From the NCBI GenBank assembly GCA_016868815.1, contig VGFQ01000013.1:3746-67745 (forward strand): a DNA stretch of 64,000 nt. Reading direction: 5' to 3'. The notes under the pieces are model-generated. The model saw nothing but the letters and a program-made list of their open reading frames with translations, was not told the origin of the DNA and searched no databases. Of the stretch, positions 1-64,000 are shown in pieces. Made by a program: the position numbers and the translations under genes. How positions within the stretch are numbered: the stretch's first letter is position 1; the number at the start of each line of letters is the position of its first letter. Source of the stretch: Bacteroidota bacterium (GTDB taxonomy: Bacteria > Bacteroidota > Bacteroidia > Chitinophagales > Chitinophagaceae).

Positions 1-1
1 G

Positions 2-1345
2 AAGTTCCGCGAGACCTTTGGCGTGGAAGCCCCCATGCTGCTGCAAGACGAGGATTGTCTCGACACCTGGTTCTCGTCGTGGCTATGGCCTTTCGAAGTC
101 TTCCATGGGCTGTCAAAGCCCGGCAACACAGAGGTATCCTACTACTATCCTACCCATACGTTGGTCACAGCCCCAGAGATCATCTTTTTCTGGGTGGCCC
201 GTATGATCATGGCGGGATTCGAATACAAAGGGACCATCCCCTTTCGGGATGTTTACTTTACCGGCATCGTGCGCGACCGCCAGGGCCGGAAGATGAGCAA
301 GCAACTCGGCAATTCCCCAGACCTGCTCGCGATGATCGATCAAATAGGCGCCGACGCCGTCCGCTTCGGCATTCTCATCTCCTCCCCAGCCGGCAACGAC
401 CTGCTGTGGGATCCCGCCACCAACGAACAGGGCCGACATTTCACGCACAAGATCTGGAATGCGCTTAAGCTGGTGCGTATTTGGATGGATAATTCGGACC
501 AAGAGGCTAGCCTAGCGCCTCGGACCGATTGGCCACACCGCTGGTTCCGTGCCAGACTCGACGAAGCCGCTGCCGAGATCAACCGACTGATGGGGCAGTA
601 CCGCCTCAGCGAAGCATTGAAATCCCTATACTCCCTGATATGGGACGACTTCTGCAGCTGGTACCTGGAATGGGTAAAGCCCCTGCCAGGCCATTGCCTG
701 CATGAAGAAGACCTAGAAGCCACGACCTCCTATTTCGAAGAGCTGATGCAGCTGTTGCACCCCTTCCTGCCCTTCATCACAGAAGAGGCCTGGCATCTGC
801 TGCGGGAACGAAAGCCTGGCGACGACATCTGCGTCAGCCGCCTTCGGACCCTCGAGAAGGGTTCCCTCTCAGAGGCAACATCCCTGCTGCTTGCGCATGG
901 CATCCAGCTGAAAGAGGCCATCACCGCCATCCGAGATGCGCGCAACAAAGCCAAGCTGAAGTCGAAAGACATCATTGTGCTCACCTGCCTGACGGACGAC
1001 CACGAAGCCTATGCCGACATCCTGCAAATCCTCTGCCGGCAGGTCAATGCCAGCAGCCTACAGTTCTCTGACATGCCCGCCGAAGGAAGCATCCCTGTCG
1101 TGCTGGGGAAGGATCGCATCTTCCTGCAGGCAGAAGGAGCGATGGATGATGGAAGCCAGGCAGAGGAGATGCGCAAGGAGTTGGCATACCTCAAAGGATT
1201 CCTCGAGTCGGTCGAGAAAAAGCTCAGCAACGAGCGATTTCTGCAGCATGCCAAGCCTGAAGTGGTGGACATAGAACGAAAAAAACGCGCCGATGCCATA
1301 GACAAGATCCGCACGCTGGAGCAAAGCCTGACCGGAAGGGGATGA
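2..1345 (+). CDS. valS: Valine--tRNA ligase, C-terminal part (5' end lies outside the window)
   Basis: LDTWFSSWLWPF, TAPEIIFFWVARMI and KMSKQLGN (KMSKS-type) motifs, anticodon-binding domain and C-terminal coiled-coil arm. The frame is open from position 2. Confidence 0.97.
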   Translation, partial: KFRETFGVEAPMLLQDEDCLDTWFSSWLWPFEVFHGLSKPGNTEVSYYYPTHTLVTAPEIIFFWVARMIMAGFEYKGTIPFRDVYFTGIVRDRQGRKMSKQLGNSPDLLAMIDQIGADAVRFGILISSPAGNDLLWDPATNEQGRHFTHKIWNALKLVRIWMDNSDQEASLAPRTDWPHRWFRARLDEAAAEINRLMGQYRLSEALKSLYSLIWDDFCSWYLEWVKPLPGHCLHEEDLEATTSYFEELMQLLHPFLPFITEEAWHLLRERKPGDDICVSRLRTLEKGSLSEATSLLLAHGIQLKEAITAIRDARNKAKLKSKDIIVLTCLTDDHEAYADILQILCRQVNASSLQFSDMPAEGSIPVVLGKDRIFLQAEGAMDDGSQAEEMRKELAYLKGFLESVEKKLSNERFLQHAKPEVVDIERKKRADAIDKIRTLEQSLTGRG

Positions 1346-1383
1346 CCCTCCATACGCTATGAGCAGACAAAGAATCCTATGCC

Positions 1384-2745
1384 ATGGACATCCGCAACAA
1401 CATCCTCGAGACAATCGGCGATACGCCCCTAGTACGTCTCCACCGCATCGTTCGTGACTGGCCCTGTGAGGTCCTGGCAAAAGTCGACTATTTCAACCCC
1501 GGCAACTCCATCAAAGACCGTATGGCCTTGAAGATGGTAGAAGTGGCAGAGCGTGAAGGAAAACTCAAGCCCGGAGGCACCATCATCGAATGCACCTCCG
1601 GAAATACCGGCATGGGGCTGGCACTGGCAGCGATTGTTAAAGGATATAAGTGCATTTTCACGACCACCGACAAGCAGTCGAAAGAGAAGGTCGACATCCT
1701 CAAGGCCGTCGGGGCAGAAGTCATCGTGTGCCCGACGAATGTGGAACCGGAAGATCCCCAGAGCTATTACTCCGTTGCCCGGCGCCTGGCAAGGGAGATC
1801 CCCAACGCCTTCCACTGCAACCAGTACGACAACCTGGCCAACCGACTTGCTCACTATGAAACGACAGGCCCTGAGATCTGGCGCCAGACAGAGGGGACGG
1901 TCACCCACCTGGTTTGTACAGCCGGGACAGGTGGCACCATCACCGGCATCGCGCAGTATCTAAAAGAACAGAACCCTGCCATCCAGGTATGGGCAATCGA
2001 TGTCTTTGGATCTCTACTCACGAAATACTTCCGTACCGGCGAGGTCGATCCCAACGAAGTGCATCCCTACATCTCAGAAGGCTTTGGAGAAGACTTCGTA
2101 CCCGAGAATTATGACATGTCTGTCATCGACCACTTCGAGCAGGTGACCGACAAAGACGGGGCCGTGATGGCCAGAAGGCTGGCAAGGGAAGAAGGACTTT
2201 TCTGCGGCTACAGCGCCGGCAGCTGCCTGCAAGGGCTTGCACAGCTTAAGTCGAGACTTCGCGCCGGAGACAGGGTGGTATGCATCCTGCACGACCATGG
2301 CAGCCGCTACATTGCAAAAATCTACAACGACCAATGGATGATGGAAAGGGGCTTCTTGGAGGTGAAGACTTTCCGCGACATCGTCCAGGGCCGCGGCAAC
2401 CATCAAAAGCTCATCACCTTGCACCCCAGCGAAACGGTAGCGACGGCTGTCGAGCGCATGAAGAAATTCGACATCGAACACATCCCCATCTTTCAGGATA
2501 GGGAGCCCATCGCAGCGGTCAGCGAGGCAGGACTCTTCCAGAAAGTGTTTTCCAACCCCGATATCCGCAATGCCAGGCTCGCAGAAGTCTTGGAGCCGCC
2601 CTACCCAGTGGTCGACTTCCTGACCCCTGTCGAGCGACTCAGCACCCTCATCCATAAAGAAAACGGGGCCGCACTCAGCAGAGACGAGGCCGGCAGCTAT
2701 CAGATCGTCACCAAATACGACATCCTGCAGGCATTGGCCCGCTGA
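1384..2745 (+). CDS. cbs: Cystathionine beta-synthase / cysteine synthase family PLP enzyme with C-terminal CBS domains
   Basis: NPGNSIKDR PLP-lysine motif, TSGNTG, AGTGGT phosphate loop and a C-terminal CBS pair. Confidence 0.9.
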   Translation: MDIRNNILETIGDTPLVRLHRIVRDWPCEVLAKVDYFNPGNSIKDRMALKMVEVAEREGKLKPGGTIIECTSGNTGMGLALAAIVKGYKCIFTTTDKQSKEKVDILKAVGAEVIVCPTNVEPEDPQSYYSVARRLAREIPNAFHCNQYDNLANRLAHYETTGPEIWRQTEGTVTHLVCTAGTGGTITGIAQYLKEQNPAIQVWAIDVFGSLLTKYFRTGEVDPNEVHPYISEGFGEDFVPENYDMSVIDHFEQVTDKDGAVMARRLAREEGLFCGYSAGSCLQGLAQLKSRLRAGDRVVCILHDHGSRYIAKIYNDQWMMERGFLEVKTFRDIVQGRGNHQKLITLHPSETVATAVERMKKFDIEHIPIFQDREPIAAVSEAGLFQKVFSNPDIRNARLAEVLEPPYPVVDFLTPVERLSTLIHKENGAALSRDEAGSYQIVTKYDILQALAR

Positions 2746-2921
2746 GCCCAGCCTGGCGGTAAGCGGCTCATCTTCAGCCGACAACAGGGAGTAGATCCCG
2801 TGGCAGGCATTCCCGATACGTAATTGTACGTATGCGCGTCCAGGGCTGACATCGTATTTCCCCCAAGGAGGAGATCGCAATAATACTCCTCATAAAACCA
2901 TAGAAATCAAGTATTTCTGCT

Positions 2922-2953
2922 CTTGTTCACGAAGATGCAACCGTCTATTTTTG
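2922..2953 (+). promoter_or_regulatory. Bacteroidota housekeeping sigma promoter driving the intergenic RNA
   Basis: TATTTTTG at 2946-2953 matches the TAnnTTTG -7 box. CTTG at 2922-2925 approximates the TTTG -33 box at canonical spacing. Predicted +1 is near 2958. Confidence 0.65.
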
Positions 2954-2957
2954 TGTC

Positions 2958-3444
2958 AGAAGTTGATCGAAAGGGACGGAGGCAGAAACCCAACAATCCT
3001 AAGAAAGACCAACCATCCGAAAAGAGATTCCAATTCCTATGAACGCGGTTTCCGCACCCACGGTCAACTTCTCATTCACATCCAAGATCTTAGAAAACCT
3101 GTCGACAGATCCCATCCTTGAAAACTGATCCATCCCTCTGAGAAACCAAGCGATCCAATCATCCAAAACCCATTCAATCCCCTCCTGTGAAAACCGAGTA
3201 AGCCTGGTGCTTACGACATCCGTACCCTAGTGAAACCTGGCAACTTTTTTGCCGTCACGATCCAATCCTACCAAAAACCAGTTCAGTCAAAGTAAACCAT
3301 TGACCCTGACAACTGAAAAACCGCCAGCAAGGTTCTCAAACCATCCGTTGTGGCACCTCTGGCCCTCGCATCCATATCCTGGATCGCAGCAGGTTGTTGA
3401 CTGAACAAAAGCATTCCCGGAGCGCGTCTCCGGGAATTTTTTTT
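2958..3444 (+). ncRNA. Candidate ~490-nt structured, repeat-rich non-coding RNA (unknown family)
   Basis: No ORF of 60 aa or more. It is flanked by a promoter and an intrinsic terminator. Long-range helices pair 2958-2969 with 3061-3072 and 3281-3290 with 3397-3406. By hand count there are 10 AAACC and 16 ATCC motifs, plus several small hairpins. Confidence 0.65.
3413..3444 (+). terminator. Rho-independent terminator
   Basis: Perfect 10-bp stem ATTCCCGGAG-cgcgt-CTCCGGGAAT followed by T7. Confidence 0.9.
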
Positions 3445-3611
3445 GCATGAACCGAGAAGCCCTAAGACTTCCGGATGCGCATGACCTCGTAGCAGTATGA
3501 GGTCAGGTCGTCCATGCGGGTCCCACCTTTTTCCTTATTTTCGTTCTTTGTTCCGGAAGGGCTGCCTGTCCACCTCCCGCAAGGTGGCTGAGCCATCTAA
3601 AAACGACTTCG

Positions 3612-4526
3612 ATGCCAATGGAATTTCCACAGGAGTTTGAAGCCGGCCTGCCAGGCAGCAATGCGAAGGGTGACAGCTCAGGCAGCTGGTTTCGGAGGAT
3701 CAAAAAAGGCATCAGCACTTCTACGGCCGATAAAAAAGAGGCACCGGACGGTCTATGGACGCGTTGCCCCCAGTGCAAATACACCTGTACCACGCTGGAG
3801 TTAAAGGAGCACCTCTATGTCTGTCCTTCCTGCCAGTACCATCACCGCATCGGAAGCCAGGAGTATTTCGACCTTCTATATGATGAGAAATCCTGGAAGG
3901 AGCTCTTCGACAATGTCTTCTCGATAGATTACTTGGACTTCAGCGACCTGAAGCCATACCGGAAGCGGCTGGAAGATGCTTATTTCAAAACCGGCTTGCA
4001 TGATTCCATCTCCGTTGCAGAGGGAGTTGTCAAAGGCCATGCGCTGGTGACCTGCTGTATGGACTTCAACTTCATCGGTGGTTCCCTGGGCAGCGTGATG
4101 GGTGAGAAGATCACAAGGGCAGCCGACCACTGCCGGGCGCACAAGATCCCATTGCTGATCATCAGCAAGAGCGGTGGTGCCCGCATGATGGAAAGTGCTT
4201 TCTCGCTGATGCAGTTGCCCAAGACCCTTGGCAAGCTAGCCTTACTTGCCGAGGAAGGCGTACCCTATATTTCCCTATGCACAGACCCGACCTATGGGGG
4301 AACGACTGCCTCTTTTGCCATGATGGGCGATGTCAACCTAGGAGAGCCTGGTGCGCTTATAGGGTTTGCAGGCCCTCGTGTCATCCGCGAAACAATCAAG
4401 AAAGACCTGCCGGAAGGCTTCCAAAGTTCAGAGTTCGTTCTGGAGCATGGCTTCCTCGACAGGATCGTGCCCCGGAAAGAGATTCGCGACACCCTGGCGA
4501 CCTTAATGCTGCATTTCCGAAACTGA
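3612..4526 (+). CDS. accD: Acetyl-CoA carboxylase carboxyltransferase subunit beta
   Basis: LWTRCPQC...CPSC zinc finger, GGSLGSVMGEKI, SGGARMMES, DPTYGGTTASF and IGFAGPRVI. The start could instead be ATG 3618. Confidence 0.96.
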   Translation: MPMEFPQEFEAGLPGSNAKGDSSGSWFRRIKKGISTSTADKKEAPDGLWTRCPQCKYTCTTLELKEHLYVCPSCQYHHRIGSQEYFDLLYDEKSWKELFDNVFSIDYLDFSDLKPYRKRLEDAYFKTGLHDSISVAEGVVKGHALVTCCMDFNFIGGSLGSVMGEKITRAADHCRAHKIPLLIISKSGGARMMESAFSLMQLPKTLGKLALLAEEGVPYISLCTDPTYGGTTASFAMMGDVNLGEPGALIGFAGPRVIRETIKKDLPEGFQSSEFVLEHGFLDRIVPRKEIRDTLATLMLHFRN

Positions 4527-4560
4527 CCTCCCGGGCACCATCCACCGGATAATCTTTCGC

Positions 4561-5001
4561 ATGGACATCAACAACCGGTCCGCCAATTACGCGTACGCAA
4601 TAGAAGACACCTATGACGCAGGCATTATGCTGACCGGCACGGAAGTCAAAGCCCTCCGGGAGGGGAAGGCTAGCTTCAACGATGCCTTCTGCATCGTCGA
4701 CCATCGGGGAGAAGTTTGGCTGAAGAACCTGCACATCGCCGAGTATTCCTTCGGCAGCTATGCCAACCACCCCCCACTCCGCGACCGAAAGCTGCTGCTG
4801 AAGGGTCGTGAGATCCGCAAGATCGGCACCCGGCTGAAAGACAAGGGCTATACGCTGATACCCTTACGCATATGGTTCAACGAGCGTGGGTATGCGAAGG
4901 TCCGCATCGGGCTCGGTAGGGGTAAGAAACTGCATGACAAGCGGACCAGTATTCGGGAGCGGGAGGCCAAGGTCGAGATGCAGCGGCATCTGAAGCGGTG
5001 A
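4561..5001 (+). CDS. smpB: SsrA-binding protein
   Basis: AGIMLTGTEVKALR, RDRKLLL and GRGKKLHDKR motifs. Confidence 0.97.
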   Translation: MDINNRSANYAYAIEDTYDAGIMLTGTEVKALREGKASFNDAFCIVDHRGEVWLKNLHIAEYSFGSYANHPPLRDRKLLLKGREIRKIGTRLKDKGYTLIPLRIWFNERGYAKVRIGLGRGKKLHDKRTSIREREAKVEMQRHLKR

Positions 5002-5010
5002 CGTAGCGGA

Positions 5011-7524
5011 TCAGAAAAGCTCTTGCTGGGAAGTGTCAGACTTATGCACCCATTCGAAGGTGGTGCTCTTGGAGAAGTCTGCCAGCTTACTGCCAACCGC
5101 CTTCCAGCCCATCACTTCGATGAAGTCGTGCAGCCGGACTTTCGATATCCGTGCCTGCGTACCCCGGCCCGACTTGATCACTACGACCGGCTTTTCCATG
5201 GTAGTCACAGCCTCCAGGCGGTTGCCTTCGGCCTCACGGATGAACTGGAAACGGTTGTTGACCGTCAGGGTCTCGATGCGAAAGCGTTTGACGTTGAACT
5301 GCTGCTTCTCCTCGTCGAGGTAGATGGCGGTGACGGTCTTTTCGAGGTCAAACTTCTGGAGCTCCACAATGAGATCTGCATCGAAACGCTGGGTGAGCTC
5401 CGTCTCGCGGATCTCATAGCTTCCATCGTGAAAGAAGGCAATGAGTTTTTCATCCGGCTCAAAGGCTCCGAGGTATTGCCCTCTCTCCTCTTCATTAAGG
5501 CGGCCGAGCTGGTCGTCGAACCAGATGCGCCGAGCCCCGAGCGTCGAGCGGCCTGCTTCTTTGAATTTAATATTGCGGATGGGATACTTGGTGACCTGAT
5601 TGCCTACGGCGGTGCGCGCTTTGATGTCCAATTCTTCAAAGTAAAAGTCGAACGACTTATTGCGTGCGGAGCAGTTCGGACTCAGCAGGACACTCACCAC
5701 TTCTGCCTCCCCGTTGGGGTTCACGCTGAGCCAGTTGACCTTGCTGCGATCAGCCCCCTTGGTGAGGTCATACTCTTTGTCGCGCGTGATGGCAGTGACA
5801 TTGAAGCGCTTTGCAAAAGAGATGCCGGTACCAGCATCGGTGTAGACCATATTATAGGTCATGCGTTCGTCGGACTTGTTGAATACAGCGACGTGTATGA
5901 TGTCTTTACCTACGTATACTTTATCTCCAGCCTTTACAACCTTCAGGATGCCCCGGCGCGTAAAGACAATGATATCGTCGATGTCTGAGCATTCGCAGAC
6001 GAATTCATCCTTCTTGAGGCCAAGTCCTACGAAGCCTTCCGCTCTGTTGATGTACAGCCGGGCGTTGGCGATGGCGACCTGCCGTGCTTGGATGGTGTCG
6101 AAAGGGCGCATCTCCGTGCGTCGCTGGCGGTCGCGGCCATAGCGCTCTTTGAGGCCTTCAAAAAACGATACGGCGTAGTCTACGAGATTCTTCAAATGAT
6201 TGCGGGTCTCGCGTATATCTTTTTCGATGTCTTTGATCTGTCGGATGAGCTCATCGATGTCGAGGCGGTAGATGCGGCGGACGGGCTTGTCGGTGAGTTT
6301 GAGCACATCTTCGCGGCTCACATCCCTACGCAACTGGGGGCGATGGACCTGAAAGGCTTTGCTGATGGCCTCGAGCACCTTCTCCCAGGTCTCATGCTTT
6401 TTCTCCAGTTCCTTATATATCTTTTCTTCGAAGAAGATCTTCTCCAGAGAGGTATAATGCCATTTGTCTTCCAATTCTTCCAGCTGTATCTCGAGTTCAC
6501 GGCGGAGAAGCTCGCAGGTGCTGTCGGTAGAGATGCGCAGGAGCTCTGATACGCCCAAGAAGACGGGCTTATCTTCATGGATCACGCAGTTGTTGGGTGC
6601 GATGCTGACTTCACAGTCGGTGAAAGCGTATAGCGCATCGATGGTAATATCCGGGGTGATACCAGGTGCCAGTTCGATGTGGATCTCGACGTCGGCAGCC
6701 GTATTGTCTGTGACTTTTTTGATCTTGATTTTCCCTTGGTCGTTGGCCTTGACGATGGAGTCCATCAACTGTGTAGTTGTCACGCCATAGGGCACATCGC
6801 GGATGACGATGTTCTTCTTGTCGATCTCTTCGATGTGGGCCCGGCAGCGGATGCGGCCTCCGCGACGTCCGTCGTTGTACTGACCGGCGTCGATCATACC
6901 GCCGGTGGGGAAGTCGGGATAGAGTTCAAACTTCTTTCCTCGGAGATGTTTGATGGAGGCGTCTATGAGTTCATTGAAGTTATGAGGGAGTATCTTAGTG
7001 GAGAGGCCTACGGCGATGCCGTCCGTCCCCTGGGCGAGGACGAGCGGGAACTTCATCGGCAGGTTGACGGGCTCTTTCTTGCGTCCGTCGTAGCTGAGCT
7101 GCCATTCGGTGGTCTTGGGATTGAAGGCCACCTCCTGAGCAAAGCGGCTTAGGCGGGCTTCGACGTAGCGGGGGGCTGCCGCGTCGTCTCCGGTGCGGAT
7201 ATCCCCCCAGTTGCCCTGGGTATCTATGAGCAACTCCTTCTGGCCGAGGTTGACCAGTGCGTCCTGGATGCTGGCATCGCCATGGGGATGGTACTGCATC
7301 GTCTGTCCGATGATGTTGGCGGCTTTGTTGAGACGGCCGTCGTCCATTTCTTTCATGGCATGCAGGATGCGGCGTTGGACGGGCTTTAGACCATCGTCGA
7401 TGGCCGGTACGGCCCTTTCGAGGATGACGTATGAGGCGTATTCCAGGAACCAGTTCCTGTATTGTCCATGCACACCGGTATCGATGGCAGTGACTTCTGA
7501 GAGCTTTTGTTTTGCGTTCGCCAT
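5011..7524 (-). CDS. parC: DNA topoisomerase IV subunit A (Bacteroidota type)
   Basis: DGLKPVQRRILHAM, YHPHGD and AAPRYVEARL (catalytic Tyr). Lies in an operon with a parE-type B subunit. Confidence 0.92.
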   Translation of the reverse strand: MANAKQKLSEVTAIDTGVHGQYRNWFLEYASYVILERAVPAIDDGLKPVQRRILHAMKEMDDGRLNKAANIIGQTMQYHPHGDASIQDALVNLGQKELLIDTQGNWGDIRTGDDAAAPRYVEARLSRFAQEVAFNPKTTEWQLSYDGRKKEPVNLPMKFPLVLAQGTDGIAVGLSTKILPHNFNELIDASIKHLRGKKFELYPDFPTGGMIDAGQYNDGRRGGRIRCRAHIEEIDKKNIVIRDVPYGVTTTQLMDSIVKANDQGKIKIKKVTDNTAADVEIHIELAPGITPDITIDALYAFTDCEVSIAPNNCVIHEDKPVFLGVSELLRISTDSTCELLRRELEIQLEELEDKWHYTSLEKIFFEEKIYKELEKKHETWEKVLEAISKAFQVHRPQLRRDVSREDVLKLTDKPVRRIYRLDIDELIRQIKDIEKDIRETRNHLKNLVDYAVSFFEGLKERYGRDRQRRTEMRPFDTIQARQVAIANARLYINRAEGFVGLGLKKDEFVCECSDIDDIIVFTRRGILKVVKAGDKVYVGKDIIHVAVFNKSDERMTYNMVYTDAGTGISFAKRFNVTAITRDKEYDLTKGADRSKVNWLSVNPNGEAEVVSVLLSPNCSARNKSFDFYFEELDIKARTAVGNQVTKYPIRNIKFKEAGRSTLGARRIWFDDQLGRLNEEERGQYLGAFEPDEKLIAFFHDGSYEIRETELTQRFDADLIVELQKFDLEKTVTAIYLDEEKQQFNVKRFRIETLTVNNRFQFIREAEGNRLEAVTTMEKPVVVIKSGRGTQARISKVRLHDFIEVMGWKAVGSKLADFSKSTTFEWVHKSDTSQQELF

Positions 7525-7545
7525 GTGTCGCGTGTGATGGGTGCG

Positions 7546-8382
7546 CTATGGCTGCTGTGAGGCCTGGTTTTCGGAGGATGGCAGTCTGACTTCAAAGTCG
7601 CGCATGTGCCCGAGCTTCCCTTTGGCTTCCAGCCTTCCGTCCTGTATCATAGCTTTGATACGCCAGAGGAGATAGGCGTCGCCGGTCGTCTCTGTTCCTT
7701 TGATAAGGAACTGTGAGATCACGCGTGATGTCTTCTGCCAATCGGAGGTGGCATGGCGGCGCAGGTCGACATCATAAAAATCCAGCCCTTTTGTCGCCAG
7801 CTTCTTCCCGCCTTCCAGCAGCCGTACGCCTGCCGGTTCGGTGCAGTACCGTTTCCAGTCTTCAGCATCGGTATCGAACTCCCCGCTCGTGATGGGCCTT
7901 GCCAGCTTGCGTGCCTTGAGGTATTCGCGTGGGGGGATCTCGCTCATCCATTTGGGGTAGAAGACGCCTCCTCGCGTATTGAGGAAGGGAAGGTTGTTGA
8001 GATAGAGAATATGTACGCGGCCCTGGAATGCTTCGAGTTGCGACATAAGCCAGTAGTAGCCACATACGTCGTGCTTATTCTGGGCAGCCCAAATCCAGAC
8101 GGTTTCCGTTTCTTCCCCTGCCAGCTTTTCCTGAAGCCGTGCTACGACGGAGGCGTCGTCGACCTCTTCGCTGTCGGCCTTGTCTTCGTAGTCGCCGCCG
8201 GCCAGCACCTCACGCCACCAGTGGCGGCGTTGCTCGATGCCCTCAGAAGTATAAATATCCGCCAGGGGGCCCACGGCGTAGTCGTCACGAACCAGCAGGA
8301 TGTCGCCTGCCAGCTCCCATTCCATCTCTTGCGCCTTCTGCAGCACTTCCACGTCTGCTGCGTTGAAAACAATGTGCGTCAT
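7546..8382 (-). CDS. DUF1835-domain protein of unknown function
   Basis: N-terminal HIVF...DDYAVGPL pattern, VWIWAAQNKHDVCGY and C-terminal GDAYLLWRI, all typical of DUF1835/DUF3658 proteins. Confidence 0.75.
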   Translation of the reverse strand: MTHIVFNAADVEVLQKAQEMEWELAGDILLVRDDYAVGPLADIYTSEGIEQRRHWWREVLAGGDYEDKADSEEVDDASVVARLQEKLAGEETETVWIWAAQNKHDVCGYYWLMSQLEAFQGRVHILYLNNLPFLNTRGGVFYPKWMSEIPPREYLKARKLARPITSGEFDTDAEDWKRYCTEPAGVRLLEGGKKLATKGLDFYDVDLRRHATSDWQKTSRVISQFLIKGTETTGDAYLLWRIKAMIQDGRLEAKGKLGHMRDFEVRLPSSENQASQQP

Positions 8383-8409
8383 CCTTATCTCTATTCTGTG
8401 TAGCCATCT

Positions 8410-10287
8410 TCATTCGACCGTATCCAGCTCTATGCGGAGGTTGGAGACGATGAATTCCTGTCGTTCGGGCGTATTCTTTCCCATGTAATATTCGAGCAGG
8501 TGTTGGAGTTGCGCATGTTGCTCGAGAAATACCGGCTGCTTGCGGATATCTGGGCCGATGAATCGTTTGAATTCGTCGGGGGAGATCTCTCCCAGTCCTT
8601 TAAAGCGGGTAATCTCTACCTTGGCACCCAGCCGGGAGACGGCGCTGCGCTTTTCCGTCTCAGAGTAACAATAGACGGTCTCCTGCTTATTGCGGACGCG
8701 GAAGAGGGGTGTCTCGAGAATGTACACATGACCGTCTCTGACCAGGTCTGGGAAAAATTGCAGGAAGAAGGTCATGAGCAAAAGGCGGATGTGCATCCCG
8801 TCGACGTCTGCGTCAGTGGCGATGATGATGTTGCTATAGCGCAGGCCTTCGGTGCCTTCTTCAATGTTGAGAGCATGCTGTAGTAGGTTGAATTCTTCAT
8901 TCTCGTAGACGATCTTCTTGGTGAGTCCGAAGCAGTTGAGGGGCTTCCCTCGGAGGGAGAAGACAGCCTGCGTCTCCACATCGCGGGACTTGGTGATGGA
9001 GCCACTGGCGGAGTCTCCTTCGGTGATGAAGATGGTTGTCTGCAGCTGTTTACTGACGTATTCCTCCCTGCCTCGGACCGGCGGCTCATCATTGAGGTGC
9101 ATGCGGCAGTCGCGCAGTTTTTTGTTGTGCAGGTTGGCCTTTTTGGCGCGCTCGTTGGCGAGCTTCTTGATGCCGGCCAGTTCCTTTCGCTCACGTTCGC
9201 TCTGTTCGATGCGGCGCTTAAGGGCTTCTGCGACCGACGGGTTCTTGTGGAGGTAGTTGTCGAGCTCCCTGCCGAGGAATTCGGAGAGGAAGTTCTTCAT
9301 GCTGGGGCCGCCTTCATAGACGGTCTGCGAGCCCAACTTCGTCTTAGTCTGTGATTCGAAGACAGGCTCCTGTACCCTGACAGAGATGGCGGCTACGATG
9401 CTTTGCCGGATATCGGAAGTGTCGTAATCTTTCTTGAAGAATTCTCGTACGGTGCGGACGAAGGCTTCCCGGAAGGCAGCCACATGGGTGCCACCCTGGG
9501 TGGTATGCTGGCCGTTGACGAAGCTGTATAGGTCTTCTCCGTAGTCGTTGTTATGGGTAAAGGCGACTTCTATATCCTCCCCCCGCAGGTGGACGATGGG
9601 ATAGCGGATATCTTCTTCATTGGTCTTGCGCTGCAGCAGGTCGAGCAGGCCGTTCTTACTGACGAACTTCTTGCCGTTGTACTGGATCACGAGTCCGGCG
9701 TTGAGGTAGCAGTAGTTCCACAGCTGGTTCTCGACAAATTCCGGTATAAAATGAAAATGGCGGAAGACGCTGTCGTCCGGGATGAAGGTGACGAGGGTGC
9801 CGTTGTTTTCGTCTGTTCGGTTCTCGCGGTGGTCTTTGAGGAGGATTCCTTTTTCAAATTCAGCCGACTTCGCCTTGCCTTCCCGGAAGGAGGTGACTTT
9901 GAAGTAATGACTCAGGGCATTGACGGCCTTGGTGCCGACGCCGTTGAGGCCGACACTTTTTTGAAAGGCCTTGCTGTCGTACTTGGCGCCGGTGTTGATG
10001 CGGCTGACGACTTCTACGACTTTCCCGAGGGGGATGCCACGTCCGTAGTCACGGATGGTTATGGTGCGGTCTGAGATGGTCAGGTCTATCTGCTTGCCGA
10101 AGCCCATCGTGTGCTCGTCGATGCAGTTGTCCATGACTTCTTTGAGAAGCACATAGATGCCATCATCGGCCGAGCTTCCATCACCCAGCTTTCCGATGTA
10201 CATGCCTGGCCGGAGACGGATATGTTCCCTCCAATCCAGGCTGCGAATGGAGTCTTCCGTATACTCAAACAACTTCTCCGTGGCCAT
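8410..10287 (-). CDS. parE: DNA topoisomerase IV subunit B
   Basis: [34 protein letters not shown] (GHKL ATPase) and TOPRIM motifs [15 protein letters not shown] and TRFKGLGE. Confidence 0.93.
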
Positions 10288-10333
10288 TCTTCATCTCTTT
10301 TCCCGATGATATGCCTTTGCAGGCTGACTGCCG

Positions 10334-10341
10334 CAAAGCTA
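10334..10341 (-). promoter_or_regulatory. -7 promoter box upstream of parE
   Basis: The minus strand reads TAGCTTTG (TAnnTTTG) about 50 nt upstream of the parE start. Confidence 0.55.
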
Positions 10342-10481
10342 AGCAACGAAACATTCCGGCTTGTGTGTAAAGATACGGCTTTGCGAGGGGCGCTCCTGTT
10401 GGGTTGCCTCCCTGCGTACGATAAAAGACCTGTTATTTTTTCCGAAATAAGCCGGATATTTGCAAGTATAATGCATGAATT

Positions 10482-10658
10482 ATGGATAAGAGAATCTATA
10501 CCCTCCTTTTCATCTTTGTCATCTATTTCCTAATTGCCATCGGGATGCTCTTCTTCGCCCCGGTGCAGCAGTTCCTCACCGCCATGCTCTTTGGCCTGAC
10601 CGGCTTGCTGTTGTTTTTCGGGGCTTTTGGCCTCTGGCTGCTAGAGCGGAGGGATTAA
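10482..10658 (+). CDS. 58-aa small membrane protein with two hydrophobic helices (not in the ORF track)
   Basis: Hand translation: MDKRIYTLLFIFVIYFLIAIGMLFFAPVQQFLTAMLFGLTGLLLFFGAFGLWLLERRD. It is followed by a terminator-like hairpin. Confidence 0.65.
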   Translation: MDKRIYTLLFIFVIYFLIAIGMLFFAPVQQFLTAMLFGLTGLLLFFGAFGLWLLERRD

Positions 10659-10684
10659 CTTCATTGGGCATTTGCCTGACATGT

Positions 10685-10725
10685 AGAGGCCCCGCGGCAG
10701 TCAGCTGACTGCCTGCGGGGCCTCT
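10685..10725. terminator. GC-rich hairpin between convergent genes (probable bidirectional terminator)
   Basis: AGAGGCCCCGCGGCAGTCAG-CTGACTGCCTGCGGGGCCTCT is a near-perfect palindrome followed by TATTT. Confidence 0.75.
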
Positions 10726-10750
10726 TATTTAATGATTGCGGCGTTCGGGC

Positions 10751-12178
10751 TTAGAGGCTAAGGCTCCAGCCCTCACGGTATTCGCGGCGGACGTATTGGT
10801 TGGCTTCTTCGAAGTTGGTGATGCGCATCTTGTCTGCATCCCAGAGAAGCTTTTTGCGGCCAAGGTATTTGTCGTCCCAGCCTTTGAGTTTGGGATTCTT
10901 GATATAATAGCTCCGCAGTGCCAAGTTGCCGATGAGGATACTCTCGGTGAAGGGCCCGGCGAATTCGAAGGGCGAGCTGGTGACTCCTTTCCCATAGCCT
11001 TCGATGCAGGCGTTGACCCATTGCACATAGTGTCCTTCGGGGACGCGTGCCAGACTTTCTTTCGGTAGGTTGGTGGTCGCCATGAGCTTTGTGGGTAGGA
11101 GTCTAGGATTGGCACCATAGCAGTCGGCCAGCAGCTTTCCCTTGGTTCCTTCGAAGAGGACGCCGCCGTCCCAGTTGCCGAAGGCTTCTTCGGGCAACAG
11201 CTCGGCGGGGCGCATGGGCAGCAGGCCTCCATCGTACCAAGACACGTGAATATTCTTGCCGTTGTCTTTCCGTGGATAGGTCAGGTGGATGATGGAGGAT
11301 GGCGGGCAGCTATCGGGGTTGGGGGTATCATTCCACATCTCTCTCCAGAGGGTGGCGACGCTGGCCTCTACTTCGGTGGGGTAGTCGATCGGCAGGCAAC
11401 GGAAGACAGGATCCATGATATGGCAGGCCATGTCGCCCAGGGAGCCGGTACCGAAGGCCCACCAGCCGCGCCAGTTGAAGGGCAGGTAGGAAGGGTTGAA
11501 GTCTATCAATTTAGCAGGCCCGATCCATAGATCCCAGTTGAGGTCTGCGGGTATGTCGTGCTTGCCGGAGGGGGTAGGCAGCCCTTGGGGCCATACGGGG
11601 CGGTTCGTCCAGCACTGGACAGAGGTCACTTCACCGATCAGTCCGATGAGTTCCTGGGTACGTCGCACTCCGTCGCCGGAGCCTCCCTGGTTGCCCATTT
11701 GTGTGATGACTTTATACTTCTTTGCTGCCTGCGTGAGGATGCGGGCTTCGTAGATGTCATGCGTCATAGGCTTCTGCAGGTAGACGTGCTTGCCGAGCTG
11801 CATGGCAGCCAGGGCGGCGACGGCATGGGTATTGTCGGGCGTGGAGACGGTGACGGCGTCGATGGTATCCTTGTGTTTGGAGAGCATCTCGCGGAAGTCT
11901 TTGTATACTGCGGCCTTGGGGAAGTTCTTCACAGAGGTACCGATCTGGCGGTGGTCAACGTCGGCGAAGGCTACAATGTTGGCCTTCGGACTCTTGGCGC
12001 ACTCTGCGAGGTCGCTGGCCCCTTTGCCGCCGGCGCCGATGCCGGCAATGTTCAGCTTGTCACTGGGAGCGATGTGACCTTTCCCGAGGACGTGGCGTGG
12101 CACGATGCTGAATGCAGCAAGGCCCATTGATGCGTCCCGGATGAAATGGCGGCGGGGGTAGTTTTTTTTCTTCGACAT
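10751..12178 (-). CDS. Gfo/Idh/MocA family NAD-dependent oxidoreductase, Tat signal
   Basis: RRHFI twin-arginine leader, GIGAGGKG, VSTPDNTHA, KHVYLQKPM and GDMACH. Confidence 0.9.
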   Translation of the reverse strand: MSKKKNYPRRHFIRDASMGLAAFSIVPRHVLGKGHIAPSDKLNIAGIGAGGKGASDLAECAKSPKANIVAFADVDHRQIGTSVKNFPKAAVYKDFREMLSKHKDTIDAVTVSTPDNTHAVAALAAMQLGKHVYLQKPMTHDIYEARILTQAAKKYKVITQMGNQGGSGDGVRRTQELIGLIGEVTSVQCWTNRPVWPQGLPTPSGKHDIPADLNWDLWIGPAKLIDFNPSYLPFNWRGWWAFGTGSLGDMACHIMDPVFRCLPIDYPTEVEASVATLWREMWNDTPNPDSCPPSSIIHLTYPRKDNGKNIHVSWYDGGLLPMRPAELLPEEAFGNWDGGVLFEGTKGKLLADCYGANPRLLPTKLMATTNLPKESLARVPEGHYVQWVNACIEGYGKGVTSSPFEFAGPFTESILIGNLALRSYYIKNPKLKGWDDKYLGRKKLLWDADKMRITNFEEANQYVRREYREGWSLSL

Positions 12179-12225
12179 GGCGTGGGTTGTTTGGGTCTAT
12201 GAAGGATCTGTTGTTCAGCTGTGCA

Positions 12226-12906
12226 TCAGGAGTCGTAGCGGACGCATTCCCGTTCATCTTTCTCGTCGTAGGCGAGGCCATATTGGGCGAGGACTTCCTT
12301 GGGTGCACCGTTCCACTGGTTGGGGGCATTGCCGACATAGCCAATGTCTTTATTGCCCATCTGCGTGGAGTAGAAGCCAGAGGCGGTGAGGTTGCGCATG
12401 AGGTTAAAGAAAGCGACACCTTGTGAGACTTCCGGTTTTGCCTTCTTTGGATATGCGATCTCTTCGACAATCGAGATACGCTGCTCTGCAACTAGGTCGG
12501 TGAAGGGCTTCTCAAAGCGACGGTGGCTGTGGAGGTCGAGCCATCGAAGGCCTCCCCGCATAGGCGTCTGGTGGTCCGGCATGTCTTTCACGATAAACTC
12601 TATGAAGGCTGGAACGCCCGCGTCGGTAGCGCTGCCGCTGACTTCATCTTTCGGGATGATGATGTCGGCCAAAATAGCGATGGTCGCCATCTCATGCACA
12701 TCGAAGAAGGTTTCTGCGGACAGTTTCTGGTAGTGGGCGATCTCTTCTGGCTGACGGTCTACGCCGGGAGTGGCACCGCCGTTGGTGTCGGCCGTTGCGG
12801 GGCTTCCTTTGGAGGCAGGGGGGGTGCCTGGCTTGCAGGCGTCGAGCAGCGTGGCTGCCCCGAAGGAGCCGATGGCGAGTGTCTTGAGGGTCTCTCTCCT
12901 ATCCAT
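12226..12906 (-). CDS. Gluconate 2-dehydrogenase subunit 3 family protein (Tat partner of the GMC enzyme)
   Basis: MDRRETLK Tat leader, LADIIIPKD...SATDAGVPAFIEF and GFYST...IGYVGN. Confidence 0.88.
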   Translation of the reverse strand: MDRRETLKTLAIGSFGAATLLDACKPGTPPASKGSPATADTNGGATPGVDRQPEEIAHYQKLSAETFFDVHEMATIAILADIIIPKDEVSGSATDAGVPAFIEFIVKDMPDHQTPMRGGLRWLDLHSHRRFEKPFTDLVAEQRISIVEEIAYPKKAKPEVSQGVAFFNLMRNLTASGFYSTQMGNKDIGYVGNAPNQWNGAPKEVLAQYGLAYDEKDERECVRYDS

Positions 12907-12936
12907 GGGTTCTTGCTTTTGGTGGTGGGGGCTTTG

Positions 12937-14673
12937 TCAGATGTTTTTGCGTTTCATCTCGTCTACGATATATTCAGAGGCACGCATGGAAAGCGCCAGG
13001 ATGGTCCAGGTGATGTTCTTATCAGCCTGCGAGACGAAAGGACCTCCGTCGACGACGAATAGGTTCTTACAGTCGTGCGCCTGATTCCATTTGTTGAGGG
13101 CGGAGCGTTTAGGATCATTGCCCATGCGGACAGTGCCTGCCTCGTGAATGATCTTGCCGGGCGACTCCAGCCCGTAGTTGCTGTCAGCCCCGTCGTCGCC
13201 CCAGGTGATGACGGCGCCCATGGCATGCATCATCTCGCGGAAGGTCTCCTTCATATGCCTTGCCTGCTTGATTTCATGCTCGGTATGCTTCACATGGAAG
13301 CGGAGGACTGGGATGCCGTATTTGTCCACAACCTCGGGGTCTATCTCGCAGTAGTTGGACTCCAGCGCAATGGCTTCGCCCCGGCCGGCCATGCCGACGC
13401 CGGCACCGAAGAAATAGCGGTAGTCCTCTTTTAGGGAGGCTCCGTAGCCGCCGGATTCTTTCTTTTGTCCATTGACTGGGAAACTGCCGTTGAGGCCTTC
13501 CATCCCCCAGCCGAAGCCGTAGGCGGGCTGGCTCATGCCGCCCCAATATTCGATATGATAGCCACGGGGGAAGTCTAGCTTCTTGTTGTCACCCCACCAA
13601 GGAGAGTAGACATGCATGCCCCCGACGCCGTCTTCGTTGTAGCGCTTGCGTCCGAAGAGTTGAGGCAGGATGCCACCCATGGCGGCACCGGTGGAGTCGT
13701 GCAGGTATTTGCCGACGACGTTACTGTTGTTGGCAAGCCCGTTGGGGTGGCGGGCGGATTTGGAGTTCAGCAGCAGACGGGCCGACTCGCAGGCGCTGGC
13801 GGCCAGCACAACGGTACGGCCGAAGACCTGGTATTCGGCCATGTCTGTCTTGCTGACATAGGAGACACCGATGGCAAGTCCTTCCTTATTGGTCAGTACT
13901 TCACGAGCCATGGCATGCGGGATGACATCGACGTTGCCCGTCTTCAGGGCCGGCTTGACCAGGACGGAGGATGCGGAGAAGTCACCATAGACGGTGCAGC
14001 CACGATTACACTGAGCACAGTAGTAGCATTGTCCGCGTTCGTCGTTAATCGGCTTGGTGAGGACCGAGAGTCGGGAGGGGATGACAGGTACGCCTGCTTT
14101 TCGGCCGGCGTTCCGGATCATCAACTCATGCAGCCTTGGCTTGGGGGGTGGCAGGAAAATGCCGTCGGGGTCATTCTCGAGTCCTTCGTTGGTGCCGAAG
14201 ACGCCGATGAGCTGGTCGATGCGGTCGTAGTAGGGCTTCACATCTTCATATCCGATAGGCCAGTCGTCTCCCAGGCCATCGATGCTGCGCCGTTTGAAGT
14301 CCTTCGGCCCAAAACGAAGGGAGATACGGCCCCAGTGGTTGGTACGTCCTCCGAGCATGCGTGCCCGCCACCAGTCCCACTTGGTACCCTGGGTGGTGGT
14401 ATATGGTTCTCCATCTATCTGCCAACCCCAGTAGCTGGCGTCGAAGTCGCCGAAGGGCCGGAAGCGGGTGCTAGCGCCACGCCGGGGCGAATCCCATGGG
14501 TTCTTGAGCTGTGTGACATTTTTTGCAGGATCGTAGAGAGGGCCTGCCTCGAGGAGGCATACTTTGAGGCCAGCCTTCGAGAGCATATAGGCTGCCATGC
14601 CGCCTCCGGCTCCGGATCCCACGATGATGGCATCGTATTCTTTCTGCTGTTTCTTTACTGAGAAGTCGGGCAT
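12937..14673 (-). CDS. GMC family FAD oxidoreductase
   Basis: IIVGSGAGG FAD motif, GGRTNHWG, C-x2-C-x3-C cluster (CYYCAQCNRGC) and HEAGTVRMG...VVDG. The start was moved from the track's 15063 to ATG 14673 (MPDFSVKK). Confidence 0.9.
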   Translation of the reverse strand: MPDFSVKKQQKEYDAIIVGSGAGGGMAAYMLSKAGLKVCLLEAGPLYDPAKNVTQLKNPWDSPRRGASTRFRPFGDFDASYWGWQIDGEPYTTTQGTKWDWWRARMLGGRTNHWGRISLRFGPKDFKRRSIDGLGDDWPIGYEDVKPYYDRIDQLIGVFGTNEGLENDPDGIFLPPPKPRLHELMIRNAGRKAGVPVIPSRLSVLTKPINDERGQCYYCAQCNRGCTVYGDFSASSVLVKPALKTGNVDVIPHAMAREVLTNKEGLAIGVSYVSKTDMAEYQVFGRTVVLAASACESARLLLNSKSARHPNGLANNSNVVGKYLHDSTGAAMGGILPQLFGRKRYNEDGVGGMHVYSPWWGDNKKLDFPRGYHIEYWGGMSQPAYGFGWGMEGLNGSFPVNGQKKESGGYGASLKEDYRYFFGAGVGMAGRGEAIALESNYCEIDPEVVDKYGIPVLRFHVKHTEHEIKQARHMKETFREMMHAMGAVITWGDDGADSNYGLESPGKIIHEAGTVRMGNDPKRSALNKWNQAHDCKNLFVVDGGPFVSQADKNITWTILALSMRASEYIVDEMKRKNI

Positions 14674-15004
14674 GCTAGACCGTGTTTGATGGTTCAAAAT
14701 TGAGCCAACAAAATAGGGAAATTGCATGGAAAGCTGATCGACTGTAGAAGTCCTTTGGCAGATTCTGCTGGTTATAGTGCCACATGTCTGTGGTGTAGGT
14801 GGGTGAGGATGCTTCCAGCCGCCGGCATGCCGGTAGCGATGAAGGCGGGCAAGGCATTCTACTTTGGAGAACACTTTCATAAACAGGACTTGTGCACTAT
14901 TTTGTAGCTCCATAAGTTTTGTATCGAGCAACAAAAAATGCCGTCCACCGAAAAACCGTGGGTGGCGATACCTACAGACTAACCTCTTTTGAGCCGACAG
15001 TACC

Positions 15005-16141
15005 ATGGACAGCGAGCATATTTTAATTGTGAGCAGTGAATTCCCGCCCGGGCCTGGCGGCATTGGCTTTCAAGCCTATTCGCTAGCAGTGGCCCTGCAC
15101 CGCGTGGGCCGACGCGTGACGGTGCTTTGCAATGCGGATTATGCTAATGCGCTGCAGGTGTCGGCCTTTGACACGCGGGAGCCCTTCCGAATCAAGCGCT
15201 TTCGACGCAATGGAAGGCTCACTCCTCTGCTGCGTTGCCTGGACCTACTGCAGATGTTGCGAGAAGTGCGTCCGACGCATGCGATTGTGACCGGTCGGTT
15301 TCCGATCTGGATGATGCCGCTGATGGCCATGCACCGACGAGGCCCCGTAAGGCATGTCATCATACATGGGCATGAGGGGATCCTAGGCACGTCTTTCATG
15401 CGCTGGATGACGGCCCGGACGCTCCGTTTCGCCCATCAGATCTACCCAGTTTCTCAGTTCTCTGCCGGCAACCTGCCCCCCAGCCTGCCGCGGGGCATTC
15501 CCGTCCATATCATCCCCAACGGAATTGATACGGCAGCGCTGGGCAAGTATCCCCGCGATGATATCCGGGGGCGGCTCGAAGGCAACCCGGTACTGCTCAC
15601 GCTCGGCCATACTTCCCCCCGCAAAGGGCAGCATCGCGTCATCCGGGCCTTGCCCGAGCTGCAGCGCCGCTTCCCAGATATCCGCTACCATATCGTCGGT
15701 CGGGATGTCAACAACCATGGGCTCAAGCAGCTGGTCAGCGCCCTGAATGTTGAACACCTCGTACAGTTCCATCCACCCGTGTTCCCTCATGAGAACCTGG
15801 GGCTATACTACACGTCAGCAGACATCTTCATGCTCCTAAGCGAAAACCAGCCCGATGGCGATGTGGAGGGTTTTGGCATCGTTGCATTGGAGGCGAATTT
15901 TTTTGGCATACCCGTAATAGGTGCAAAGGACTGCGGTGTGGAGGATGCTATCTCGCATGGCAATTCCGGCTGTCTGGTGGATGGCGACGATGCGCAAGAG
16001 ATCTCAGACGGAGTGGCCTTCCTGCTGGAACAGACAGACATACGGAAGAGCACAGTCGCTTGGGCCTTAGCGCACGACTGGTCGCAGATTGTCAAACGAT
16101 TCCTGCCATATCTGGGAGGAAGCCTAAGAAGAATCTCATAA
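15005..16141 (+). CDS. Glycosyltransferase family 4
   Basis: SSEFPPGPGGIG, RKGQHRVIRAL and DVEGFGIVALEA (E-x7-E). Confidence 0.9.
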   Translation: MDSEHILIVSSEFPPGPGGIGFQAYSLAVALHRVGRRVTVLCNADYANALQVSAFDTREPFRIKRFRRNGRLTPLLRCLDLLQMLREVRPTHAIVTGRFPIWMMPLMAMHRRGPVRHVIIHGHEGILGTSFMRWMTARTLRFAHQIYPVSQFSAGNLPPSLPRGIPVHIIPNGIDTAALGKYPRDDIRGRLEGNPVLLTLGHTSPRKGQHRVIRALPELQRRFPDIRYHIVGRDVNNHGLKQLVSALNVEHLVQFHPPVFPHENLGLYYTSADIFMLLSENQPDGDVEGFGIVALEANFFGIPVIGAKDCGVEDAISHGNSGCLVDGDDAQEISDGVAFLLEQTDIRKSTVAWALAHDWSQIVKRFLPYLGGSLRRIS

Positions 16142-16162
16142 AAATGATTGCCCACACTCACC

Positions 16163-17365
16163 ATGAGCCACCGATTGCCTGATAGCATGCGTAAGCTCGT
16201 CGTTGTCTCGCATACCCCCCATCAGCGGGATGGGGAAGGTCGGATGGTCGGATGGGGGCCTACCGTTCGTGAGCTTGACTTTCTGGCGGGCAGCTGGGAG
16301 GAAGTAGTCCATGTGGCCTGCCTGGAGCCAGGCCCGGCGCTGGCAAGCTCCCTGCCATATACATGCAGCAATATCCGCCTGGAGCCCATCCCTATCTCTG
16401 GCGGAGAGCGTTGGCGCGAAAAGCTGACGGTGCTGACGCAGGCACCGGCCATCCTGCGGATCGTACGCCGCGCGGTCATCGGTGCGAGCCATGTCCAGAT
16501 ACGTGTGCCGATGGGCATCGGGCTCTTTCTGCTTCCCTGGTTTGCCCTACGTCGAAAAAGCCAGTATCAGCTTTGGGTCAAATATGCCAACAACTGGGGA
16601 CAGGCAGATCCTCCTCTGGGCTATGGCCTGCAACGGTGGTTTCTGCATAAAGGCTATGCTTCTTGCCCTGTCACCCTCAATGGACGATGGCCGGGGCAGC
16701 CCGCTCATTGCCTATCGTTTGAGAACCCCTGCCTCTATGATGCGGACCTCGCCGCAGGGGCTGCCACGGCCAAGGGAAAAGTCTTCCAGCCACCTTTCCG
16801 GCTGGCTTTCACCGGCCGTCTGGAGGAAGAAAAAGGAGTGAAAAGAATCCTCGATGCGCTGGACTTTCTGGGTCCGGAATGGATTGATCGGGTAGACTTC
16901 ATCGGCGACGGACCGCAGTCAGCCGGACTTCAATCCGCCGCCGCCAGGCATGGGCAACGAGTGCAGTTCCACGGCTTTCGAGCGGCATCCTTCGTGCACG
17001 AAGTGCTACAGGCAGCGCATTTCTTCGTGCTGCCGACAACCGCCTCCGAAGGGTTTCCCAAGGTCGTAGCAGAAGCGGCCTGCCATGGCTGCATCCCCGT
17101 CGTGTCGGATGTGAGCAGCCTGCCGCAATATGTCCACAACGGAGACAATGGCTTTGTGTGGTCATCGGCTTCTGGGAAGGGCTTCGAAAAAATACTGGCC
17201 CAGGCGCTGGAGACCCCGCGGGCTCAGCTGCAAGAGATGGCGATGGCAGCACACCAACTTTCTAAGCAGTTTACGATGGAGCGGTATCTGCACAGACTGA
17301 AGGCAGACGTCTTTGGAGTTGGACGGCAAAGCGCTGCGGATGATAGACGCCCAACCCATAGCTGA
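16163..17365 (+). CDS. Glycosyltransferase family 4
   Basis: GRLEEEKG and SEGFPKVVAEAACHGC. The start is uncertain (16148 TTG, 16163 or a later ATG). Confidence 0.85.
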   Translation: MSHRLPDSMRKLVVVSHTPHQRDGEGRMVGWGPTVRELDFLAGSWEEVVHVACLEPGPALASSLPYTCSNIRLEPIPISGGERWREKLTVLTQAPAILRIVRRAVIGASHVQIRVPMGIGLFLLPWFALRRKSQYQLWVKYANNWGQADPPLGYGLQRWFLHKGYASCPVTLNGRWPGQPAHCLSFENPCLYDADLAAGAATAKGKVFQPPFRLAFTGRLEEEKGVKRILDALDFLGPEWIDRVDFIGDGPQSAGLQSAAARHGQRVQFHGFRAASFVHEVLQAAHFFVLPTTASEGFPKVVAEAACHGCIPVVSDVSSLPQYVHNGDNGFVWSSASGKGFEKILAQALETPRAQLQEMAMAAHQLSKQFTMERYLHRLKADVFGVGRQSAADDRRPTHS

Positions 17366-17371
17366 TCAGAT

Positions 17372-19330
17372 ATGTGTGGCATAGCAGGATATATCGAACG
17401 AAGGATGCAAGCGGAACCCGGAGCCGTCTTGCAACAGATGTGCGATGCCATCGCCCATCGGGGACCGGATGCCCATGGCTATTGGTCTGATGCGGAGCAG
17501 GGTGTCTACCTCGGCCATCGAAGGCTTTCGATCATCGACGTCACGGAGGCAGGCAGTCAGCCGATGCGCACACCTGATGGGGGACTTACTCTGGTCTTCA
17601 ACGGAGAGATCTACAACCATCGCAGCCTGCGCGGGCGACTTGACCAGGCCGCCCGGATCGACTGGAAAGGTAGCTCCGACACTGAGACACTGCTGTACGC
17701 CATCGAATTCTTGGGCATAGAAGAAACCCTCCGGAGCATCCGCGGGATGTTTGCCTTCGCCTTGTGGGATGCCCGCCGGCAGGAACTCACTTTTGCCCGC
17801 GACCGCATCGGAGAGAAGCCTTTATACTACGGGCTATGGGAGGGTAACCTGCTGTTCTCCTCGGAGATGAAGTCGTTCTTCGCTGTGCCTGGCTTTCGTG
17901 CGTCGTTGGACATGGAGGCCGCATCGCTTTATTTCCGCTACGGCAGCGTGCCGGAACCGCATTCCATCGTACAATGCATCCGAAAGCTGCCGGCCGGCAA
18001 CTGGCTGACGATCCCATGCAAAGTCCGTGAAGGGCTGGAACTGACAGCGCCCAGGGCCTACTGGTCGGTAGGAGATGCCATTGCCAACAACCCGATAGAG
18101 CAGAGCCTGACCTTGCCGGAAGCATCTAGGCAGCTTGACGAACTGCTACACCAATGCATCAGCGAACAGTCAATTTCTGATGTCGATCTGGGTGCGTTCC
18201 TCTCGGGTGGCGTAGACTCATCACTCGTCTGTGCCATCCTTAGGGAAAAGATGAACACTCGGCTGAAGACGTTCACCATTGGCTTCGAAGTTAGTGGCTA
18301 TGACGAGTCAGAACATGCCCGGCGAGTTGCAGCATACCTAGGGACAGAGCACCATGAGATGTTCTTCGGCAAGCGGGATGTGCTGGACATTGTACCATCT
18401 GTGGCAGATATCTACTGCGAGCCCTTTTCCGACAGCTCGCAGCTACCGACGATCCTTCTAAGCCGGTTTACCCGTCAGCATGTCACCGTCAGCCTCTCCG
18501 GTGATGCAGGCGATGAGCTCTTCGGTGGTTATTCGAGGTACCGATATGCCGACCGCATGCGCGGACGTATCGCACCGATCCCCTTCCTACTCCGGCGCGG
18601 CATCGGCCATGTACTAGGGTCTCTGCCCATCGATGGACTCGCAGCCGCCCTACAGATGATGCGGCTGACAACTAGCAAGCAGCATGTACCAACGCTTTCC
18701 TGGATGCAGAAGCTCTCCGGCATCTTTGGCAGCGAGGGCGTGACAGACATCTATGATGCGCTCATGACGCATTGGAAGAAAGGCTCCATTTGGACGGCCC
18801 ATACCCAAGAAGGCAAGCTATACCCGAACCCGGCGCTGGCAGGTCAAGAAATGCCCGAGCTACAACGCATCATGGCCAGCGACCTCCTTGGCTACCTATG
18901 CTATGACATCCTCGTGAAGGTCGATCGGGCCGCCATGGCTGCCAGCCTGGAGACACGCATCCCGCTGCTGGATCACCGGATTGTTGCGTTTGCGCAGCGC
19001 CTGCCGCTGTCGCTCAAACTGGCCGACGGGCAAGGCAAGCCCGTCTTGAAACACCTGCTGGGGAAATATATCCCTGCCGAGTTGTACGAAAGGCCCAAGA
19101 GCGGGTTTGCCGTGCCGATAGCATCGTGGCTGCGTACCGAGCTGAAAGACTGGGCCTCGGACCTGCTCTCCCCTTCCGGACTGAAAGACCTCCCCTTTCT
19201 AGATGCAAACCTCGTACGAAAGCACTGGGACCGCCATCTGCATAACCATTACGATGCCTCTACACAGCTGTGGGATGTGTTGGTATTCATCCAATGGTAC
19301 CGGAGATATGCTAGTCACTTGCATGCATGA
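17372..19330 (+). CDS. asnB: Asparagine synthase (glutamine-hydrolysing), polysaccharide-cluster amidotransferase type
   Basis: MCGIAG Ntn nucleophile, HRGPD, FNGEIYNH, LSGGVDSS, LSGDAGDELFGGY and KVDRAAMA.SLETR.P. Confidence 0.93.
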   Translation: MCGIAGYIERRMQAEPGAVLQQMCDAIAHRGPDAHGYWSDAEQGVYLGHRRLSIIDVTEAGSQPMRTPDGGLTLVFNGEIYNHRSLRGRLDQAARIDWKGSSDTETLLYAIEFLGIEETLRSIRGMFAFALWDARRQELTFARDRIGEKPLYYGLWEGNLLFSSEMKSFFAVPGFRASLDMEAASLYFRYGSVPEPHSIVQCIRKLPAGNWLTIPCKVREGLELTAPRAYWSVGDAIANNPIEQSLTLPEASRQLDELLHQCISEQSISDVDLGAFLSGGVDSSLVCAILREKMNTRLKTFTIGFEVSGYDESEHARRVAAYLGTEHHEMFFGKRDVLDIVPSVADIYCEPFSDSSQLPTILLSRFTRQHVTVSLSGDAGDELFGGYSRYRYADRMRGRIAPIPFLLRRGIGHVLGSLPIDGLAAALQMMRLTTSKQHVPTLSWMQKLSGIFGSEGVTDIYDALMTHWKKGSIWTAHTQEGKLYPNPALAGQEMPELQRIMASDLLGYLCYDILVKVDRAAMAASLETRIPLLDHRIVAFAQRLPLSLKLADGQGKPVLKHLLGKYIPAELYERPKSGFAVPIASWLRTELKDWASDLLSPSGLKDLPFLDANLVRKHWDRHLHNHYDASTQLWDVLVFIQWYRRYASHLHA

Positions 19331-19377
19331 ACGAAGTAACTGAGATACCTCTTTTGATATTAATGACTCCCTTATAG

Positions 19378-20442
19378 ATGATCGCTGCTGCTGATATGAC
19401 CACCAAGCGCCTTTTGTTAATCGGAGATATCCGTGAGGGGCGTGCACCGGAGACCGGCGAGCAGGTCAAAAACCAACTGTTATCTTCATTCCTACGAGGC
19501 CATCATCGACTAAAGACCATCGACACAGAACATTGGAAGCGGCGCCCCTGGGTGATCCTACACATCCTAGCGGCTGCATGGCTGGGGCGCTATGATACGG
19601 TCATCCTCTCTGCGTCTAGCGGCTCTGTGCACACCCTGTTGCGCGCGCTCTCCTTTTTCCCCGGTGTCTTAGCGAGGACGCTCTACCTGGTGGTGGGCGG
19701 CTATCTGCCCGCGGGTATCCGCGAAGGCCGGTTCCGGGTAGGCACGTATACCGGTCTGAAGGCCATCATCGTACAAGGCGAAGGGCTTCGGCGGGAGCTG
19801 GCAGCGCTGGGCGTCGGGTCCCCCGTCTATGTGATGCCCAACAGCAAGCCCGTCAAGGCACTGTATGGCGACAGCAGCCGGTATGCGACGTCTTCGACCC
19901 GATTCCTCTTTCTGGCACGCATCTCCGAGCCGAAAGGCGTAGAGACGGTCTTCGAGGCCTTGGAGCACCCACTGCTTCGAGAGCGGGCTGGAATGTTCAC
20001 GGTGGACTTCTACGGCCGCGTGGAAACAGGGTATCAGGCGACGTTTCTGTCGGCGCTCCAGCGGCATCCTTCCTGCCACTACCAGGGCTATTGGGATGTG
20101 ACGCACGACGCGGAAGGTGCCTACCAGCAGTTTTCGGAATACCATGCCATGCTCTTTCCCACGCATTGGAAGGGGGAAGGATTTCCGGGCGTTGTGATTG
20201 ATGCGTATGTCGCCGGGCTGCCGGTGATTGCTTCCGACTGGAATATAAACCGGGAGGTCGTATCAGATGGGGTGACCGGCAGGATCATCCCTCCCAAGGA
20301 TCCTGCCGCGCTGGCGGCAGCGATGTCTTCAGTTATAGATGACCGTGCGTCCTGGACCTTGATGAGTGCGGCTTGCCATGCGGCGGCCCGGGCCTATGAT
20401 ACCCCTGTGGTACTGGCCAGACATTTCTCTCCTTTATTGTGA
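19378..20442 (+). CDS. Glycosyltransferase family 4
   Basis: FLARISEPKG and EGFPGVVIDAYVAGLPVIASDW. Confidence 0.85.
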   Translation: MIAAADMTTKRLLLIGDIREGRAPETGEQVKNQLLSSFLRGHHRLKTIDTEHWKRRPWVILHILAAAWLGRYDTVILSASSGSVHTLLRALSFFPGVLARTLYLVVGGYLPAGIREGRFRVGTYTGLKAIIVQGEGLRRELAALGVGSPVYVMPNSKPVKALYGDSSRYATSSTRFLFLARISEPKGVETVFEALEHPLLRERAGMFTVDFYGRVETGYQATFLSALQRHPSCHYQGYWDVTHDAEGAYQQFSEYHAMLFPTHWKGEGFPGVVIDAYVAGLPVIASDWNINREVVSDGVTGRIIPPKDPAALAAAMSSVIDDRASWTLMSAACHAAARAYDTPVVLARHFSPLL

Positions 20443-20463
20443 TCCAGAGGGGCTTTTCCGTTG

Positions 20464-21843
20464 TCAGAGGGCTTCATAAACGGACCGGGAAAAGTTTTCT
20501 AGGGAGGGATCGCGTGCCCCCATGAGCAGCAGCACGCTGTAGCCGGAGAGGTGGGGCCGGACGGCTTCTGCCAGTCCATTTCGGTCGGCCAGGAAATAGG
20601 CCTTGGCACCGGCGGCCTGCAGGTCGTGGATGAGGTCGGCCGACGAGATATCCTTCACGGCAGTACCTCCTGCGTAGAAGATCTCAGACATCCAAATCTC
20701 ATCCTGCGGGCGCAGGACGGCGGCGATCTCGCGGACGAAGTCGGCCCGCAGAAAACGGGTGGGACCGTAGCCGTGCGGCTGTAGCCAGGCCACCACTTTC
20801 TCCGCCAGCGGTTGGCAGGCCTGTATAGAGCGGGCACATTTGACGGGGTTATGTGCGTAGTCGTCGACCACCCATACCTGTCCCTTCTTCCCAAGAACCT
20901 GATGGCGGCGATGGATGCCCTCGTAGTGCTCCAAGGCGGCAGCAGCGGTAGCCAGGGGTACACCGGCCTGATGTGCAGCTGCAGCGGCGGCCACGGCATT
21001 TTCCATGTTATGGGTGCCGAGGGTCTGCAGGCGAAAGTGGGTTTCTGCGATGCGGAAGCGGAGGGAGAAACCCTGCTGCTGGTAATCGTGTGCCACGTAG
21101 GCGATGCCAGGGCCTTCTGCGAGGCCGAAGTCGAAGCCCTGTCCAGAGGAGAGGGATGCCGACAGTGTATGGCTGCAGTTAACCATGAAACGGGTGCTAT
21201 GGGAGCGGAAGATCTTGAAGACCTGCTGGAGCTCTTCTATCTCTTTGTGGTCTTTATCGATGTTGAGGAGTACACCGATCTCTGGGTGGTATTGTACTAT
21301 GGAGCCGTCGCTCTCATCGGCTTCTATGACCAGCCATGCTCCAGTTCCCACACTAGCATTGCCGATCCGTCCCTGCCGGATGAGGCTCGTGAGCCCTGCG
21401 CCGGTGATGACGGATGGCGAGAGACCGGCATGCAGCAGGATTTCATAGGTCATCGCGGCGGTAGTACTCTTGCCGGAGGTACCGCCGATGGCGATGGTGC
21501 GGTAGCGGGCGGTGAGCAGTGCCAGCAATTCACTTCGCTTGAGGACGGGGATGCCGAGTGCCAGCGCCTTCTGGTATTCAGGTACGGTTGCTTCGATGGC
21601 GGTGGAGACGATGACGCAGTCGATCTCGTCTGTGAGGGCCTTCCCGTCCTGGCAGTGGCAGCGAATGCCTGCACGCTCGAGTCTGTCGCGGATCTCATCT
21701 GGCTCTTGCTCCTGAAAGCTGCGGTCGGAGCCGGAGACGGTACGCCCCAGCCCCTGGAGAAATTGTGCCAGCGCACTCATGCCCGACCCGGCGATGCCGA
21801 TGAAGAAGTAGTGCCGGTACCTGTCGATGCCTGGCTGATCCAT
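20464..21843 (-). CDS. MurC/Mpl-like UDP-N-acetylmuramate--amino acid ligase family protein (stand-alone)
   Basis: FIGIAGSGMSALA, GTSGKSTT P-loop, VIEADESDG, LNIDKDH and DDYAHNP. Confidence 0.85.
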   Translation of the reverse strand: MDQPGIDRYRHYFFIGIAGSGMSALAQFLQGLGRTVSGSDRSFQEQEPDEIRDRLERAGIRCHCQDGKALTDEIDCVIVSTAIEATVPEYQKALALGIPVLKRSELLALLTARYRTIAIGGTSGKSTTAAMTYEILLHAGLSPSVITGAGLTSLIRQGRIGNASVGTGAWLVIEADESDGSIVQYHPEIGVLLNIDKDHKEIEELQQVFKIFRSHSTRFMVNCSHTLSASLSSGQGFDFGLAEGPGIAYVAHDYQQQGFSLRFRIAETHFRLQTLGTHNMENAVAAAAAAHQAGVPLATAAAALEHYEGIHRRHQVLGKKGQVWVVDDYAHNPVKCARSIQACQPLAEKVVAWLQPHGYGPTRFLRADFVREIAAVLRPQDEIWMSEIFYAGGTAVKDISSADLIHDLQAAGAKAYFLADRNGLAEAVRPHLSGYSVLLLMGARDPSLENFSRSVYEAL

Positions 21844-21855
21844 TGGAAAAACCGC

Positions 21856-23001
21856 TTATTTCGCGGGGCGCAGGCGGAGGACCATGCCGCCGTCCACTCC
21901 GATGTATAGGTATCCGTCGGGGCCCTGTACAACGTTACGGACCCGCCAGCGGTTGCCTTCAAAGATGCGCTCTTCCTTTTCCACCTTGCCGTCGCGGATC
22001 ACCAGGCGGTTGAGGTGTTGCAGGGCCAAGGCGCCGGTAAAGACGTTACCTTTCCACATGGGGAAGCGATCACCGGTATAGACGACCAGTCCACTCGGAC
22101 CAATGGAGGGTTTATAAAATTTGAGTGGCTGCTGCAGCCCGTCTTTTTCAGAGAGGCCGTTGTTGATGAGCTTGCCGGAATACTCCGTGCCATAGGTGAT
22201 GATGGGCCATCCATAGTTGTTGCCAGGCTGGATGACATTCAGCTCATCACCCCCCTTTGGACCGTGCTCGCTTTCGTAGAGGATGCCGGTGGCTGGCTCG
22301 CGGAAAAGTCCTTGTGGGTTACGGTGTCCGTACGTCCAGATCTCTTTCTTCGCGCCCGGGGTATGGTAGAAAGGATTATCGGTCGGGACGCTGCCATCGT
22401 CGCGGACGCGGATGACTTTACCGAAATGGTTGCTGAGCGACTGTGCAGAGTCGCGCAAGACGGAGCGTTCGCCGATGGTCAGGAAAAGGTAGCCATCATG
22501 GAAGACCATACGATCGCCGAAATGCAAGCTGTTGCGGAAGAACGGATCGCAGGTAAAAATGCGCTGGACGTCTGTCAGGCGGTTGTCTTGCAGACGGAAC
22601 CTATCGACGGACGTACCATTGAGGCTGTCGTGGATAGCGGAGTAGGAGAGATAGATCCATCCGTTGCGTTTGTAGTCTGGGTGCAGGGTGATATCAAGCA
22701 TGCCGGCCTGCCCTTCTGTGAATACTTTGGGCACATTCTGCAGGAGTATTTTGGTACGCCTGCGAGGGTTGACCCTCCATATCTTTCCTTCGTTGCGGTC
22801 TGTCACGAGCAGGTCGCCGTCGGGGAGGAAGGTCATTCCAAAAGGGATGGTAATCTCGGTGGCGACGGTATCGACGGTTAGTTCTACTAATTCTGTCTTC
22901 ACTACTCCCAGCTGCTTTTGGGCGCAGGAAAAGAGGGAGACAAGGCAGAGGTGGCCAGCGATGGCTAATATCCGAAGCGCTCCTATGGTGCCATTCTTCA
23001 T
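21856..23001 (-). CDS. PQQ-dependent sugar dehydrogenase (glucose/sorbosone dehydrogenase family)
   Basis: GQAGMLDITLHP, IWTYGHRNPQG, EHGPKGGDELN and NYGWP. The start may extend to 23040. Confidence 0.9.
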   Translation of the reverse strand: MKNGTIGALRILAIAGHLCLVSLFSCAQKQLGVVKTELVELTVDTVATEITIPFGMTFLPDGDLLVTDRNEGKIWRVNPRRRTKILLQNVPKVFTEGQAGMLDITLHPDYKRNGWIYLSYSAIHDSLNGTSVDRFRLQDNRLTDVQRIFTCDPFFRNSLHFGDRMVFHDGYLFLTIGERSVLRDSAQSLSNHFGKVIRVRDDGSVPTDNPFYHTPGAKKEIWTYGHRNPQGLFREPATGILYESEHGPKGGDELNVIQPGNNYGWPIITYGTEYSGKLINNGLSEKDGLQQPLKFYKPSIGPSGLVVYTGDRFPMWKGNVFTGALALQHLNRLVIRDGKVEKEERIFEGNRWRVRNVVQGPDGYLYIGVDGGMVLRLRPAK

Positions 23002-23296
23002 ATGTGCTTGCATTTGCAGCAAGTTAGGCAGAAATCTCAAGAGCGTTCTGGGTCTCAGGAGGGCTTCAGCGCCATCCGTAATCAGTCGTTTATAACTAAG
23101 TCATGACACAGGTTTTGTCGGTGCAGAGGATGTCGACCTCTCCAAGGCTGAATAAGCCCTTATCCAAGTACTAGATGACCTGACCGACGATCGGTTGAAC
23201 ACGGGTTTTTGACAAATGGGTCCCGAGGCAGCAGGGTAGCATCGACAATGCTTCAATCTGAATTCCCTACCTTGGACAACTTTTAAAGTACATTCC

Positions 23297-24607
23297 ATGA
23301 AACTCCCTACCCTCCTACTCCTCTGCTGCACCTGCCAATGGCTGTCAGCGCAGCCGACCCTCTCCCACCCTACCGGCATCCTCACCGAAGGCCTTGCCGA
23401 GAATAGCGGTGTCTCGCCCGCGCGGCTCGCCCGCATCGATACGTTCATCCAACATCATGTCAGCAGCGGCCAGCTCAACGGTGCCACGATGGTCATTGTT
23501 AGAAGAGGTCACATCGTCTACCACCGGGCCTTCGGCATGAGCGACATGACCAAAGGCACACCCATGCAGAAGAATGCCATCTTCCGCATCGCCTCCATGA
23601 CGAAGCCGATTGTTAGCACCGCCGTGATGATGCTACTGGAAGAAGGGAAGTTCGGGCTGGACGACCCGATCTCCAAATACATCCCCGAATTCGCCAACCC
23701 CACCATCCTGAGCCGCTTCAAGGAGACGGACACTACCTGGATAGACATGCCCGCTCGCTCAGAAATCACCGTGCGGCAGCTGCTGAACCACACGTCCGGC
23801 ATTGGATATGCCCAGATCGGATCGGCCGAGGCGCGAGCCATATATTATAAGCATGGCATCAACGGAGGCATCGGCACCCCCGGCTCCAGACTCTCCGACA
23901 TCGTCCCCAAGCTTGCCAAGCTACCGCTCTTCCATCAGCCGGGTGAGAAATGGCTCTATGGCATGAATGTCGATGTACTAGGATACCTCGTAGAAATATG
24001 GAGCGGACAGCCACTGGACCGCTTCTTGCAGGAGCGCCTCTTCCATCCCCTCGGCATGAAAGACACGCATTTTTTCCTACCGCCTGAAAAATTTTCCCGC
24101 CTGGTGCCCCTGTACCGACAAGAAGAGAACCTGCGGCTGAGGCTGCAAGACTCTATGATCCAACTCAACGGCGACTTCTCCCGTGACTTCCCCAAGACAC
24201 CCGGAGGAAAGTTCTTCTCCGGAGGCGCCGGCCTCAGCTCCACCGCCGCTGACTATGCCGCCTTCTGCCAGCTATTCCTGCAGGGAGGTGTCTACAACGG
24301 TGTCCGCCTCCTCTCCCCTCATACCATCCGGATGATGACACGCAACCAGATAGGCACGCTTACCATGGGGAATCCCAACGACCCCAACCGCTTCGGCCTC
24401 GGCTTTGGCATCTATACGGAACGAAGCGAGGCGCAGACAATCGCCCAGGAAGGCAGCTTCGACTGGGGAGGGATGTTCGCCACGCATTTTTGGATCGATC
24501 CAAAATCGGATCTCGCCTGCGTCTTCCTGCGGAACATCTGGCCCCTGCGCAACGGAGAGATACAGGCAAGGCTGAAGAACATCGTCTACCAGGCGCTGAC
24601 CGACTAA
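23297..24607 (+). CDS. Serine hydrolase, beta-lactamase class C-like
   Basis: Signal peptide, IASMTK (SxxK), LLNHTSG, PGEKWLYG and DWGG. Confidence 0.9.
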   Translation: MKLPTLLLLCCTCQWLSAQPTLSHPTGILTEGLAENSGVSPARLARIDTFIQHHVSSGQLNGATMVIVRRGHIVYHRAFGMSDMTKGTPMQKNAIFRIASMTKPIVSTAVMMLLEEGKFGLDDPISKYIPEFANPTILSRFKETDTTWIDMPARSEITVRQLLNHTSGIGYAQIGSAEARAIYYKHGINGGIGTPGSRLSDIVPKLAKLPLFHQPGEKWLYGMNVDVLGYLVEIWSGQPLDRFLQERLFHPLGMKDTHFFLPPEKFSRLVPLYRQEENLRLRLQDSMIQLNGDFSRDFPKTPGGKFFSGGAGLSSTAADYAAFCQLFLQGGVYNGVRLLSPHTIRMMTRNQIGTLTMGNPNDPNRFGLGFGIYTERSEAQTIAQEGSFDWGGMFATHFWIDPKSDLACVFLRNIWPLRNGEIQARLKNIVYQALTD

Positions 24608-24615
24608 CCTGCGCC

Positions 24616-26430
24616 TTGGCAACGACGGCAGAAAACATCCTCCGCAACCTCCTCGACTGCCTCGACCTCGAGGATGCAGAACAACGCGTGCGCTATGCCT
24701 CCGAGCCAGGCTATCTCCTCAAAGGGCTGCGCATCACGCGCCGAGGCATGGGCTACCTCGATTATCCGGAAGTCTCCTTCCGCCTCCCCTTTCCGGCCGA
24801 CGCCTCCCTGTTCCGAGACAGCATGCCTGTCGAATGCTTTTGCGCTGGCGAGGCGCCGGTGAAAGGACAGCTGGTCGAATTCGACGGCCGGCAAGGACTG
24901 CTCCGCCTCTTCACACCCGACTTCCCGGAATGGCTGGAAGAGGGCGGCCTCCAGCTCCGCGCCATGCCCGACACCCGTACCACCGGACTGCTCAAGGCAG
25001 CGCTGCAACGCATCCCCGCAGACCGCCGGCTCGCCCGCCTCTTCGACCGGATCCATGGCCTGGAAGCTTTGCAGGCAGCGGTTGCCGACAGCTTGCCAAC
25101 AGCACACACCTTCCTCAACCCCACCCTCAATGCCAGCCAACAGATGGCCGTACACGCCATCTGCTCCGATCAGGAACTGGTGGTCATCCACGGCCCCCCG
25201 GGCACCGGCAAGACCACCACGCTGATAGAAGGCATCCGGCAGCTGGCGGCCGCAGGACAAAAATTAATCGTCACCGCCCCCAGCAATGCGGCAGTCGACC
25301 ACCTCGCCAGAGGCCTCCTGGAGCGCGGACTGCGGCTGTTGCGCGTCGGCAACACGGGAAGGATAGACCCTGCCGTCTTCCCCCATACGCCCGAAGGCCG
25401 GCAGGCCGGGGGAAGGGAGCAAAAGGAGCTGAAGGACCTGCGCATCCGGGCGGAACAGTTCCGACGGATGGCCATGAAATACAAGCGCAGCTTCGGAAAG
25501 GCAGAGCGGGAGCAGCGCGACCTGCTCTTCAAAGAGGTCCGCACCATCCGGGAAGAGATCCGTCGCCTGCAAGACTACCAGGAAGAACGGCTCTTCCAAG
25601 AAGCACAGGTGGTGGCCGGCACCCCCGTTGGGCTGCTGGATGCACGGGCCGACCGTTATGTCTTCGACACCCTCGTCATAGACGAAGCGGGTCAGTGTAC
25701 ATCGCCTTTCGCCTGGTGCGCGCTGCCATTGGCAGGCCGAGCCATACTGGCAGGTGACCCCCTGCAACTGCCGCCCACCGTGCTGAGCAAAAAGGCAGCA
25801 GCACTCGGCCTTGCACGATCGATCCTGGAGTCAGCCATCGAAAACGGTTATTCATGCACGTTACTGGATACGCAATACCGTATGAAGCCTTCAATCGCCG
25901 CATTCAGCAGCCAGCAATTCTACGGCGGGAAATTGAAAACATCGGAGCAGCTACAGGATACGGGCGTGCACATTACCTTCATCGACACGGCCGGCGCCGG
26001 CTTCGAAGAGCAGCGTGGGCCAGAAGGCAACAGCCTTTGGAACGAGGGTGAGGCAGGGCTGGTCTTGCAGCTAATCAACGCGGAGGGACTATTGCCTTTT
26101 GAGACGGTGGTGGTCACGCCGTACTCCGCGCAGGCAGAGGCCTTGGGGCCCATGCTTCCGGAGGGCATGCGCTGCAGCACGATTGACAGTTTCCAGGGGC
26201 AGGAGATGCGGCATGTGGTTGTGTCGCTGGTCCGCAGCAACATCGAAGGAGAGATCGGCTTCCTGAAAGACTACCGGCGGATGAACGTGGCACTGACCAG
26301 GGCGAAAGATGCACTCTTCGTTGTCGGCGACAGTGCCACGGTGGGGGCTGACGCGTTCTATGCCGCCTTTCTCAGCCATGTAGAGGCGCAAGGCCACTAT
26401 CGGACCTCGTGGGAGTTTGTCAAAGACTGA
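24616..26430 (+). CDS. SF1 helicase, Upf1/IGHMBP2-like (AAA_11/AAA_12)
   Basis: GPPGTGKT, APSNAAVD, IDEAGQ, GDPLQLPP, QYRM, DSFQGQE and RRMNVALTRAK. The start was set at TTG 24616, just after the upstream stop. Confidence 0.9.
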   Translation: MATTAENILRNLLDCLDLEDAEQRVRYASEPGYLLKGLRITRRGMGYLDYPEVSFRLPFPADASLFRDSMPVECFCAGEAPVKGQLVEFDGRQGLLRLFTPDFPEWLEEGGLQLRAMPDTRTTGLLKAALQRIPADRRLARLFDRIHGLEALQAAVADSLPTAHTFLNPTLNASQQMAVHAICSDQELVVIHGPPGTGKTTTLIEGIRQLAAAGQKLIVTAPSNAAVDHLARGLLERGLRLLRVGNTGRIDPAVFPHTPEGRQAGGREQKELKDLRIRAEQFRRMAMKYKRSFGKAEREQRDLLFKEVRTIREEIRRLQDYQEERLFQEAQVVAGTPVGLLDARADRYVFDTLVIDEAGQCTSPFAWCALPLAGRAILAGDPLQLPPTVLSKKAAALGLARSILESAIENGYSCTLLDTQYRMKPSIAAFSSQQFYGGKLKTSEQLQDTGVHITFIDTAGAGFEEQRGPEGNSLWNEGEAGLVLQLINAEGLLPFETVVVTPYSAQAEALGPMLPEGMRCSTIDSFQGQEMRHVVVSLVRSNIEGEIGFLKDYRRMNVALTRAKDALFVVGDSATVGADAFYAAFLSHVEAQGHYRTSWEFVKD

Positions 26431-26567
26431 TACAATACCCGGACAGGATCTTCATCTGTATGTATCAACCGGATAAGAAACTTGCCTGGCAGGGGAACTA
26501 TCAGCCAGTACGTTGAAAGCTGTGGCACCTGGGACGCCTAACACATTAGCTGGCTTGCAACCTTCCC

Positions 26568-29500
26568 TCACCAGAGCCCTCCCACGCCGGCCTGCCACAT
26601 CGCCTTCTCGAGGGCCGGAATGCGCTCCTGGAGCAAGGTTTCTCCCTGCTTTTTCAGCAGTTGCCACTGCGCATCATATTCTTTTTTCAGGTCCAACGAG
26701 GGCTGGTTGATGCGGGGGATGTCGCTCTCCGTCTGGTTGAGGAGGAACATGTAGTTCGCGGTAAAGCGGTTGGGGAAGTTTTCTACGTCATCGTAGGCCT
26801 TCGACTTGCGCTGCACCATCTCTTCGTCCCAGGCTTTCAGATCCCGGAGGAGTTGGTCGGCCATCTGGAGGATGGCTGCTTTGGAGGGTTCGGCACGCAG
26901 CGACTTGACGAGTTCGGCCAGCCGCGACTGTTTGGAGTGGAGGGTGTTGACGAGCTGGTGCATGTCGGTGACCTGCTGCTCCAACTGGCTCATCACCTCA
27001 TCGTAGCGGGCGTAGTCGGCATCGCTGACGGGATAGAGGGGATTGCGTAGGATCTGTGCCTCGGTGGAAAGGCTGCGCCCATCGGCAGTCCGCAGCGTAA
27101 AGGTGTAGCTGCCGGGCCGGGCCTTGTGGCCGTTGAAGCTGCTCTCGATGTATACGTTGGGGATGCCGGGGAGGGTGCGATGGCGCATGTTCCAGACGAA
27201 GCGGTTGAGGCCTGCCTGGCGTGAGAGCTGCGGGTCTCGCGCCGGGGCGCCGTCGTAGCGCTGGTATAGGCTGTCGGGTCTGGAATGGAAGCGGCACAAG
27301 AGGTGGCCCTGCGCATCGCGGATGTCAAGGGTGAGATGGGTGGTGTCGTTGAGTGTCGGAAGCTGATAGTAAATGACGACGCCGTTGGCGGGGTTCACGC
27401 CGCTATATGCCGAGGCGCCGCTGAAGCCGGGGTCATTGCCGTTGAGGGGGCTGCCGCCAGTGGCCAGGTAGGCGTCTTCGGGCTGGTAGAGGGCGATGGA
27501 GTCGGCTGTTGGATGGTACTGCCGCAGCAAGCTGAGGTCGTCGAGGATCCAGAAAGAACGGCCGGAGGTGGCGGCGATGAGGTCGCCCTGGTGTACGCGG
27601 AGGTCGGTGATGGGGGTCACGGGGAGGTTGAGCTGGAAACGCGACCATTCGGCCCCTCCGTTCCAGGAGATGAAGAGTCCCAGCTCGGTGCCGGCGAAGA
27701 GGAGTCCTTTGCGAACCTGGTCTTCACGGACTACGCGGGTGAAGGCCCCTGCGGGGATGCCGTTGTCGATACGTGTCCAAGACTTACCGTAGTCGGTGGT
27801 GCGATAAAGGCCGGGCCGATGGTCATTGAATTTATACCGGGTGGTGGCGATGTAGGCGGTGGCCTTGTCGTGCGGCGAGGCTTCGATGGCGTTGATGAGG
27901 CATTCCGGCAGTCCGGCGGGGGTGACATTTTGCCAGGTGGCGCCACCATCGCGTGTGAGGTGCACAAGCCCATCGTCGCTGCCCGTCCAGAGGACGCCTT
28001 TCTCATGTGGCGACTCCAATACGTAGCTGAGGGTGCCGTAGTTTTCTGCGCCGACCGCCTCGTTGGTATAGGGCACGCCAGGGCGTCCCTGTTTGGTTGT
28101 GTCGTCGCGGGTGAGGTCAGGCGATGCCTCGGTCCAGGTGCGGCCCATGTCTCGTGTGCGGAGTAGCCGCTGTGCGCCGTGGTAGAAGGTGCCCGGCTCA
28201 TGCTTCGACCATATGATGGGAGCGTTCCAGTTGAAGCGGTAGCGGCAGTCTTTAGCGTCGCGGCCCAGGTACTGGATGGGGGCGGCCATGATGTTGGTGG
28301 AAGCGTTGGCACGGGTGTCGAGGATTTCGATGGTGCCCTGGTAGCTGCCGCCCATGACGAGATGGGGCGAGTCAGGGTTGAAAGCCAGGAAGGCGCTCTC
28401 GCCGCCAGCGGATGCCGCCCAGCTAGTGGTTCCGATGCCATAGCCGCCGAACTCGCGGTGGGCGATGGAGAGGGAACTGTTGTCTTGCTGGCCGCCATAA
28501 ATGCGGTAGGGAAATCCGTTGTCGACGTTGATGCGATAGATCTGGGCGGTGGGCATATTGGACTGTGTGCTCCAGGAGCGGCCACTGTTGAAGGTGATCA
28601 CCGAGCCGCCGTCATCGGAGAGGATCATGTTTTTCGGATTGGCGGGGTTGATCCATAGGTCGTGGTGGTCGCCGTGCTCTGTGTCGAGCCGCTCCCAGCT
28701 ACGGCCGCCGTCTTTGGACCGCAGGGCGGGAGCGCTTAGGACGTAGACGGTGTTCTCGTCGACTGGGTCTGCGAAGACCTCTATGTAGTACCAGGCGCGC
28801 TGGATGAGGCGGTGGTCACTACTGATCCGCGACCAGCTGTCGCCAGCGTCGGTGGAGACAAAAAGCCCGCCTTTCTCTTGCTCAGAGTCGCTTTCGATGA
28901 GGGCGTATACTTTTTCGGGGTTGGATCGGCAGACGGAGACGGCCATCTTACCCATCTCTTTCGGCAGGCCGCGAGTGAGGCGCGTCCAGGTCTCGCCACC
29001 GTCGACCGACTTGTAGAGGCCGCTGCCGGGGCCGCCGGAGGTGATGCGCCAGGGCTCGCGGCCATGCTCCCACATGACGGCGTAAAGCACGCGGGGGTTG
29101 GTCAAGTCCATCGACAGTTCGGCACAGCCGGTGCGGTCATCGACGTAGAGAATCTTCTTCCAAGACTTGCCTCCGTCAGTACTCTTAAAGATGCCGCGCT
29201 CTTCGGAACGACCGTAGAGGGCGCCCTGTGCGGCGACGAACAGGGTGTTCTCATCCCGTGGATGGACGACGATACGGGAGATATGCTGCGTCTTCTCTAG
29301 GCCGAGGTTCGTCCATGTCTTGCCCGCGTCGGTTGACTTGTAGACGCCATCGCCATGATGTGTCATGACGCCACGGATGGCATGTTCGCCCATGCCGACA
29401 TAGACGACGTTGGCGTCGGTGCCGGCAACCGCGATGGCGCCGACAGAGCCGGTCCGGAAGTATCCATCTGAGATGTTCTTCCAAGTGATGCCCATGTCGT

Positions 29501-29738
29501 CAGTCTTCCACAGCCCACCGCCTGTAGTACCCATGTAGTAGGTGAGGATATCCCCCGGCACACCGGTGGCAGCATTGGCGCGGCCACCGCGGAAGGGGCC
29601 TATGGAACGCCATTTGAGCGGCTTGAAGGCATTGTCGAGGTCTGGCTTAGGCGGTACAGGCGGCGATGATGATTTCTTCGGTTGAGCGTTGCCGTCAGTG
29701 ACAGCGGCGAGGAGCAGGAAGATGACCAGCCATCTCAT
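26568..29738 (-). CDS. Secreted VPS10/BNR (Asp-box) beta-propeller protein, putative glycosyl hydrolase
   Basis: Signal peptide, [11 protein letters not shown], many S-x-D-x-G-x-T/S-W Asp boxes and a C-terminal coiled coil. Confidence 0.85.
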
Positions 29739-29817
29739 GAGCAGGATGTTTAATTTATTTCGCGATAAAGATCTTTGTACAGGACGGACATCCCCTTGTA
29801 AGGAACATCGTAAAGCC

Positions 29818-30288
29818 TCACATGCCGGGTAAGAGCGGGCGGCCGACTTCGGGCAGGAATGGCCAGGGCATACGGATTAGGATCAGCACCAGGGCGATGA
29901 GGAACAACCAGAATGCCTTTTTGTATTTCACTGCATCCGCCAGTGGCTTTTTTGCCATGCCATAGGCCAGGGTGACCAGCAGGATGGCGATGATCATGTT
30001 GACGGGGTGTTCCAACTGGTAGTATCGATAGAAAGGATTCTTCATCATCGACACGCCTTCAGGCCGCTCATGAGACAGCAGTCCATAGCGGCCCGCCAGC
30101 CATTGGTACAGGCCCAGCAGTAGAGTGAGGTGCGAGGCGATCATGGTGAACAACCAGATCTTCCGGTCGCCGGCGGAGAAGGTTCGGCCCTTTTTCCAAC
30201 CGGTATAGCTGTTAAAGGTGCTGAGCACGAGCAGAAGGAGAATGACCCAGCGCAGCAGGTTGTGCAGGTGGAGGAGTCCGGTTTCCAT
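29818..30288 (-). CDS. Conserved 4-TM membrane protein of unknown function
   Basis: [10 protein letters not shown] start, H-x-x-LLLG and EHP..MIIA motifs, four hydrophobic segments. Confidence 0.75.
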
Positions 30289-30343
30289 TTGTTGGAAGTT
30301 TGTAAGTGTCGTCTAAATTATGCCCTGGGGATGGATCGCTCAA

Positions 30344-30574
30344 CTATTTTTTCAGGAGATCCACGCAAAGAGCCGGAGGGCTTCGTCTGGCTGGAACAGC
30401 TAGGTGCCGGGGTTCATCGTGGCAGCAGTGCCGCAGGCTACGCCCATCCGGAGAGCTTCGGAGCGGGAGCGGCCCTCTTGCAGCGACCAGGCCGGCTATC
30501 ATGCTGTCACCGGCCCCGACGGTGCTTTTATAGGGTACGACCGGGGCGGGGTTGAGGATGACGGTGAGGATCAT
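30344..30574 (-). pseudogene. Remnant of a 1-phosphofructokinase-family (PfkB) hexose kinase, internally deleted, frameshifted and with a nonsense codon
   Basis: N-terminal MILTVILNPA is joined directly to the C-terminal STVGAGDSMIAG. In a shifted frame it continues WSLQEGRSRSEALRMGVACGTAATMNPGT*LFQPDEALRLFAWIS. Confidence 0.85.
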
Positions 30575-31557
30575 CGTGCGGGATTTCCCGGTGTCTCGCT
30601 GGCTTGGAAGAGGCTGTCGACAAAGGCCTCTCTGTCAAAGGGCAGCAGGTCTTCCATCTTCTCCCCTACCCCTATGAAGCGGACGGGAATATGAAACTGG
30701 CTAGCGATGGCCAGGACGACGCCGCCTTTGGCGGTGCCATCGAGTTTGGTGATGGCCAGCCCTGTTACCTGTGTGGCGGCGGTGAAATGCCGGGCCTGCT
30801 CGATGGCGTTCTGACCGGTGGAGCCGTCGAGGACCAGCAGTACTTCCTGCGGGGCCTCGGGGATGACCTTCTGGATGACGCGGCGGATCTTGGAGAGTTC
30901 ATCCATGAGGTGGGCCTTGTTATGCAGGCGGCCGGCAGTATCGATGAGTACGATGTCGCTGCCGCGTGCCAGCGCGCTTTGGACGGTGTCGAAGGCTACG
31001 GAGGCGGGGTCGCTGCCCATCTCCTTCTTGACGATGGGTACGCCCGTCCGTTCGCTCCAGATGGTGAGCTGGTCGACGGCGGCCGCCCGGAAGGTGTCGG
31101 CCGCACCCAGCAGCACCGACTTGCCAGCAGCCTGGAAGTTATGGGCAAGCTTCCCGATGGTGGTCGTCTTTCCGACGCCGTTGACGCCCACGACGAGAAT
31201 GACGAAGGGCTTTCCGCCGGTTGCCGCCAGAGCATAGGCGTCGGCGGCACTGCCGGAGCTGTCTGATAGGAGGGCGGCTGTCTCCTCCCGCAGCAGTCGC
31301 TGCAGGTCGGAGGGCTTAGCATCCTTCTCGCGGCGCAGCCGGGCTTGGATGCCTTCTATGATGCGAACCGTCGTGTCGATGCCGGCATCGGCGCTGATGA
31401 GGGCCTCCTCTATCTCCTCCATCATCGCCTCATCGATGGCAGTGCGGCCTGTGACAGCACGTGCGAGCCGGCTCAGGAAGCCTTCCCGCGTCTTGCCCAT
31501 CCCGGCGACGAGGCTGTCGCGCTCCTTCCTTCCAAAGATCCTGTCGAAAATTCCCAT
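30571..31557 (-). CDS. ftsY: Signal recognition particle receptor FtsY
   Basis: GVNGVGKTTTIGKLA, DTFRAAA, DTAGR, DGSTGQN and TKLDGTAKGG. The start was set at MGIFDRIFG. Confidence 0.96.
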   Translation of the reverse strand: MGIFDRIFGRKERDSLVAGMGKTREGFLSRLARAVTGRTAIDEAMMEEIEEALISADAGIDTTVRIIEGIQARLRREKDAKPSDLQRLLREETAALLSDSSGSAADAYALAATGGKPFVILVVGVNGVGKTTTIGKLAHNFQAAGKSVLLGAADTFRAAAVDQLTIWSERTGVPIVKKEMGSDPASVAFDTVQSALARGSDIVLIDTAGRLHNKAHLMDELSKIRRVIQKVIPEAPQEVLLVLDGSTGQNAIEQARHFTAATQVTGLAITKLDGTAKGGVVLAIASQFHIPVRFIGVGEKMEDLLPFDREAFVDSLFQASETPGNPAR

Positions 31558-31567
31558 CTGGTAAAGT

Positions 31568-32107
31568 TCAGTCTTGGATGTCGAATCGCATGAGGTAGTC
31601 TTCGGTCGTCTGATCACCGAGGACGAAATGGGCCGTCTCAAATATTTCAAAGCCTCTGGAGCGGTAGAAGCCGATGGCCTCCGGGTTCTGCTGCCATACT
31701 TGCAGCCAGACGGTCTTATGGCCGGCAGCCCGGGCTTCTTCGATGGCAAGGGAGAGGAGGGTGCTGCCGAGGCCGGCTCCCTGAAAGCGCCGGAGCACAT
31801 AGATGCGTTCTACCTGCAGGCATGGCCATCCGGATGGCAGGCCCTTAGGCAGCCGGTCACGCCGAAGCTTCAGATACCCGGCGGGTTCGGCACCAATGTA
31901 GGCAAGGTGGAAGGTGGATTCGGGCGCTGCAAGCTCTGCCCGGAAGCGGTCGAGCGTGAGGTGCGCATCGAGATAGCACTGCAGGTCGAGGGGGTTTGTG
32001 CGACCACCATAGGTTTCCTCAAAGGTGGTGCGGGCCAGGGCCGTGAGCAGACCCACCTCAGAAGGGGTTATCTGGGAGATGTAGGGGGATGGCGTCTCCA
32101 TCGTCAT
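31568..32107 (-). CDS. GNAT N-acetyltransferase (PaiA-like)
   Basis: RTTFEETY, VERIYVLRRFQGAGLG and VWLQVWQQNPEAIGFY. Confidence 0.88.
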   Translation of the reverse strand: MTMETPSPYISQITPSEVGLLTALARTTFEETYGGRTNPLDLQCYLDAHLTLDRFRAELAAPESTFHLAYIGAEPAGYLKLRRDRLPKGLPSGWPCLQVERIYVLRRFQGAGLGSTLLSLAIEEARAAGHKTVWLQVWQQNPEAIGFYRSRGFEIFETAHFVLGDQTTEDYLMRFDIQD

Positions 32108-32174
32108 GAAAATGAAAAAGCTGTTCCATCGATGGGTGGAACAGCTCTGTCAAGCCTGGACATCGTAAGTACAG

Positions 32175-32345
32175 TTACTGGGCCAGGAATTCCTTGATTT
32201 TATCCTTGTGGATAATGGTCTCTTTGAAGGTGTAGGCGCCCGTCTTGGGACTGCGAACGGCTTTGATCACCTTAGTCCAATTCTTGGCCTCGGCGGCCGC
32301 CTTCTGGTCTTTTGTTTTGATGGCTGTCTTAGCTTGCTTGGCCAT
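32175..32345 (-). CDS. DUF4295 family small basic protein (Bacteroidota ribosomal protein bL38), not in the ORF track
   Basis: Hand translation (56 aa): MAKQAKTAIKTKDQKAAAEAKNWTKVIKAVRSPKTGAYTFKETIIHKDKIKEFLAQ. The K..KSPKTGAY.F signature and the position directly after rpmG both fit. Confidence 0.88.
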   Translation of the reverse strand: MAKQAKTAIKTKDQKAAAEAKNWTKVIKAVRSPKTGAYTFKETIIHKDKIKEFLAQ

Positions 32346-32348
32346 GGC

Positions 32349-32534
32349 TTACTTTATTTCCTTGTGGAGAGTGACTTTTTTCAGCATGGGATTGTACTTC
32401 TTGAGTTCGAGCCGCTCAGGAGTGTTCTTCTTGTTCTTGGTCGTGATATAGCGACTGGTGCCTGCCAAGCCGCTATTCTTGTGCTCCGTGCACTCCAGAA
32501 TCACTTGCACCCGGGCCCCTTTCTTAGCTGCCAT
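32349..32534 (-). CDS. rpmG: 50S ribosomal protein L33
   Basis: [11 protein letters not shown]...[23 protein letters not shown]. Confidence 0.97.
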
Positions 32535-32561
32535 GTGTAATGGTTTATTGAGGGTGTAATA

Positions 32562-32798
32562 TCAAATATGCATTCCGGCTGCCCGCAGCTCTTTCACTAC
32601 TGGGTAGAGGCCGTTCTTATTGATGGTCCGGATGGCATCCACTGACAATTTTAGCGTGACCCATTTGTCTTCTTCAGCAAGGAAGAAGCGCTTGGTTTGA
32701 AGGTTGGGAAGAAAGCGGCGCTTCGACTTGATATTCGAATGCGAGACCTTATGGCCCGTGACCGGCTTTTTTCCTGTGACCTGACATATTCTGGACAT
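32562..32798 (-). CDS. rpmB: 50S ribosomal protein L28
   Basis: [32 protein letters not shown]. Confidence 0.97.
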
Positions 32799-32993
32799 AA
32801 TCTAATACTTTTTGGGAGTGCAAAGTTGTGAAAAAAAATCGGTCTGGCAAAAAGAATCGGGGATTTTCGCTGCCAGCCCTTGAAATCTTATCGCCGGGTC
32901 TCTATTGCCACCTTTGAAGATAGGTGGTGGCCTTTACCTTTACCGGATGGACGTCGGCCGCTCTGGCGGTGTAGCCTTGCAAACATACCACCC

Positions 32994-33293
32994 ATGAATA
33001 AGTTTCAGGAGGTCTTACAGGGAGAGAAGCCGGTGTTGGTCGATTTTTATGCCAGCTGGTGCGGCCCCTGTCAGCAGTTGGCTCCGGAGTTGAAAAAGCT
33101 GGCCGAGAGGATGGGCGACCGCATGCGGGTCATCAAAGTCGATGTCGACAAGAACCCGGATGCTGCCTCGCATTATGGTGTGCTGGGCGTGCCGACCCTG
33201 ATCCTTTTCCGCAAGGGGGAGCTGCTATGGCGCCAGAGCGGTGCAATGAGCGCCGAGCAGTTGGAGCAGATCGTCAGCGGGCTGACAGGATAA
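32994..33293 (+). CDS. trxA: Thioredoxin
   Basis: VDFYASWCGPC and GVPTLILF. The start was set at MNKFQEVL. Confidence 0.92.
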   Translation: MNKFQEVLQGEKPVLVDFYASWCGPCQQLAPELKKLAERMGDRMRVIKVDVDKNPDAASHYGVLGVPTLILFRKGELLWRQSGAMSAEQLEQIVSGLTG

Positions 33294-33382
33294 CGCTGTG
33301 GGATACCGGTGAGGGCAGTGGCGGAGCGATTAAAAGGTGTTTTTCCGCTATTTTTGCGCCCGAATCCAACCCAATCCGATTT

Positions 33383-34789
33383 ATGGCATACGACGTCATC
33401 GTCCTTGGAAGCGGCCCGGGAGGCTACCCCGCCGCCATACGCGCTTCGCAACTAGGCCTGAAAGTGGCTATCATTGAGAAAGAAAGCCTCGGAGGCGTCT
33501 GCCTCAACTGGGGCTGCATTCCGACCAAGGCCCTGCTGAAGAGCGCCCAGGTATATGAGTACATGAAGCACAGCGCCGACTATGGCATCCAGGCTACAGG
33601 CCTACAGCACGACTTCAGCGCAGTCGTCCGACGGAGCCGCGGCGTGGCCGACAAGATGAGCAAGGGCGTCCAGTTTCTCATGAAGAAGAATAAAATCGAT
33701 GTGGTGATGGGCTTTGGCAAGGTCGTCGGCAAGGGAAAAGTGCTAGTCACCGCAGCCGATGGGAAGTCGCAGACGGTCGAAGGCAAATACATCATCATCG
33801 CCACAGGAGCCCGGAGCCGCCAGCTGCCGAGCATACCCATTGATGGTAAAAAGATCATCGGGTATCGCGAGGCGATGGTACTACCGCAGCAGCCGAAGAG
33901 CATGATCGTCGTCGGCAGCGGCGCCATCGGCATCGAGTTCGCCGACTTCTACAATACCATGGGCACGAAGGTGACCATCGTGGAGTTCATGCCCCGCATC
34001 GTGCCAGTGGAGGACGAAGATGTCAGCAAGGAACTGGAAAAGCTGTTCCGGAAGAAAGGCGTCACCATCCTGACCTCCAGTGAAGTAACCGCGGTGGATA
34101 CTTCCGGCAGTAGGGTGAAGGCGACGGTGAAGGCTGCCACGGGCGAGACGATCTTAGAAGCCGACGTATTGCTCTGTGCAGTAGGCATCGCCTCCAACAT
34201 CGAAAACATAGGGCTGGAAGAGACGGGCGTGAAGGTGGAGAAGGGCCGCGTGCAGGTCGACCGCTACCAGCAGTCGAACATCGCGGGCATCTATGCCATT
34301 GGCGACTGCTCCCCCGGGCAGGCCCTGGCGCACGTCGCCAGCAAGGAAGGCATCACCGCGGCCGAGCACATCGCCTATATGGAAAAAAAGCTCTCGCACC
34401 AGCCTGAGGCGATTGACTATAACAACGTACCCGGCTGCACGTATTGCAGTCCAGAGGTAGCCTCCGTCGGCTATACGGAAAAGGCAGCCCGTGAGGCGGG
34501 CTATGAGGTGAAGGTGGGCAAGTTCCCCTTCATGGCCAGTGGCAAGGCCAGTGCGGCAGGCAGTACCGAAGGCTTTGTGAAGGTCGTCTTCGACGCGAAA
34601 TATGGGGAGTTCCTCGGTGCGCATATGATCGGGGCCGGCGTCACCGAGATGATTGCAGAGGCCGTCACGGCCCGCAAGCTGGAGACCACTCACCACGAGC
34701 TCCTTAATGCCATCCACCCTCACCCGACGCTGAGTGAGGCATTGAAAGAGGCGGTGGCAGCGGCTTACGGCGAGGCGATAGACATCTGA
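33383..34789 (+). CDS. lpdA: Dihydrolipoyl dehydrogenase
   Basis: GSGPGGY, GGVCLNWGCIPTK redox disulfide and HPTLSE. A TATTTTTG -7 box lies at 33349-33356. Confidence 0.96.
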   Translation: MAYDVIVLGSGPGGYPAAIRASQLGLKVAIIEKESLGGVCLNWGCIPTKALLKSAQVYEYMKHSADYGIQATGLQHDFSAVVRRSRGVADKMSKGVQFLMKKNKIDVVMGFGKVVGKGKVLVTAADGKSQTVEGKYIIIATGARSRQLPSIPIDGKKIIGYREAMVLPQQPKSMIVVGSGAIGIEFADFYNTMGTKVTIVEFMPRIVPVEDEDVSKELEKLFRKKGVTILTSSEVTAVDTSGSRVKATVKAATGETILEADVLLCAVGIASNIENIGLEETGVKVEKGRVQVDRYQQSNIAGIYAIGDCSPGQALAHVASKEGITAAEHIAYMEKKLSHQPEAIDYNNVPGCTYCSPEVASVGYTEKAAREAGYEVKVGKFPFMASGKASAAGSTEGFVKVVFDAKYGEFLGAHMIGAGVTEMIAEAVTARKLETTHHELLNAIHPHPTLSEALKEAVAAAYGEAIDI

Positions 34790-34798
34790 ATCTGCCTG

Positions 34799-35944
34799 TC
34801 AACGTTGCACAATCATGGTTTGCTCCTCCCTCCCCAGCCTGAGCCGGTAGATGCCGGGCGGCAGGTGGGGCAGGTCCATCCTTCCTGCGCCCATCTTATG
34901 CTGCAAGATGAATTGTCCCTCGCTATTGAATATCTGCACCTGGGTATCCGAAGGGATCCCTTCTATCTGGATATATCCGCAGGCGGGGTTGGGATAGAAG
35001 CGTGGGCGGGCAGCCTGGGCAGCCGTCAGGTTCCAGGGTTCGCCGGCGCCTTTGGAGCCGAGTATGCCCTTTCTCAGGCCATAGAACTGCTGGCGCATAA
35101 GGGCTGCCTGTCCGCGGGTGAACATCAGCAGGGCCGCGTCGTCGGATAGGTCCATAAAATTCATGAACATGTCTCCGTCGGGCCCGTTGGCGCATTCGCT
35201 GCGGAGCAGGGGGAAGGCTGGGATGCCGCGGTTGCCAGCCTTCTGGCGGGGGGTGTCGTCGATGCCATCGTCGCCGCAGGGTGTATCGCCCCAGAGGTGA
35301 CGGAGCCCCAGCCAGTGGCCGGCCTCATGGGTAAGCGTGCGTCCGAGGTTCCAGGGAGGAGAGAGCCGGCCGCGGCTGCCGAAGACGTTATAGCGTATGA
35401 CGATGCCATCTTTCGCGGCAGGGGCACCCGGGAAGCTGGAAAATCCCAGCAGGCTGGAGGAGAGGTTCCCCACCCAGATATTCAGGTAGGATTGAGGATC
35501 CCAGGGGTCACTTCCTCCTGTCTGACTGCTCTTGATGCGGTCGTCGTTGATCCATAGCAGTGCCGAGGTCTGCTTGCGCAGGATGCCGGTGGTGGGCCTG
35601 CCTTCGGGGTCGGTGGTGGCCAGGACAAAGCGGATGCCGGTGGCAGCAGACCGTGCGGCGAAAACGGAGGGCACCTGGGTGAAGTCTGCGTTGCGGCGGT
35701 CGAAGTCGGCGTTGATGGATTCGAGTTGCGAGAGAATCTGGTTATCAGATATGTTCTCTTCTGGCATGCGCCAGAGGATATGTACCACTACGGGGATGGT
35801 GATGACAGGTGGCAGGGTGGACGGGTCAGATGCCGTCTGGGCAGATGTGCTAACCGCTCCGATCGATGCGGATGCACAGCGCTCCTGGGCGGATGCTGAC
35901 ATCCAGACTATCCCGCATAGGACAAGCCCGAGAAACAACCTCAT
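34799..35944 (-). CDS. M43 family zinc metalloprotease with T9SS type A C-terminal domain
   Basis: Signal peptide, IPVVVHI, HEAGHWLGLRH, NFMD Met-turn and C-terminal YPNP...QIFN..G...LPPGIY. Confidence 0.88.
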   Translation of the reverse strand: MRLFLGLVLCGIVWMSASAQERCASASIGAVSTSAQTASDPSTLPPVITIPVVVHILWRMPEENISDNQILSQLESINADFDRRNADFTQVPSVFAARSAATGIRFVLATTDPEGRPTTGILRKQTSALLWINDDRIKSSQTGGSDPWDPQSYLNIWVGNLSSSLLGFSSFPGAPAAKDGIVIRYNVFGSRGRLSPPWNLGRTLTHEAGHWLGLRHLWGDTPCGDDGIDDTPRQKAGNRGIPAFPLLRSECANGPDGDMFMNFMDLSDDAALLMFTRGQAALMRQQFYGLRKGILGSKGAGEPWNLTAAQAARPRFYPNPACGYIQIEGIPSDTQVQIFNSEGQFILQHKMGAGRMDLPHLPPGIYRLRLGREEQTMIVQR

Positions 35945-36096
35945 TCTGTACGTTTTGGGTAAGACTGAGGTCTTTCAACAAGAAGTTGGATGGGGTCTTC
36001 AGGGAGATTGGGGAGTCGTTAGAGGTTACAAAATATGCCTTCCGCATCAGAACTGCAATGCCTGGACGCCAGCCCTGAAAAACCTAATTTTGAGAT

Positions 36097-36936
36097 ATGC
36101 AGATGCATATCTTCCGATGGATTCCTTGGCTGGCCTTCCTCACAGCCTGTGGCGGTGGTGGCAGCCCTGCGTCTGAAGGCGACGCACAGACGTCCTCGCT
36201 TGGCACGCCTCCAATTTCCTATTCCGTCGTCAACGCCTACCCCCACGACACCGCCGCCTTCACCCAGGGGCTGGAACTATACCAGGGACAGCTATATGAA
36301 AGTACCGGGCTCTCCGGCCGGTCGAGCCTGCGCATCAACGACCTGGCCACCGGCCGCGCACGGCAGCGCAAAGACCTGGCGCCTGCACTCTTCGCCGAGG
36401 GACTCACCATCTTCCGCGACACCCTCTATCAGCTGACCTGGCAGAACCACGAGGTGCTGCTCTATCGTGCCAAGGACCTCTCCTTCATCCGAAAGATGCC
36501 CTGGTCGGCCGAGGGATGGGGCCTCACGCACGACAGCAGCCGGCTGTACATCAGCGACGGGAGCGATAAGTTGTACGTCGTAAACCCCTCCGACCTGAAG
36601 CTGCAGCGCGTCCTCAGCGTGTACGACTATGCAGGGCCCGTCAATAACCTCAACGAGCTGGAATGGATCGATGGCAGCATCTATGCCAACCGATGGCAGT
36701 ACGACCATATCGTGCGCATCGACCCGGCAACGGGTCAGGTGACAGGTCGCTTGGACCTGACAGACTTGCTGAAGCGCAACACGCCGTCCAACCTCTCCTA
36801 CCTCTCCCAACCCGGATCTACGGGAGAGGTGAACGGTGCCGTCTTGAATGGCATGGCCTGGGATGCCGCGAGGGGGCGTCTGCTGGTGACGGGCAAGCTA
36901 TGGCCAGCCATCTTCGAGCTCCAGATCGATCCCTAG
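36097..36936 (+). CDS. Glutaminyl-peptide cyclotransferase (lipoprotein)
   Basis: Lipobox LTAC, YPHD..AFTQGL, YESTG, FAEG, EGWGL, LNELE, VLNG.A and VTGKLWP. Confidence 0.92.
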   Translation: MQMHIFRWIPWLAFLTACGGGGSPASEGDAQTSSLGTPPISYSVVNAYPHDTAAFTQGLELYQGQLYESTGLSGRSSLRINDLATGRARQRKDLAPALFAEGLTIFRDTLYQLTWQNHEVLLYRAKDLSFIRKMPWSAEGWGLTHDSSRLYISDGSDKLYVVNPSDLKLQRVLSVYDYAGPVNNLNELEWIDGSIYANRWQYDHIVRIDPATGQVTGRLDLTDLLKRNTPSNLSYLSQPGSTGEVNGAVLNGMAWDAARGRLLVTGKLWPAIFELQIDP

Positions 36937-37041
36937 CCATCATTTCAGATACATTGGAAAGGCTGAAGGAGAAGGCGCCACCCGTTGGCGATGGGTCATT
37001 TATGCGTTATTTTCGTGCAACTGACACGCAATCCTTGTAAT

Positions 37042-38949
37042 ATGAACATGGTGGATTCATTCGAGAAGATCCCTGTCCAGATCTTCGACAACGACAAGCA
37101 GGCCTCCGCTTCAGTGGCGCAAGTAGTGGCCGCGCTGATCCGCGAGAAGGCGGCATCGGGGCAGCATTGTGTGCTGGGGATGGCCACCGGCTCGAGCCCG
37201 AAATCACTATATGCCGAGCTCGTCCGGTTGCACCAATATGAAGGGCTAAGCTTCCGCAACGTCATCACCTTTAACCTCGACGAATACTATCCGATGGAGC
37301 CGGAAGCCCTGCAGAGCTACCATCGCTTCATGAAGGTCAACCTCTTCGACCACATCGACATCGACCTGGCAAATGTGCATATCCCGGACGGTACCATCCA
37401 GAAGGAGGATATCCGGGAATACGGCGCCACATACGATCGGATGATCGAAGAGGCCGGTGGCATAGACCTCCAAATTCTCGGCATCGGCCTCAACGGACAC
37501 ATCGGCTTTAACGAGCCCGGCTCCAGCCGATACTCAACCACCCGGCTGGTGGCGCTCGACAACTCGACACGCCTGGCCAATGAATATGAATTCCCAAACA
37601 TCAGCAAAGTGCCCCGCCTGGCCATCACCATGGGGATCCGGAGCATCCTCAGCGCGCGCAAGATCGTGTTGATGGCATGGGGAAACCATAAGTCGACGAT
37701 CATCCGAAAAGTACTGGAGGGGAATGTGACGGATCAGGTGCCCGCTTCGTTCTTGCAAGAACATGGCGACTGCACCTTCGTACTCGACGCAGGCGCGTCA
37801 CAGGAGCTCACCCGCATCAAGCAGCCCTGGCTGACAGGCGTGATCGAATGGGATGAGAAGACGATCCGCAAGGCTGTCTGCAACATGGCGCTCTCCCTGG
37901 GTAAGTCGGTGCTGATGCTCACCAATGAAGATTACAACAACAACGGCCTGAGCGACCTGCTGGTGATGCTTGGCCATTCATACGACATCAACATCCGCGT
38001 CTTCAACGGTGTGCGCGACACCATCACGGGCTGGCCAGGTGGCAAATACCAGGAGGAGCTGCCGCGGCATCCGGAGCGACGTTTGCCGGAGCGCAAGCGT
38101 GTCATCCTCTTCTCCCCACATCCGGATGATGACATCATCTCGATGGGAGGTACTTTCATCCGTCTGCACGAGCAGGGGCATGAAGTGCATGTGGGCTACC
38201 AGACGTCCGGCAATATCGCTGTGAGCGACGAGTTCGTCATGCGGCAAATCGACTTCGGTGTAGAGTTCGACACCAACTTCGGGATCGACCAGAGCCGCGC
38301 CAACCGCATCTGGAAAGATGCTAGTTCGTTTCTAAAGACGAAGCAGTCACATCAGAAAGACACGGACGACATCCGATCTATCAAAGGCATGATTCGCCGC
38401 ACCGAGGCAAGGGCTACCTGTCGCTATGTTGGACTATCAGACGAGCAGATACACTTCATGAACCTGCCATTCTACGAGACGGGCCTGATTGAGAAGTACC
38501 CGCCTTGCGAAGTGGATGTAGAGATTCATATGGATCTAATCCGAAAGGTCCGGCCGCACCAGATTTTTGCGGCGGGTGACTTCGCCGATCCGCACGGCAC
38601 CCATAAGGTCTGCTTCGACCTCATCATGGAAGCCCTGCGCCGGCTGAAGGAGGCAGGAGACCCGTCGGTGGCCGACTGCTGGCTATGGCTCTACCGGGGT
38701 GCCTGGGCAGAGTGGGACTTGTGGGAGATCGACATGGCCATCCCTATGAGTCCAAACCAGGTGGCGCAGAAGCGGCATGGCATCTTCATCCATCAGTCGC
38801 AGAAGGATGGCGTCGTCTTCCAAGGCAGCGACGACCGAGAGTTCTGGGAGCGGGCGGAGGCCCGAAATGCCAGAACGGCGGAACTGTATGACCAGCTGGG
38901 GCTGCCCAAGTACGCCGCCATGGAAGCCTTTGTACGGTGGAGCTACTAA
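37042..38949 (+). CDS. nagB: Glucosamine-6-phosphate deaminase, long form fused to a PIG-L-like domain
   Basis: GMATGSSP, FNLDEYYP, GIGLNGHIGFNEPG and C-terminal FSPHPDDDIISMGG. Confidence 0.93.
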   Translation: MNMVDSFEKIPVQIFDNDKQASASVAQVVAALIREKAASGQHCVLGMATGSSPKSLYAELVRLHQYEGLSFRNVITFNLDEYYPMEPEALQSYHRFMKVNLFDHIDIDLANVHIPDGTIQKEDIREYGATYDRMIEEAGGIDLQILGIGLNGHIGFNEPGSSRYSTTRLVALDNSTRLANEYEFPNISKVPRLAITMGIRSILSARKIVLMAWGNHKSTIIRKVLEGNVTDQVPASFLQEHGDCTFVLDAGASQELTRIKQPWLTGVIEWDEKTIRKAVCNMALSLGKSVLMLTNEDYNNNGLSDLLVMLGHSYDINIRVFNGVRDTITGWPGGKYQEELPRHPERRLPERKRVILFSPHPDDDIISMGGTFIRLHEQGHEVHVGYQTSGNIAVSDEFVMRQIDFGVEFDTNFGIDQSRANRIWKDASSFLKTKQSHQKDTDDIRSIKGMIRRTEARATCRYVGLSDEQIHFMNLPFYETGLIEKYPPCEVDVEIHMDLIRKVRPHQIFAAGDFADPHGTHKVCFDLIMEALRRLKEAGDPSVADCWLWLYRGAWAEWDLWEIDMAIPMSPNQVAQKRHGIFIHQSQKDGVVFQGSDDREFWERAEARNARTAELYDQLGLPKYAAMEAFVRWSY

Positions 38950-39011
38950 GGCGGGATGGTGGTTTGGAGCGAACTGGATATTTCGCTAATTTTACTTTTC
39001 CATCAAGTGTA

Positions 39012-39085
39012 GGCCCCGTAGCTCAATTGAATAGAGCATCTGACTACGGATCAGAAGGTTTCAGGTTTGAATCCTGACGGGGTCA
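39012..39085 (+). tRNA. tRNA-Arg(ACG)
   Basis: Acceptor stem GGCCCCG/CGGGGTC, anticodon arm TCTGA-CTACGGA-TCAGA and T-arm CAGG-TTTGAAT-CCTG. CCA is not encoded. Confidence 0.96.
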
Positions 39086-39089
39086 CTGG

Positions 39090-39128
39090 ATCAAAAAGGG
39101 GTCACGCAGCGCGTAACCCCTTTTTGAT
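39090..39128. terminator. Bidirectional intrinsic terminator after the tRNA
   Basis: 13-bp inverted repeat ATCAAAAAGGGGT...ACCCCTTTTTGAT. Confidence 0.85.
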
Positions 39129-39178
39129 AGAATTTCCCTGCAAATAATAGTTTACAAGCCTCAACCCTGCGATGCCGA

Positions 39179-40066
39179 TCATACATACATGGTACTCAAC
39201 ACAGGCTGAGGCGACCAGCCCAGCTCTCTTCGGGCTTTTGCATCTGAGAAGGTAAGATGCCGGCGTAGCTTTTCGAGGCGGTAGGTATTGATGGGGAACC
39301 CTGGGAGCCGATCGCCCAGCCAGGCGAGGCCGTCAGCCAAGCTATTGGGGATGGAATGAACATTTCTGCCGAGCTGCGCTGCCAGCAGACTGTCAAGCTC
39401 AGCTAGGCTGGGATGATGGCCGTCGGTAAGATTGTACGTTCCAGCCTTGCCGTGGAGGGATGGTATAAACCGGGCAAGATCCGTAGCGTTGACCATCGAT
39501 TTCCGACCGGATCCCTCTCCGATGCGGAAATAATAGCCACGGCGGAGGGCTTGGACCATAGCCCCCAGGTTGCCCGGGGCACCCTTGCCTGCGATGAGCG
39601 GTATGCGCAGCATCAGCACCTGCACACCCCAGGCTGCACCCCATTGCTTCAGGAGCTGCTCCGCCGCTATCTTGGAGTCGGCGTAGGATGAGCCCCCAAG
39701 GATCGGGCTGTCCTCCGAAATATCTGTACCGCTCTCGAGGCCATAGACAGCTACTGTGCTGAAATAGATCAGGGTATTGGGCCGTACGGCGTGCTTGTCC
39801 AACCCTTCCAGCAGATGCCGAGTGCCTTGGACGTTGACATCAAAGAAGGCCTTTGATTCCTTGTCGGTCTTCGGAACCACGTGGGCCTTGCCCGCAGCAT
39901 GTACAACCATGTCAACAACCGGCAGGGATGGGATAGTAGAAGAAAGATCCGTACAAATATGATTCCCTGGGGCCCTACCGACTGTCACCACTTCATGCGA
40001 CAGACTGAGCTCCTGATAGAGAAAATGCCCCAGGAATCCGCTAGCCCCTGTGAGCAGGATGCGCAT
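39179..40066 (-). CDS. NAD-dependent epimerase/dehydratase
   Basis: MRILLTGASGFLG, HAAGKAH, STVAVYG and YADSK (YxxxK). Confidence 0.9.
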   Translation of the reverse strand: MRILLTGASGFLGHFLYQELSLSHEVVTVGRAPGNHICTDLSSTIPSLPVVDMVVHAAGKAHVVPKTDKESKAFFDVNVQGTRHLLEGLDKHAVRPNTLIYFSTVAVYGLESGTDISEDSPILGGSSYADSKIAAEQLLKQWGAAWGVQVLMLRIPLIAGKGAPGNLGAMVQALRRGYYFRIGEGSGRKSMVNATDLARFIPSLHGKAGTYNLTDGHHPSLAELDSLLAAQLGRNVHSIPNSLADGLAWLGDRLPGFPINTYRLEKLRRHLTFSDAKARRELGWSPQPVLSTMYV

Positions 40067-41243
40067 GGTGGTTATTTTTGGAGAGCCGAGCATTCAGCCA
40101 TGCCCGTACCTTGTCAGGCCAGTGCTTGTCCATACAAGGCTTTTCTATTAGCATGTAAAAAATGGAGGCCCCAATCAGCATGACAGGCAAGAGCAGTAGG
40201 CTCTGCAGCAAGAGTCCCAGATGGTAAGGCAACGTCTGGGTCCATTCAGCGGTCAGGGGGATCACAACGATAAAAAAAGCATAATGAAGCAGGTAGATCG
40301 AATAGCACATACCACCTATGGTATACACTGGCTGCCAAGTGAAGAAAGTATTGAAAAGATGACCCTTGAATACGGCAATGAAGAATAAGAAGATGGAAAG
40401 GTTGAAGTACGCATTGTATTCGGGATGGAATTGAGGCTTGTAAAAACGAAACATCAGCCACCAGGAAAAAATTCCCATGAGGTCGAAAGCCAGATGCCTG
40501 GAAGAAAAAAACCTAGGGTAAGAGAGAAATAGCCAGGCAAAGGCCGTTCCTATCAGGAAGTTGCTGAGATAGACGGGCACGCTGTGCGCCAGATGGGCTA
40601 ACTGACTGAGATGGACAAACCGCCTGAAATAAATAGACCCCACCATGAGCACCAGCATTAGCATCAAACTCATCCACCGCTTTGTTTGCATAAAGAGCAC
40701 CCAGAATAGTAAAGGGACGATAATGTAAAATTGAGCTTCCGTCTCCAGACTCCAGGTCACTGGATTGATCGGATTGGAAATGCCGAAGGCAAGAACGTGG
40801 CTATAAAAAATACCCGCCAGCAGGCTGAGCCAAGGCTGCTCAAGGTCAGGCATGGAAGAAATCATCCGAAGAAAGAATAAAAGAGTAAGGCTGATCAGAA
40901 ATGGAGGCTCTAACCGCTTGAGACGCCTGAGAAAATAATCTCCTACATCGACCCGCTTGTGCCCGAGCAGATAGTGCTTCAAAAAAGGCAGCGACAGGAT
41001 AAAGCCACTGATGGCAAAAAAAACCTTAACACCCAAATCGAATCTACGAAAATACCATGAAAGTTCAGGGATGGAGACATCCATCATCGTCAAACCCTGA
41101 CCCACCGGCGGGAACGTACGACCATAGGTAGTATTCAGGTGAAACAATACCACCGTCATGATAGCGAAGAACCGGAGACCATCGATCTCTGGAATGAAGA
41201 CCCCCTGGTTGGTCGACCGCCGCAGGTGGCTGAGCATTTTCAT
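40041..41243 (-). CDS. Acyltransferase family 3 (OafA-like O-acyltransferase)
   Basis: IDGLRFFAI..V..FH, GVKVFFAISGF, RRLKRL, TWSLETEAQFY, GGMCYSIYLLH and about 10 TM segments. Confidence 0.9.
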   Translation of the reverse strand: MKMLSHLRRSTNQGVFIPEIDGLRFFAIMTVVLFHLNTTYGRTFPPVGQGLTMMDVSIPELSWYFRRFDLGVKVFFAISGFILSLPFLKHYLLGHKRVDVGDYFLRRLKRLEPPFLISLTLLFFLRMISSMPDLEQPWLSLLAGIFYSHVLAFGISNPINPVTWSLETEAQFYIIVPLLFWVLFMQTKRWMSLMLMLVLMVGSIYFRRFVHLSQLAHLAHSVPVYLSNFLIGTAFAWLFLSYPRFFSSRHLAFDLMGIFSWWLMFRFYKPQFHPEYNAYFNLSIFLFFIAVFKGHLFNTFFTWQPVYTIGGMCYSIYLLHYAFFIVVIPLTAEWTQTLPYHLGLLLQSLLLLPVMLIGASIFYMLIEKPCMDKHWPDKVRAWLNARLSKNNHHAHPAHRG

Positions 41244-41259
41244 CTACAAATCCTTTTAT

Positions 41260-41470
41260 TCATCCTACAGCCATGTGATACGCACAAGCCACAGACTGGT
41301 GAGTGCCTGCCCAAAGAGCGCTGATCCCTTCGTTGATCTCCAAAGTAACCAACAGCACCAGGAAACAGATGGTCTGTACCAGCCCATACAGCAGGAAGCC
41401 GCTGAAATCCATTTCAGCCCATAAAAAAAGTACTTTCTGCGGGTAATTCCTAGATATCTTCTTACACAAA
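41260..41470 (-). other. Possible remnant of a membrane protein C-terminus
   Basis: A hydrophobic stretch (FLWAEMDFSGFLLYGLVQTICFLVLLVTLEI) without a convincing start lies just upstream of the acyltransferase. Family unclear. Confidence 0.25.
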
Positions 41471-41651
41471 TCGCAGGATATAGCCCTTCTAAACGTCCGG
41501 AGACCCCTCCGCACAAAAAAACGAAAAGAGGAATGGATTCCGGCAACCCCTTTTATTTGTTCAAGGATGTTTCTATTTTTCGGTCTAACGCAGGGCGGCA
41601 GGCCCATGGGAGATCATAGGCAGCCTCCATACGGGTTGCCAGACGAACGGC

Positions 41652-42485
41652 ATGCACATAACAACAGATATGGAAAAAGACCCCAAGAAGCTGATTTCTT
41701 CCCGATTCAACCGGATCATCCGGGAAAAAAAGCTCTATGACCTGCTGCGATATAGTTTATCCCATTTTGTCCTTGATAAATTCCTGGACATAGGATCAGC
41801 ATTCAAACAGCTGCAATTTTTTAAAAAATACAAGGTATTCCTGTTTATCATGTCCTGTGAAAAGCAGCGGCAAAGGACGGAATACCTCTTTGACTATTAC
41901 AAGAACCAGGGCATCGACTTCGTCTTCTATTCTGACTACAACGATCTGCAGAAGCATGTACTAAAGACCTCCCATTTCAAAAGATATACCAGCAATGAGA
42001 TCAAGCATGTCAACTCGCTGAACTTCGTCGCCAACAACCTTGATCTGTTCGACGCGTGGGACTATATCTTTTTCATCGACGATGATACGTTCGTCAACCT
42101 GCCTGCCCTCTTTCAATTCATCCAGGATCCCAAGCACAACCCCAACGTCGTCTATGGCCAGCAAATAGACCGGGAAAGAGACCCAACCAACCCGATCTTC
42201 AAGATCTACCCGAAACTGGCTTTTCTGAGCGGCGGCGCAGGAAACCTCTTCCCGAAACGCATCTTCAAAATCAAAAAAAGGTTCAAGAACTTCACCCTTG
42301 GTTTCGCCGACGTCACACTGGGCCTAAACCTTAACCCATCTCTCATTGCCCATTCCCCCCTCTTCAAAAACGACACCCGACAGCGGTTTGGCATCGAAGA
42401 CAGCGAAATGCCGAAATACGTTAGCTTTCACTATGTCAAGACAAAAGAGCAGTTCGATGCATATCGTACCGCCTGCCAGGCTTAA
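41652..42485 (+). CDS. Fringe-like / GT31-type glycosyltransferase
   Basis: WDYIFFIDDDTFVNLPAL (DDD-T-F/Y-V motif), FLSGGAG, DVTLG and a C-terminal VSFH, all matching the Fringe/C1GalT pattern. AT-rich codon usage. Confidence 0.75.
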   Translation: MHITTDMEKDPKKLISSRFNRIIREKKLYDLLRYSLSHFVLDKFLDIGSAFKQLQFFKKYKVFLFIMSCEKQRQRTEYLFDYYKNQGIDFVFYSDYNDLQKHVLKTSHFKRYTSNEIKHVNSLNFVANNLDLFDAWDYIFFIDDDTFVNLPALFQFIQDPKHNPNVVYGQQIDRERDPTNPIFKIYPKLAFLSGGAGNLFPKRIFKIKKRFKNFTLGFADVTLGLNLNPSLIAHSPLFKNDTRQRFGIEDSEMPKYVSFHYVKTKEQFDAYRTACQA

Positions 42486-42699
42486 GTTTTCCATCCCCGC
42501 AGATAATCCTCCGCATGCAAAAAAGCATGCGCAGCATGCATAAAGATTCAATATATAAAGTCGGCGATCTTTGGTTGGCAATGAATGCAACAATTGCAAG
42601 CCACCCGTTCCGGCGTTGGGGGTAATTTTATAGCTGGATACTGGAAATAAATGATAGTTTTGAGGACAGGGCATAGGAACACCCCTACAATTCTGCACC

Positions 42700-44793
42700 A
42701 TGCATTCTTTCGCAGATAAAAATAAGGAAAAGGTGGCCCAAAGGGTTCCCAACCGATCCACAAAGAAAGCCGCAGCCTCCGTTAATCAAAGAGAAGAGTC
42801 GCAGCACATCCGCACGGCATCCGCTTCTGCCAACAAAGGGTCCAACAACGTTCAGCTGAAAGCACTGCTCGAGAAAGCCAATGGATCGACTGCCGTCCAG
42901 CAACTGGCATCGATGCAAGAGCAGGCCGATGCCAAAGGCAATAAAATCGCCCCTCAAGACCTCCTGCAAGGGAAGTTCACCCATGCCGTCACACAAAAGA
43001 AAGCCAAGCCCTCGGGCAGCAGTGCGACGAAAACGGCCTTACCCAGTCAGCTGAAATCTGGGGTAGAGCAGCTCTCCGGCCAGTCGATGGACGACGTACA
43101 GGTGACCTACAACAGCGACCAGCCAGCCCAGCTTTCGGCCCATGCCTTTGCACAGGGGACAGACATTCATATAGCCCCCAAACAGGAGAAGCACCTGCCC
43201 CATGAAGCCTGGCACGTGGCGCAGCAGAAACAGGGAAGGGTAAAAGCAACCACCCAGATGAAAGGCAAGGTCCCGGTCAATGATGATGGCTCACTGGAGC
43301 GGGAAGCTGACGTGATGGGCGCCAAGGCATTGCGACTGGGAACTGCCATTCAAAAGACCCTACAGACAAAAGCCATCAGCAGCCAAGGCGTTGTACAAAA
43401 GGTGGGCATTTTTGACAAGCTCTTTGGCAAGAAGAAAGAAGAAGATGCGAGCCAGCCTTCGGTGGGGACCGAGGCCGCAACCCCTGCCACAGAAGCGCCT
43501 ACCACCTCAGAACCTACCCCGGAGCCCAGCCTACAAGAAAAAATACAGCAGAACCGGGGATTGATAGAAATGGCAAAGCATGCGCAAGACATCCTGGGAA
43601 ATGCACCCCTTTGGGCCGATATATCGAAAAAGCCCTCCAACACCGAAGAGACCATCTTGTCCGCAGGTTCCGTGACTGGCGCGGCCACTTCCGCCATTGG
43701 CTCCGCCATCAGTGATGAGGCGGTCGGGGGAATCGTCTCCTCAGTAGGCGCTGAAATCAGCATGCTGTTCTCATCGGTCAAGATGGCCAATAAAATATAC
43801 GCTGCATCGAAAGAAAAAAATATCATAGCGGGTACAGAAGCAGCACGGGAACTGTTAAGCACCCTGAAGTCTGGCTTCACGTTTGCGCAGGAAGTCCTTA
43901 AAAACGTCAACGCGGCGGTGCCAACCGCCTTAGCAGCAGCGATCCCAGGCCTGGGCATCGCCATATCTGCGGCCAACATCGTGGTCAATGCGTATAATGG
44001 ACTGAAAGCCAAGTCGGCAGAAGCAGAGATGCTAACTGTAAGCAATGCGTATCGGCAAGACCTGGCCAAGTTGCTGGGACGCCCACCCGAAGCCAACAAG
44101 ATGTTGATGCGGCCAGAGAAGCGAGGTAAACTGGGTCAGCGACAGGAATACCTTCGCCTGACGCCAGACGCGAAAGTGGTCATCAATAACATTAAGAAGT
44201 CTACAGACCCAGAAGGGGAGTTCAACAAAAGAAAAGCCTTCTACTCGATTCCTCCGAAGGTCACATTTGCTGAATTCTGCGATGCGGTAGAGAAATACGA
44301 GCTGGGCAGTAAGATACAAGAGATCAACCAGAAGCGTAAAGTCTACTCCGGCAGAGAGATAATCAAAGACCTAGTCTCCATCGCCGGGGACATCGCAGCT
44401 TTCTTCCCAGCAGATGGAGGAATCACCGCAGCCGTACTCAAAGGAGTATCCGGTGCCGCGTCAGCTGCAATGGCAGGTGGCAAGGCCATACAAGGAATGG
44501 CACGCGACAAAGGCATGCTAGGAGCAGACGCCACCCGCTCGTCAACGGTAAAGCATGCAGAATATGTAAATCATGCCAAGACAATCTACACTTTGCTGGC
44601 AGGCGCAGGCCTGAAGGACAAAGAGGATGACGCCATCACATCCACAGACATCGCCAAAGCCAAATCTGCAGAGCGCCTTTTGGAAGCAACTGGCGCAGCA
44701 CCCGACATCGTTTACCGTACAAACTATAAGAACCCAGCCTCCTTGATGGAACAAGTAACTACGATTGTCGAAGCCATGAAAAAAGGCAGGTAA
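42700..44793 (+). CDS. DUF4157 (eCIS core) domain protein with a large hydrophobic helical C-terminal domain
   Basis: LPSQLKSGVEQLSG.SMDDVQVTYNS..PAQL.AHAFAQG.DIH.AP.QE.HLPHEAWHV.QQ.QGRV and LEREAD.MG, followed by VVQK and Gly/Ala-rich hydrophobic helices. Confidence 0.88.
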   Translation: MHSFADKNKEKVAQRVPNRSTKKAAASVNQREESQHIRTASASANKGSNNVQLKALLEKANGSTAVQQLASMQEQADAKGNKIAPQDLLQGKFTHAVTQKKAKPSGSSATKTALPSQLKSGVEQLSGQSMDDVQVTYNSDQPAQLSAHAFAQGTDIHIAPKQEKHLPHEAWHVAQQKQGRVKATTQMKGKVPVNDDGSLEREADVMGAKALRLGTAIQKTLQTKAISSQGVVQKVGIFDKLFGKKKEEDASQPSVGTEAATPATEAPTTSEPTPEPSLQEKIQQNRGLIEMAKHAQDILGNAPLWADISKKPSNTEETILSAGSVTGAATSAIGSAISDEAVGGIVSSVGAEISMLFSSVKMANKIYAASKEKNIIAGTEAARELLSTLKSGFTFAQEVLKNVNAAVPTALAAAIPGLGIAISAANIVVNAYNGLKAKSAEAEMLTVSNAYRQDLAKLLGRPPEANKMLMRPEKRGKLGQRQEYLRLTPDAKVVINNIKKSTDPEGEFNKRKAFYSIPPKVTFAEFCDAVEKYELGSKIQEINQKRKVYSGREIIKDLVSIAGDIAAFFPADGGITAAVLKGVSGAASAAMAGGKAIQGMARDKGMLGADATRSSTVKHAEYVNHAKTIYTLLAGAGLKDKEDDAITSTDIAKAKSAERLLEATGAAPDIVYRTNYKNPASLMEQVTTIVEAMKKGR

Positions 44794-44796
44794 GCC

Positions 44797-45300
44797 ATGA
44801 ACCAGGCATACATACAGGCAAAGGAATGGGCAGAACTGGAACAAATGAAATCGTTCCTCGACAAGATGGGGCTGCCATCCCTGGCAACCCCTCAGTCGGA
44901 CCATAACCCCGTCAACCTCCTCAGCATCCAGCTCTCCGGGCAGCTGCACTTACATGTCATCTTCATCCCCCTGCCGGCAGAGACCTTCAGCGAGGTCAGC
45001 CTACTTCAGTTCTATGCGCTGGTCAAAGAAGGGATCGATGCCGAAGACATCGCCACCCTCCGACTGCTGAATCGCATCAATGAGAAACTGCCACTGGGAG
45101 CCTTCCTCGTAAATGCCGACCAAGAGCTGGTGTACAAATATGTACTGGCGAAAGATAAGACCAGCATGCTCAGCGAAACATTCTTCATAGAACTCCTCAC
45201 CTCCCTGGTACCGCCCTTGGAGGGACAGCTGGCCCTGTTGGGAAGCTACCTCAGCGGTCAGACACCCCTGTCAGCGGCCCTGGAGTCCCTGGAATCCTGA
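44797..45300 (+). CDS. Acidic 167-aa protein resembling the YbjN / type III class I chaperone (CesT) fold
   Basis: LRLLNRINEKLPLGAFLVNADQELVYKYVL matches the N-x-x-N...G-x-F strand pattern of YbjN/CesT-like proteins. It starts 3 nt after the DUF4157 gene. Confidence 0.55.
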   Translation: MNQAYIQAKEWAELEQMKSFLDKMGLPSLATPQSDHNPVNLLSIQLSGQLHLHVIFIPLPAETFSEVSLLQFYALVKEGIDAEDIATLRLLNRINEKLPLGAFLVNADQELVYKYVLAKDKTSMLSETFFIELLTSLVPPLEGQLALLGSYLSGQTPLSAALESLES

Positions 45301-45450
45301 GCCACCAGGGCAAGTACTCCCACCGCCAAGCCCCATACGGGTGGCCCCACGTTCGATGGCATGGCAGGCATGGAGCCTACACCCCTGCGCCCCTGCCCCA
45401 CCCGCTTAGCATGCACTCGCCTGGTTAGCCGGAAAAAACCGATCATTGCC

Positions 45451-46191
45451 ATGGTGAAGACCATTAAACGATGGATATATAAACTGCTGGGACAGGATAG
45501 ATACCTGCAACTGCTGGGCACGTTGTTCCCCCTGAGCTATCGGATGGGACTTTTAGCAAAGGACCCCATCTACGACTTCCATTATTATGTCAGGCATTTG
45601 ATTCGTCCCGGCTTCACCGTCGTCGACATCGGCGCCAACATGGGATATTACACACAGATCTTCGCAGAGCTAACAGGCCCCAACGGAAAGGTCATTGCAT
45701 TTGAGCCGGTACCTCCTTTTTTCAAAGCCATGAAGCGGGTGGCAGACAAATACCCCCATTGCATTGCCCATCCCTACGCCTTGGGCGAAGAAGAGAAGGC
45801 CATCACCCTCAGTGTCCCGAACGATCACGGATACCTGCGTACGGGACTGGCCAGCATAGAGGGAGGAGGACAGGAAGGCGGAGATTTTTTTCATTTTCCG
45901 GCAGAGATGTCCAAAGGCTCCACCTTGCTGGCCGGTGAGCAGCGGATCGACTACATAAAATGCGACATCGAAGGATATGAGACCGTCGTGATTCCCGAAC
46001 TCCAAGAAATCATAAAGAAGCATCGACCCATGATACAAATCGAGACATATGGAGCACAGCAAGACTTCATCCTGCCCCTTCTGAAATCATGGGGCTACAG
46101 CCAGTTTTCACTGCATCAGCATGCACTCATTAAAGATCTGCCGCTCGATAAGCATTTCGGAGACTTTCTCTTCATCTTCGAATCATCATAG
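45451..46191 (+). CDS. FkbM family SAM-dependent methyltransferase
   Basis: VVDIGANMGYY, AFEP and IKCDIEGYE. Confidence 0.9.
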   Translation: MVKTIKRWIYKLLGQDRYLQLLGTLFPLSYRMGLLAKDPIYDFHYYVRHLIRPGFTVVDIGANMGYYTQIFAELTGPNGKVIAFEPVPPFFKAMKRVADKYPHCIAHPYALGEEEKAITLSVPNDHGYLRTGLASIEGGGQEGGDFFHFPAEMSKGSTLLAGEQRIDYIKCDIEGYETVVIPELQEIIKKHRPMIQIETYGAQQDFILPLLKSWGYSQFSLHQHALIKDLPLDKHFGDFLFIFESS

Positions 46192-46299
46192 CCCTCACAT
46201 AAGAAGGCCAGGCAGCAAAATGTCCTCCACGAATAGCCCAATACTCCGCTAAAGACAAATACGTAATCCAACAATAGATCAGCTCGTCCATCAACTGCA

Positions 46300-47111
46300 T
46301 CTAGCGCGTCATATCATGAATGCAAGGGCAAAGATGAATTTGAAAATACCATCAATGATCTATTGTCCTGCTGTATTCTTTCCACCCTTATCTTCAGTTT
46401 TACAACATGAAAATTGCAGGCCGACAGTTCGGCTGCTGGATGGTTGGTTTTATCTCTCTACAGCAAGCGGAAGCTTAGACCGGAGCATCCTTTATGACAT
46501 CACCAGAGCAAGAGATGGCACGCATCCTGCTGGCTGATACGGTATCACACACTGTTTGTTACTGACGGGTTGGATATGGTTCGGACTGCTCGCCAAAGGA
46601 AGGGGAAGCCGGGGGTGGTGAAAGCCAGGCCACGCAACTATGTCTTGCGGCATGGTACGCATGAAGTATATCTGCTGAGCATACACGATGAAAAGTCCTT
46701 GCTCACACGGTTAAACTCAAGCCTTCATGTAGGTGACAATTTCCACATGATGGCCTTTCAGCGAAACGACATCCTCTATCCATATGGAGGGTGTAGCTTT
46801 TGGAATTCGCGCGATTTTTCATACACCACCGGCCCACAAGAGGTGACTGGGAGTTCTTGACAGGTGTCACTGGTCTACTGAATGAGCTCAACTGCCATTT
46901 CTATGATGCGGCGGCAAGTGTGTCCTATATGATGGGCAGTCTCTCATCTTCGCATCATCTCTATGCACGGAAGATTCTGCTCGATACGGTGGACAGGTAT
47001 GACTTCCATCAACGGAGTTGGGCATCGCTCGGTCGCACCAGTAGGGCATACAAAGAATGTAAGGCATGCTAGGGACAGGCCAGTCCTCGCTCTTTTGATA
47101 TTTGTTTTCAT
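46300..47111 (-). pseudogene. Probable decayed gene for a secreted protein
   Basis: ATG 47111 begins MKTNIKRARTGLSLACLTFFVC. Removing one C of a CCC run restores ...CLLVRPSDA|QLR*WKSYL, a signal peptide with Q at +1. Stops are frequent in all frames downstream. Confidence 0.4.
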
Positions 47112-47353
47112 GGTTTCAGAATTTAGGTTATACGAATACAGACCAGGTCCTCCGGGATGCCTGCTCTTCCTAGCCGGACAGTGAATCTTTCGTTGGGGCG
47201 GCTGCACAGCATGTAGTGCTGCTGTAGCAGATGTATTTATGGACATCACAGATGCGGGGATGTTTAAAAATGAAGTCTGCAAGGCGCGTCACGATGACAG
47301 AAGTTGGCTATCGATCCCTTACATTTCTCTGATTTGGCCGTAAGGGGTATATT

Positions 47354-50011
47354 GTGCAAATGAAGATGCGGTTCCGCAGTGCCGGGGTATTTGTATGGAT
47401 GGCGTTGGGATGGGTTGCAGACCATCGACAGCACCCGGATCCGGTAGTAGCCATGCTGCGGCTTCCTGAGGGATTCCGGGCGGAACGACTCCACAGTCCG
47501 CGGATGGCAGGCCAAGGTTCCTGGGTCTCCCTGACTTTCGACGACAAGGGGCGCATGCTGGCCTCCGACCAGCACGGCTTCCTCTACCGGCTGGTGCTGC
47601 CACCTATTGGGGCCGACACCACGGTGGAGAAGGTTCGCTCGGAGCGCATCGAATTACACTTGCCAGGTGACACGACCAGGGCCTCCCGATTTCTGGGTCA
47701 CTGCCATGGGCTGGCCTATGCTTTCCAAAGTCTCTACTTCGTCGTGAACGACAAAGACGACAAGGTCAATACCCGGCCCAGCGGCATCTACCGGATCCGT
47801 GACACAGACGGCGACGACCAGTTCGACCGCATCGACACGCTCATGGTACTCCAAGGACACGGCGAGCACGGGCCCCACAGCATCGTGCCTGGCCCTGACG
47901 GGAAATCGCTCTACGCGGTGATGGGTAATTTCACCAAGATGCCCCCCTTGGCCTCTTATGCAAACCTGCCCGTCTGGAAGACTGACAACCTCCTCCCGCA
48001 GGTGATGGACCCTCACGGCCACGACAGCCACTCTGAGCTTCACGGTGGCTGGATCGTGCGCTTCGACCCGGAAGGGAAAAAGTTTACACTCTTCAGTTCG
48101 GGCTTTCGCAATCCCTTCGACCTGGCCTTTAATGAAGATGGGGAGCCCTTCACCTTCGACTCCGACATGGAGTGGGACATGGGTACGCCCTGGTACCGGC
48201 CCACCCGCATCTGCCATGTCACCAGCGGCAGCGAGTTCGGCTGGAGGCACGGCACGGCCAAATGGGCGCCCAGCTATCCCGACAACCTGCCACCGCTGCT
48301 AGACATCGGGCAGGGCTCTCCGACCGGCGTACTCAGCGGTCGGGACGCGCAGTTCCCGGAGCGGTACCGTAAGGCAATTTTCGCCTTCGATTGGACCTTC
48401 GGTCTCCTCTATGCCGTCTTCCCGGAACGTGAGGGCGCCCATTACAAGGCCCGCGCCGAGGAATTTCTTTCTGGCACGCCGCTGCCACTGACGGATGGAG
48501 CCATAGGCCCCGACGGTTCCCTGTACTTCCTCACAGGCGGCAGACGGATAGAATCGCACCTCTTCCGAGTGTATCATGTCGACCGTGAGCGTTTCGGCCC
48601 TCCTCCCCCAGCCCCTCCCCCCAACGCAGCACAGCTGTTGCGCAGGAGGCTGGAGGGCTTTCACGCAGGTTCGCATCCCGAAGCTGTCGCCACCGCCTGG
48701 CCCGCCCTGAATCACCCTGACCGCTTCATCCGCTTCGCGGCACGTGTGGCCCTCGAGCACCAGCCCATGGAAGCATGGAAAGGACGTATCCCTGGCGAGC
48801 ATGACCCCATGCGGATATCGCAGGCCTGCATCGCAGCAGCCAGGATGGACGACCGGGCAGGCCGTGACACCCTGTTCCATGCCCTTGCCGGCATCGCCCT
48901 GAAAGACCTCGACCAGCAGACGCGGACAGACTATCTACGGGCCATCGAACTTTGCCTGCTGCGCCTCGGAGAGCCGCTGCCATCCACCCGCCTGCGACTG
49001 GTGCGCACCCTCGATGCCCTATACCCCTCCGGGGAGGGACTCACCGACCGCACGCTTTCCAAGATTCTTGTACACCTCGAGGCTCCAGGTGCCGTAGAGA
49101 AGACGATGCGGCTGCTGCGTACCGCCAGCGACCAGGGGATGGAAGCAGAAACCGTCGCAGACCCGGCAGACCTCATCCATCGCAATCCGAGATATGGCAT
49201 AGCCATCGCCCAGGTGCTCGCTCAGGTGCCACCCCTACAAAAGACCTGGCACGCCACCGTCCTGAGCCAGGCCGGCAAAGGCTGGACGCCGGCGATGCAG
49301 CAAGCGTATATGCGGTGGTTCGACAGCGCTTTCCGCCACAAGGGCGGCTATAGCTATGCAGGATTCATCGAAGGCATCCGCTCCCTCGCCCTGGCGCATG
49401 TGCCAAAGGAGCAGCTGTCAGCCTACCGAAAGCTCTCCGGAGAGTCCGTCAGCCAAAACGCCTCGATGGGACTGGCGGCCGGCATGCGGCAGCCCAGAGG
49501 GCCAGGAAAAGACTGGACGGTGAAGGCCGCCATGGAAGAACTCAAAAGTGGCATTGGACGGCGCGACTTCGACAACGGAAAAGCCATGTTTGCCTCGAGC
49601 CTCTGCGGCTCCTGCCATATCATGCGCGGGTCGGGCGGGGCCGCAGGCCCTGACCTCACGCAGACAGGCGGCCGCTTCACCTATGCCGACATGCTTACAG
49701 CCATCCTGGAGCCCAGCCGGACGATCTCAGACCAGTATGGCTCTACAGTATTTTATCTGAGAAAGGGAGGATCACTCACGGGAAGGATTATCCGAGAAAA
49801 AGAAGACGCATATGTGATTGCACAAAACCCATTTGCCATTCAGGTGACGCGTGTGTTGCCAAAAAAGGAGATCATAAGGACGCGCATTTCGACCATATCG
49901 TCGATGCTGCCAAACCTCGTCGACCGACTGAACGCCGAGGAACTCAAAGACCTATTGGCATATCTACAGTCAGGCGGAGACCCAACCCATGAGGTGTACA
50001 AGAAACCCTGA
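47354..50011 (+). CDS. PVC-type heme-binding CxxCH / membrane-bound dehydrogenase-like beta-propeller protein
   Basis: GHGEHGPH, GFRNPFDLAF, FTFDSDMEWD.G.PWYRPTR, GSPTG, HEAT-like helices and C-terminal CGSCH...GPDL. Confidence 0.85.
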   Translation: MQMKMRFRSAGVFVWMALGWVADHRQHPDPVVAMLRLPEGFRAERLHSPRMAGQGSWVSLTFDDKGRMLASDQHGFLYRLVLPPIGADTTVEKVRSERIELHLPGDTTRASRFLGHCHGLAYAFQSLYFVVNDKDDKVNTRPSGIYRIRDTDGDDQFDRIDTLMVLQGHGEHGPHSIVPGPDGKSLYAVMGNFTKMPPLASYANLPVWKTDNLLPQVMDPHGHDSHSELHGGWIVRFDPEGKKFTLFSSGFRNPFDLAFNEDGEPFTFDSDMEWDMGTPWYRPTRICHVTSGSEFGWRHGTAKWAPSYPDNLPPLLDIGQGSPTGVLSGRDAQFPERYRKAIFAFDWTFGLLYAVFPEREGAHYKARAEEFLSGTPLPLTDGAIGPDGSLYFLTGGRRIESHLFRVYHVDRERFGPPPPAPPPNAAQLLRRRLEGFHAGSHPEAVATAWPALNHPDRFIRFAARVALEHQPMEAWKGRIPGEHDPMRISQACIAAARMDDRAGRDTLFHALAGIALKDLDQQTRTDYLRAIELCLLRLGEPLPSTRLRLVRTLDALYPSGEGLTDRTLSKILVHLEAPGAVEKTMRLLRTASDQGMEAETVADPADLIHRNPRYGIAIAQVLAQVPPLQKTWHATVLSQAGKGWTPAMQQAYMRWFDSAFRHKGGYSYAGFIEGIRSLALAHVPKEQLSAYRKLSGESVSQNASMGLAAGMRQPRGPGKDWTVKAAMEELKSGIGRRDFDNGKAMFASSLCGSCHIMRGSGGAAGPDLTQTGGRFTYADMLTAILEPSRTISDQYGSTVFYLRKGGSLTGRIIREKEDAYVIAQNPFAIQVTRVLPKKEIIRTRISTISSMLPNLVDRLNAEELKDLLAYLQSGGDPTHEVYKKP

Positions 50012-50035
50012 GAGGCATCCGATTGGATACGACAC

Positions 50036-50776
50036 ATGAAAAAAAAATATAAAACCACCTGCCTGGCAGTGCCCTGTTTAATCATGCTGCTGGCTTCAAC
50101 CCCTGATGCCCTCAGGGCGCAGGACGACAGGCCCGGCCGCCAGCATGGATTTAAACGCCTCTTCGATGGCAAGGGCTTTGGCGAATGGTCGGGGGACACA
50201 GCCGTATGGCGGGTGGAAGGTGGGACCCTCGTAGGTGAGGTGACGCCGACCCGACAGATCCGCACCAACTCCTTTCTGATCTGGAGGGGTGGCCGGCCGG
50301 CCGATTTTGCATTCGAGGCAGAATACCGCATCAGCGAACACGGCAATAGTGGCGTCAACTACCGCAGTGTGGAGGTTCCGGGGATAGCCTTCGCAGTGAA
50401 AGGTTACCAGCTCGACATCGACGGCGCCAACACCTACACGGGACAAAACTACGAGGAGCGGGGCCGTGGCTTTCTGGCCATGCGGGGGCAGCAGGCCGTC
50501 CTGGAGGCAGGTGCCAAGCCCCGGGTCACAGGATCCATGGGTGACGGGGAAGCCCTGAAGGCGAAGATCCGGAGCGGCGAATGGAATACACTCCAGCTGG
50601 TGGTGCAGGGCAACCACATGAGGCATTACATCAACGGTGTACTCATGAGCGAGGCGACAGACAACGACCCCTCAAACCGAAAGATGGAAGGGCTACTCTG
50701 CCTGCAGGTACATACAGGCCCTTCCATGCGGGTGGAGTACAGAAACCTGCGCCTGAAGACACTCCGGAAAAGATAA
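50036..50776 (+). CDS. DUF1080 (3-keto-disaccharide hydrolase-like) protein
   Basis: LFDGK...W.V..G, NSGVNYRS, GYQLDID, GEWN, LQVH and VEYRNLRLK. Confidence 0.88.
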   Translation: MKKKYKTTCLAVPCLIMLLASTPDALRAQDDRPGRQHGFKRLFDGKGFGEWSGDTAVWRVEGGTLVGEVTPTRQIRTNSFLIWRGGRPADFAFEAEYRISEHGNSGVNYRSVEVPGIAFAVKGYQLDIDGANTYTGQNYEERGRGFLAMRGQQAVLEAGAKPRVTGSMGDGEALKAKIRSGEWNTLQLVVQGNHMRHYINGVLMSEATDNDPSNRKMEGLLCLQVHTGPSMRVEYRNLRLKTLRKR

Positions 50777-50823
50777 GAATGGCCCCTCGACATCGTCATA
50801 TCCCGTGAACCAGCGCACAAAAG

Positions 50824-51012
50824 CTAAGATTTTTTGTTCCAACCTACCGTTCGAGCTGCCTTCTGCAAGTAGAGCGGATAGACGCCTGAAAAAGTCATCC
50901 GACGTATCTGGGCCTTACCCTCAACTTTCACCGTTGCCATGTCCTTTCCGTGAACAAGTTCATCGATGAGCTGGCGAAGGGCCAACCGATGGTGGAGATC
51001 CTGCTCAGATGA
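50824..51012. pseudogene. DUF2200 gene remnant split into two oppositely oriented pieces
   Basis: Minus strand 50940->50824 reads MATVKVEGKAQIRRMTFSGVYPLYLQKA (DUF2200 N-terminus). Plus strand 50950-51012 reads VNKFIDELAKGQPMVEILLR* (DUF2200 C-terminus). Confidence 0.75.
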
Positions 51013-51060
51013 GGTTGAATGCACACCCAACGGCGATCTGCGTGCCTGGTCGGCATCCCC

Positions 51061-53097
51061 TCACCATATTCTAACCATCAGGCTATCGGGGCGATACATG
51101 GGGTCTCCTGGCCGAACGTCGAAGGCTTCATGGAATGCTGGCAGGTTGGCAAAGGGACCGTTGACGCGGTATTTAGGAGGCGCGTGAAAGTCAGTCTGTA
51201 TGAGGTTCCGCAGGTATTCTTCGCGGGTATTTTCTGTCCAGCCCAGAGCATATCCCAGAAAAAATCGTTGTACGGGGGTGAAGCCGCGGATGCTGCGGTT
51301 TTCGCGAAACTCTTTGGTCTTCCGATAGGATTGTAGTCCGAGTACGACACCCCCCAGATCGGCGATGTTCTCTCCGGCGGTTGCTTTGCCGTTGAGGTGG
51401 AGGCCAGGCAGGGCTTCTATCTCGTCGAACTGTCGGATGATGTCATGCGCACGGCGTACAAAGGCTGCTTCATCTGCTTTTGTCCACCAGTTTTGGAGGT
51501 TCCCCTTCTCGTCGAATTTTCGTCCGTCGTCGTCGAAGCCGTGAATGATCTCATGGCCTATGGTGGAGGCGCCAGCATATCCATAGACGGTGGCATCGTC
51601 GAGTTCTTCGTCGCGTAGGCCAGGCACGGTGAAGATGCCGGCGGGCAGAACGATCTCGTTATTAGAGGGGTCGTAGTAGGCATTGTAGGTCTGAGGGTAC
51701 ATGCTCCATTCACTCCGGTCGACGAGCTTTCCCAGCTTGCCGACCTCAAAATTGTGCCACCAGCGGCTCGCTTCTATCACATTCCGCACCCAGCTCACGG
51801 TGTCGATGTGCATGCCCGAGAAGTCTTTCCACTGGTCGGGGTATCCAACTTTTTTCTTCATCGACGCGAGCTTGACGAGGGCGTGCTGCCGGGTGCTGTC
51901 GCTCATCCATGTGAGCCCGGCCAAGCGCTCCTGAAGGGCCAGGCGGATGTCTTCCACCAGCTGAACATAACGTGCTTTAACGTTCTCGTTGAAATATTCT
52001 TTGACATAACGCTGTCCCAGGAGTTCTCCCACTGCCACCTCGGTGGAAGTGATGGCCCGCTTCCACTGAGGCTTGCGGGCCCTTGCGCCAGTAAAGAGGC
52101 GGTTGAAGTCGAAGGCCGCCACTGCTATCCTTTCCGGAAGGGCGTCAGAGAGGTCTTGCAGCAGATGATAGCGCAGGTATGCCTTCCATGTCTCTATGGG
52201 CGTGGAGGTGAGGAGTACTTCCATGGATGACAGGTATTCTGGCTGTCCTACGATGGCAGAGTCGATGGACTTGATGCCATTGGCCGAGAGGTATGCCGGC
52301 CAGTCAAAGCTGGCAGCGAGCTTGGGAAGCCCTGTCAGGGGATGCTTTTGGTAGTTGGCATAGGGGTCGCGCAGGTCTTCTAGGCGGCGGCTGGCCTTTG
52401 CCATGCGGGTCTCCAAGGCCAGCATGTTGGTGGCAGCCGCTGAGGCCCGGCTGCTGTCGACGCCCTGCAGCATGAGCATGCGGGCTATGTGGGTGCGGTA
52501 TGCCTTGCGGATGGAGGTATTGGAGCTGTCGTCTTTGAGGTAGTAGTCGCGGTCTGGCATGCCCAGCCCTCCCTGCCAGATCGTATACGACATGCGCTCG
52601 CTGTTCTTCAGGTCGGGATAGACCCATTCGCTGAAGAGTACATGGGAGCCGGCTTTGCGCATATCTGCTACGATGGGGGCGAGGGCACTTACATCGTTGA
52701 GGGCATCGATCCGGTCGAAGAGGGGCTGCAGGGCGGTGAGGCCGTCACGCTCCGTCCGGAGGCTGTCCATGGCCGTCTTCCAGTAATCCCCGATGATCTG
52801 TTCAGGGCTGCCGGCTGGGGCTTTCCTTCCTGCCGCTTGCTCGCAGATGGTGCGCAGGCGGGAGAGGTTTTCTTCGACGACGAGGTTGGCCATACCCCAG
52901 GTGGACTGATCATCAGGTATGGGGTTGCGGGCTATCCATCCGCCATTGGCATAATGGAAGAAATCCTGGGAAGGGGCGGTCGATGTGTCGGTACGGGCAT
53001 AGAGGATGTCGTACCGAGCGGCATCTTCCCTGCGCCCCTGGCAGGCAGCGATACCTATGCAGACTGCCATGAGCAGGTGGGTTCGCAAGTTGGCCAT
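51061..53097 (-). CDS. M13 family (neprilysin/PepO) metallopeptidase, lipoprotein
   Basis: IAAC lipobox, QDFFHYANGGW, YNAYY, GHEIIHGFDD, GENIADLGG and H.PP..RVNG. Confidence 0.93.
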   Translation of the reverse strand: MANLRTHLLMAVCIGIAACQGRREDAARYDILYARTDTSTAPSQDFFHYANGGWIARNPIPDDQSTWGMANLVVEENLSRLRTICEQAAGRKAPAGSPEQIIGDYWKTAMDSLRTERDGLTALQPLFDRIDALNDVSALAPIVADMRKAGSHVLFSEWVYPDLKNSERMSYTIWQGGLGMPDRDYYLKDDSSNTSIRKAYRTHIARMLMLQGVDSSRASAAATNMLALETRMAKASRRLEDLRDPYANYQKHPLTGLPKLAASFDWPAYLSANGIKSIDSAIVGQPEYLSSMEVLLTSTPIETWKAYLRYHLLQDLSDALPERIAVAAFDFNRLFTGARARKPQWKRAITSTEVAVGELLGQRYVKEYFNENVKARYVQLVEDIRLALQERLAGLTWMSDSTRQHALVKLASMKKKVGYPDQWKDFSGMHIDTVSWVRNVIEASRWWHNFEVGKLGKLVDRSEWSMYPQTYNAYYDPSNNEIVLPAGIFTVPGLRDEELDDATVYGYAGASTIGHEIIHGFDDDGRKFDEKGNLQNWWTKADEAAFVRRAHDIIRQFDEIEALPGLHLNGKATAGENIADLGGVVLGLQSYRKTKEFRENRSIRGFTPVQRFFLGYALGWTENTREEYLRNLIQTDFHAPPKYRVNGPFANLPAFHEAFDVRPGDPMYRPDSLMVRIW

Positions 53098-53228
53098 TTT
53101 GATAAGTTTATGCCATTAAGTTACTGAAAGGATCCAAAAAAGTATGACCTTCCGAAGTGCCTCAACTGGGGCATTGCGATGTCCGATGCCGCCTAACACT
53201 TCTTCCCCTGAACCTGAACATTAGATGT

Positions 53229-55943
53229 ATGAACCCACAGATCCTGTACCGGACTGCCCTGAGCCTGCTTTTAGCGGGGGTTTGGCAGGCTGCCGCCCTG
53301 GGCCAACAATCCTCTCCGGTGGCGCTGCGGATAGAACCGAGGACGGAATACCTCCACAATCCTCTCGGCCTCGACAGCCGGCAGCCACGCTTTACCTGGC
53401 GTATGGAAGGCGGCGTAACCAGCTTGCAGCAGCGCAACTACCGCATTGTCGTCGGCCGCGACTCGAACGACCTGAAGGCTGGCCGCCGCCTCATTTGGTC
53501 CAATGAGACATCGTCTGCCTCCCAGCAAGCCATCTATGCCGGCCCGCCTCTGACATCCTTCACCACCTACTACTGGAGGGTATCGGTGATCGACGGGGCA
53601 GGCATCATCCATCAGGGTCCCCTCGCCTGCTTTGAGACGGGCATGATGGAAGCGTCTGACTGGAAAGGAGCTTGGATCAGCGATGAGGGGTCGGTGGACC
53701 TCCGGCCCGCCCCCTATTTTCGTAAGACCTTCGTGCTGCAGAAACCCGTCCGCTCGGCAAGGGCCTATCTAGCCTGCGCTGGGCTCTTCGAGCTCTATGT
53801 CAACGGACAGCGGGTTGGCGACCACCTGCTCGACCCCGCCTATACTCGCTTCGACCGTCGCAATCTCTACGTGACGCTGGACGTCACCCAAGCCCTGAAA
53901 GCGGGCGGGAATGCCGTAGGCGTGGTGCTGGGGAATGGATGGTATAACCACCAGTCGACCGCCGTCTGGTTCTTCGACCGGGCCCCCTGGCGCAACCGCC
54001 CCAGCTTCTGTGCCGACATCCGCATCACCTATGACGATGGCACGACGGACCTCATCGCCACCGACAAAGACTGGAAGACGCAGACGGGGCCCATCGTCTT
54101 CAACAGCATTTATACGGCCGAACACCAGGACGCGCGGCTCTCCCTCGGACCCTGGAGCCAATACAATTTCGCTGACAGCAGCTGGAAGAATGTCATCTTT
54201 CGTTCTGCCCCCTCCAACCAGATCTTGGCGCAGACGATGCACCCGATCCGGAAGGTCGAACCGGTACGCACCGCCTCGATGCGAAAGTTCTCCGACACCC
54301 TCTATGTCTTCGACTTCGGAAGAAACCTGGCAGGCATTACCGAACTCCGCGTCCGCGGGCGCCGAGGGACCGTCATCCACCTCAAACATGGAGAGCGGCT
54401 CTATCCCAATGGCCGCGTCGACCAGTCGAACATCATCGTGCATTACCGACCCAAAGACCTGAGTGACCCCTTCCAGACCGATGTCTATACCCTCGCTGGC
54501 GACGGGGAAGAGCGCTTCGCTCCACATTTCAACTACAAAGGCTTCCAGTATGTGGAAGTTAGCACCAGCGAGCCGCTGGCATTGCAGCCAGGCGACCTGC
54601 AGGCCTGGTTCATGCACAGCGATGTGCCAGCGGTGGGACGCCTCCAGTCGTCCAACCCGACGCTGGATGCCATCTGGCGGGCCACCAATGCCTCCTATCT
54701 GTCAAACCTCTTCGGCTATCCGACCGACTGCCCACAGCGGGAGAAGAACGGATGGACGGGCGACGCACACATCGCCTCGGAGACGGGGCTCTACAACTTC
54801 GACGGCATCACGGTATATGAGAAATGGATGGCCGACCACCGCGATGAGCAGCAGCCAAATGGCGTCCTGCCCTCCATCATCCCCACCGGCGGCTGGGGCT
54901 ATGAATGGGCCAACGGGCCTGACTGGACCAGCACCATCGCCATTATCCCTTGGAATTTATATTTATTCTATGGCGACAAACGCGCGCTTTCCGAAAACTA
55001 TGAGCACATGAAGCGATATGTCGACCACATCACGGCAGTGAGTCCGGGCGGGACGACCACCTGGGGGCTTGGCGACTGGGTGCCGGTGAAGTCGAAGTCA
55101 CCAGTAGAACTCACCTCGACTGCCTACTATTTCTACGACGTGACGATCGTCTCAAAGGCGGCAGCCCTGCTCGGGCGGAAGGCAGATGCCATCGCCTACC
55201 GAAAGCTGGCCGATCGCATACAGGATGCCTTCCATGCCAAGTTCTTTCATGCCGACAAGAACCTCTACGGCTCAGGCCTGCAGACGGAGCTGAGCGTGCC
55301 ACTCCATCTAGGACTGGTGCCGGAAGGCCTCCGTCAAGCTGTGGCTGACAACCTGGCGCAACGCGTCATCGCCGATGGCAAACACATCGACGTGGGACTG
55401 CTCGGCACCAAGTCGCTGCTGAATGCGCTGAGCGATTATGGACATGCTAACCTGGCCTATGAGGTGGCCTTGCAGGAGAGCTATCCCTCCTGGGGCTGGT
55501 GGATCCGCAACGGGGCAACCACTCTCTACGAGAACTGGCCCATCGACGCGAAGTCAGACATCTCAATGAACCATATCATGTTCGGGGAGATCGGCGCCTG
55601 GTTCTGGAAAACCTTGGCAGGCATCCGTCCGACAGAAGAGCATCCAGGTTTTGCTACGATAGAGGTAGCTCCCCATTTTGTACTGAACCTTCAGCACTTC
55701 GATGCGGAATATCTTTCACCTCGAGGGAAGATCCGAAGTGCCTGGCAGCGAAAAGGGGAAGTAATAGAATGGATGTTATCGGTACCTCCGAATGCCCGAG
55801 CCACGGTACGGCTGGACATTCAGGTGGGCGCAGACATCGAGGTTAATGGGAGAAAAGTGTCATACCGGGAGGCGTTCTGGCTGGGGGCCGGGACGCATGT
55901 CCTCCGCCTGGTACAGGCGGGCGGCCGCCAGCCAGAGCCTTGA
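53229..55943 (+). CDS. Alpha-L-rhamnosidase (GH78)
   Basis: EYLHNPLGLD...PRFTW, FDFGRN, FNYKGFQYVE, PTDCPQRE..GWTGD, TTLYENW and SMNHIMFG. Confidence 0.93.
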   Translation: MNPQILYRTALSLLLAGVWQAAALGQQSSPVALRIEPRTEYLHNPLGLDSRQPRFTWRMEGGVTSLQQRNYRIVVGRDSNDLKAGRRLIWSNETSSASQQAIYAGPPLTSFTTYYWRVSVIDGAGIIHQGPLACFETGMMEASDWKGAWISDEGSVDLRPAPYFRKTFVLQKPVRSARAYLACAGLFELYVNGQRVGDHLLDPAYTRFDRRNLYVTLDVTQALKAGGNAVGVVLGNGWYNHQSTAVWFFDRAPWRNRPSFCADIRITYDDGTTDLIATDKDWKTQTGPIVFNSIYTAEHQDARLSLGPWSQYNFADSSWKNVIFRSAPSNQILAQTMHPIRKVEPVRTASMRKFSDTLYVFDFGRNLAGITELRVRGRRGTVIHLKHGERLYPNGRVDQSNIIVHYRPKDLSDPFQTDVYTLAGDGEERFAPHFNYKGFQYVEVSTSEPLALQPGDLQAWFMHSDVPAVGRLQSSNPTLDAIWRATNASYLSNLFGYPTDCPQREKNGWTGDAHIASETGLYNFDGITVYEKWMADHRDEQQPNGVLPSIIPTGGWGYEWANGPDWTSTIAIIPWNLYLFYGDKRALSENYEHMKRYVDHITAVSPGGTTTWGLGDWVPVKSKSPVELTSTAYYFYDVTIVSKAAALLGRKADAIAYRKLADRIQDAFHAKFFHADKNLYGSGLQTELSVPLHLGLVPEGLRQAVADNLAQRVIADGKHIDVGLLGTKSLLNALSDYGHANLAYEVALQESYPSWGWWIRNGATTLYENWPIDAKSDISMNHIMFGEIGAWFWKTLAGIRPTEEHPGFATIEVAPHFVLNLQHFDAEYLSPRGKIRSAWQRKGEVIEWMLSVPPNARATVRLDIQVGADIEVNGRKVSYREAFWLGAGTHVLRLVQAGGRQPEP

Positions 55944-56014
55944 GGAATCATTAGACAGAACCAAAGTGGGTCCGTTGCGTTATTATTCTTTCGTCGTTAT
56001 AACTACTTCCTGCC

Positions 56015-56908
56015 ATGCCAACCGTTAACCGGATCGATGTTCTGTACGACCGGCTGCTGTCGTCCGACGTGAAGCAGCGGGGTGAGCGACTCATCCTTGG
56101 CATCGCCATCACCAGCTATCTGGTACACCTGGGCTTGATCTTGATGAACCGCAATGGATGGATCGACATCCAGTCAGAGTTATTAGGCAATCCCATTGCT
56201 GCCACCTATACGCCGTTTTCATTTATCCTGGTATATGAGGTATACCTGCTGATCTTCTTCTTACCCAAGTCTATCTCTTATTACATCGGTAAGCAGTATG
56301 AGATCATCACGCTGATTGTCATCCGAAGGATGTTCAAAGACATCGCCAATCTGGAGCTGTCGTCTGACTGGTTTCGGAGTACTTATGACCTGCAGTTTAC
56401 TTTTGACGCGGCGACCTCGCTGGCCTTGTTTATGTTGATCCATCTCTACTACCGAAGGGTGGCGGAACGCGAAGTGCCAGAGGTGAAGGGAGCCCACCAA
56501 GAGGTCAGCAAGCAGCACTTTATTATTTTGAAGCGGGCGATTGCCGTGCTGCTGGTACCGCTCCTTGTGGGGCTGGCGTTATATACGCTTACAGACTGGA
56601 TTTTGTCGTTCGTCAGCGACCGGCAGCATGGGATGGATGCCTTCAGAAACATCAACAGTGTCTTCTTCGACGAGTTTTTTACAATACTTATTATCGTCGA
56701 TGTACTCTTGCTTCTCGCTTCCTTCTTTTATACAGATGAGTTCCACCACATCATGCGCAATTCCGGCTTTGTCATCTCCACGATGCTGATTAAAGTCTCT
56801 TTTTCCGTGGATGGGCCTGTCAACAATGCGCTAATCCTAGGCGCAGTGGTATTCGGACTGCTGATCCTGGTCGTGCACAACCGTTTTGAGCGGAGCTCGC
56901 CGTCCTGA
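56015..56908 (+). CDS. Integral membrane protein of unknown function
   Basis: Several TM segments, conserved-looking YIGKQYEIITLIVIRRMFKD and RNSGFVIST, normal codon bias. Confidence 0.75.
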   Translation: MPTVNRIDVLYDRLLSSDVKQRGERLILGIAITSYLVHLGLILMNRNGWIDIQSELLGNPIAATYTPFSFILVYEVYLLIFFLPKSISYYIGKQYEIITLIVIRRMFKDIANLELSSDWFRSTYDLQFTFDAATSLALFMLIHLYYRRVAEREVPEVKGAHQEVSKQHFIILKRAIAVLLVPLLVGLALYTLTDWILSFVSDRQHGMDAFRNINSVFFDEFFTILIIVDVLLLLASFFYTDEFHHIMRNSGFVISTMLIKVSFSVDGPVNNALILGAVVFGLLILVVHNRFERSSPS

Positions 56909-56930
56909 ACGGGCTTGATTGCATTTATCT

Positions 56931-58307
56931 TCAGCCCATAAGCTTCTGTTCGAGTGCTTCGAGAGGTATGCCTTTGGTCTCAGGCATGCGGGTAAGCGTC
57001 CAGGCCAGCTGTAGGACCATCATAGCAGCTAAGAAGGCGAAGATGGGCCATGGGTTTTCCTTGAGGAGTCCGTTTTCCTTGTCCAGGAACACAGGGGTGA
57101 TCAGGGTGATCAGGGCGGCAAAGACCCAGTGGGTGCTGGCGCCGAAGGCTTGACCGCGGGCACGGATGCGGTTGGGGAAGATCTCGGAGAGGAATACCCA
57201 GATGACGGCGCCTTGTCCGAGGGCATGGGAGGCAATGAAAAGGAGCAGGAAGGCCAGCAGAAAGCTTGAGCCGGCACTGGACTGGAAAGCATAAGCCACC
57301 ATGGAGAGGCTCAGGATATATCCGAGGGATCCGATGACCATGAGGGTCCGCCGACCGATGCGATCGATCAGCCATAGACCTACAAAGGTAAAGAGCAGGT
57401 TGGCGCCTCCGATGTAGATAGAGTTGCGGAGGGAGTCGGCTGCAGCGAGGCCGGCGCGTTCGAGGATTTCAGGCGCATAGTAGAGGATGAAGTTGATGCC
57501 GGACCACTGGTTGAAGAAGGCGATCCAGAAGGCCAGCCAGATAATGCGTCGATGGCTTGGCTGAAAGAAGGTGCCTGCCACCGTGCTGCCAGCCTCTGCC
57601 TGGATGCCGTGGGTGACGGTAGCGATGAGGGCTTCAGCGTCGACGACGCCTAGGCGCTGGAAGACTTCCCTGGCGGCGTTTTCATCGTGACGGGCGGCCA
57701 GCAGCCAGCGGGGGCTTTCAGGGATGGTGAGGACCAGGCCGGTGTAGAGGAGCGAGGGGATGGCCATGACCCCCAGCATCCAGCGCCAGTCATTTACCCC
57801 GCCGACGCCGGCCAACAGATAGTTGGAGAGGAAGGCCACCAAGATGCCAAAGACGATGTTGAACTGGTAGAGGGCTACGAGGCGGCCGCGCATGGCAGGC
57901 GTAGAGATCTCGGAGACATAGGCGGGCGCGGCGACGGAAGAGATGCCGATGCCCAGACCGCCGAGGAAGCGGAAGAAGGAAAAGCTGTAGGGGTCTGCCG
58001 CGAGGGCCGAGCCAAGGGCCGAGACGCTGAAAAGGATGCCGATCCATAGCAGCACCTTCTTCCGGCCATAGCGGTCTGTCGGCACGCCACCGAAGAGCGC
58101 CCCCACCACCGTCCCCCAGAGGGCCATCGACATGATAAAAAAACCATGGAACCAGGGAGAGATCTCTGTCGTATGCCAGAGGTTTTTGATGGGCTGGTTG
58201 GCGCCCGAGATGACGACGGTGTCAAAACCGAAAATGAATCCGGCCAAAGCGGCGATGAGGGAGATGCCTAGGACGGAATCGTGGGCTGAGGGTGCGGAGT
58301 TGGACAT
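56931..58307 (-). CDS. Sugar porter family MFS transporter (XylE/GalP-like)
   Basis: AGFIFGFDTVVISG, DRYGRK, YVSEIS...RGRLV, PESPRW and SEIFP...R. Confidence 0.93.
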   Translation of the reverse strand: MSNSAPSAHDSVLGISLIAALAGFIFGFDTVVISGANQPIKNLWHTTEISPWFHGFFIMSMALWGTVVGALFGGVPTDRYGRKKVLLWIGILFSVSALGSALAADPYSFSFFRFLGGLGIGISSVAAPAYVSEISTPAMRGRLVALYQFNIVFGILVAFLSNYLLAGVGGVNDWRWMLGVMAIPSLLYTGLVLTIPESPRWLLAARHDENAAREVFQRLGVVDAEALIATVTHGIQAEAGSTVAGTFFQPSHRRIIWLAFWIAFFNQWSGINFILYYAPEILERAGLAAADSLRNSIYIGGANLLFTFVGLWLIDRIGRRTLMVIGSLGYILSLSMVAYAFQSSAGSSFLLAFLLLFIASHALGQGAVIWVFLSEIFPNRIRARGQAFGASTHWVFAALITLITPVFLDKENGLLKENPWPIFAFLAAMMVLQLAWTLTRMPETKGIPLEALEQKLMG

Positions 58308-58434
58308 CAGCAAGTTGATTGGTATCAGGATGGAATGTACGGAAGTCAGATGAATCAAAGACCAGATGGCGATGGCTGGATTTTTTTCGAATGCCGATGG
58401 TTACCGAATTTTACAGTGGGTAAGTGTGTACGGC

Positions 58435-58662
58435 ATGAATGGCATACAGCATCTCCTCAGCACCGGCCTTCGGCCACTGGATCAACGGCTCGCCCAGCGC
58501 GGGCTGGGTATCCGTCTCATGGAATTTCTACTGTCTTCGCGTATGACACCCTTGCAGCAGGCGAGATATCTAGACATGGATCGCGACCAAACGGGACTAG
58601 CGCTGGACATCACAGAGCAAGGCAGAGAGGAGACCTCACCGCCATCCGATGCTCCGAAGTAA
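58435..58662 (+). CDS. Short hypothetical ORF (possibly a remnant)
   Basis: 75-codon ORF MNGIQHLLSTGLRP... between the MFS and adhesin genes. Family not recognised. Confidence 0.3.
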   Translation: MNGIQHLLSTGLRPLDQRLAQRGLGIRLMEFLLSSRMTPLQQARYLDMDRDQTGLALDITEQGREETSPPSDAPK

Positions 58663-58770
58663 GAATGAGATCCGGGATCAGACCAGAGATGGGCCTGGAG
58701 CGGCTATGCAAGCAATTTTAAGGGGACTTTTGACGTTAGGGAATGGGGGCTGTCTACACAAAAGGATGAG

Positions 58771-61700
58771 ATGACCATGCAGGTGGATAAGAAACCTATA
58801 TCAGATATTGATTTTGGCATGATTCCTGCAAAACAACCAGTTGTGATTCACTCCGATCCAAGCTTCACGAAATTCTTACTGGCGTTCATTGCAATGTTTT
58901 TCCTGAGCCTCTATGGCTGGACATCCCCAGGGATGTCTTCTGGAGCAGAGATGACTGAACCCAAGCCCATGGATCATTCGGATAGCGTAAGCCGAATCCC
59001 ATTGCTTGATTCTGCTTCATCTATTTTATTGCTGGATGCGGATGAGTCGCCGGGAGATCTGTTTGCAACACCCCCTGAAATTCAAGTTTTCACCATCTGT
59101 ATGAGTCGATTCGCCACGCTCATCGTTGAGAATGTAAACGCTACCCTCAACTTGTACAAGCAAGTAATATGGAATATGGGGGATGGCCAGCCAAGTATCA
59201 CTCAGAATATTCCAGCAAGCTGGCCAAACCTCAATAATACCTGGATGAACTTGCAATACAAATATGCAAACTCAGGCAATTTTACCATCACCCTGACCCT
59301 CATACCTTATAGTGGATCAAACGTCATTGTTACTAAGGCTGTCGTCGCAAACCCACTACCTCCAGACGTGACAACCCTCACGCCTGTCAAATTCTGCCTC
59401 GGCAGCACAGCTTCTCCGTTGAGTGCAACAGGCACATCTGGGAACAACGTTGTTTGGTATACACCAAAACCTGCACCCGCTAGTGGATACGACAGAAGTA
59501 GCACTCCGCCTACCCCGAGCACAAGTGTAATTGGCAGCAGTCAGTTTTTTCTGGTCGGCCAAGAGAATCCATCCACTACCTGCGAAAGCAATTTAACTAG
59601 AGTCACCATTGAAATTGTAGATGCCCCCACCGGCCCTCCCCTGACTTCCAGTCTTTCTTTATGCGTAGGAGGCACAGGCACCTTGTCATCCTCTGTCACC
59701 AACCCCAACCCGAGGAATTTTGAAGTGAAGTGGTATGACCAAGCGTCTGGCGGTACCCCTCGGCCTAGTGTACCTAGCATACCCCCCAGCACCACGACCT
59801 ATTATGTAAGTCTGAACAGCCTCACTGGATGTGGCGAAAGTGGTCGTGCCCCTCTCACGGTCACCATCAACCCTACCCCGGCCGCACCATCCATTCCCTC
59901 TTCCATCCCCCAGCCGGCGGAAATATGTCAGGACTTTCCCATCACGCCAGCACTACTCAATTCTTATCTGACGGGCCTCTCGGGGGGGAATACGTTTCTC
60001 TGGTATGCATCCGCGACCGGCGGCACCGGAACGACGACTCCGCCCACCATCCCCACCACAGGCGGACTGTTAACGCCGAACAGCTATTCCTTTTTTGTCA
60101 GCCAGCGAATGAGCACGGCCCCAAACTGTGAAAGCAGCAGGACCCCTTTACAGGTACAGATCAACCCGCTGCCGTCTGCGACCCTTAGTGCAGGTGCTGT
60201 GATCTGTCAGGGCGCAAGCCAAACCCTGGAGATGAGAGGCGCCAGCGGCACGGCAGGCTATACCTTTAGCTACAGGCTCAATGGAACAGCCACCACCATC
60301 AACTCTGGAAATCTTTCCGGCAATGCCTCGGACCCTGCGGTGATCACTGTCCCAACCGCAACCGCCACCACGTACACCTATGAACTGACAAGGGTAGAAG
60401 ACGGTAAAGGATGCGCCAAGAGCCTATCGGCCTCGACCGCAGTCTTCCGAGTCAATGCCACACCCCGTGCGACCCTGGCCGCAAATACCCCCATCAGCGG
60501 TGGGGAGATCTGCACCGGGAAGTCCGCGACGTTCACCTTTACGGGCTCAGGCGCCTCCAGTGCGGCCGCGTATACCTTCAGCTATTCCATCGATGGCGTA
60601 GCCCAGACGCCGATCACCACTTCAGGCAGCAGTGCCAGCATCGCTACCCCTGCCATCAACTTTCCCAGTGCCGGCAGCAAGAGCATCACCCTCAGCAGCA
60701 TCCGCTATACAGACGTTGCCACTTGCTCCGACAACACGCCTCAGACCCTGCCCATCACGGTCAACCGCTTGCCGGGGGCCCTCGCCTCGATCGACGGCGG
60801 GGCCACCTCTCCTTTGCTGCTCTGCCAGGAAACGGCAAGCCCTACGGTACGGTTCACCGGAAACACCTCGCTGGGTCCCTACACCTTCACCTATAAGCTG
60901 AATGCCGGGGCAGACCAAACCGTGACGACGGTCGGCACCGACCCATCACATACCTTTCCCATCCCTACGAGTGCTCCAGGCAGCTTTGCCTACACCCTGC
61001 AAAAAGTGGTGGACAGCAAAGGCTGTGAGCAGTCTCAGACGGGCAGTGCCACGGTCCGCATCGTCGCGAACCCAGATGTGACCATCACCGGCACGACGGC
61101 CGTCTGTCAAAATGAAACCAGGCCGACGATCACCTTCCAAGGCGCCAATGGCATCACCCCCTATACTTTCACCTATGCTGTCAATGGCGGACCCGATCAA
61201 ACAACCACCTCCAGCGGAGGCAATGTCGCCACCATACAGGCTGACACGAACATACCCGGCACTTTCATCTATGCGCTGAAGCAGGTCTCTTATACAGACG
61301 GCATCACCTGCTCCAAGACCCTGACGACCACCGCCGCAGTCACCGTACATGACCTACCCTCCGCGACCCTCACGGCCGCAAGCCCATCGATCGTCATTTG
61401 CCAAGGCCTGGCAGCACCACAGCTCCGCTTCTCAGGTAGTGATGGCCTGGCACCCTACACCTTCCGCTACCAATTGAATACAGGCATCCTGACAGGTACC
61501 GGCAACCCCGTCCTGGTGAATGCCTCTACCGCCGTTTCCGGCAACTTCCGCTACCAACTAATGGAAGTGAGGGATGCCCGAAACTGCTCACAGCCCCAAT
61601 CGGGCACGGTGGATGTGACGGTCACGCCGAAGCCAGACGCCAATGCCGGCAGTACCAAGTACATGGCATTGGGGACGAATGTGGCCCTAGATGGTAGCGC

Positions 61701-62133
61701 CACAAGGGGTACGGGGCTGGTGTTTGCTTGGTCGCCGGCAACCGGACTAAGCAACCCGACACTCCCGAACCCAGTCGCCAGCCCAACAGCCACCACCCGC
61801 TATCTGCTGACAGTCACCTCCAGTGGCGGCTGCATCGACACTAGTTCGGCCTTGGTGACGGTCTTGAACCGACCCATCATCCCCAATACCTTCACCCCCA
61901 ATGGCGACGGCATCAATGACCGCTGGGAGATCTTGAACCTGGGGACCTATCCGGATCCCGTCGTGGAAATCTACAGCGACCGTGGGCAGCTGATCTTCCA
62001 GTCGTTCAGCAACTACAAGCCCTGGGACGGCACCTACAAAGGCAAGCCTCTGCCCGTCGGCACCTACTATTTTGTCATCTTCCCCAAGTATGGCATCGAC
62101 CGGATCGCCAGTTTTGTCACCCTCCTGCGTTGA
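58771..62133 (+). CDS. Large Thr/Ser-rich surface protein with Ig/PKD-like repeats and a T9SS type B (gliding-motility-associated) C-terminal domain
   Basis: Ig-like units with WY...GG, about 5 tandem C...F.G..G..PYTF.Y repeats and C-terminal IPNTFTPNGDGINDRWEI...WDGTYKGKPLPVGTYYF. Confidence 0.9.
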   Translation: MTMQVDKKPISDIDFGMIPAKQPVVIHSDPSFTKFLLAFIAMFFLSLYGWTSPGMSSGAEMTEPKPMDHSDSVSRIPLLDSASSILLLDADESPGDLFATPPEIQVFTICMSRFATLIVENVNATLNLYKQVIWNMGDGQPSITQNIPASWPNLNNTWMNLQYKYANSGNFTITLTLIPYSGSNVIVTKAVVANPLPPDVTTLTPVKFCLGSTASPLSATGTSGNNVVWYTPKPAPASGYDRSSTPPTPSTSVIGSSQFFLVGQENPSTTCESNLTRVTIEIVDAPTGPPLTSSLSLCVGGTGTLSSSVTNPNPRNFEVKWYDQASGGTPRPSVPSIPPSTTTYYVSLNSLTGCGESGRAPLTVTINPTPAAPSIPSSIPQPAEICQDFPITPALLNSYLTGLSGGNTFLWYASATGGTGTTTPPTIPTTGGLLTPNSYSFFVSQRMSTAPNCESSRTPLQVQINPLPSATLSAGAVICQGASQTLEMRGASGTAGYTFSYRLNGTATTINSGNLSGNASDPAVITVPTATATTYTYELTRVEDGKGCAKSLSASTAVFRVNATPRATLAANTPISGGEICTGKSATFTFTGSGASSAAAYTFSYSIDGVAQTPITTSGSSASIATPAINFPSAGSKSITLSSIRYTDVATCSDNTPQTLPITVNRLPGALASIDGGATSPLLLCQETASPTVRFTGNTSLGPYTFTYKLNAGADQTVTTVGTDPSHTFPIPTSAPGSFAYTLQKVVDSKGCEQSQTGSATVRIVANPDVTITGTTAVCQNETRPTITFQGANGITPYTFTYAVNGGPDQTTTSSGGNVATIQADTNIPGTFIYALKQVSYTDGITCSKTLTTTAAVTVHDLPSATLTAASPSIVICQGLAAPQLRFSGSDGLAPYTFRYQLNTGILTGTGNPVLVNASTAVSGNFRYQLMEVRDARNCSQPQSGTVDVTVTPKPDANAGSTKYMALGTNVALDGSATRGTGLVFAWSPATGLSNPTLPNPVASPTATTRYLLTVTSSGGCIDTSSALVTVLNRPIIPNTFTPNGDGINDRWEILNLGTYPDPVVEIYSDRGQLIFQSFSNYKPWDGTYKGKPLPVGTYYFVIFPKYGIDRIASFVTLLR

Positions 62134-62214
62134 GGCGGCGGGCGATCTGATTTGCGCGTACCTTCCCCGTCGAAAGCCTGAGGCCTTCGAGTCCGACACT
62201 GTATACCCGCTGCC

Positions 62215-63024
62215 ATGTCCGAAACAATGTACCCCTGGCTGGTGCCCTTGATCCTTTTCGCATGCTGGATCGGGCTCTTCCTGTTGCCTGGCATCGTGGC
62301 CCGCATCGTATATTTTCAGTTCCCTTTCAGCGAGGAAGCCCGGTCAAGGGATGCCATCCCTGCCCTGTTCTGGACACTCGTCACGGGCACGTGCATGGAA
62401 GTGGCCTGGATATGGATCCACCAAAGGCTGACAGGCCGTTGGATGAGTTCGGCCGAGCTGGCCTTTCTGCTGACGGGAACCTATGAAGATGAGGTCTCCG
62501 GACTCATGATCCAACATATGATCGACCAGCGCCTGCAGTGGATCTTCTTCGTCATCGTTCCGCTGGTGGCTGCGGCGGTCTTGGGATGGCTAGCCCGGCA
62601 GTTGGTGATCTGGACGCGCGCGGACATCCACATCCCTCTGTTGCGGTATTCCAACCACTGGTACTATATCCTATCCGGCCGCATGCAGGTGCAAGGGGGG
62701 CGACTCGTGGCGCTTCCCTCAGATGTCAACTTTGTACGGGTAGAGGTGCTGACCCGGGAGGGATCCTCACATGTAATCTATTCCGGCCAACTGATTTCGT
62801 TTCAGCTGTTGTCGGGCGACCGGCTGCACTCCATCCAGATCCGGCATCCGTACAAAAGCTTCCCAGAACGGCCGCTTGCAGCTACCACCAGTCCCGAGAG
62901 CACCCATGGCTTCGAGCCGACAGAAGCCTATGAGATGGAATTCCTGTACGATGATGTGATCGACCTGAAGCCTTTCTATTACACGCTGAAGGCGGGGCAG
63001 AGGCAGCCCTCTCCCCTCGCCTAG
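62215..63024 (+). CDS. Membrane protein with soluble C-terminal beta domain (DUF6338-like)
   Basis: LLPG near the N-terminus, three TM segments, RYSNHWYYILSG and YSGQL. Confidence 0.6.
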   Translation: MSETMYPWLVPLILFACWIGLFLLPGIVARIVYFQFPFSEEARSRDAIPALFWTLVTGTCMEVAWIWIHQRLTGRWMSSAELAFLLTGTYEDEVSGLMIQHMIDQRLQWIFFVIVPLVAAAVLGWLARQLVIWTRADIHIPLLRYSNHWYYILSGRMQVQGGRLVALPSDVNFVRVEVLTREGSSHVIYSGQLISFQLLSGDRLHSIQIRHPYKSFPERPLAATTSPESTHGFEPTEAYEMEFLYDDVIDLKPFYYTLKAGQRQPSPLA

Positions 63025-63029
63025 TGCTG

Positions 63030-63300
63030 TGGCCATCTGGCCCACTGGAGGCATATGGCAGTCGATGCCTACGCCCATGCCAGCCCATATGTCTGATGCG
63101 TGATGGAGGCTGTAGAAGACCCTCACCCAAGCGGTTGACAGGGCCCAGGCCCATACCACCAGCGAACCTGCCGAGGGTGCTGCCAGCAGCAGAGAGATGG
63201 CCAGGGCGGTCGTCCAGGCCTCATGGCCGGAGGGGAATGCATAAGGATCGTAGCGGCGGTAGGCTTTCCCAAACGACCCGGCAGGCCGCCCGCCGGACAC
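63030..63300 (-). pseudogene. 5'-truncated PAP2 (type 2 phosphatidic acid phosphatase) family remnant
   Basis: GRP, AFPSGHE and WVRVFYSLHHASDIWAG motifs are present, but there are only about 12 codons and no ATG between them and the upstream gene's stop. Confidence 0.65.
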
Positions 63301-63333
63301 GCCTCGAGTCTCTAAAGCCCCACTTGCATCGTG

Positions 63334-64000
63334 TCAGTACCTCACGGCCTGGAACTTCCATCCCGGCTGCCATTTCTGCATCTCTATTTCATCATCCCTT
63401 CGCGTGAGACCGCAGCGGAGGTAGTTCTCATGAAGTCGGGCAAGGGCCTCCCGGTCGAGCTCGACGCCGAGGCCGGGACCGGATGGTACCGGCAGGCTGC
63501 CCTCTTGAAAAGACATTCGGCCACCCACGATGATCTCCTCCGACTGCCAGGGATAGTGTGTGTCGAGGGCATATTCAAGTTCCGGCAATGCCGCTCCGAG
63601 ATGCGTCATGGCAGCGAGGGAGATCCCCAGGTGGCTGTTGGAATGCATGGAGAGGCTCCGCCCGAAGGTCCGGCAGATGGCGGCGAGGTGCATGGAGGCG
63701 GTCAGGCCGCCCCAGAAATGGTGGTCGCTCAGGATGATGTCTTCGGAGCCGAGGCGTATGGAAGAGGGGATCTCTTCAAAAGAAGTTGTGCACATGTTGG
63801 TGGCGAGGGATATGCCCAGTGCCTTGCGCAGTTCGGCCATGTCAGTCTGTCCGCGGACCGGGTCTTCGAGGTACTCGATATGCCCTTTGAGCATTCTTCC
63901 GCAGCGAAAGGCCGTCTCTTTCTTCCATACGCCGTTGGGGTCGATGCGCAGCGGGACGTCGTCTCCGAAGGCCTCGTGCAAGGCGAGGACGGCTTCCACC
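63334..64000 (-). CDS. Glucarate dehydratase-related enolase superfamily enzyme (5' part outside the window)
   Basis: LRIDPNG.W, YLEDP, LATNM, SDHHFWGG, SMHSNSHLGISLAAMTH and DTHYPWQ. Confidence 0.9.
   Translation of the reverse strand, partial: VEAVLALHEAFGDDVPLRIDPNGVWKKETAFRCGRMLKGHIEYLEDPVRGQTDMAELRKALGISLATNMCTTSFEEIPSSIRLGSEDIILSDHHFWGGLTASMHLAAICRTFGRSLSMHSNSHLGISLAAMTHLGAALPELEYALDTHYPWQSEEIIVGGRMSFQEGSLPVPSGPGLGVELDREALARLHENYLRCGLTRRDDEIEMQKWQPGWKFQAVRY

Follow-up and report, generated by a model that had tools for sequence, protein, structure and literature searches.

The 64,000-nucleotide stretch of Chitinophagaceae DNA analyzed here (the window) contains, at positions 2958-3444 of its forward strand, a real and conserved non-coding RNA gene that is new to Rfam and that, judging from its sequence features, is presumably transcribed. 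Its product is probably a stand-alone tandem-array sponge, or decoy, for a small RNA (sRNA), a reading that predicted base pairing and co-occurrence lead us to hold with moderate confidence. Such a multi-site arrangement of an RNA sponge is rare in bacteria. The gene defines a new family of RNAs built as arrays, and it is paired with a second, uncatalogued family of sRNAs.

Sponge RNAs themselves are a known kind of regulator in Proteobacteria and Firmicutes, where most derive from the processing of mRNAs or tRNA spacers and are Hfq-dependent. To our knowledge, the bacterial sRNA sponges known so far carry one or two sites, and Bacteroidota possess neither Hfq nor ProQ nor CsrA. The mapping of post-transcriptional networks in this phylum has only recently begun, and a 2026 review of Bacteroidota sRNAs mentioned no sponge or decoy RNA. 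The anatomy, conservation, covariation, complementarity and co-occurrence described below were all determined in silico.

Anatomy of the locus

The gene of approximately 490 nt lies within an 866-nt gap between cbs (1384-2745), which encodes PALP and CBS domains, and accD (3612-4526), which encodes carboxyl-transferase and Zn-ribbon domains. The domain content of both flanking genes agrees with the location given in a preliminary description of the locus, which had singled out this interval as one without a sizeable open reading frame (ORF), bracketed by a TAnnTTTG -7 box and a perfect terminator. Both elements are in place. The predicted promoter (2919-2953) combines a -33 TTG within GCTCTTG (2919-2925) with the -7 box TATTTTTG (2946-2953), and the two boxes stand at a fixed distance from the 5' helix of the RNA at 141 loci of the family and in five members of the window's genus. 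Approximately 133 bp upstream of the predicted start is the palindrome ATACGTA-ATTG-TACGTAT (2816-2833), with the core CGTA-N4-TACG. The intrinsic terminator (3413-3445) consists of a 10-bp stem and a 5-nt loop (stem-loop 3413-3437) followed by U8, and counterparts are found at the 3' end of all seven same-genus homologues.

The transcript would begin with a conserved 5' domain (2957-3073), in which helix P1 (2958-2969 with 3061-3072) closes a loop of approximately 90 nt that holds two sites complementary to the sRNA. In the window P1 comprises 12 bp with one U·G, exactly the helix first proposed to start at 2958. A 3' domain (3281-3406) is formed by a second helix around predicted sites 10 and 11, where GTTCAGTCAA (3281-3290) is exactly complementary to TTGACTGAAC (3397-3406) over 10 bp. 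This helix had also been proposed and is exact in the window, but it is retained in only three of seven same-genus homologues; a 7-bp counterpart (UGUUCAG/CUGAACA) is found in two of them (G018 and G015) and is missing from the other four. Hairpins had further been noted within the inserts between motifs, among them those at 3198-3214 and 3239-3253, just before predicted sites 8 and 9, respectively. Their sequences are present as described, but the insert hairpins are not conserved in relatives and CTGTCGACAG pairs as a 3-bp stem at most.

Between and within these domains the RNA carries 16 ATCC and 10 AAACC motifs, at precisely the positions first counted by hand, as compared with means of 4.2 (maximum 12) and 2.1 (maximum 6), respectively, in dinucleotide shuffles. 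The layout first suggested, AAACC followed by an insert and ATCC, used the right motifs, but the repeat unit is better written as [AUCC-N(0-3)-AUCC]-N-[GAAAACC]. The forward strand is G-poor, with C in strong excess over G and a GC skew reaching -0.41 over 3001-3200. We considered whether the transcript might be the mRNA of a small peptide and rejected this, as the longest AUG-initiated ORFs encode 14-48 amino acids and differ among the seven genus homologues. The sole AUG of the 5' domain reads AAG, UUG or ACG in relatives, and no ORF is conserved.

A search of Rfam 15 in permissive (E-value) mode gave no meaningful family match for window positions 2000-4500, and no family was matched at 15 distant related loci, in keeping with the initial impression that the RNA belongs to no described family. 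Neither BLAST nor the covariance model described below detected a second copy in the window's own genome, where the RNA is single-copy.

Distribution and covariation of the RNA family

BLAST searches recovered the same architecture of promoter, helix, AUCC/AAACC-rich array and terminator in other species of the genus, in which the helix reads CAGAAGUUGAUYGA...UCRGUCAACUUCU. A covariance model built on the 5' domain only (R1), which scores 107 bits at the window locus, matched 69 of 201 Chitinophagaceae genomes and 52 of 151 genera, often with 2-4 copies per genome. The same model had zero matches in approximately 340 genomes of other Bacteroidia families, and a pattern scan of named genomes also confined the family to Chitinophagaceae. 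The named carrier genera include Flavisolibacter, Flavihumibacter, Puia, Niastella, Paraflavitalea and Longitalea, each represented by named cultured strains, together with Terrimonas and Agriterribacter.

P1 is 96.9% paired across 37 sequences, a level that exceeded 500 of 500 shuffles and that slid registers came nowhere near. Covariation is seen at four of the 13 pairs of P1 (GAAG/CUUC versus AAAG/CUUU), while the core AAGUUGAU/AUCAACUU is invariant. Position 11 of the helix switches between U·G and U-A, an alternation that fits an RNA read from the forward strand only. Covariation, then, bears out the first of the two helices originally proposed; the second is limited to the three homologues mentioned above.

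The RNA is 260-430 nt long in most genera, and one class in the window's genus has been expanded to 468-716 nt. Within this genus it is present in 10 of 41 genomes, mostly the larger ones. Although their sequences have diverged by at least 25%, seven species of the genus have kept an intact promoter, 5' domain, array and terminator.

A partner small RNA

Scanning the window's own genome (G000) for further ATCC-N-ATCC...AAACC units led to two loci with a common element of approximately 62 nt. Read antisense to the unit, the element is predicted to encode an sRNA of approximately 65 nt, 5'-GGUUUUUCAUAGGAUAUUGGAUUUUAAAAC-[hairpin]-UUUUUUUU, and the two copies of this putative gene lie at C3:249442-249515 and C2:249646-249712. 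Across Chitinophagaceae genera the 24-nt single-stranded 5' seed, GGUUUUUCAUAGGAUAUUGGAUUU, does not vary. Compensatory changes abound in the terminator hairpin, a U-run follows it, and a TAnnTTTG-like box is situated 4-5 nt upstream of the sRNA, the flanks being otherwise unrelated among loci. With this seed-plus-terminator anatomy, the element looks like a real sRNA gene. It is found at 90-94% identity in 27 of 27 same-genus genomes (1-4 copies each) and by BLAST in 105 of 151 genomes of the family (1-7 copies each); outside Chitinophagaceae its occurrence is sporadic.

Nothing in Rfam matched the sRNA loci above threshold. The model of FopS (RF04319) gave 18.8 bits (E = 0.73), below its gathering score of 56, and this sub-threshold match runs from end to end of the model and agrees with the predicted strand and boundaries. 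Like RNAs of the FopS type, the sRNA has a single-stranded 5' seed containing UUUUUCAUAG, a Rho-independent terminator and several copies per genome. The FopS/GibS RNAs of Bacteroides are similarly multicopy and approximately 65-70 nt long, with a 5' seed followed by a terminator, and their seed consensus is GUGUUUUUCAUAGUAUUAGAUUU (PMC11697453). The partner seed given above resembles this consensus, and the complements of both seeds hold an AUG and A-rich codons, although the partner sRNA belongs to Chitinophagaceae and not to Bacteroidaceae.

Within the window's own genome, full 25-nt matches to the seed complement were limited to the sRNA genes themselves, predicted duplexes at translation starts scored no better than those of four shuffled seeds, and relaxed patterns gave nothing convincing as an mRNA target. 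Candidate targets noticed in other genomes are anecdotal. The sRNA genes are not linked to the large RNA, as only four were found within 8 kb of it across 139 loci.

Complementarity between array and seed

Reverse-complemented, the 5' region of the sRNA reads CCCCGUUUUAAAAUCCAAUAUCCUAUGAAAAACC, and the AUCC-type and AAACC-type motifs of the large RNA are the two halves of this sequence. Using RNAduplex with sRNA nt 1-26, we predicted 11 non-overlapping sites with a dG of -14 kcal/mol or lower, all on the forward strand. Two of them lie in the loop of the 5' domain, site 1 at 2984-3011 (-23.2 kcal/mol) and site 2, UUCCAAUUCCUAUGAA, at 3024-3047 (-20.1), the latter being better conserved than any other loop element in the family. 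Downstream follow site 3 at 3079-3100 (-18.3), site 4 at 3106-3127 (-15.6), site 5 at 3126-3148 (-21.7), site 6 at 3151-3171 (-17.0), site 7 at 3175-3196 (-20.6), site 8 at 3217-3238 (-16.0) and site 9, AUCCAAUCCUACCAAAAACC, at 3258-3280 (-20.9). Sites 10 (3296-3323, -16.0) and 11 (3369-3391, -14.6) are those enclosed by the second helix. The predicted unpaired probability is 0.63 at the sites and 0.35 in the rest of the RNA.

The 11 predicted sites compare with 2.7 (maximum 6) in 100 dinucleotide shuffles of the RNA, although part of this excess stems from the ATCC/AAACC enrichment by which the locus was first flagged. The reversed seed gave two sites and the sense strand none. Across seven long RNAs of the genus 10-18 sites were predicted, as compared with 2-3 in shuffles, and the predicted sites outnumbered those in shuffles in 62 of 62 family RNAs. 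A list of enriched 6-mers in the tails of these 62 RNAs predates the discovery of the sRNA; nine of the top ten are contained in the anti-sRNA sequence (hypergeometric p ~1e-19), and none matches the sRNA sense strand.

Over 92 sites the predicted pairing is focused on sRNA nt 1-8 and nt 12-21. The first block, GGUUUUUC (GGUUUUC), is predicted to pair with GAAAACC, and the second, GGAUAUUGGA (GGAUAUUGGAU), with AUCC-N-AUCC, while the AUA between them is frequently left unpaired. Two pairing blocks with an often unpaired spacer would explain why two types of motif recur with a variable linker. The CCCGUUU that flanks the motifs in other genera is also part of the sRNA reverse complement. A motif-spacing test for the order within units was not discriminating. 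In a genome-wide k-mer proxy the RNA lies above the 99.9th percentile, among the top 3-5 windows rather than alone at the top because AT-rich coding regions score as well.

The two RNAs also occur together. All 49 family genomes that carry the large RNA have the sRNA, and the sRNA is found alone in 55 (Fisher p = 1.3e-10); in the window's genus the 27 of 27 genomes with the sRNA compare with the 10 of 41 with the large RNA. The window RNA shows two of the features expected of the sponge class, namely seed complementarity to a predicted sRNA of the same genome and occurrence only alongside that sRNA. On these predictions, RNA pairing accounts for its repeats better than protein binding does.

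Genomic context and regulation

The commonest neighbor of the large RNA is a NarL/LuxR-type response regulator with REC and GerE domains, present at 103 of 141 loci, usually divergent and approximately 315 nt upstream. Downstream, genes for a multi-pass membrane protein, for a kinase of the HisKA_3 type and for another regulator often follow. The arrangement in the window, with cbs upstream, is shared by 20 of the 141 loci. A TTAC-N10-GTAA palindrome centered at -79 is present in 69 of 137 promoters, as compared with 11 in shuffles. In the window's genus, CGTA..T.TAC is invariant in an upstream alignment of five species that show little other conservation in their flanks, and the palindrome at 2816-2833 is accordingly a candidate operator for a dimeric regulator.

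The window's own genome encodes a module of regulator, membrane protein, kinase and regulator on another contig (C12:123-3214), with no copy of the RNA beside it. Strict co-occurrence of the RNA with the NarL-type regulator was also considered and was not found, as many same-genus genomes retain an orthologue of the regulator and lack the large RNA. Adjacency in the other genera suggests that a NarL-type system controls the RNA.

Alternative explanations

The preliminary description had proposed a multi-site sponge for an RRM or cold-shock type protein, and single-stranded AUCC/AAACC units could in principle titrate an RNA-binding protein of the RRM, KH or cold-shock type. A G-poor and largely unpaired array of short repeats would suit this role, candidates encoded in the genome are a single RRM protein (C4:186923-187165) and a single cold-shock-like protein, and the connection with a NarL-type regulator recalls the control of RsmY/Z by GacA. 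In Bacteroides, moreover, the RRM protein RbpB binds and antagonizes sRNAs of the FopS class (PMC11697453). Protein titration nevertheless leaves unexplained why the motifs, read together, match an invariant sRNA in reverse complement, with the 6-mer probability given above, and why only genomes with this sRNA have the large RNA, and no candidate protein covaries with the RNA. We therefore consider a protein ligand quite unlikely; the architecture first proposed is upheld, and in place of the RRM or cold-shock ligand an sRNA is the more probable partner, since the motifs are the complement of its invariant seed. We give very little credence to the units as imitations of the initiation region that the sRNA would target (AAUCCAAUAUCCUAUGAAAAACC), titrating ribosomes or a factor that binds such regions. 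The seed complement does contain AUG followed by AAA AAC, as in FopS targets, and the unit at 3024-3047 retains UAUGAA. This reading is disfavored because the AUG is present in one of the 11 window units and is not conserved in relatives, whereas the blocks that are conserved are those pairing with sRNA nt 1-8 and 12-21.

If the pairing is real, it might still serve another purpose, with the sRNA regulating decay or remodeling of the large RNA, or with the large RNA acting as a platform that stores or stabilizes the sRNA. The evidence from complementarity and co-occurrence applies equally here, and the structured, conserved 5' domain with its invariant helix core hints at something beyond the display of sites. 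We regard this as unlikely, as the regulation of a single RNA would not call for anything like 11-18 sites per molecule, and the free variation in array length in the window's genus is what would be expected if only the number of sites matters. That the large RNA is missing from approximately three-quarters of same-genus genomes might instead suggest that it has no function here, being either a decaying relic of antisense duplications of sRNA genes or an element that acts as DNA. This we find highly improbable: every part of the gene has stayed intact in seven diverged species of the genus, P1 covaries and shows strand-specific U·G pairs, and the strong asymmetry of C over G has been maintained.

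Proposed mechanism and significance

We infer the transcription of the large RNA, its physical pairing with the sRNA, the direction of control, the regulator and the targets from the features described above. In the sponge model the large RNA would offer approximately 11 accessible, imperfect copies of the seed complement, two of them within the 5'-domain loop and the remainder in the expandable array. Once transcribed, each molecule could bind many molecules of the sRNA and so relieve the mRNAs that the sRNA targets. By analogy with FopS these would probably be translation-initiation regions of envelope or transporter genes, and repression of translation starts by the sRNA is suggested by the AUG AAA AAC in the seed complement. 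Transcription of the large RNA would probably be under a regulator that binds the conserved upstream palindrome, in other genera most likely the divergently encoded NarL/LuxR-type response regulator.

If this model is true, an abundant family of soil and freshwater bacteria runs a three-tier cascade from a two-component system through an array sponge to a multicopy, seed-invariant sRNA and its targets. Sponge capacity would come from repeated sites rather than from high expression, a design known mainly from eukaryotic miRNA sponges. The two RNA families are new to Rfam and their covariance models are ready, named cultured carriers have been identified among the strains of the six genera indicated above, and the seed of Bacteroides FopS/GibS is now linked to a much wider distribution.

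Comparison with known systems

The bacterial sponges SroC-GcvB, chbBC spacer-ChiX, AgvB-GcvB, 3'ETS-leuZ and RosA-RoxS, and a sponge from Caulobacter (PMC12559287), resemble the window RNA in being non-coding and complementary to the seed of an sRNA, and in these systems, as proposed here, the sRNA is sequestered by a sponge under its own control. The window RNA differs from them in its approximately 11 sites (10-18 in relatives) disposed as a tandem array, and in having a gene of its own and a 5' domain that is both structured and conserved.

The RNAs CsrB and RsmZ titrate CsrA, and CrcZ titrates Hfq/Crc. CsrB and RsmX/Y/Z share with the window RNA a length of several hundred nucleotides, many short repeats and a logic of titration. 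The GacS-GacA system, in which a NarL/LuxR-type regulator activates through an upstream palindrome, has a parallel here in the divergent NarL-type gene and the TTAC-N10-GTAA palindrome of other genera. The repeats of the window RNA are AUCC/GAAAACC rather than GGA in hairpin loops, and its ligand would be an RNA and not a protein. There are five GGA and two ANGGA in its 487 nt, and three lie within the 5' helix region or the terminator. Models of CsrB and RsmX/Y/Z were not among the cmscan matches listed for window positions 2000-4500 and 15 related loci, and tblastn with CsrA and Hfq against the 92%-complete own genome found neither (E. coli CsrA query, E <= 1e-3). The preliminary description had correctly set CsrA aside as the partner, and the window RNA is not a CsrB/Rsm RNA by any of the tests applied (model, GGA loops and CsrA gene). 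Sponges of the CrcZ type combine A-rich AANAANAA with Hfq, whereas the window RNA has AUCC/AACC cores in a genome with no Hfq by tblastn.

GlmY-GlmZ with QseE/F (GlrK/R) offers another parallel, in that the gene of a decoy RNA adjoins the two-component system that activates it (PMC8745638). GlmY differs from the window RNA in being a single-site mimic that titrates a protein, RapZ, and in having an NtrC-type, sigma-54 dependent regulator. The hth-associated ncRNA of dCas12f-sigmaE systems occurs at sites matching dCas12f guides near hth, rpoE and dcas12f (PMC13472631); compared by gene neighborhood alone, the recurrent neighbors of our 141 loci included no sigma-factor/rpoE or Cas12f-like clusters.

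Eukaryotic miRNA sponges include ciRS-7/CDR1as and the plant target mimic IPS1. Like the window RNA, they offer one small RNA many imperfect sites in tandem and tolerate central mismatches. They belong to another domain of life, use other machinery and have no sequence relation to the window RNA, and the likeness is one of analogy only. We suggest tentatively, and with slightly less than even confidence, that the RNA described here may give bacteria their first natural example of a tandem-array sRNA sponge and Bacteroidota their first sponge RNA, so that it would rank as a counterpart of Gac/Rsm working by base pairing and as the analogue of ciRS-7 in bacteria, with 10-18 imperfect target-mimic sites for a FopS-like sRNA, control of NarL type and, in one genus, expansion of the array to tune the number of sites.

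Genomic surroundings of the large RNA and of its short copies

By the ORF listing, the terminator of the large RNA, the ~490-nt sponge candidate between cbs and accD, is separated from the accD start by ~165 nt (window 3445-3611), and accD has no obvious promoter box in the part inspected. Elsewhere in the window's genome (G000), outside the window, an operon for a membrane protein, a HisKA_3 kinase and a regulator occupies C12:123-2288 on the minus strand. This operon is markedly AT-rich and encodes proteins with a high content of I, K, N and Y, in contrast to a genome of 57% GC and unlike the adjoining, divergent regulator gene (C12:2528-3214), which is not AT-rich. The kinase operon may be fast-evolving or acquired.

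Short copies of the conserved 5' domain of the large RNA adjoin the response regulator at loci L201 (G032:C18), L202 (G012:C62), L031 and L058 (7788-8745). Such a copy is followed by TTTACG...CGTAAA palindromes and then by the gene for a conserved ~123-aa protein (MLKKE..L..N(I/V)G(E/Q)HIG(Y/F)E.GAKMIKD(Y/F)Y...), which has no Pfam family, is encoded downstream in 12 loci and is missing from G000. A Chitinophagaceae 5'-domain RNA with a Bacteroidota promoter was also found on two contigs labelled Citrobacter, QFQQ01000036.1 (L090) and CAZPPM010000007.1 (L127). Both come from MAGs, and a binning or labelling error is the probable reason.

The FopS-like sRNA family

The proposed partner belongs to a multicopy family of ~65-nt FopS-like sRNAs of Chitinophagaceae that has no Rfam entry, is present in ~70% of the genomes and has an invariant 24-nt seed. 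Plus-strand copies in G000 lie outside the window at C3:249442-249515 and C2:249646-249712, with further entries at loci L205 and L217. In a few genomes an sRNA gene precedes the large RNA gene by ~200-700 nt, and the two point the same way in the cases checked for orientation (L085, L088 [Flavisolibacter MAG]; G163:C1:3483816-3484221; G202:C469:4794-5646). This tandem arrangement is rare: across 139 loci, four sRNA genes are at most 8 kb away from the large RNA, and just two of the four are its immediate upstream neighbours. Around -35 to -40, the paralogues carry either ATGCAGCGTT or GGGTATTG, and these two distinct upstream motifs suggest that the sRNA copies are under different regulation.
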